Below, piece after piece: positions 1 through 32,000 of a DNA stretch of 32,000 bases (position 1 is the stretch's first letter; the number at the start of each line of letters is the position of its first letter). Below the pieces are notes generated by a model. It ran no database searches, was not told where the DNA came from, and saw nothing but the letters and a program-made list of their open reading frames with translations. The stretch comes from Wallemia ichthyophaga EXF-994 (Eukaryota > Fungi > Basidiomycota). The stretch spans positions 150,001 to 182,000 of the forward strand of contig NW_008806284.1 of NCBI RefSeq assembly GCF_000400465.1. The letters run 5' to 3'. The position numbers and the translations under genes are program-made.

Positions 1-1135
1 AATAGTGAGTGAAATAATCACAGTTTGATAGCCAACAAAATTTATACATAGACTGCGACTCTAACGCTTACAAGAACAATGGAATTAATGGTAGTGGCGG
101 TGGTATTGGCGCTGCCGGTGATTATAACGCTGGTGGCGATAATCCTGGTGGCAACAATCCTGGCAACGACAACAACGAAAATTCTCCCAACATCGGTGAC
201 GACGACGCCAACGACAACAACAACAGAAACGATACTGCTCCATCGCCAACTACAAAGTACGTCGTCGTTGCACCTTCTCAGGGCGTTCTTCGCTTCGTTC
301 CCTTTGCCATGCAAGCCGATGTCGGTGACAAAATTCAATTTACTTGGATGGCAAACAACCACGGAGTAACCAAATCTTCAATGACTGGTCTCTGTAACGC
401 CACAGAGGATAAGCCATTCAAATCTCCTGTACAGAACGCAACCACTACGTTTGAGATTACTGTCGATACCACCGACCCAATGTTTTACTATTGCCCAGTT
501 GGAAATGTGGGAAAGATTAATCATTATAATTAACACTGACAGTACATATAGCACTGTGCATCTGGTATGTACGGTATGATCAATCCACCAATGGCACCAG
601 CCAACTTGTCAAACGTTGGTAATGCTATGAGTGATTGGGAGAAGGTCAGAGAGTAGCTCTGTGCCACTTCAACACCCTCTAACATCTCACTAGGACTCCA
701 AGAATGCCATTATTATGAAGAACGCCGGTAATTTGATGAAGGATGCCAACATGACCACCGAGCAACTAAACTGGGGAAGCAACTGGATGGACATCGCGAG
801 TGACAAAGATCAGTTGTCTTTGCTTATCGAGAATATTATGTGAGTAGTTGTATAATCAGAATTAACCCTCTGAAAATCGCAGCACCACGCGTCTCGCTAT
901 TGCTTTGAATCCAGGCTGGACACCTGGAGCTGAGATTGATACTGGCAAGTTTAATACACCACCAGATATGAATACGCTTGCAGAGTCCAACACCGACGAC
1001 GATGAGACTGACGATGATCCTACTACTGATTCGAAAGACGGAGGTAGCTCAAATGACTCTGGATGCATCAGAAAGGAAGCCCAGATTACCAGTCTTATTT
1101 TCAGTTTAATTGCGGTTTTCGCATGTGTTCTTTAA
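1..1135 (+). CDS. Secreted, probably GPI-anchored cupredoxin-domain protein, 5'-partial (start lies upstream of the window); introns 5-51, 507-551, 645-693, 840-882
   Basis: Manual splicing gives one frame: a G/N/D-rich low-complexity segment, then KYVVVAPSQGVLRFVPFAMQADVGDKIQFTWMANNHGVTKSS...DTTDPMFYYCPVGNHCASGMYGMINPP (His...Cys-x4-His-x4-Met type-1 copper ligand pattern), an acidic linker, and a C-terminal small-residue site plus hydrophobic tail (SSNDSG...ITSLIFSLIAVFACVL*). Confidence 0.85.
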
Positions 1136-2581
1136 GTTTAATGAATACTCTTTTCAATATTTACATCTACGCGGTCAGGTTTAAATGCCAGGATGGCCTG
1201 AATAACGGTCGTGGATGTTAAATGTCAATAGTACCTGGGTCTTTATGTGCTAAATGAGCTGATCTGGTAAATTTCACATGCAATTGTTATCCTCTTAAGA
1301 TGTGTAGGACTGAACATGTTTCAGATAAGGGCATCAAACTGCAAAGAAGGTGGCTAAGCTGAAGAATACAAATTGCTGAAAAACCTACAGACAGAAACAC
1401 CCTTGCTTAGCTGTATATGCGCATTTGTACTTCATCCAGCACACATCTCCTTATCGACAAAGCGGTGCGAAGGAAACTACCAAACTTAGAGAACTGAAAA
1501 CCAAATTATAGCACACAGGTAATTAACTCGATATTCGTTTTATTCGCCTTTTCACCACAATCCACCGGGCTTAATACTTTAATGTTAGTCCAATCCCAAA
1601 CTTGATGTATATCCCAAGTAATCCTCATGGAGAAGTTTTCGCTAAAGTGGATTAACAATCTCATTAGCGACAGATACTCGTTAAGAATTGATAGATCTTG
1701 CGGTTCAGGGTATTATCCGCTTGTGCCAAGTTGGCAGAATAACCAAAAGACCCACTTCTCTTTCAGGCGTGGAAGAGTCATGTGTTCGAATCAAGGTGGT
1801 CGTAAATATTGCTGAATCAACTTTCTGATGATAAACTACGCGTCTTCCACCCTGCGTGCATCCGTGATCACCAAAGCAATCGCCGATGTTTGGAACTTCT
1901 ATCTGACGAATGTGTGGTTGGATCTAGTCAGGCGTGATCAACTGACTGAGTGTCTGCTGAAGTTAACAACATCATAAAGGAACACCACCGCAGTGATTGT
2001 CCCCCCCACTTCGACCGCCCATCCTGCCGACAAACACGCACTCGATTATGTCGCTGGCGTCATAAGCGTACAAACAGAAGAGACAAGACGCTTGCGACCA
2101 TCTCTATGCGTTTAAAATCAACAAAAATCGCTAATAACCTCATATTTGACATTCGATATCTGAGTGACATCATGTCGTCCACCCACATTATCGCCGAATC
2201 GCTTATCCTGATGGTCCGGTAAGGAATTCCTGATGTCACATCAGGATGTCCTTTGATTGCAGATAAAGTTGCTCTGACTATCCCACTTTCTTCGCGTCCC
2301 TATGTGGTTCGCAGGAATGCATAACAGCATGCCTGAGATATAGGAATGTTGGTTGTGATACTCCTCTTTAAATGTTACTGCATGAAAAGATTATATCCCA
2401 TCTTCAAGAAGGCCTTTTCTTTTAATGTGGATAAAATAAATAACCGTAACAGCTTTATACGGAGTAAATGAATCTCACACGGATTTCACTGCTTGATGGA
2501 CTATCGAAGACAATCTAAATAGCCTGCCTTGTCCAGGATTCGAACAAAGGTCGTACAGGTCCTCGCCTCAAAACAAAAGGC

Positions 2582-2587
2582 AAAAAA
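2582..2587 (-). terminator. RNA polymerase III oligo-T terminator of the tRNA-Glu gene
   Basis: TTTTTT begins 3 nt after the discriminator base on the minus strand. Confidence 0.8.
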
Positions 2588-2589
2588 TG

Positions 2590-2671
2590 TTCGCGTACCG
2601 GGAATCGAACCCGGCTCTTCGGTGGTCTTTCAAGTGAAAAACCGATATGATAACCACTACACCATACACGA
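2590..2671 (-). tRNA. tRNA-Glu(TTC) with a 10-nt intron (2625-2634)
   Basis: Minus strand reads TCGTGTA TGGTGTAGTGGTTATCATA TCGGT TT TTC A [CTTGAAAGAC] C ACCGA AGAGC CGGGTTCGATTCCCGG TACGCGA A. Acceptor stem TCGTGTA/TACGCGA, anticodon stem TCGGT/ACCGA, A-box and B-box present; 72 nt after intron removal. Confidence 0.93.
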
Positions 2672-3620
2672 CTGATACTTTTGCTTCACCAAAAAAATAC
2701 TTAACTTCAAGATTGACAGAAATCAAAGCGTACTTATTGCAAATTTTCATGGCTTGTTAGTCTTTATTAGTATAAGCGAAACAGCACAAGAATGCCTTTA
2801 ATTTCCGGCAAGACTGACTCATCGATTGTTTCTCAAAGCCTAAATAATCATTCGAGTAGCAATAGTAAACTGGCCACTTTGTGCGTTTGTAGGGGATTGA
2901 GGATGGTCCCGATCTGCGCGAACACATCCAACTATGATCCAGTCGAAACCAACACTGCCCTATCATTCGTAGCTCACAACTTGAGACGAAAGAATTAATC
3001 AACATGGTGGGTGCGTAGGAATGACGTGGTGGACTACCTAAGAAGTCGTGCATATTGTCGGTGTTAAGTGACTTGGACCTGTTTTGATATCAGCAGACCG
3101 AGCCGAGAAGCATTGTATTGCCGGTGCTAGTGTTTGGCAGGAATACTCAGCGGAAGAAGGTGAAAGGTGCCGATACGCAAATAGTGCACGCCAGTATCGG
3201 CAAAGGTGGTATTCGAATTGTTAGCCGTGAGTGTGCTGCTGAATAGTTCCTGAGAGATAGGGCGATGAACGTGTATGGTGAGGGTGCAGGTGACAAGGGT
3301 GATGAGACGATAGGGTGGTAAAGTGTAAATGCAGCTATTCACATGCATTGAACGAACTTGCAATGGATATTCTTTCACCAAAAATAGAGCAGTGTTAATC
3401 AGTTACCACCGGCTACGTATCGTAAGCAGTTACTGCTGATCGAGTAGTGAGACATTCCGATAAACAAAGCACAGGAATCAAATTGATTGAATCGGAAAAT
3501 ATATCGGAGTCGGCATCATGCACTGTGAATGTATCGAGATATCGAAATATCCAGGTACACAGTCGTGTGGATGCGGACAGGGATTTTAGAGAGGTTGTGC
3601 ACTGTTCGCTGGAGTGCTAT

Positions 3621-3650
3621 AATGCTCCAATGCTCCAATGCTCCAATGCT
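3621..3650. repeat. 8-bp tandem repeat (AATGCTCC)x3.75 containing three CCAAT motifs
   Basis: aatgctcc aatgctcc aatgctcc aatgct read directly from the sequence. Confidence 0.85.
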
Positions 3651-4191
3651 AAAAATGATAGCCAGCGTAATCACCACTCTGTGCGGATTGGAGGATGCAA
3701 TATTGAGTGCTAGCGTCAGCTGCTGAGCTTAAGCAAGCCTGAACAACCCGCCAAGTGATAAAGGGCTATTTTTAGTTTATTTTACAAGATGATTCATTGG
3801 GGTTTGAATATGTTTAAGAGGGTGGAGGGGTGCATGGGCCTCTAAATGGGCCTCTGCGAATGAAATGTCGAATAATTATTGTGCCAGTGAGATATATTCA
3901 CGCGTTAGCGCGTTTACGTATTCGCGTTTCAACTCGCGCTCGTTCCGTTCTTGAAAAATCTTCAAACAGGGCGAGGAGGGGAGTGAATTGGAGTGATATA
4001 CGAGATATTCACAGAAAACGCACAAAGCCAGCTTATTTTTGGCATTTTTTTCCTTTATTTTAGGTTCCCGCAGCAGAAAACGTAAATGGGGACTGGCGGA
4101 CGTTCTTCTCTCTTTAACACGAACTACGAGGAAGTGAGTTTTGCGTGTTTCTACCGTGAGAGCAGAACTGACGCGTAATAGAAGTAGAAAA

Positions 4192-5741
4192 ATGTCTTTG
4201 AACACATCAAACACGTCGTCGATCAAGCGCCAACCATCTGCAACCGACTTCAAGTCAGCTACTACAAATGTATCTTCACGCTCCATGAAGCAGGAATTAG
4301 ATAATCTTGTTCAAGTGAGTGGGTTAGGGAGCGTACAAAGCATTCTAACGCGCCCCTTCAGTCAGTTGAAGACCCAACAAAGAAAAAGCAATTCAAGGCT
4401 GAAATGGATGGCTTCTACAACCTTTTTAACCGCTTCCTCGATGAGAAGGCTAGAGGTGAGAAGATCCAATGGGACAAAATCAGACCACCAGCAGCAGAGC
4501 AAGTAAGACCATACTCAGACCTTCCAAAAGCCAGCGACCACTCAATTCTCGATAAATTGGCTGTGTTGAAGCTTAACGGTGGCTTGGGTACTACCATGGG
4601 TTGCGTCGGGCCAAAATCCATCATCGAAGTGAGAGACGGTATGACTTTCTTGGATTTGTCAGTGAGACAAATCGAGCATCTCAACTCAGCTTACAACGTC
4701 AACGTCCCATTCATCTTGATGAATTCGTTCAACACTCACGAAGACACCAAGCGTCTTATCCAAAAGTATGAAGACCACAACATCCAGATTCTCACTTTCA
4801 ACCAATCATGCTACCCAAGATTCGGCAGAGAGAGTCTTCTCCCAACTGCCAGAGATTTGGACTCACCAAAGGACAACTGGTACCCACCAGGACACGGAGA
4901 TATCTTTGAGGCACTCTACAACTCCGGTTTGCTCGATGAGCTTATCAACGCAGGCAAGGAGTATATATTCGTATCAAACGTAGACAATTTGGGTGCTGTT
5001 GTCGATCTCAACATCTACCAACACATGATCGACTCACAAGCCGAGTACTTTATGGAGGTTACTGACAAGACCAAGGCGGATGTGAAAGGTGGTACCATCA
5101 TCGATTACGAAGGACAAGCGCGTCTGTTGGAGGTTGCGCAAGTGCCAAAGGAGCACGTCGAGGAGTTCAAGAGTATCAGCAAGTTCAAGATATTCAACAC
5201 GAACAACTTGTGGATGAACCTGAAGGCAATCAAGAGAGTTGTAGAGAACAACCAGTTGAGCTTGGAGGTGATTATTAACAACAAGGCACTCGATAATGGT
5301 ACACCGGTTATTCAGCTGGAAACAGCTGTCGGAGCAGCTATTAAGCACTTCAAGGGCGCAGCTGGTATCAACGTACCTAGATCAAGATTCTTGCCTGTCA
5401 AGTCTTGCTCTGACTTGCTCCTCATCACATCAGACCTCTTCAGCTTGGAGCATGGTGTGCTGAAGCGCAACCCTAAGAGAGTGTTCGATACCACACCAGT
5501 TATCAAGCTCGGAGATACTTTCAAGAAGGTGGCTAACTTCCAGGGTAGATTTAAGTCTATCCCGAATGTGTTGGAGCTCGACCACTTGACTGTGTCTGGA
5601 GATGTTGTCTTTGGAAAGAATGTGGTGCTCAAGGGCTCGGTTATTATCGTTGCAAATGAGGGCAACAGGATTATCCTCCCAGACAACTCAGTGATTGAGA
5701 ACAAGCTGGTGACTGGTAACCTTGCCATTATCGACCACTAG
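4192..5741 (+). CDS. UGP1: UTP--glucose-1-phosphate uridylyltransferase, about 500 aa; intron 4315-4361
   Basis: Motifs [34 protein letters not shown] and RFLPVK. Exon 1 ([22 protein letters not shown]...) joins in frame through a GTGAGT...CTAAC...CAG intron. Confidence 0.97.
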
Positions 5742-5850
5742 AGAGGTTATTTATAAGACACAATATTCCCAGTACATCCTAATTGATTTTTACATTTCAG
5801 ACTGCTTTGGTAGGTGTGGATGATTGCATATTGCATTAAAATAATTGCCT

Positions 5851-7347
5851 TTAAAACTCGTACAATTCTGGTTTATCTGACTGGAATGCGACTCTCCTGG
5901 GGCCTTTAGAGGGGGCTTTAGAGGGAGGAAAGGTGACTTTGGGAGTGTTCTGTGTGTTCTGTGTGTTGTGTGTATTCTGTGTGTGTGCTTGAGCACCGCC
6001 CTCTATTTGCACACTACCGTCATCATGAGTGCACTCACTGCTATGAATATGTTCCAAGTGCTCGTGCTCATGCAGCTGCTCCTGCTGCTCCTCCATCTCC
6101 TGCTCATTAGCCCGTTTAACTCTCTCACTAGTATCCTGCACACCAGCAGCGGATTTGCTTGGAGTGGTACGTCTCTCGCCGACGCCACCCTCAACATCGA
6201 GATGAAGAGTCTCAATGACAAGGCGCCTTCTACGCAACTTAAAAGCTAGGTTATTATCACCGGCCACGAGTCCACCCCGCAAAACGCTATGGCGGTCACT
6301 AGGTGCCGTCAGAGCGTGCACAGCAGGGCGGGCGAGGCAATGAAGGAGACCATGACTAGGTGCGAAAGCGCGTGCGCGATGTGGCGCATCGCTGAAACTC
6401 TCCAAAGCTACACAGCCATCTACGACATGCAGCAGCTGAGGTAACACCCCACCCACCCCCTGCAAAGTCTGCATGTGCGCGGACGTGTAGATGGTCGTGT
6501 AGGGCGTCGTGCGTGCGAGGTGGCGCAGCTTGTAGAAGAACCGATACAGCACTCCGTCGCCGTCGCTGTCACCGTACCACAGACTGCCGACGTTGCGCAC
6601 TACGATGCGCAACATGTTGGGCGCGTGTGTGTGTCCGTTTGCGTCTGCTTGCGCTTGCGTACCTGCATGGCGCTTGCAGGCTGCTTCTATGCGTGCGAGG
6701 ATGGCTGTGTAAGAACTCGCCTCGCCCTCACTCCCACTCCCACCAACATCATCGTCCACATCCACTCCCACCTCCTCCAGCAACCCGCGCTCGCGTGCGT
6801 GGGCGAGAGTGTGTGCGGGGATTGTCTGTGTGAGGTCGAAAGTACTGAGGAACGAGCTTTCGTCGCTGCCGTTACTATTGCTAGGCGTGTTGATTGAAGT
6901 TTCGAAGCGCTTCATGTGCGTGTATCGCCAAGCGATGGTGCTGTCTCCGCGGCCTTGGGTGTGCTTGGGAGTGTGAGTGTCCTCCTTATCCGAATCATTT
7001 TCCTGCTCTTGCTGCTGCTCCTTGCCGCCCTGCTCACTCAGCGGCAACCACATGGCACTGTTCGCAGCGAGCCCGACGGAGAGGACGGCGTGTTGGGCTG
7101 CGATGCCCTGTGCTAGATAGTACCGAAGTAGAATATCGGCGTATGCGGCGTGTGGGTCCGTTTCCACAACCAGCGTGAGCGAGTGGTCACTCAGCCCTAA
7201 TCCACCTCGCCCGCCTGCGCTGCCTGTGTACACATCGTCTAGGGCCGCACTCCCACTGCTTACGTGCGCCAATCCGCTCGCTGGCGATACCTTCGTTCCC
7301 CTTATGCGCCTCGCGTGCTTCTCGTCTCGCCGTTTGAAAGAGGACAT
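5851..7347 (-). CDS. ELP4: Elongator complex subunit 4 (PAXNEB family), about 498 aa, intronless
   Basis: MSSFKRR start, SSGSAALDDV...GGLG, LLRYYLAQG, IAWRY, FDLT, DGCVALESF, GLLH, NNLAFKLRRRRLVIETLHL. These match the Elp4 RecA-like fold motifs. Confidence 0.9.
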   Translation of the reverse strand: MSSFKRRDEKHARRIRGTKVSPASGLAHVSSGSAALDDVYTGSAGGRGGLGLSDHSLTLVVETDPHAAYADILLRYYLAQGIAAQHAVLSVGLAANSAMWLPLSEQGGKEQQQEQENDSDKEDTHTPKHTQGRGDSTIAWRYTHMKRFETSINTPSNSNGSDESSFLSTFDLTQTIPAHTLAHARERGLLEEVGVDVDDDVGGSGSEGEASSYTAILARIEAACKRHAGTQAQADANGHTHAPNMLRIVVRNVGSLWYGDSDGDGVLYRFFYKLRHLARTTPYTTIYTSAHMQTLQGVGGVLPQLLHVVDGCVALESFSDAPHRARAFAPSHGLLHCLARPAVHALTAPSDRHSVLRGGLVAGDNNLAFKLRRRRLVIETLHLDVEGGVGERRTTPSKSAAGVQDTSERVKRANEQEMEEQQEQLHEHEHLEHIHSSECTHDDGSVQIEGGAQAHTQNTHNTQNTQNTPKVTFPPSKAPSKGPRRVAFQSDKPELYEF

Positions 7348-7458
7348 GGTGGTGCGGAGAGAAGACATGCACACGATTACCCAAGAGAAAGACAAAGAGA
7401 ATAAGAATAGAATATGAATAAGAAATGAATATATCTACTGCAACTGCACTGCAACTGC

Positions 7459-8562
7459 TTAAACACCCTGCAGAGAAGACGGGTGGGTCATAGCGACACC
7501 GACTTCACAGACATCCTTCAGTCTCCTGCTAACACAGTCCATCTGTCCCTGCAAGACGAGGCTGGGCAGTTTAGTTGGTTCTTGGGGGAGTTTGAAAGCG
7601 CGTGCAATGTCAGCCTCACTGAGAGCACCGAGTCCCTGGCTAGCACGCTGTTGCTGCAGCTTGCTAATTTGACCCTCAACCTTGCTCCTCTCTCTGAGTG
7701 CGTGTCTGTGGGCGAAAGCGAGCTGCGACTGCTCGTCTCTGTACGCATCGACGCTGTCGACCAGGCTGTCTACGTTGCCCTGCAGTGGGGACTCGAGGTT
7801 GATCTCAAGTGTTTTGGAGGGGTTGCGGGCGAGAGTGGTGCGTTTGTCCAAGTGTTGAGCATGAGGAGTGGCCAGGGACTGTACATACGCGCTGGTCAGC
7901 GCCGACGCCTTGATTTCCACGGGAAACTCGATGAGGATTTGGTGGAAAGTGAGCTGGTTCTCGGTAAGACACCTCTCAGTGAACTGGTTATTGCGAAGAG
8001 CGTGAACAAAGTGCTCAGCAAGTCTGTATGCTCTGAGGTTGAGATTGCCGTTGCGAGCGGAAGATTGGTCGTACACCAATACGAAGCCCTTGTTCTTGCC
8101 GAGACCACTGAGGAGTGGCGCGTAGCTGATTAGAGTCTCGCTAATGGTGGCACCATACTCTACAGCCATGTACACAGCGACAGGCTGGTCATCGAGGTCA
8201 GCGTCGTGGAGGTTACGACACATTTTGGCGTTGTATTGGTTGCGCAGAATTTTGGCTTTGCGCTCGTCTTCTTCGGAAGAGCCGAGGAATGGCTGGTAGG
8301 AGGGGAAGGCGTTGGAAATCTCGAGCGTCTGGAGTAAATCGAGGCCGAGACAAATGCCGGTGGAGCTTGTACCGGCTTCAGAGGCATGTTTGGCAATCTT
8401 GGACAGAGCGAGGCTGTCGACGGAGATTTTGTCGACAGGTGCAGAATCGTGGACAGCGTTCTGGAGATGAAGAGGAAGAGATATGCGGTGATCGTTGTCG
8501 TGTTGAGCAGCCAAAGCATTCTGCGAGGCTTCTTTCGCGGCGAGTCTCGAGGCTAACGACAT
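7459..8562 (-). CDS. EIF3H: Eukaryotic translation initiation factor 3 subunit H (inactive MPN domain), 367 aa
   Basis: VDSLALSKIAKH, GICLGLD, LEISNAFP, VLVYDQSSARNGNLNLRAYRL, IFHQILIEFPVEIKAS-type segment, FKLPQEPTKLPSLVLQGQM. Confidence 0.88.
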   Translation of the reverse strand: MSLASRLAAKEASQNALAAQHDNDHRISLPLHLQNAVHDSAPVDKISVDSLALSKIAKHASEAGTSSTGICLGLDLLQTLEISNAFPSYQPFLGSSEEDERKAKILRNQYNAKMCRNLHDADLDDQPVAVYMAVEYGATISETLISYAPLLSGLGKNKGFVLVYDQSSARNGNLNLRAYRLAEHFVHALRNNQFTERCLTENQLTFHQILIEFPVEIKASALTSAYVQSLATPHAQHLDKRTTLARNPSKTLEINLESPLQGNVDSLVDSVDAYRDEQSQLAFAHRHALRERSKVEGQISKLQQQRASQGLGALSEADIARAFKLPQEPTKLPSLVLQGQMDCVSRRLKDVCEVGVAMTHPSSLQGV

Positions 8563-8606
8563 GATGGATGGTTGTGGTTAACGTTCAAGGGGAAAGAGAA
8601 ATAAAA

Positions 8607-9309
8607 ATGGAATTATCAAAGGAGGAATATGACAGTGAGCAGATCAGGTGGGTTGGCTGTGTCTTTATCGGTGGTCTTCTCTGATTGGTCAAGGCTTATG
8701 GAGGAACGGTGCATACTGCTCAACCCAGATGATTCAATTGCTGGGGATGTTTCAAAGAAGGAATGTCATCTCATGTCGAATATAGAGAAAGGAATGCTTC
8801 ATAGGGCTTTCTCAACTTTCTTATTCCGAGAGAGTGATGGCAGGTTACTCATGCAGAAACGTGCCCAAGAGAAGATAACTTTCCCTGGTTTATGGACAAA
8901 CACCTGCTGTAGTCATCCACTCAGCGTTGTTAGCGAGATGGATGGCGTTCTCGGCGGCAAAAGAGCAGCAGTTAGAAAGTTAGATCATGAATTGGGGATT
9001 AACCAGATCAACGTCGATGACCTCGACTTCCTCACTAAAATTCACTACTTGGCGCCTTCAGATGGCCTTTGGGGGGAACATGAGATTGACTACATATACT
9101 TTGTCAAGAAAGATGTCTCTGTGGAGGTGAATGAAAACGAAGTCAGTGATATTAGATGGGTTAGCGTGGATGAGTTGAAGGAGATGCTGTCAGATGGTTA
9201 CTCCCAGTTCACCCCATGGTTTAGGATTATCGTTGAAAATTTTCTATTCAAGTGGTGGGAGAAAGGGGCAGAAGCCAGTCAAGATGGTTTGTTACACCGA
9301 CTCATTTAA
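8607..9309 (+). CDS. IDI1: Isopentenyl-diphosphate delta-isomerase type 1, 218 aa; intron 8648-8693
   Basis: Spliced N-terminus MELSKEEYDSEQIRLMEERCIL; motifs LHRAFS, KITFP, WTNTCCSHP, WGEHEIDY, FTPWF. Confidence 0.96.
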
Positions 9310-9645
9310 GAAGTTTGAAATGTGATTGAGTAGTTTTGAGGAAGTGTTTGTCGTTGTGATGTAATCTTGGTTGTTGTTCTCCGTAGTGTGGTTGGTTGTA
9401 GTGGGGAGATGATCAACCAACACCTTGAATTGGTTAGACTGTTTAATCAAATCGGTTGTGAGTTCGAATATGGCTGAGTGTAGTTCATTCTCATTTAATT
9501 GATTTGGGTTGCTGTGAGTAATATCAAATTCTTGGTTTACTTGTTTAAACTGCGATTTATCTGTAGCGAAATTGATTGTTGAGTAGATGACCATTATAAT
9601 ACTATCCAGTGTGAGCTGCATCTGCGTCAGTCTGTCCATTTCCAT
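9292..9645 (-). CDS. MED21: Mediator subunit 21 (Srb7), 117 aa (alternative ATG at 9639)
   Basis: MDRLTQMQLTLD N-terminus and ELTTDLIKQSNQFKVLVDHLP match the Med21 pattern (DRLTQLQ...ELS.DI..K..Q...L.D.LP). Confidence 0.82.
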   Translation of the reverse strand: MEMDRLTQMQLTLDSIIMVIYSTINFATDKSQFKQVNQEFDITHSNPNQLNENELHSAIFELTTDLIKQSNQFKVLVDHLPTTTNHTTENNNQDYITTTNTSSKLLNHISNFLNESV

Positions 9646-9682
9646 TTTATACGTTGATGATGGCTGTTGGTTGTCAACGTCG

Positions 9683-10873
9683 ATGAGCCTCTTACCTCAT
9701 AACGCTTTCTACAACGCATCGAGGTATCGTAACAGCAATTCCATAAAGCTAGCTGGCTTGACTGGCGGTGATCTTGATATCCGTGGTGATAGTGATGGCG
9801 ACACACACACACAAACAACCGCACCAACTCACCCTGCCATCTCCACTACCACCGCGACCCGTTCCCTTTCTTCTGTTTCTTCTACTCCCCCTCCAGACTT
9901 CTCTAGCTCCCCTCGAACCATCCCCATCCGCAGAAACAACCGTCTTCTGCGCAACTACCAGCTATCCCCCGCCAATCTACGTTTCTGTTGCTCTGGCCAT
10001 ATTGTTACCAGCAAAGACAACCCAATTCCCTTCATCTGTTCCATTTTCCTCGTTTTGGCCATCCCCGCTGTCTTCTTTGGTCGGATAGGCGTTGACTTAT
10101 GGTACACGCTCTCCCCCGCCGTACCTATCATAGCTGCGTATTTAACCCTTTTAGTCTGGTGCTCCATGTTCAAAACTGCCTTTGCAGATCCAGGTGTTCT
10201 ACCCGTCGACATTGACAAGAACGCTGTCGACACATTCCCCCGCGATGTTTCTCTGCGCCATACGCATTTCCTCTCACTCAAATACTGCGAAACGTGCCAC
10301 ATATATCGCCCTCCACGCGCGAGTCACTGTCGTCTCTGCAACAGCTGCGTCGACGGTATAGACCACCACTGCTCCTTCCTCAACATATGCATAGGACGAC
10401 GCAACTACCCGTCTTTCCTAACTTTCTGCGGTCTGACAGTGGTGACACTCGCTTACTACACCGCCTTCGCTGCGGTGCACCTCTACCAACTTACGCAGGA
10501 CACGCGCGTGTCGACCTCGCAGTCCTTCGGTGGGGCATTGCGTCAGGATCCCGCTAGTGCCGTCGTGTTCGTAGTTGCAATACTCTTTCTCATTCCCCTC
10601 GCTTTCCTTCTCGCTTACCACGCACGTCTCACTCTCATCAATAGCACCACTATCGAACAGCTTCGAGAGAAGGCTGTCGATAGGGCTAGGAAGGATGGTG
10701 AGCTAGGAGGTGGAGGTGAGAACCCATTTGTTGGTGACGATTCTAACCCTTTTTCCCTTGGCCCTGTCGCTAATGTCCAGTGGATGGCTTTTCGCCCTGG
10801 CTCCAATTATTCCCATGCACGCTTCTCGGCGGTTGCTCAACGCGATGCTAGAAGGGGTGGTGGAGGTGTTTAA
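9683..10873 (+). CDS. ERF2: DHHC palmitoyltransferase, Erf2 type
   Basis: CETCHIYRPPRASHCRLCNSCVDGIDHHCSFLNICIGRRNY cysteine-rich domain, four TM helices, ADPG and TTIEQL motifs, ENPF...NPF tail. Start placed at the first ATG outside the MED21 CDS. Confidence 0.9.
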   Translation: MSLLPHNAFYNASRYRNSNSIKLAGLTGGDLDIRGDSDGDTHTQTTAPTHPAISTTTATRSLSSVSSTPPPDFSSSPRTIPIRRNNRLLRNYQLSPANLRFCCSGHIVTSKDNPIPFICSIFLVLAIPAVFFGRIGVDLWYTLSPAVPIIAAYLTLLVWCSMFKTAFADPGVLPVDIDKNAVDTFPRDVSLRHTHFLSLKYCETCHIYRPPRASHCRLCNSCVDGIDHHCSFLNICIGRRNYPSFLTFCGLTVVTLAYYTAFAAVHLYQLTQDTRVSTSQSFGGALRQDPASAVVFVVAILFLIPLAFLLAYHARLTLINSTTIEQLREKAVDRARKDGELGGGGENPFVGDDSNPFSLGPVANVQWMAFRPGSNYSHARFSAVAQRDARRGGGGV

Positions 10874-10900
10874 GTGTGGCTCTAGCTGCTCTGGTTACTT

Positions 10901-10956
10901 TCATTACCCTGATTACACTCATTACCCTCATTACCCTCACCAACCCACTCATTACC
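10901..10956. repeat. Degenerate 9-bp tandem repeat (TCATTACCC) downstream of the ERF2 stop
   Basis: tcattaccc tgattacac tcattaccc tcattaccc, plus a further tcattacc copy at 10949. Confidence 0.7.
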
Positions 10957-11123
10957 ATAGAATTGTACTATCTATATCTGCGATACCTACCATTCCTACA
11001 CTAATACAACATTTAATGCGCAATAACCCAAAATTAAAATTTGCTACATCGCGTCATAGGAGATTGACGCGTCGCGTCGCGCGTTGACCAACACAACGAA
11101 AGAAGCGAGAGAAAGGGGGAAGA

Positions 11124-12002
11124 ATGAGCGAGAAGGCAGTAAACGCGAACAGCAACAATAGCGCCATCAACTACGCAAATTATGCATCAGAATTCCTCAC
11201 GTGCCATCTAGGCTACACGCCGCTGGCGCTAGTGGACGACTATGTGAACCACTTCAATGAGCCGGTGGGGGGGATAATGGATGCGATAGAAGATTTCTTC
11301 GTTGCGCTGCTAGCTGAGCAGGGGCTGGACCTCGATGGGGATGGGCGCGTACAGGGCGAGGTGCGCGCGGGCATACACCGTCTTCAAACCCTCCTCGAGC
11401 ATCTAATCGATAAGAACGTAGACAAACTCGAGATATACCTCCTCCGCAACATCCTCACTCTCCCCTCTGAGCTCGCGTGCGTTCCCACCGCGTTTCTCCC
11501 TCACTACCGGGAGCTGGATCTGGAGGCGGCGGGCCAAGGCGCAGACGACCACGATTCCGACACAAACGCGCTGGAAATAAGCCTGGATGGCAAACGGGGC
11601 GAATTGGCTAGGCTGGAGAAGATTAACCGGCGTTTACGCGCAGTCGAGAGGGGGAAGAAGCGCACTGTGGATCGCTCGCTTGCTCAATCTACCCACCGTA
11701 AAGCCCTCCTCGCCCAACTAGCAAGCGTCGCCGACAGACACGTCACCCTCGCTGCTAATGTCCGCTCCATGCATAGCTCCCACCTCCTCCTCAAGGATGC
11801 TGAGCCATTTGGTGTCGTTTTGGGTGGTGCGCAGGATCCACAGGATTCACAGCACTCCTCCCATCCCTGGCAATCCGGTCGCATCGGCTACCTTAATTGG
11901 CAGACTAGCCGGCTCGTGAGCGACGAAGGCGTCGGGTTCGTCAAGGGCCAGCTCGAGCACGTCGCTGCAGTTGGCGATTTACAGCGGTTGCTCGGTGTTT
12001 GA
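11124..12002 (+). CDS. MIS12: Kinetochore protein Mis12/Mtw1, 292 aa
   Basis: LTCHLGYTPLALVDDYVNHFNE and GIHRLQTLLEHLIDKNVDKLEIYLLRNILTLP are the Mis12 domain hallmarks, followed by a coiled coil. Confidence 0.9.
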   Translation: MSEKAVNANSNNSAINYANYASEFLTCHLGYTPLALVDDYVNHFNEPVGGIMDAIEDFFVALLAEQGLDLDGDGRVQGEVRAGIHRLQTLLEHLIDKNVDKLEIYLLRNILTLPSELACVPTAFLPHYRELDLEAAGQGADDHDSDTNALEISLDGKRGELARLEKINRRLRAVERGKKRTVDRSLAQSTHRKALLAQLASVADRHVTLAANVRSMHSSHLLLKDAEPFGVVLGGAQDPQDSQHSSHPWQSGRIGYLNWQTSRLVSDEGVGFVKGQLEHVAAVGDLQRLLGV

Positions 12003-12135
12003 GAGGGATGTACTATGTCGTATTCGCTAGACTGCTAGATTGTAACATGATTGCTTGAGATTGTTGTATGTATTTATAACTTTATTTGATTACATTTGAT
12101 TCTGTTCATCTGTAGCCCGAGTTTTATCTATCGTA

Positions 12136-13626
12136 ATGACGCCGACGCCGACGCCGACTCGAAAACGGAAAGCACCGCCCGGTCCACTCTACGTGGTGCG
12201 CTCACACGAGCACAGCGTCACGCAGGTATCGCTCGCGCCCACAGCGCACCACCTCGTCAGCGGGGATGACGGGGGAGGTGTGTGCATCACGTCTCTGCGC
12301 ACCATGCGCTGCGTGCGGCAATGGGCGGCTCACAGCGACAGTGTCCTCACTTTGCAGTGGCTAGATAACTACACGCTTCTCTCACACGGCCGAGATAATC
12401 TGGTTAAGGTTTGGAGCGTGTCTGGGGCGTGCGGTGACAGCGACGACAACAACGACAACAACGACAGCGACGACACATACACTCCACCTCCCCTAACGCA
12501 CGAGTTTCACGTCAATGCACTCAATTTTTGTAATGTCAGTGCGTGCACGGTGCAGACACAGACACATGCACAGACACAGGCACAAACGCTCTGGGTAGCA
12601 GCTCCACATCTGGCAGATTCAGCGAGGGTGAGTGCCAAGTGCCAAGTGCTAAATGGGCACAGCGAGCACTCTGACGGAGACGCGCACACGCAAGCACATA
12701 CTCACACACGCTCACACACGCACAGATTGATGTCTGGGAGTTACCATCGACGAAACGCGTACACCGCTCCATTGGTGTGGGTGAAATTAGCCACTTTCAC
12801 TATCCAGACGGTCGCGGCGAAGCTAAGACAGGTGGGTGAAGTGTTGGAGTGGTTGAGCGGCTTTGCGAGGCGCATCTCACCCTTTCCTCGCATTTTATAT
12901 CTCACCCTCTCTCCACAGGTCTCTGCATGGCGCTGGAGATGTATGAATATAGTCAGTGTCGGCAGCACGAGCAAGAGCAGGAGCACACACCCTCTCTCAG
13001 ACTGCTGGCGGCTTACGAAGACGGCAGCTTGGTGCTTTTTGAACTGGGTCACTCTCGCTGGATCCAGCTCTGGCGCGTGCGTTTGCACAACGAGGCTAGT
13101 AAGTGGGGCTGTTATCAGCCGAGCTGAGCTGAGCGTCTTGGCGCCGTTGCTGACTTCTCGCTCAGTCATGGACTTGTGCGTCACAAGCGATAAGCGTTAC
13201 GCGTATACTGTCAGTGTCGATAGGTGTGTTGCCAAGTATGATTTGAGGGATGGGCGAGATGTGCAAGACGTGCAAAGGGTGCCAAAGGTGCAGCATAAAC
13301 AAAGCACTTCAGAGATACCCCTCGCAACCCCTCTCACACACTCCTACACCACCAAATCGAATGGCCATTCGAGCATTAGCGTGCGCATGGATGGGAGGGT
13401 GCTCGCTGTTGGCTGCTGGAACGGTAGTGTCGAGCTGTATTCAACCAAAAGCATGAAACTCGTTGGTGTACTGGATATGCATCGCCAGTCTGTGTCAGCG
13501 TTGACCTTTTCGACTGTCAACTCACGTGATATACTTGATGACGGCATTATTGAGGCTCCTCTAAACGCACTTCTAGTCACTGGTGGTCGTGATGAGCGGG
13601 TAGCTATCTACGAGATTGACTTGTGA
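12136..13626 (+). CDS. ASA1: ASTRA-associated WD40 protein Asa1 (GNB1L family), about 412 aa spliced; introns 12628-12725, 12832-12918, 13099-13165
   Basis: PLYVVRSH, LLSHGRDNLVKVW, VNALNFC; the spliced exons read IDVWELPSTKRVH...KTGLCMAL...LLAAYEDGSL; C-terminus SISVRMDGRVLAVGCWNG...LVTGGRDERVAIY. Confidence 0.85.
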   Translation: MTPTPTPTRKRKAPPGPLYVVRSHEHSVTQVSLAPTAHHLVSGDDGGGVCITSLRTMRCVRQWAAHSDSVLTLQWLDNYTLLSHGRDNLVKVWSVSGACGDSDDNNDNNDSDDTYTPPPLTHEFHVNALNFCNVSACTVQTQTHAQTQAQTLWVAAPHLADSARVSAKCQVLNGHSEHSDGDAHTQAHTHTRSHTHRLMSGSYHRRNAYTAPLVWVKLATFTIQTVAAKLRQVGEVLEWLSGFARRISPFPRILYLTLSPQVSAWRWRCMNIVSVGSTSKSRSTHPLSDCWRLTKTAAWCFLNWVTLAGSSSGACVCTTRLVSGAVISRAELSVLAPLLTSRSVMDLCVTSDKRYAYTVSVDRCVAKYDLRDGRDVQDVQRVPKVQHKQSTSEIPLATPLTHSYTTKSNGHSSISVRMDGRVLAVGCWNGSVELYSTKSMKLVGVLDMHRQSVSALTFSTVNSRDILDDGIIEAPLNALLVTGGRDERVAIYEIDL

Positions 13627-13671
13627 ACGCTGAAAGATGTAAAATATGTATGTGAATATGTACAGGTATCC

Positions 13672-13728
13672 ATGTGTCCATGAGTGAATGTGTCCATGAG
13701 TGAATGTGTGTGTGTGTGTGTGCGTGTG
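13672..13728. repeat. 16-bp direct repeat (ATGTGTCCATGAGTGA x2) followed by a (TG)9 microsatellite, between convergent stop codons
   Basis: Read directly: copies at 13672-13687 and 13688-13703; TG run at 13705-13722. Confidence 0.85.
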
Positions 13729-13798
13729 TTGTGGTTGTTGACCGTCGTCTATTGGGAGTCCTGGAAAAGTGAGACAAAGATATAAAAACCACGTCAAA

Positions 13799-14328
13799 TT
13801 AATGTATCTCGTCATGCGAGTTCTGGCTGCTTCTTAGCAGATTGGATTGAGAGTGGTTGTTGTTGTTGCCGAATAGCGGTGCCACAAATTCATCGAGGAG
13901 GAGAGTGGAGTTGGGTCTAGTAGGTGAGTAGAGTGTTTCTGGTCTCGGGAGGTAGTTGTTGTCCGTTTTGATACGCGGGAGTGGCCTCGGTAGTCGTTGC
14001 TCGAGGTCAATAGCGCTGTCTTTGCTGTGCTCACTCCCGTCGCTGCCCTTCTCCACCACCTCTTCCACATTCTCGCGCCTGGTATTTGGTTTCCTCTTGT
14101 TGAAGCCGCGATAGAAGTTGTCTGGATCTGATGCATGTTAGCATAGCGGCCAACATAATTCGCCTGATACTCACAATACGACTGACTGTCCTTATGGTGC
14201 TTCGGCGTGCGCTTGACATATTGCTGCACGCCCCACATTACCAACATCAGAAAGAGGAGGATACCTACGATAATAGCAACAATTATCGCGGGGAAGTACT
14301 TGTTGTCTGGATTTGTCACGTCGCCCAT
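13799..14328 (-). CDS. Hypothetical single-pass membrane protein, 160 aa; intron 14128-14174
   Basis: ATG, then a TM helix (YFPAIIVAIIVGILLFLMLVMWGV) followed by basic residues. A canonical GTGAGT...GCTAAC...CAG 47-nt intron joins the 13834-14328 and 13799-14068 ORF frames into a disordered tail. Confidence 0.75.
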
Positions 14329-14665
14329 TTAATTTATCAATGCAACTTGGACGCACGCTCTTGAGGACGTGAATATCGGACGCGGTAATTGGTAATTTTT
14401 TTGACAAAAAGCGTATTTCAGCGGCTGTAGAGTGGTTTAGGGTGTTATTGACAGTTTATTTGTACTATACGCGTGCTTTCCATTCGGGGCTTTTTGGAAA
14501 TTTGTTTGGCTAAAAATGGAAGGCGGTGATCTACACGCGGATATAAACGCTAATCTATGCGCTGACCACTTCCACTCAATACTTTTCCATCTTTGAGGAC
14601 ATGAGGACGCCGCCTTAACTTTGTAACTGAATTGGATCGGTGTCAGTGCGTAATTGTGTGAGTGC

Positions 14666-15507
14666 ATGAATATGGACTATTATACCACGTGCAACACTCT
14701 TCTCAAGGTATTCTGGGTTCTCGGGCCATTTGCTTTATTCTACGATGCCCCATTTGGAAGATTTGGGGATGGTGCTAGCAGGTTTAGCCTGAATGGTGGG
14801 TATGGGTGTGGTTTACTCTCCTCTAACCAGCCACAGGCAGAATTACATGGTTTATAATGGAGTTGCTGTCGCCGCTGTCTTTCGTAGCAGCTGTGGGCAC
14901 TAGTGTTAGTACTCCACTCAACACCCTTCAAACCACAGCCACAGCCCTCTTCCTCGCACATTACCTCAATAGAGCTGTAATCTACCCACTTCTGAGCCCC
15001 TCTTCATCCCCATCCCACTTGCTGGTACTTGTATCTGCAGCCACATTCAACATAGCCAATGGCAGCCTGCAGGGGAAATATATAGCCGAACTAGATGTTT
15101 TTGATGGATTCGGCCGCATTGGTGTATTTGGAATACTCCTTACGCTGCTTGGATTCGCTGGAAACGTCTACCACGATTCAATACTCTTCAAGATAAAGAG
15201 GGAGTGTAACGGCGGCTATGAAATTCCCCAGCGTGGCCTATTCAAACATATCAGCTATCCAAATTACTTTTGGTGGGTGCTGTGTGTTTACCAGGTTACG
15301 TCACTAACCAACACAACCAGCGAATGGATCGAATGGTCGGGATACGCACTATTCACCCACTCTACAAGCACAAAAGATCCTCCAATCATGTTCATAATCG
15401 CTCTCCTCGCTACAATGGCCCCACGCGCATACAAAGGTCATCAGTGGTACAAATCCAACTTCAAGTACCCAGAATCGCGCAAGATTGTAATCCCGTGGCT
15501 CTTTTAA
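14666..15507 (+). CDS. 3-oxo-5-alpha-steroid 4-dehydrogenase (SRD5A/DET2-like) membrane reductase, 250 aa; introns 14796-14836, 15273-15320
   Basis: Spliced protein has APFGRF, LNGRITWFIMELLSP, HYLNRAVIYP, FNIANGSLQ, NVYHDSIL, YEIPQRGLFKHISYPNYFCEWIEW and PRAYKGHQWYKSNF-KYPESRKIVIPWLF, the SRD5A1/2 pattern. Confidence 0.9.
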
Positions 15508-15592
15508 GTGGCCACGTACAAATAAATTGATTTATCACCAAATGTCCTCTTGCACCTTTACGCCAATCATCCATCTCAACAAATCCTAAGAA

Positions 15593-17182
15593 ATGGCTGT
15601 GCCAGTTGAAAAAGAGGAGGCTGCTGCTAATACGCAGGCTCCCACTCAAACTACCCCGCCAAATCTCCTCAGCGCGCCTCCTTCCCGCTTCGAGAAGCCA
15701 GCCGGCGTAAATACGACAAAGTGGGCAAACGCAGCTCAGGCGCACACCCACAGCTAACAACTCCGCAGCTTTCCAGGACATGCCAATCCGCCACTTCCTA
15801 TCGAGGGCAACGGCTACTTCAGCAATGCGCAATTCATCGCTCTTATCATCGCTGTGCCATACTTGCTCAAGCGCTTGATTCCCTACTTTAACACTGGCTT
15901 CAAGACCTACGTATTCCTCTTCATCCTCACTGGTCCCTTCTCCGCTATCGCGTATTGGACTGTCATGTCCACCTACGGTCCACGCAAGAACGACAAGGTG
16001 GCCCTTCCTAACCGTCCAATTGAAGAATACCTCGATATCAAGGACCCTGAAATGAAGCAGCACTTCCACGGCCACAACAAGATCAATTACCAGCAATTTC
16101 ACGACGCTTACTTTGAAGGCAAAATCGATGTAAAGGGCGACATGCTCGACACCCTCGAATACCGCCACGACTGGGCAACCTTCAACTTCACCCCTAAACT
16201 CTTCAAGTATGTTGTTTTCAAGATGCTCCCTGACGTCATCTTCCACTCCCAATCACAAGACGAAGATCAGATCCAGGATGTGTACGACCGCGGTGATGAC
16301 TTCTACGAATGGTTCCTCGGCCCCCGTATGGTATACACTAGTGGCATGGTTCGCGACACCACCCGCGCTGAGACACTCGAAGAGCTCCAGGACAACAAGC
16401 TCAGTATGGTATGCGAGAAGCTAGACTTGCAGAAGGGTGATAGGATGCTTGATGTGGGATGTGGATGGGGCACTCTCGCAGCGTTCGCTGCTAAAAACTT
16501 TGATGCGGACGTCACTGGAATCACACTCTCCAAGAACCAGGCGGCCTTTGGTAACGAACGTATAGCAAAGAATGGCATTTCCTCTGAGCAGGCTAGGGTG
16601 CTCAATAAGGACTACCGTGATATCCCACGCAACACTTTCAATAAAATCAGCTGCCTCGAGATGGCTGAGCATGTCGGTATTCGTCGCTACGCCTCTTTCT
16701 TGAATGACATTTACAACCTCCTCGACGACGACGGCGTGATGGTTTTCCAGGTTGCTGGATTGCGTCCTCATTGGCAGTACGAGGATCTCGTCTGGGGGTT
16801 GTTTATGAACGAGTACATCTTCCCTGGTGCTGACGCATCTTGCTCGCTCGGCTGGGTCGTCAATCAGCTTGAAAACGCTGGTTTCGAGGTAAAATCGATC
16901 GATGTTCTCGGTGTGCACTACTCGGTCACTATATTGAGATGGTACAATAACTGGATCGCCAATAAGGACAAGGTGATAGAGAAGTACGGTGAGAAGTGGT
17001 TTAGAATCTGGACATTCTTCCTCGCTTCCTCAATTATCATTGCCAGGAACGGCGGGTCGTCGGTGTTCCAGATTACCGTACATAAGAACCTCAACGCTAC
17101 GCGTCGTGTCGATGGCATTGCTAGCCACCACGCTCCTATGAACCGGTTCAAACCATCTTATGCGTCTGTGGCTTCGGAGTAG
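15593..17182 (+). CDS. MTS1: Sphingolipid C9-methyltransferase (cyclopropane fatty acid synthase family), 513 aa; intron 15721-15768
   Basis: N-terminal TM hairpin; DVYDRGDDFYEWFLGPRMVYTSG, SAM motif MLDVGCGWGTL, CLEMAEHVG, WGLFMNEYIFPGADASC, and QITVHKNLNATRRV. Confidence 0.92.
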
Positions 17183-17277
17183 ATAGTTTACGTGCTGCTA
17201 TCATGTATACGAATCTATATTACAAGATTATTCTATAGGTGTGCTATAGAAATCATGTCAAGGTGTTATTAGGTATT

Positions 17278-18621
17278 TCATTTATGCACCAATCCATCAC
17301 ACCATTTGAATATATCCTCCCATATCTCACTCCTCTGACTTTCATTCCAGTAGCCCAAGATGAGAAGATCGTGTACACCATCTGTGGCGACATTAGTAGT
17401 GAGATCTACTTTATTGCGTTCCATGCGCTCCACTAGGACCTTTATCTCATCTTCCAGCCGCTCGGCAGTACCGTAAGAGACAAAAGCGGGCGGGAACTTG
17501 TCGAAGAGGTCCTCCTCATCCTTGAGGTGCTGTGACGATGGACTGATGTACGGTGAGTGTACGGATATGTGCTGCGGCAGAATACTGTGCCTGAGGCTCT
17601 TCCTTCGCTTGTCGTCTCCTCGCTGCTTGAACAGAGATTTGTTGATGAATGTATGAGATTGTTGTTGTGTGCAAGTGGGGCAGCCTTGCCCGTTTCCGGC
17701 CGTACATCCGATGAAGGACTCAATTATGATAGCGCGCGGCATTGGCGTGTCCATGAGATAGTCAGCCCCTGCATTCGGACGCTTCCTCTTAGCAACTGGA
17801 TCGAATGGGTAGCTGAAAGAAGGATCACACCATGGCGATAGCAGTAGTAGGCCGGCTGGTGTATCATGCAATCTCTCATCGCGTATAAATCTCCCCAATG
17901 CCAACGCAAGATTTCCACCGGCGGAATCACCAATAATCACTATCCGCGAAGGAGGCACTTTGCGTTGGTTGATGAGATTGTCAAAAACACTGGCAACATC
18001 GAGCAGCGCACCGGGAAATGCACTGTGATGGATAAGTCGATATTCCACAGAGTGTATCTCGAGAAAAGACCCTGCCTCCATTAGCCGCTTCGGGATGATG
18101 GACGTTGAACAGTTCTCGTCGGCGGACATGTGCACATAAGCACCCCCGTGTATAGCAATACCCACTAGAGGGAGAGTGGCAGATTCCATCTCAGCGCCAT
18201 TGCGATCCCGATCGCGCTCATCCTCACGGTCGTCATATGTCTTATCGTGGCGATGACGCGGCCAAATGTATGTACCCACTTTGGAATGGGTATCCTGGCC
18301 ATCTACATCGAGCACTCCTATCTGCTTCTCGATGGGCAATGTTGGTACGAATTTGAAGTAGGTGTGTTTGCCATGCCTGCCAAATGAGAAAGGGTCCTTC
18401 ACATGGAAAGAGAGGTTTGAAAGCTCAGTCATTCTGTGCATCCTCTGTAGAAACTTGACAGATATGGCTTGCATAATACTCCATGTAGGGCGTGGTCGGT
18501 TACGCTTGGACAGGAAGGTGACAGCATGGATAGGCACCATCAGCAGCGCGACAGAGACCATGTAAGCGCAGTAGAATACGCGCATTACGCTCCCCGAGTA
18601 CTTCAAATGGGGGTGGCGCAT
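17278..18621 (-). CDS. Hormone-sensitive-lipase-family alpha/beta hydrolase (esterase/lipase), about 447 aa, intronless
   Basis: Oxyanion motif HGGAYV, nucleophile IGDSAGGNLAL, LLLSPWCD, acid region GTAERLEDE, catalytic His in DGVHD; N-terminal hydrophobic segment. The ORF-track start (18669) is a TTG; the first ATG is at 18621. Confidence 0.9.
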   Translation of the reverse strand: MRHPHLKYSGSVMRVFYCAYMVSVALLMVPIHAVTFLSKRNRPRPTWSIMQAISVKFLQRMHRMTELSNLSFHVKDPFSFGRHGKHTYFKFVPTLPIEKQIGVLDVDGQDTHSKVGTYIWPRHRHDKTYDDREDERDRDRNGAEMESATLPLVGIAIHGGAYVHMSADENCSTSIIPKRLMEAGSFLEIHSVEYRLIHHSAFPGALLDVASVFDNLINQRKVPPSRIVIIGDSAGGNLALALGRFIRDERLHDTPAGLLLLSPWCDPSFSYPFDPVAKRKRPNAGADYLMDTPMPRAIIIESFIGCTAGNGQGCPTCTQQQSHTFINKSLFKQRGDDKRRKSLRHSILPQHISVHSPYISPSSQHLKDEEDLFDKFPPAFVSYGTAERLEDEIKVLVERMERNKVDLTTNVATDGVHDLLILGYWNESQRSEIWEDIFKWCDGLVHK

Positions 18622-18700
18622 TGTTATGACAAACGATGATGATGATTGGGGTGAAAAATGGCGCTCCAAGATTCTGAGTCATTCTTACAAACTCGCACCC

Positions 18701-19678
18701 ATGAGCTCAAACTCAACAAACAATATCAGTAAAGACAAGGTTGCTGAGCTCATATCAGCAAATGAGAAGTACTCCCCAGCTACGTCCTGGCTCGAAGACC
18801 GTTACAGCATCTTCAACAAAGGCGACAACATACAAGGATACATTCAGCAGGAAGGCTTCCAGTTCTACTGGGGGGATCCTATCATTACACAGGGCACTAC
18901 TGGCGATTTCGTAAAGCAGATAATCAACTTGGCTAAGGAGAACAACTGTACGCCTGTATTCTGCGAGGTGTCGGAGGACCTCGAGGAGTTGTTGGCTGGT
19001 GATGATTTTGGATACTCGTGCTTGTCGTGCACACACGAAGACGTCATTGACCCAACTCAAGTAAATCTTGACGTAAAGGATGTTCAGCAGAATGTCCGTC
19101 GGTCGCAACGAGCCGGCGTGACCGTATACGAGCTGAGTGGTGAGCCAACAGAAGAGCAGCACAGGGCCATAGATCAGGGCGTCGACAAGTGGAAAGAGGG
19201 CAGGAAGGGTGAGCAGATCGCCACTGCTTCGATGGATCCTTTCCTCGATTCCACCCATAGACGCTTCCTCGTTGCCCAAGTGGAAGGTAAAATAGTCGGT
19301 ATTCTTATCCTCACCCTCCTTAAAAACCACGGATACCAGATCAAAAATTGCACTTCCTTCCCAGACGCCCCGAAAGGCACATCAGAGAGACTGATTGTGG
19401 AATGCTTGGAGCTGCTTAAGAAGGAAGACAACCACTTTGTCAGTTTTGGGATTAGTGCTAGCGATCACATGTCGCCAGTGAACAACCTCAAGGGCATGCG
19501 CGTAACGTGGCTCAGCGGCACTTACAAGTCAATTCTCAAATCTACAGGAATATTTAAAAGAGCTGACTTTCGTAGCAAGTTCAACGTCAAGCATGATCCA
19601 TTGTATATTTGCTACCCTCAGCATGAATTCGGACTGGATGGTGTACATTCTATCATGAAAGCACTTAAAACCAAGTAA
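18701..19678 (+). CDS. Free-standing DUF2156 / LPG_synthase_C aminoacyl-tRNA transferase domain protein (ErdS-type), about 325 aa (an upstream in-frame ATG at 18626 would give 350 aa)
   Basis: TSWLEDRY, WGDP, VRRSQRAGV, WKEGRKGEQI, DSTHRRFLVA, GYQIK..SFPDAPKGTSERLI, VSFGISA, FRSKF, DPLYICYP. These match my recollection of the fungal DUF2156 (dupli-GNAT) domain of ErdS/MprF. No TM segment and no aaRS domain. Confidence 0.8.
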   Translation: MSSNSTNNISKDKVAELISANEKYSPATSWLEDRYSIFNKGDNIQGYIQQEGFQFYWGDPIITQGTTGDFVKQIINLAKENNCTPVFCEVSEDLEELLAGDDFGYSCLSCTHEDVIDPTQVNLDVKDVQQNVRRSQRAGVTVYELSGEPTEEQHRAIDQGVDKWKEGRKGEQIATASMDPFLDSTHRRFLVAQVEGKIVGILILTLLKNHGYQIKNCTSFPDAPKGTSERLIVECLELLKKEDNHFVSFGISASDHMSPVNNLKGMRVTWLSGTYKSILKSTGIFKRADFRSKFNVKHDPLYICYPQHEFGLDGVHSIMKALKTK

Positions 19679-19879
19679 TTTAACGACCTGTATATGTTTT
19701 ATAGATCTTTCTCATTTCTACCTTGTTCGATGAAAATTTTCTGTAACAATAACTGCGAGACAACCCACAGCAAAATTCTTTATTACTTTTAAACTTCTCT
19801 TTAGCTTCACGCGGATACAACCAATTGCCACCGACATTTGTCGAAGAATCCCGCTGAAATATCCTTAACAAGTCGCTTC

Positions 19880-22800
19880 ATGGCAAAAAACGCAAAGTCA
19901 TCTGCAACGGCAGGAAGTGAGTGTAGCTGCCGATATTAACACCACTCTAACGTTACAGCGCGTAAAAAGCAGGCCGCTAAGAAAGGCGAGGGCGAGCAGC
20001 AGCCCACGAAACAGCAGCAACAGCAGCAGGGAAAGAAGAAGTACACAAAGAAGCACGGTATCGGTCAGTCTAAGCCACCGCCACCGCCAAAGAGATACAT
20101 TCCTCCCCCAAAGCCGCCACGCCCTGCTCCAGATCCACTCGAGGCTTGGGGACTGGCGAGTGTCCTCCCAGCGGATTTGGTTGTTATTTTAAAAAGATTC
20201 AGTAAGAAGGACGCCACCACTAAAATTAGAGCTGTCGAAGATCTACAAAGCTGGGTCGCTGACGTCGACAACAGAGAAGGCGGCACAGAGAGCTTAGTGG
20301 TGGCGTTGCCAGTTTGGGTGTGTAGTGGTTTCATTGAAAGCACTGAGCTAACCACTCACAGCTTCACCACCTCCCTTCAATGCTCCTCGCTTCGAATAGA
20401 AGACTGAGGCAGGTTGCCTTGAGCCTCAATTTGGCACTGTCTTCGCCCAACATTAACGACGTTAGATCCAATATGCTCTACACTATTAGCGAATCTAGCT
20501 ACGAGTCCTCGTTGGGCGCGTGGCTGCTTGCTAATCCACAATCATGGCTCAGCAATACCACATTCGAGGAGGTCCCAGAAGGAGACGACCGCATTCAGCT
20601 TCTCGAGGAATATCAACTTGAACCTCTCATTAATTACATCAGCGCAGCTATTCGCTCTCCGTACCTCCTCCTGCCGACTGCTGGTACACCTGGTACACCA
20701 CTCACAGAAGCTAAAAAGGATATAATGGCTGAGCAGGAAGAGAATTACAAGTCTAAAGACGCTCGTATCAAATCAGCTGGTTTGAATGCCTTGGGTTATC
20801 TCATTACGACCATTCCTCAAGGCTTCGACGTGCAAGGACTGCTTAGGGACCTGATTGACTCAGGTGCAATTGCCGAGTGTTTCAATGCTCCCGAGGGTGA
20901 AGAGATTGTCAGGAGGTCTGTTTGGAGTCTTCTTCTACCGCTCTTGAAAAGAGACGAAGGTAAGCTAATCGAAAGCAACCTCCATTCGTTCGCTCCAGTC
21001 ATTATCAACAACGCTTTCAACGAGAATGACTCCACTGTCACATCTGTCATGTTTGATGGTCTGCTAACGTTCCTCCATCGCTTCCCGTCTGCATGGACTA
21101 TCGCAATCGATGAGGAGCAAGATGATAACCAAGATGGGGAGAGGATACCAAAATGTCTTAGCAGTCTGCTCACCTTTTTAGAGCTCGGCTGTAGAGCAAG
21201 TCCACCTCAGGTAGCCTACTCAAGCTTGCTGGTTATTCTCATGACTATGCCAAAGGAATACCTCACTCAATCAACACTATCAAGACTGTTGGTAGCCTTC
21301 TTAGCACCTCTTTACTCAAACATATTCCCTTCACCGCCTGTCCTTCAAGCTAGACATGCTGAGGCTCTTTTGAAGTCAATTACGGAATGTTTGGTGGCGA
21401 TTGTTGCAAATGTAGTTGAGTCAAGAGATACTGGCCTTGAAGTCGCAACAGAGTGGATCAAAGCTATTTGGGAGGCGTTTGTCACTTCACCAACACGTGA
21501 TGCTAAGCTGCTCAAGGCTAACGTTGTCGGTCCTACTCTCCAAAATGCATTTAAAAAACTCCACACAGTTCAGGAGCAGAATCTCGATAGTGCTGTAGAT
21601 ACAGTCGAGGAAATTACATTGGATTCTGAAGACGTCTCAAGAAGCACTGAAGTATTGTGTGAAATGGTGAAATCAGCCGATGGCGCGATTGAAAATAGAT
21701 TTGCAGGTCTTCTAGAGAAATTAGTAAATAATTCGCTCAATGAACAAGCCGAAGCCAATCTCGATGTCATTGTGATTGCTTTGAGAGGCATCGAGTGTAT
21801 CAGCATCATTGAGGGGGTCTTGCAACAGCTCGACGACTTTATCACGGTGACCTTGCCAACTCTTGTCGCTGGCCAGAGCTCATCAGAAGCAACTGACCTG
21901 CTACTTGCCTATATCGCCAAACGCGACAATGGTAATATGATTCAGCAGGCTTGGAAAGGCGTACTTAGTGCTGAACCATCACTCGATGTCGTCGCTAAGC
22001 TTCTAGATGCAAACGCCAATGGTGACCTGGATGGGAAACAACTCGAGGGCGCCAGCACAATGGCTGGAATTGACGAAATGGCCTTGCTCTTGGCCAACAG
22101 GGACATTGAAGGCGATTCAGATCAAGTAGAGAAGCGAGTCATTAACGGTATTCTACAATCAAGTGATAAGTTCATAAGTACAGTAATGCACGGATCCATC
22201 GAGCGTCTCTATATTGATTCTTTCAGAGGCAGTGTTTACTCCAAACTCTATCGCAATTCAAATCACCGTGATGTCAATTTGTCAACTATCAAACATGCAA
22301 GCATCGATGTTCTCGTACAGCTTGCCAAAGAAATATTTATCGAAGCTTACATTGTCAATGAGGACGCAACGGCTAGAGACCTTTGGAGCAGAGTTTATAA
22401 TGTGGAGAAAGTTTTCTCAGCTGTCAAAGATTTCGTTTTTGGCTTGATATCAGATGTGAATGTTTTGGCGGAGTAAGTGGCGGTTATACAATGCTGTTCA
22501 CTTTACTGACCTCCCCCCACAGACCCAAGACGATATTTAATGCATTTTATCAACATTTGATAAAGTATGAGTCTAATGATGAGCACGTGGCTCAACAATT
22601 CATCAATTCCCTTAGCGCTCAATATGATCTTCAACTGGACCTTCCATTGCCCTCTGCCTTGGCCGTTCTTGACGAGCTCGTCCCTCACACCTCCGAGTAC
22701 GATGACACCGCACCAAACCACACCGAGTACGACGAAAGGGGTCACTCAAGTCTCATTAGGAATATCGAAGGGCTTCTCAGCTACTTTACGGCTGATATGT

Positions 22801-25031
22801 CAATTGCTGTGAACAACGCAAGTGCACTCATCAACTTTTTCGGCGCATTGAGACTCGTTGAGGATGAGATGAGCATTAGAGGATGCACTAGTGCTTTCTC
22901 TAAAGAGAGCGATATGGAATCATTGGCAACTATACACGATTCTCTGAGGACGAGCGTTGCTTACACACTCTACAAAATTAGTTCCAGTGTCGATCAAAGT
23001 GCACTGATAAGGGTAATTAGGAGTGGCGGAGAGGCAAATGATTCACTTTCAGTGGCTCTCAAAACACTTTATTACGATGGAAGAGTGAACAGCCTGAGAC
23101 TCTTCCGCGACATGCTTCATGGCGTGCTCCAACGTGTTGAGGACGTCGATGGCGACAGGTGGTTGGGTATGACTGGTGAGGAGTATACAAAGGCCAATGG
23201 AGAGCACAGGGCAAAAGCTCTGCTGTTATCTGTCAAATCTTACACCCTGTCTTCACCACGTCTGGCAAGACTGCAGAATGAGATAGCATCCAAACTTACC
23301 AGCATCTCGGCAGCTGATGCCTCAGAACAAGGTTTACCATTGTTGAGATTGCTGATCAGTGCTGCGCCACCATTGGACGCTGAAGAAGGTCTGCTTCCTC
23401 AACAAAGAGCGCTCTATCTGCTTAAGTGCTTGCGCGAGTGGGTAATGAGTGATGAAGATCTAGATGAGGAACTTGACGGCAGATTGTCTGAGTTGTTTAT
23501 TCATCTTGTTCCGGTTATACAAGGAGTCGACGGTTCACACTGGGATTTGATATTCGACTTGGTGGAGGCTAACATTGAGATCGCATCGTTGGACGAGGGC
23601 GTACTACTCTATAACTCGCTTAGACTGTTTGAACAGCTTATGACTCTATCAAAGACCAACTCGGCACTCAGCAACATCTGGAAAGATAGGCGTGCAATTG
23701 CATTTGAGCACCTCCGCACTCTGTTCTTGAGCTTAGGCGACGACAACGGCGTTACATCGACTAGGCCGCGCAATGTATGCGAAGATCTCGTTCTTAAATT
23801 GGTCCAAGCTGTTCCTAAGGATCTTATCTCTGAGGAGAGTTTCGATCCGATGGTCAAGATGCTCAACAGCTACTCTACAGAAGTCCGCAAAGTGGCACAT
23901 AGGTTGTTATACAGACTTATCAAGACTCAAGTTGAGAAAGCAGCAGTGGATAGTGCAGTGGATAGTAGCTACGAAGTTAAACTACCGGAAGTACTAACGG
24001 AGAAAATAAGCGAGAGAATAACTTACTCGATAGACGATGTGGTAAAGAATGAGAATGTCAGAAAGCACGTCTTCTACTTATTGCTGGTGTGGGATGTTAC
24101 ATTCTGTCACTTCAATCACGCTTCTGATGCTATGCGCGCTAAATATAACGAGCAATTCCGTCAAAGTGGTGTCATCGGAAGCGCATTTTTGCCGCTTATT
24201 TTCACTGTGATGGGACTATTTGATAAGAACAAAACGATCGATTTATCCGGATACCTGATTGATGAGTTTTACGTACAGTACTACGAAAGCGACGAATACA
24301 CGCCAACTGCTGTACTCGCCGCTTTTGTTTTTTATAAATCATTGAAGTATAGCTCTGGCCATGTTAGGGCGTGGTGGACATCTAACCAGAACAGACAACT
24401 GTCTATGGTAGTTAATGGGGTGACGTCAAGGTATTTCAGTCCTCAGATCATACACGAAGAGCTTAAGCAACTGCGTAATCCAGTCTCACTGAAGGAGTTA
24501 CAGACCGAGGCGTTTAGTATAAAGGTTGCGCAGAACGCAAGTGAAGTTACAGCCACTTACATTGTCGATGAGCAGCCGATGGAAATGGGAGTAAAGCTAC
24601 CGCAACTATTCCCGCTTGAGCCGGTTGAGATAAGGAATATAAGGAGAGTTGGCGTCAACGAACGACAATGGAGAGCATGGTTGTTGGCCGTACAGCAAGT
24701 GATTGGCTCACAATCTGGACCTTTATTGGAGGCTTTGAGTTTGTTCAAGAGAAACGTCAGCTTACACTTTGATGGTGTGACTGAGTGTGCCATTTGTTAC
24801 TCGTGGGTGGTACTACTTGTTCTCATAGCCCAACTAACACAGCAAAGTATCGTTCAAACTTCTGATCGCTCGCTGCCATCAAAGAAATGCAAAGTTTGCA
24901 GTAACAAATTCCATGGCGCTTGCTTGTACACGTGGTTCCAATCCTCGACTGTGAGTTTCGATGTCCTGTAGATGGCGAAGCTAACCGAAATACAGTCATC
25001 TACATGTCCGTTGTGTCGTCAAATATGGTAA
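19880..25031 (+). CDS. RKR1: E3 ubiquitin ligase listerin (ribosome quality control), about 1641 aa; introns 19917-19958, 20318-20361, 22473-22522, 24803-24847, 24951-24995
   Basis: MAKNAKSSATAGTRKKQ N-terminus, KRFSKKDATTKIRAVEDL, HEAT/ARM body, RWD (YIVDEQPMEMGVKLPQLFPL), and RING ECAICYS...CKVCSNKFHGACLYTWF...STCPLCR after splicing. Confidence 0.93.
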
Positions 25032-25103
25032 CATTGTAATTGATTTAATAGACTTTATATACATTGATATTGCGTAATACATTCTTGTTGGAAGCACACC
25101 GCC

Positions 25104-27212
25104 ATGATCCCGCGAGGCGCTGGAATAGCGACGAGAGTAAGAAAATAATGTTTGCTAAAGCTTCTGGCTGACAATATTACTAGGGCTGTCTGCGATTACG
25201 GTTACGGCCTTGTGGCAGCGGTTATCAGTCATTGCGGATACAGTTACCGTGGCAACAACTGAGATGGCACGCACATATGTCCAACAGTACACCCAAAATT
25301 GAGGCGAAACAGCCCATCAAAGCACAATCACAGCAAACGGAATCCGTCGAGAAACCAACGAATGATATCACCACGAAGCAGCAGAGACAGATGGACTGGA
25401 ATATAATAAAGTTGCTCATAAAGAATATCTGGCCTAAAGGAGACAACAAGACGAAAGTCCGCGTCAGTTTGGCAGTAGCTCTGCTCATTTCAGGCAAATT
25501 GCTTAATGTGCAAGTGCCATTTTTCTTCAAGAGTATAGTGGATACACTGAATATAGAGCTAGATCCGAGCATGACAGTATGGGCTGTCTGCGGCTCTGCT
25601 ATTGCCGGCTATGGTCTTGCGAGGATTGGATCGACGACATTCAACGAGTTACGTAATGCAGTATTTGCAAATGTAGCACAAAGAGCGATAAGGAGAGTTT
25701 CAGGGAATGTATTTCGTCATCTTCTCAGTCTCGATTTGGGCTTCCACTTGAGCAGACAGACTGGCGGTCTCACTCGTGCCATCGATAGAGGTACAAAGGG
25801 AATTTCATTCTTACTTACATCTATCGTATTTCATATTATACCAACTGCACTCGAAATTTCGATGGTATGTGGAATTTTGTCTTACAAATTTGGACCAAGT
25901 TTCGCTGGTATTACTTTGGCTACTATGCTCGCATATAGTTGGTTCACTATTAGAACAACTTCGTGGCGTATGCGCTTTCGCAAGGAGGCTAATGCGGCTG
26001 ACAATGCTGGTGCAAATGTTGCAATTGACTCGCTGCTCAACTACGAAGCTGTGAAACACTTTAACAATGAAACCCACCAGGCAAAATTGTACGATGGGAC
26101 GTTGAAGAAATACGAGGATGCATCACTTAAAGTTGCAACATCGCTAGCTTATCTTAACAGCGGACAGAATTTCATCTTCTCTACTGCACTGACTGCAATG
26201 ATGGTACTTACTGCACAGAATGTACTCGCTGGAACAATGACGGTTGGAGATTTGGTACTTGTCAACCAACTCGTTTTCCAACTCAGTGTGCCTCTCAATT
26301 TTCTAGGCACAGTCTACCGCGAGTTGAGACAGAGTCTGATAGATATGGAGACACTATTCAATTTACAGTCTGTAGATATAAACGTAAAGTCGAAAGAAAG
26401 TGCGCCTCCTATTCAACTCAAAGGTGGTAACATCAAGTTTGAGAATGTACAGTTTGGATATCACCCAATACGCCCGATATTCAAAGATGTCTCATTTACG
26501 ATCCCAGCTGGGAAAAAGGTAGCAATAGTGGGACCATCAGGTGGAGGAAAGTCAACAGTTTTTAGACTATTGTTTAGGTTCTACGACCCAACATCGGGTA
26601 GAATAACGATAGATGGGCAGCCAATTGAGCAAGTTGATATGGAAAGTCTGAGGAAAGTAATAGGAGTGGTTCCACAGGATACAGCGCTATTCCATGCTGA
26701 CGTAATGCAAAATGTGCGATATGGAAGACTGGATGCTAGTGATGAGCAAGTAAAGGAGGCAGCTCGGAAGGCGCAAATGGGTAAGTTGATAGAGAGTCTA
26801 CCTGAAGGGTGGAGTACGAGTGTTGGGGAGAGAGGAATGATGATTAGTGGAGGAGAAAAGCAGCGACTGGCGATTGCGAGGGTCTTTTTGAAGGATGCGC
26901 CAATATTATTCTTCGATGAGGCAACTTCGTCGTTGGATACAGAGACCGAGAGAGAGTTGCTGAACAATATCAAGGAGGTGCTTGGCAGCAAAGCGCGTAC
27001 GAGTGTGTTTGTGGCACATAGACTTAGAACGGTCTCAGATTCAGGTGAGTGAGTTTGAGTGTCAAGTATGTATCGACTAACACGATACAGATCACATAAT
27101 AGTACTCAGGGACGGATATGTGGATGAGGAAGGAGATCATGATGAGCTGATGAAGCGTGGAGGAACATATTATAAAATGTGGCAGCAGCAGCAGCTTGAG
27201 CAAGCAGTTTGA
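25104..27212 (+). CDS. ATM1: Mitochondrial ABC half-transporter Atm1 (ABCB7), about 671 aa; introns 25137-25183, 27045-27090
   Basis: Arg-rich presequence; [20 protein letters not shown], Walker [10 protein letters not shown], signature [26 protein letters not shown]. Confidence 0.96.
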
Positions 27213-27245
27213 AATGAATAGAGAATGAATGAATATCGATAAGAA

Positions 27246-27475
27246 TTACTCTTCTGACTCGTCTGAAACTTGTGAGCGATGGAAAGTGCCTCTCTGGGTT
27301 GTGGATTCGCCCTTTCTAGCGCCAATCCAGTCCCATTTCTCCTGGTTAGTATATTAGTGTGTAAGAATAACCAAAAACCAATTCAACTAACATCAGTATA
27401 CTTTGCCAATGTGAAAATACCCGCAGGAATAACCAAACCAAAAGCGATAATCTTATTTGAGATAGGTCTAGTCAT
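27246..27475 (-). CDS. Unannotated 59-aa microprotein with one hydrophobic helix; intron 27342-27391 (absent from the ORF track)
   Basis: ATG in an AAAATG context; GTTAGT...ACTAAC CAG 50-nt intron. Product MTRPISNKIIAFGLVIPAGIFTLAKYTDEKWDWIGARKGESTTQRGTFHRSQVSDESEE*. It fills an otherwise empty gap between ATM1 and the RBM5-like gene. Confidence 0.75.
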
Positions 27476-27728
27476 TTTGAAGTGTTGGTAAGTGTGTTCG
27501 CGCTGTGTTTAATTAGACTGGCTGTCTGCGCCTATTCAACCAAATGCTAACCATATGATTCCATCTCTCTGCAGCTGGATCGAGCTAAAACTAAAGTTAA
27601 TCTAAATTATTTAATTTAATATTCATCTCACTTTAACCGTGTGGAATTCTCCGTGTCCTCCCATTTTTGATGTTGGTTGTGTGTGGATGAGAGTTATTCT
27701 GCCATTTGCTCCTTGATCAGCTACACCC

Positions 27729-30022
27729 ATGAGCTACAATGATTATGACAATGATGGCTACTACGACGCCTACGACGATGAATATTCTACACGTTCTCGC
27801 AAGCCAACCAATTACAGCTTAGGCGTCCCCTCCTACAATCCCCGCTACAAAGGATCTAATTACCGCGAAGAGCCAATCAAATTGAGTGCAGAAAATGACC
27901 ACGTCATTATCCTTGGCTTTGAGGATTACTGGACTGAAGATGACGTGCGAAGATGACGCTGTTCCTCACCCCAACACTCACTGACTGTTCCACACAGCTG
28001 AGGCTTGCTATCGAGACCCTTGGTGGTAGCGTTGAAACCACTACAATCATCAAGGAGAAAGGCACTGGTGGGTTGTTATATTTGTTTGTCGAATTCCACT
28101 CACTATCCCACTCCTCACCAGGTATCAGCCGTGGTTTCGGTTTCGCTAAATTCACTTCCACCGCACATGCCTCCGCTTTCGTCAAACCCCGTTTCCCCAG
28201 TTTCCAGTTGCCTGGTTCTGCCCTCACACAGAAGATCGACTTTAGTGCTTCTGCTCAAGCTAACGAACAGCGGCGGACAGGTCACAACAAAAACGACGGT
28301 ACCCGCGATATTGGTAATGTTCCCAGTCGTATCGTACTACTCCGCGGTCTAGACGCCGACAGCACCGAGTTTGATGTCGAGTATGCCCTCAAATGCGCAC
28401 AAGCCAAGCCTAAACGCGTTGCATTGATACGCGATCGCGAGAATGACCTTAGCTTTGGCTTCGCTTTTGCAGAATTCCCAAACGTTGCCGCTGCTCAGGC
28501 ATTTATTGCTAAAACCCTTTCTCCTGATGTCTACCCAATCGGGTTCAGAATACAGGATAAATTGGTAGCATGTACTTTCGCACTCGAGTTGAGTCTTTCA
28601 GGCTTAGAGGCACCTAAAGGTCTCAATGATGGTATTCGCTATTGGGACGGCACCGGGAAGCCGTGGATAATAGATTGCGATGAGGGCTGGCTCGAAGCTG
28701 CGCAGAAAACAAAGAAGAAACAGAGTGAGTGTGAGACGATTGCATTCTGGGCAGCGCGCTGAGTGGTTATTTAGAAGTAGACAACGGTACTAGAGGCGTC
28801 TTGCACGGCTTGGTACCTCAAGGCCCGCCATCTAAAGCAGAGCAGAGCAAGAAACCAAAGGCATTGAGCAAGACTTCGACAGGCCCCATTAAGATTGGAA
28901 TAGGTGGTGGCGCTGCGAGTGCTCTGGCATCTGGTTCGGCTACTCCGGCTGCATCTGCTACGTCTGCTCCGTCTACTGCTGCCCCTCAACACAACCCAGG
29001 CAAGCCGAAACACATCTCTATATTGGGACAGGATGAGTCAGACGATGATGATGTTAGTGGTGTCGATCCGACGTGAGTAGAATAGCGTTGTTTGACTTGT
29101 GACTTGCTCAAACATTCACAGCGCTCCTGACGATAAGTCAAAGAAAACAATTCCGCAACTAGCTACCAATAAGAAAGTAGGTTGAGTCGGATTTTTTGTC
29201 ACAGGAACAAGCTGACAGTTTAAAGACTGCGTCTAAAATCAATCTATGGAATCAAAAGCAGGGGGAGTTGAGAACGACAATGAATGAAAGTGGTGATGAG
29301 ACGAAGGCGACGGGTGAGGTAGGTGTTGTTGGTGTTATTTTGGCAAGCACTGACGTGAGATTAGAATAGAGCAGCAGCAAATGGACCTGAAGCCGACGCA
29401 CCAGCGGTCAATGCAACTCCAGCATCCAAAGACAGCAATGAATTAACAAGCTTTGATTATTCAGATACGTCCAAAATGGCTTGTTTACTCTGTCAGCGTC
29501 AGTTTAAAGCTTTAGATATACTGCGCAAGCACACTGCACAGTCCGATCTGCACAAGGTGGGTTGGGAGCGTGAGGAAACTTGCAAGCAATCTCACACATG
29601 CATCACAGAACAACCTCAAGAATGAGCAAGCGTGCGAAGCGGGCAAGCAGCGTAAATGGACAATCAGCCCCAAGTACACTGACAGGGCAGTGAAGCGTCG
29701 TGAAGTATACGGCCAGCCTGATAACCCAGTTGGAGGGCCAAACAAAAAGAGGAAGAGTGAGGGCGTAGACGTGAGTGCGGCTGGACCAAGTGAAGAAGCA
29801 GTGGATAAGGGAAAGAATCTGCTCGAGAAGATGGGATGGAATCAAGGAGCGGGATTGGGGAATAAGAATGATGGGATAGTCAACCCAGTTGAGAGTCTCA
29901 TCTATGAAGGTAAAGCGGGTCTGGGGGCGAGTAAGGGCAAGGATATTGGATATGCTGGTAGGGGATATCTAGAGAATGCTAGAGTAGCAGCGAAAGAGAG
30001 GTATGAAGATGATAAGTCGTAA
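27729..30022 (+). CDS. RBM5/RBM10-like RNA-binding protein (2 RRM, C2H2 zinc finger, G-patch); introns 27945-27997, 28068-28121, 28725-28774, 29073-29121, 29177-29225, 29319-29364, 29557-29608
   Basis: RNP1 SRGFGFAKF and SFGFAFAEF, zinc finger CLLCQRQFKALDILRKHTAQSDLHK, KYTDRAVKRREVYGQ, G-patch GKNLLEKMGWNQGAGLG. All exons join in frame. Confidence 0.88.
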
Positions 30023-30175
30023 GGTATTGATGGATTATTTTGTATTGAAATGCTTGATAATCAAATTTTCATGAGATGATTTATAGAGTTAAATGATGAT
30101 GAAGGAAGGAAAGATGACATTTGAGTAATACTGGCTTACTTTTAGTTATTTAAAAGACATAAATGGTTTCATAAG

Positions 30176-30804
30176 ATGACAATCACGATTGAAACTGCGG
30201 TTGGAGATAAAGGCGAGGTGTTTGAGGCGTGTTTAGGTATACGAATGAAGGGTCAGTAGGGAACACATGTGTGTGATTACAAGTTGAGATATATTCAGTA
30301 TTCGTACAAGAACAAGGGTTTGTAGATGAGATTGATAAGTTAGTTTCTGCGTCGGGTGTTTTAAAGGCTTACGTGTATTTCAGTAATGAATCAGCTGCGA
30401 TACACATACTAGCTTTAGATCAAGGTAAACCAGTTGGTACTGTTAGATTGGTGTTGAAGAATGAAGAGAAATGTAAATTAACAAGGTTGGCTGTGTTAAG
30501 TGAATACAGTTAGTTATATTTCCTGCTGATGAATCCCTTTAAATCTTAAACACTTGAACTTACAGGAAAATTTAAACTTGGTGGAATGTTAATAGAGACA
30601 CTGATAAACAAAGCAAGACAACTCCAATTGAAAGAGATTATCTGCCATTCTCAATTGCCTGTCGTTGGTCTCTATCAGAGGTATGTCACCCCCACTTGAC
30701 TCATATTCCCGATGTCAATCCATCCCAGGTACGGGTTTCAAGTTTTTGGTGGTAAATTTGATGAGGATGGTGCACCACACCTTCCACTAAACTTGCACTT
30801 GTAG
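30176..30804 (+). CDS. GNAT acetyltransferase, YjcF/ElaA-like, 143 aa; introns 30252-30298, 30339-30383, 30509-30565, 30681-30728 (absent from the ORF track)
   Basis: Five exons splice in frame to ...IRMKVFVQEQGFVDEID...IHILALDQGKPVGTVRL...KLTRLAVLSEYRKFKLGGMLI...CHSQLPVVGLYQRYGFQVFGGKFDEDGAPHLPLNLHL*. Confidence 0.88.
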
Positions 30805-30881
30805 ATAAATCAAAATTTTCAATTTTATCATCTAAATTTATGCCGCTGCTGACTTACATTCATCAGGAAAATAAAAAAATA

Positions 30882-32000
30882 ATGAGGGGCAAGAAGACGG
30901 TAAAGCAGCCACAGCAGCCACAGCAGAGGCGTAGATCTTCAAGGAGCAGTGTAGTTCAACAGCGCAGGGATTCAATGGATAGCGCCAGTGCTAGTGCGAG
31001 TGGAGCTAGCACATCGACACCAACAAAGCCAGTATCACCGCATTCATCACCTATTATACAGAGAGTATTTAATACGACTTCAATACCTGCTATAGGCGCA
31101 TTACCCATTCAATTCGATCAAGAAGGTGATCCAATTCCTTATACAACAACAGCGAATTCTGCAACTGCAGGCAAATCTACAATCCCAATACCACCATCCC
31201 AGCCATTGGACTTGAATAGAGTTAGATTAGAAGCTCCACATGAGCCTAGTAGAACTAAGCACAGAATGTTCAATTTGCCTCATTGTCCTGTCTTCTATCC
31301 AACTGAACAGGAATGGAATCTTAACCCTTTTGAATACTTGGAATCCTTATCCGATAATCATAAGGCTTATGATTACGGTATTTGTAAGATTGTACCACCA
31401 CCCAACTGGAGACCTGAATTCAGCTTGGATTCCAGTAGATTTAGGTTTAGAAGCAGATCTCAGAAGCTAGACACTGTCACTGCTTCTGCTAGAGTCAAGC
31501 ATAATTACTCAAAGCAATTGTTTCGCTTCCATGACCAGAATGGCTCAAATTTATCACCTAATCCACACGTAGATCATCGCCCAATTGACCTTTATAAGCT
31601 CAAAGTTGATGTTGCTAGTTTGGGTGGTTTCGATATGGTTAGTTGGTTTAATCATCTTGATTCCCACTCATTTCCACTTTCACAGGTTGAAATCTCTAAC
31701 CAATGGTCACTCATCGCTAAAGAACACGGATTAAAAAAAGTCAAACCTTTCGTTCAACCTTTTAGACAAGCTTACATTGATTACATTAAGCCTTACGAGA
31801 CTTTTATCTCAACTTTCAAGGCTAAATCTGACAAGGATCGTCAAGGCGAAATTGATATGAGTTTTGATGACATGGACAACATCAAATATAGGCTCAATGG
31901 CGAAAACAGCTATGATGAAATCAACAAGTCCGAGATCAACAACGGCGGCGATCAAATATTGCAAAATGTCGACCTCGAACAGGGCTCGGCGCTCCCGAAA
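30882..32000 (+). CDS. KDM5/JARID1 (Lid2/Jhd2-like) histone H3K4 demethylase, 3'-partial; intron 31638-31685
   Basis: JmjN (CPVFYPTEQEWNLNPFEYL...YGICKIVPPPNW), FRFRSRSQKL, then ARID (IDLYKLKVDVASLGGFDMV...WSLIAKEHG...YIKPYE). The frame is open to the window end. Confidence 0.88.
   Translation, partial: MRGKKTVKQPQQPQQRRRSSRSSVVQQRRDSMDSASASASGASTSTPTKPVSPHSSPIIQRVFNTTSIPAIGALPIQFDQEGDPIPYTTTANSATAGKSTIPIPPSQPLDLNRVRLEAPHEPSRTKHRMFNLPHCPVFYPTEQEWNLNPFEYLESLSDNHKAYDYGICKIVPPPNWRPEFSLDSSRFRFRSRSQKLDTVTASARVKHNYSKQLFRFHDQNGSNLSPNPHVDHRPIDLYKLKVDVASLGGFDMVSWFNHLDSHSFPLSQVEISNQWSLIAKEHGLKKVKPFVQPFRQAYIDYIKPYETFISTFKAKSDKDRQGEIDMSFDDMDNIKYRLNGENSYDEINKSEINNGGDQILQNVDLEQGSALPK

What the first reader, a model, noticed from the sequence alone, without database searches (positions are those of the whole stretch)
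17278..19678. Free-standing ErdS-type aminoacyl-tRNA transferase (DUF2156) paired head-to-head with an HSL hydrolase: candidate new lipid aminoacylation/deacylation module
Seen: an intronless ~325-aa DUF2156-like gene and an intronless HGG/GDSAG hydrolase diverge from a 79-nt spacer (only 4 nt if the 18626 ATG is used). The hydrolase occupies the space upstream, so no aspartyl-tRNA synthetase exon can be fused, and no TM helix is present. Established: in Aspergillus, ErdS (an AspRS-DUF2156 fusion) makes ergosteryl-aspartate from Asp-tRNA, and the neighbouring alpha/beta hydrolase ErdH removes it; ascomycete ErgS is a free-standing DUF2156 that makes ergosteryl-glycine; bacterial MprF uses the same domain on phospholipids. 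Inference: this is a synthase/hydrolase pair with a third architecture. It is a soluble synthetase-less transferase that must take aminoacyl-tRNA from the general pool, and its amino acid donor and lipid acceptor may differ from Asp/Gly and ergosterol.
Basis: partly seen in the sequence, partly recalled or inferred. Interest (0 to 1): 0.88.

Follow-up and report, generated by a model that had tools for sequence, protein, structure and literature searches.

The report
Basidiomycete tRNA-dependent lipid transferase with esterase partner
In the salt-loving fungus Wallemia ichthyophaga, a stand-alone relative of the enzyme that uses charged tRNA to attach aspartate to ergosterol sits head-to-head with an esterase gene; the same pair occurs in distantly related red yeasts, which suggests an undescribed cycle that adds an amino acid to a sterol and removes it again.

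Summary
Window 17278-18621(-) encodes a 447-aa HSL-type esterase (HGG, GDSAGG, conserved Glu and His). Window 18701-19678(+) encodes a 325-aa free-standing DUF2156 aminoacyl-tRNA transferase. They diverge from a 79-nt spacer, and the 32-kb window holds no AspRS sequence.

- **Transferase.** It belongs to the fungal ErdS-like lineage (E 2e-37 to the ErdS structure, 1e-4 to MprF). It keeps the ErdS CCA-pocket and most sterol-pocket residues.
- **Clade.** It falls in a free-standing clade found across Basidiomycota, outside the ErdS clade. That clade has Ala where ErdS has its proposed general base, His795.
- **Architecture.** "Free-standing" is not a new architecture, because ErgS already is. 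I could not test orthology to ErgS.
- **Hydrolase.** It is not an ErdH orthologue (33 bits, against at least 158 bits for Say1-like relatives). It belongs to a Say1-related subfamily with an N-terminal hydrophobic helix.
- **Pairing.** The divergent pair is present in three Wallemia species and in all three Microbotryomycetes species examined, with otherwise different neighbours. It is unlinked in the Agaricomycetes examined.

Most likely this is a steryl-amino-acid synthase/esterase module with an unknown amino acid. I rate it a new variant of a known kind and a good experimental lead. No function has been shown.

The parts
17278..18621 (-). Esterase gene, 447 aa, HSL / Abhydrolase_3 family, Say1-related subfamily. 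Probable partner hydrolase.
   Evidence: PF07859 85 bits and PF10340 34 bits. 100% identical to W. ichthyophaga P0019. 29% identity end to end (138 bits) with a basidiomycete protein annotated as steryl acetyl hydrolase. HSL fold, TM about 0.74 normalised to the target.
18517..18591 (-). N-terminal hydrophobic helix of the esterase (residues about 11-35), a probable membrane anchor.
   Evidence: Kyte-Doolittle 19-mer mean 1.95. Predicted helix 11-35. The region and the following RPRPxWS motif are conserved across the family.
18142..18150 (-). HGG oxyanion-hole motif of the esterase.
   Evidence: Translation. Invariant in 14 family members.
17914..17931 (-). GDSAGG nucleophile elbow (Ser233).
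   Evidence: Translation. Invariant.
17371..17463 (-). Segment from the invariant AERLE motif (Glu387, probable catalytic acid) to the invariant His417-Asp418.
   Evidence: Translation. A386, E387, R388, L389, H417 and D418 are invariant. The assignment of Glu387 as the catalytic acid is inferred from the alignment with Est8.
18622..18700 (.). 79-nt divergent intergenic spacer, a presumed bidirectional promoter.
   Evidence: Both start codons are conserved among three Wallemia species. Short conserved blocks GCTCCAA and CTTA[CA]A lie in the spacer. Promoter function is inferred, not shown.
18701..19678 (+). Free-standing DUF2156 aminoacyl-tRNA transferase gene, 325 aa plus stop ('fDUF-B' clade).
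   Evidence: PF09924 76 bits. ErdS ATT domain 9w9e E 1.9e-37. Predicted double-GNAT fold, TM 0.71-0.77 to aaPGS/MprF catalytic domains. Member of the 89%-bootstrap basidiomycete clade.
19076..19111 (+). Inter-GNAT helix equivalent to the positively charged alpha(+) helix of ErdS (KDVQQNVRRSQR).
   Evidence: Translation. Predicted helix 126-137. Aligns with ErdS R749/K750/R752/R753. R752 and R753 are kept; 749 and 750 are Gln and Asn in Wallemia.
19190..19222 (+). CCA-pocket motif W-x3-RKG-x-Q-I-A. Equivalent to ErdS W785, R789, K790, G791, Q793 and H795, with Ala replacing His795.
   Evidence: Translation. Residue table. ErdS residue roles from PMC13219428.
19568..19579 (+). FRSK motif, equivalent to ErdS F913, R914 (proposed oxyanion stabiliser) and K916.
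   Evidence: Translation. Invariant in the clade.

Best explanation
The two genes form a make-and-break module for an aminoacylated lipid, most probably a steryl-3beta-O-amino acid.

The 325-aa protein is a stand-alone aminoacyl-tRNA transferase with a double-GNAT fold. It has no synthetase of its own, so it must capture an already charged tRNA from the cytosolic pool. It would bind the CCA end in a pocket whose residues match those of ErdS, and pass the amino acid to the 3beta-hydroxyl of ergosterol held in an ErdS-like pocket.

It belongs to a free-standing clade found across Basidiomycota ('fDUF-B') that is sister to, not inside, the ErdS transferase domains. The clade has Ala in place of the proposed ErdS general base His795, so its chemistry or substrate probably differs in detail. 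The amino acid is unknown.

The divergently transcribed, probably membrane-anchored, Say1-related esterase would hydrolyse the ester again. This is the role ErdH plays for ErdS, but the esterase was recruited independently from another branch of the same hydrolase family.

Shown: the domains, folds, residue conservation, clade structure and conserved gene pairing. Inferred: tRNA dependence, the sterol acceptor, hydrolysis of the product by the esterase, and co-regulation.
For: Family and fold:
- PF09924 at 76 bits.
- Best solved relative is the ErdS ATT domain at E 1.9e-37, against MprF at 1e-4.
- The predicted fold matches aaPGS/MprF catalytic domains, TM 0.71-0.77.

Catalytic-site residues (roles from PMC13219428):
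- ErdS CCA-pocket residues W785, R789, K790, G791, Q793, F913, R914 and K916 are all present.
- ErdS sterol-pocket residues T643, S644, W645, R649, C728, E731, Q836 and K838 are present.
- W645, C728, Q836, K838 and R914 are shared by ErdS and this clade but differ in the bacterial outgroup.

No synthetase domain:
- No AspRS sequence in the window.
- No protein with Ala at the His795 position carries an AspRS domain.

Clade:
- The clade has 89% bootstrap support and the ErdS clade 97%.
- The His795 position is Ala in 22 of 23 clade members and His in 27 of 30 ErdS.

Gene pairing:
- The divergent pair occurs in W. ichthyophaga, W. hederae and W. mellicola.
- It also occurs in R. toruloides (two strains), Microbotryomycetes sp. 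JL201 and Sporobolomyces johnsonii.
- The other neighbours differ between the two groups.
- Every esterase-linked transferase has the Ala.

Esterase:
- Catalytic motifs are intact and invariant.
- Its nearest relatives outside the subfamily carry the Say1 (steryl acetyl hydrolase) Pfam signature.
- Yeast Say1 removes a 3beta-O-acyl group from sterols (established knowledge, cited in PMC7334510 and PMC8913301).

Selection: the transferase has dN 0.12 with saturated dS.
Against: - There is no biochemical evidence for any step.
- H795A sharply reduces ErdS activity (PMC13219428). A clade with Ala there must work differently, use another acceptor, or be weak.
- Two of the four alpha(+) helix basic residues are lost in Wallemia.
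- In the Agaricomycetes examined, the transferase and the esterase are unlinked.
- The esterase subfamily also occurs in Laetiporus, which has a full ErdS that is not next to it. The esterase may therefore serve other substrates.
- The Say1 Pfam match covers only the region around the nucleophile.
- Wallemia genomes are compact, so short head-to-head spacing alone means little.
Confidence: 0.5

Rival explanations
1. The clade is simply the basidiomycete orthologue of ErgS. The protein makes ergosteryl-glycine from Gly-tRNA, and the esterase is the so far unknown Erg-Gly hydrolase.
For: - Same architecture as ErgS (free-standing, no synthetase; PMC8913301).
- The clade branches outside an ErdS clade that already contains both Ascomycota and Basidiomycota. 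The duplication therefore predates the split of the two phyla, and an ascomycete counterpart is expected. ErgS is the obvious candidate.
- The JBC paper places one basidiomycete protein (Trichosporon oleaginosus) in its fDUF clade.
Against: - No ErgS sequence could be obtained, so this is untested.
- ErgS is reported as about 20% identical to the ErdS ATT domain. This clade is 27-33% identical to it.
- In an exhaustive profile search, none of the 30 hits I named and none of the full-length hits I placed in the tree was an ascomycete free-standing protein. These were basidiomycete free-standing proteins, ErdS, an amoebozoan protein or bacterial proteins. Most of the top 150 hits (110 bits or more) were not named.
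- The authors scored ErgS absent in the three basidiomycetes they show, a set the text does not name. Schizophyllum commune, used in the group's earlier survey, has two members of this clade.
Confidence: 0.25
2. It is an ErdS that lost its AspRS half. It still makes ergosteryl-aspartate by scavenging Asp-tRNA from the canonical AspRS.
For: - ErdS is the closest characterised relative.
- The ErdS transferase can use Asp-tRNA from the cellular pool (PMC13219428).
- The divergent synthase/hydrolase layout mirrors erdS/erdH (PMC7334510; Penicillium locus).
Against: - The clade lies outside the 97%-supported ErdS clade and differs at His795.
- The free-standing forms that do look ErdS-derived (Fomitiporia, Phellopilus) keep the His and branch as sister to ErdS (91% bootstrap); Jaminaea also keeps the His but branches basally.
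- The partner esterase is not ErdH.
Confidence: 0.12
3. The transferase aminoacylates a non-sterol acceptor, such as a glycerolipid as in bacterial aaPGS, a sphingolipid, or an amine-bearing molecule that needs no general base.
For: - Loss of the proposed general base His795.
- Bacterial relatives with Tyr or Phe at this position act on glycerolipids. This rests on established knowledge of the MprF family; the residues are.
- In Wallemia the pair lies next to a CMAS-type methyltransferase and a steroid-reductase-family gene.
Against: - The residues that distinguish ErdS from bacterial enzymes in the sterol pocket (W645, C728, Q836, K838) are kept.
- The lipid-gene neighbours are not conserved in red yeasts.
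- The partner's nearest relatives are steryl-ester-type hydrolases.
Confidence: 0.15
4. The adjacency has no functional meaning. The esterase is a general Say1-type steryl or other ester hydrolase that merely shares a promoter region with the transferase.
For: - The two genes are unlinked in the Agaricomycetes examined.
- The esterase subfamily is present in lineages where this transferase clade was not seen, for example Laetiporus.
- The Wallemia genome is compact.
Against: - The same divergent arrangement occurs in seven genomes of two subphyla, in every Pucciniomycotina locus examined, while all other neighbours differ.
- In JL201 two transferase paralogues flank the esterase.
Confidence: 0.2

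Closest known systems
ErdS (ergosteryl-3beta-O-L-aspartate synthase, AspRS-DUF2156 fusion; A. fumigatus, PDB 9w9e/9w9f)
   Same: - Closest characterised relative: E 1.9e-37 and about 27% identity over the whole transferase domain.
- Same double-GNAT fold with a linking helix.
- CCA-pocket residues conserved and most sterol-pocket residues conserved.
- Divergent hydrolase gene next door.
   Different: - No AspRS domain.
- Separate clade (89% against 97% bootstrap).
- Ala instead of the proposed general base His795.
- Only half of the basic residues of the alpha(+) helix in Wallemia.
- The partner hydrolase is a different subfamily.
ErgS (ergosteryl-3beta-O-glycine synthase, free-standing DUF2156 of Ascomycota)
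   Same: Free-standing DUF2156 without synthetase or membrane domain, so the aa-tRNA must come from the general pool.
   Different: - Reported only in Ascomycota, plus one Trichosporon.
- About 20% identical to the ErdS ATT domain, against 27-33% here.
- No partner hydrolase is known.
- No ErgS sequence was available, so I made no direct comparison.
ErdH (ergosteryl-aspartate hydrolase, PF07859)
   Same: Same Pfam family (Abhydrolase_3, HSL type). Same divergent position relative to the transferase gene. Same presumed role.
   Different: - Only 29% identity over 94 residues (28.9 bits), and 33 bits to the family profile.
- ErdH has GFSAGG, a Ser-Asp-His triad, about 337 aa and no Say1 signature.
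- This enzyme has GDSAGG, a probable Ser-Glu-His triad, 447 aa and a long N-terminal region with a hydrophobic helix.
Say1 (yeast steryl acetyl hydrolase, PF10340) acting with Atf2
   Same: Pfam Say1_Mug180 signature above the cut-off. End-to-end homology with basidiomycete Say1-like proteins. N-terminal hydrophobic helix. Say1 also reverses a 3beta-O-acylation of sterols.
   Different: The Pfam match covers only about 70 residues around the nucleophile. It is a distinct, larger subfamily (450-650 aa). It is paired with a tRNA-dependent transferase rather than an acetyl-CoA transferase.
Bacterial MprF / aaPGS with their aminoacyl-PG hydrolases
   Same: Same catalytic fold (TM 0.71-0.77), the same logic of a synthase plus a hydrolase, and tRNA-dependent lipid aminoacylation.
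   Different: No flippase membrane domain. Very low sequence similarity (E 1e-4). The lipid-pocket residues differ and resemble those of ErdS.

Membership tests
DUF2156 / LPG_synthase_C aminoacyl-tRNA transferases (PF09924) | Match to the Pfam model above the gathering score | tested here: met
   76 bits against a cut-off of 27.5, covering profile positions 18-298 of 298.
DUF2156 / LPG_synthase_C aminoacyl-tRNA transferases (PF09924) | Double-GNAT fold with a linking helix | tested here: met
   AlphaFold model, pLDDT 79.7. Foldseek TM 0.71-0.77 to aaPGS and MprF catalytic domains, then FemX.
ErdS | N-terminal AspRS domain fused to the transferase | tested here: not met
   No AspRS similarity anywhere in the 32-kb window. 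The divergent esterase gene starts 79 nt upstream.
ErdS | Transferase domain falls inside the ErdS clade | tested here: not met
   Neighbour-joining tree with 200 bootstraps: ErdS clade 97%, this protein in a separate 89% clade. The method is distance-based only.
ErdS | CCA-pocket residues W785, R789, K790, G791, Q793, F913, R914, K916 | tested here: met
   All eight are identical in the window protein.
ErdS | Proposed general base His795 | tested here: not met
   Ala174 in the window protein. Ala in 22 of 23 clade members, against His in 27 of 30 ErdS.
ErdS | Sterol-pocket residues with a mutational effect (S644, W645, D647, Q836, K838) | tested here: met
   S, W, E (conservative), Q and K respectively.
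ErdS | Produces ergosteryl-aspartate | not testable with these tools
   Needs lipid analysis or an enzyme assay.
ErgS | Free-standing DUF2156 without synthetase or membrane domain | tested here: met
   325 aa, a single domain, no TM segment.
ErgS | Falls inside the ErgS (ascomycete fDUF) clade | not tested
   No ErgS sequence could be retrieved: searches were capped, ErgS was not among the named top-150 profile hits, and the paper's supplement is not held.
ErgS | Uses Gly-tRNA to make ergosteryl-glycine | not testable with these tools
   Needs an enzyme assay.
ErdH | PF07859 alpha/beta hydrolase with an intact catalytic triad | tested here: met
   PF07859 at 85 bits. HGG, GDSAGG, AERLE and HD are invariant. 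The acid is probably Glu rather than Asp.
ErdH | Divergent neighbour of the transferase gene | tested here: met
   79-nt spacer here. The same layout occurs in six further genomes.
ErdH | Orthology to characterised ErdH | tested here: not met
   28.9 bits over 94 residues against Penicillium ErdH. 33 bits to the family profile, against at least 158 bits for Say1-like proteins. ErdH lacks the Say1 signature.
Say1 / Mug180 steryl acetyl hydrolases (PF10340) | Match to the Pfam model above the gathering score | tested here: met
   34.3 bits against a cut-off of 21, but only profile positions 170-239 of 374. The R. toruloides orthologue scores 46 bits.
Say1 / Mug180 steryl acetyl hydrolases (PF10340) | Hydrolysis of sterol 3beta-O-esters | not testable with these tools
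   Needs an enzyme assay.
MprF | N-terminal multi-pass flippase domain | tested here: not met
   The protein is 325 aa with no membrane segment.

The most novel reading that the evidence does not exclude
Basidiomycota possess a third class of fungal aminoacyl-tRNA transferases. It is neither ErdS nor ErgS and lacks the ErdS catalytic His. It would attach an amino acid other than Asp or Gly to ergosterol or another membrane lipid, and it has independently acquired its own Say1-type esterase to reverse the modification. The group of steryl-amino acids would then be wider than two members, and the 'synthase next to hydrolase' design would have evolved at least twice in fungi.
Probability: 0.3. 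Interest if true: 0.75.

Novelty: new variant of a known kind. Interest (0 to 1): 0.62.

Why it matters
Only two steryl-amino acids are known, Erg-Asp and Erg-Gly. The published view is that free-standing sterol aminoacyl transferases are confined to Ascomycota and that ErdH is the only dedicated hydrolase.

These data show a free-standing clade across Agaricomycotina, Pucciniomycotina and Wallemiomycetes. The clade has a defining active-site substitution and a different, independently recruited esterase partner.

This gives a directly testable route to a possible new lipid modification in basidiomycetes. The group includes an extreme halophile (Wallemia) and an oleaginous yeast of industrial interest (Rhodotorula toruloides). 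The clade also bears on whether His795 really is the general base of this enzyme family.

Tried and rejected
- **AspRS exon in the window.** I looked for one by tblastn and found none.
- **ErdH orthology.** I took a genuine ErdH from a Penicillium canescens erdS/erdH locus. Orthology is rejected.
- **Basidiomycete ErdS with this esterase.** I checked whether a basidiomycete ErdS (Laetiporus) sits next to this esterase type. It does not.
- **Pairing in Agaricomycetes.** It is not conserved in Schizophyllum, Pisolithus, Ephemerocybe, Vararia or Laetiporus.
- **ErgS sequences.** I could not obtain any for a direct comparison. The word-index searches returned only ErdS-like and basidiomycete proteins. 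None of the profile-search hits I named or placed in the tree was ErgS-like; most of the top 150 were not named. The JBC supplement is not held. The ErgS question stays open.
- **Literature.** The search found nothing on this clade beyond the three ErdS/ErgS papers.
- **dN/dS for the esterase.** A first estimate was invalid because of an indel between the two species, so I did not use it.
- **tRNA scan.** The single ARAGORN hit (2589-2671, undefined anticodon) is unrelated and doubtful.
Full report
**What is in the sequence.**
The window comes from Wallemia ichthyophaga: the hydrolase ORF is 100% identical to an annotated protein of that species. Two uninterrupted ORFs diverge from each other.

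The minus-strand ORF (17278-18669) matches Pfam Abhydrolase_3 (85 bits) and, more weakly, Say1_Mug180 (34 bits, cut-off 21). The plus-strand ORF (18626-19678) matches LPG_synthase_C/DUF2156 (76 bits) over almost the whole model.

Comparison with W. hederae and W. mellicola fixes the starts. The ATG at 18701 aligns with their start codons, whereas the ATG at 18626 is not conserved. The hydrolase N-terminus MRHPHLKYSGSV from the ATG at 18621 is conserved in W. hederae and partly in red-yeast homologues. The public annotation of the hydrolase (427 aa) probably starts 20 codons too late.

A tblastn search with the AspRS half of a Penicillium ErdS finds nothing in the 32 kb (best E 0.35). The transferase half hits 18716-19657 at E 3e-40.

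**The transferase.**
Its best solved relative is the transferase domain of A. fumigatus ErdS (9w9e, E 1.9e-37). MprF-type enzymes reach only about 1e-4. An AlphaFold model (pLDDT 79.7) has the double-GNAT architecture and superposes on aaPGS/MprF catalytic domains with TM 0.71-0.77, followed by FemX.

I used the residue roles published for ErdS (PMC13219428).
- All eight CCA-pocket residues (W785, R789, K790, G791, Q793, F913, R914, K916) are identical in the Wallemia protein.
- The sterol-pocket residues with a mutational effect (S644, W645, D647, Q836, K838) are kept, with one conservative change.
- W645, C728, Q836, K838 and R914 are shared by ErdS and this clade but differ in the bacterial outgroup. 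This is the main argument for a sterol acceptor.
- The one clear exception is His795, proposed as the general base that activates the sterol hydroxyl. It is Ala in Wallemia.

**A basidiomycete-wide clade.**
Database searches returned free-standing relatives of 320-560 aa:
- Agaricomycetes: Schizophyllum, Pisolithus, Crucibulum, Marasmius, Pholiota, Flammula, Vararia, Hericium, Tulasnella and others.
- Pucciniomycotina: Rhodotorula, Pseudohyphozyma, Phenoliferia, Microbotryomycetes sp.
- Wallemia: W. hederae, W. mellicola and an unnamed 86%-identical sequence (P0003).

A neighbour-joining tree of the transferase domains (200 bootstraps, Chlamydiae-like bacterial proteins as outgroup) gave these results:
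- These proteins form one clade (89%).
- All AspRS-fused ErdS from both Ascomycota and Basidiomycota form another (97%).
- The free-standing proteins of Fomitiporia and Phellopilus are sister to ErdS (91%).
- The Jaminaea protein is more basal.

The His795 position tracks this split:
- Ala in 22 of 23 members of the clade.
- His in 27 of 30 ErdS, and in the Hymenochaetales and Jaminaea proteins.
- No protein with Ala carries an AspRS domain.

The literature held here states that ErgS is absent from Basidiomycota except one Trichosporon. It treats stand-alone DUF2156 hits found with ErdS as often truncated ErdS (PMC8913301, PMC7334510). Nothing on this clade was found.

The gene is under strong purifying selection within Wallemia (dN 0.12, dS saturated).

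**The hydrolase.**
HGG, GDSAGG, AERLE and His-Asp are invariant in 14 family members, consistent with a Ser-Glu-His triad. The model has the HSL fold plus an N-terminal hydrophobic helix, residues 11-35. A Wallemia-specific loop of about 50 residues is disordered in the model.

It is not an ErdH orthologue:
- A genuine ErdH, read from the divergent erdS/erdH locus of Penicillium canescens, aligns over only 94 residues (28.9 bits).
- ErdH lacks the Say1 signature.
- ErdH scores 33 bits against the family profile, where all 120 listed basidiomycete relatives score at least 158 bits.

The nearest outgroup consists of basidiomycete proteins of about 400 aa that carry the Say1 signature. Some are annotated as steryl acetyl hydrolase, and they align end to end (29%, 138 bits).

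**Is the pairing meaningful?**
The order Steroid_dh, CMAS, hydrolase(-), transferase(+), Ltn1 is kept in W. hederae and W. mellicola. That alone says little in compact genomes.

The decisive point is the Pucciniomycotina. In Rhodotorula toruloides (two strains), Microbotryomycetes sp. JL201 and Sporobolomyces johnsonii, the orthologous hydrolase is again divergent from a free-standing DUF2156 gene. Every one of those genes has the clade's Ala. JL201 has a second paralogue 3.4 kb away. The other neighbours differ entirely from those in Wallemia.

Against a strict coupling:
- In the Agaricomycetes examined the two genes are unlinked.
- Laetiporus has this hydrolase type and a full ErdS, and neither is adjacent to the other.

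**Interpretation.**
The best-supported reading is a synthase/esterase module for an aminoacylated sterol. It works like ErdS/ErdH but is built from a different transferase clade and an independently recruited esterase of the Say1 branch. The transferase must take charged tRNA from the general pool, as ErgS does.

Which amino acid it uses cannot be predicted from sequence. The replacement of His795 implies either a different catalytic arrangement or a different acceptor.

The main open alternative is that the clade is the basidiomycete orthologue of ErgS. This would be consistent with a duplication before the split of Ascomycota and Basidiomycota, but I could not retrieve any ErgS sequence to test it. 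Less likely alternatives are:
- Erg-Asp synthesis by scavenging Asp-tRNA.
- A non-sterol acceptor.
- A functionally meaningless adjacency.

**Verdict.**
This is a new variant of a known kind. It is a solid lead for specialists in tRNA-dependent lipid modification, but function is entirely inferred.

Noticed in passing
window 14857-15507 (+) and 15854-17182 (+): Two lipid-enzyme genes lie directly upstream of the esterase: a 3-oxo-5-alpha-steroid 4-dehydrogenase-family protein and a CMAS-type (cyclopropane / sphingolipid C9-type) methyltransferase. This order is kept in W. hederae and W. mellicola but not in red yeasts.
   Followed up: partly
window 18562-18621 (-): The public W. ichthyophaga annotation of the esterase (P0019, 427 aa) appears to start 20 codons too late. 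The upstream MRHPHLKYSGSV... is conserved in W. hederae and aligns with Microbotryomycetes homologues.
   Followed up: yes
window 18701-19678 (+): No 100%-identical W. ichthyophaga DUF2156 protein came back from the protein database, although the neighbouring esterase did. The transferase gene may be unannotated in the public assemblies of this species.
   Followed up: no
P0225 (Fomitiporia), P0242 (Phellopilus), P0384 (Jaminaea): There is a second kind of free-standing DUF2156 in Basidiomycota. It keeps the ErdS His795. The two Hymenochaetales proteins branch as sister to ErdS and the Jaminaea protein more basally. These could be ErdS-derived stand-alone forms.
   Followed up: partly
L014 7832-9621 (-) and 15362-16920 (-): Microbotryomycetes sp. 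JL201 has two free-standing DUF2156 paralogues flanking the esterase gene, both with Ala at the His795 position.
   Followed up: partly
P0274 (Planoprotostelium fungivorum, 631 aa): An amoebozoan protein with a C-terminal DUF2156 domain and a 290-residue N-terminal region without a Pfam match branches below the fungal clades. DUF2156 transferases are said to be absent from non-fungal eukaryotes.
   Followed up: no
window 17554-17718 (-), esterase residues about 302-356: A Wallemia-specific insertion of about 50 residues, Cys- and Gln-rich then basic (…GNGQGCPTCTQQQSH…KRRKSLRH…). It is predicted to be disordered and is also present in W. mellicola.
   Followed up: partly
window 20380-24971 (+) and 25232-27052 (+): Ltn1-type E3 ligase ORFs are followed by an ABC half-transporter. 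The W. hederae and W. mellicola annotations merge these into one protein of 2200-2300 aa, probably a gene-model fusion.
   Followed up: no
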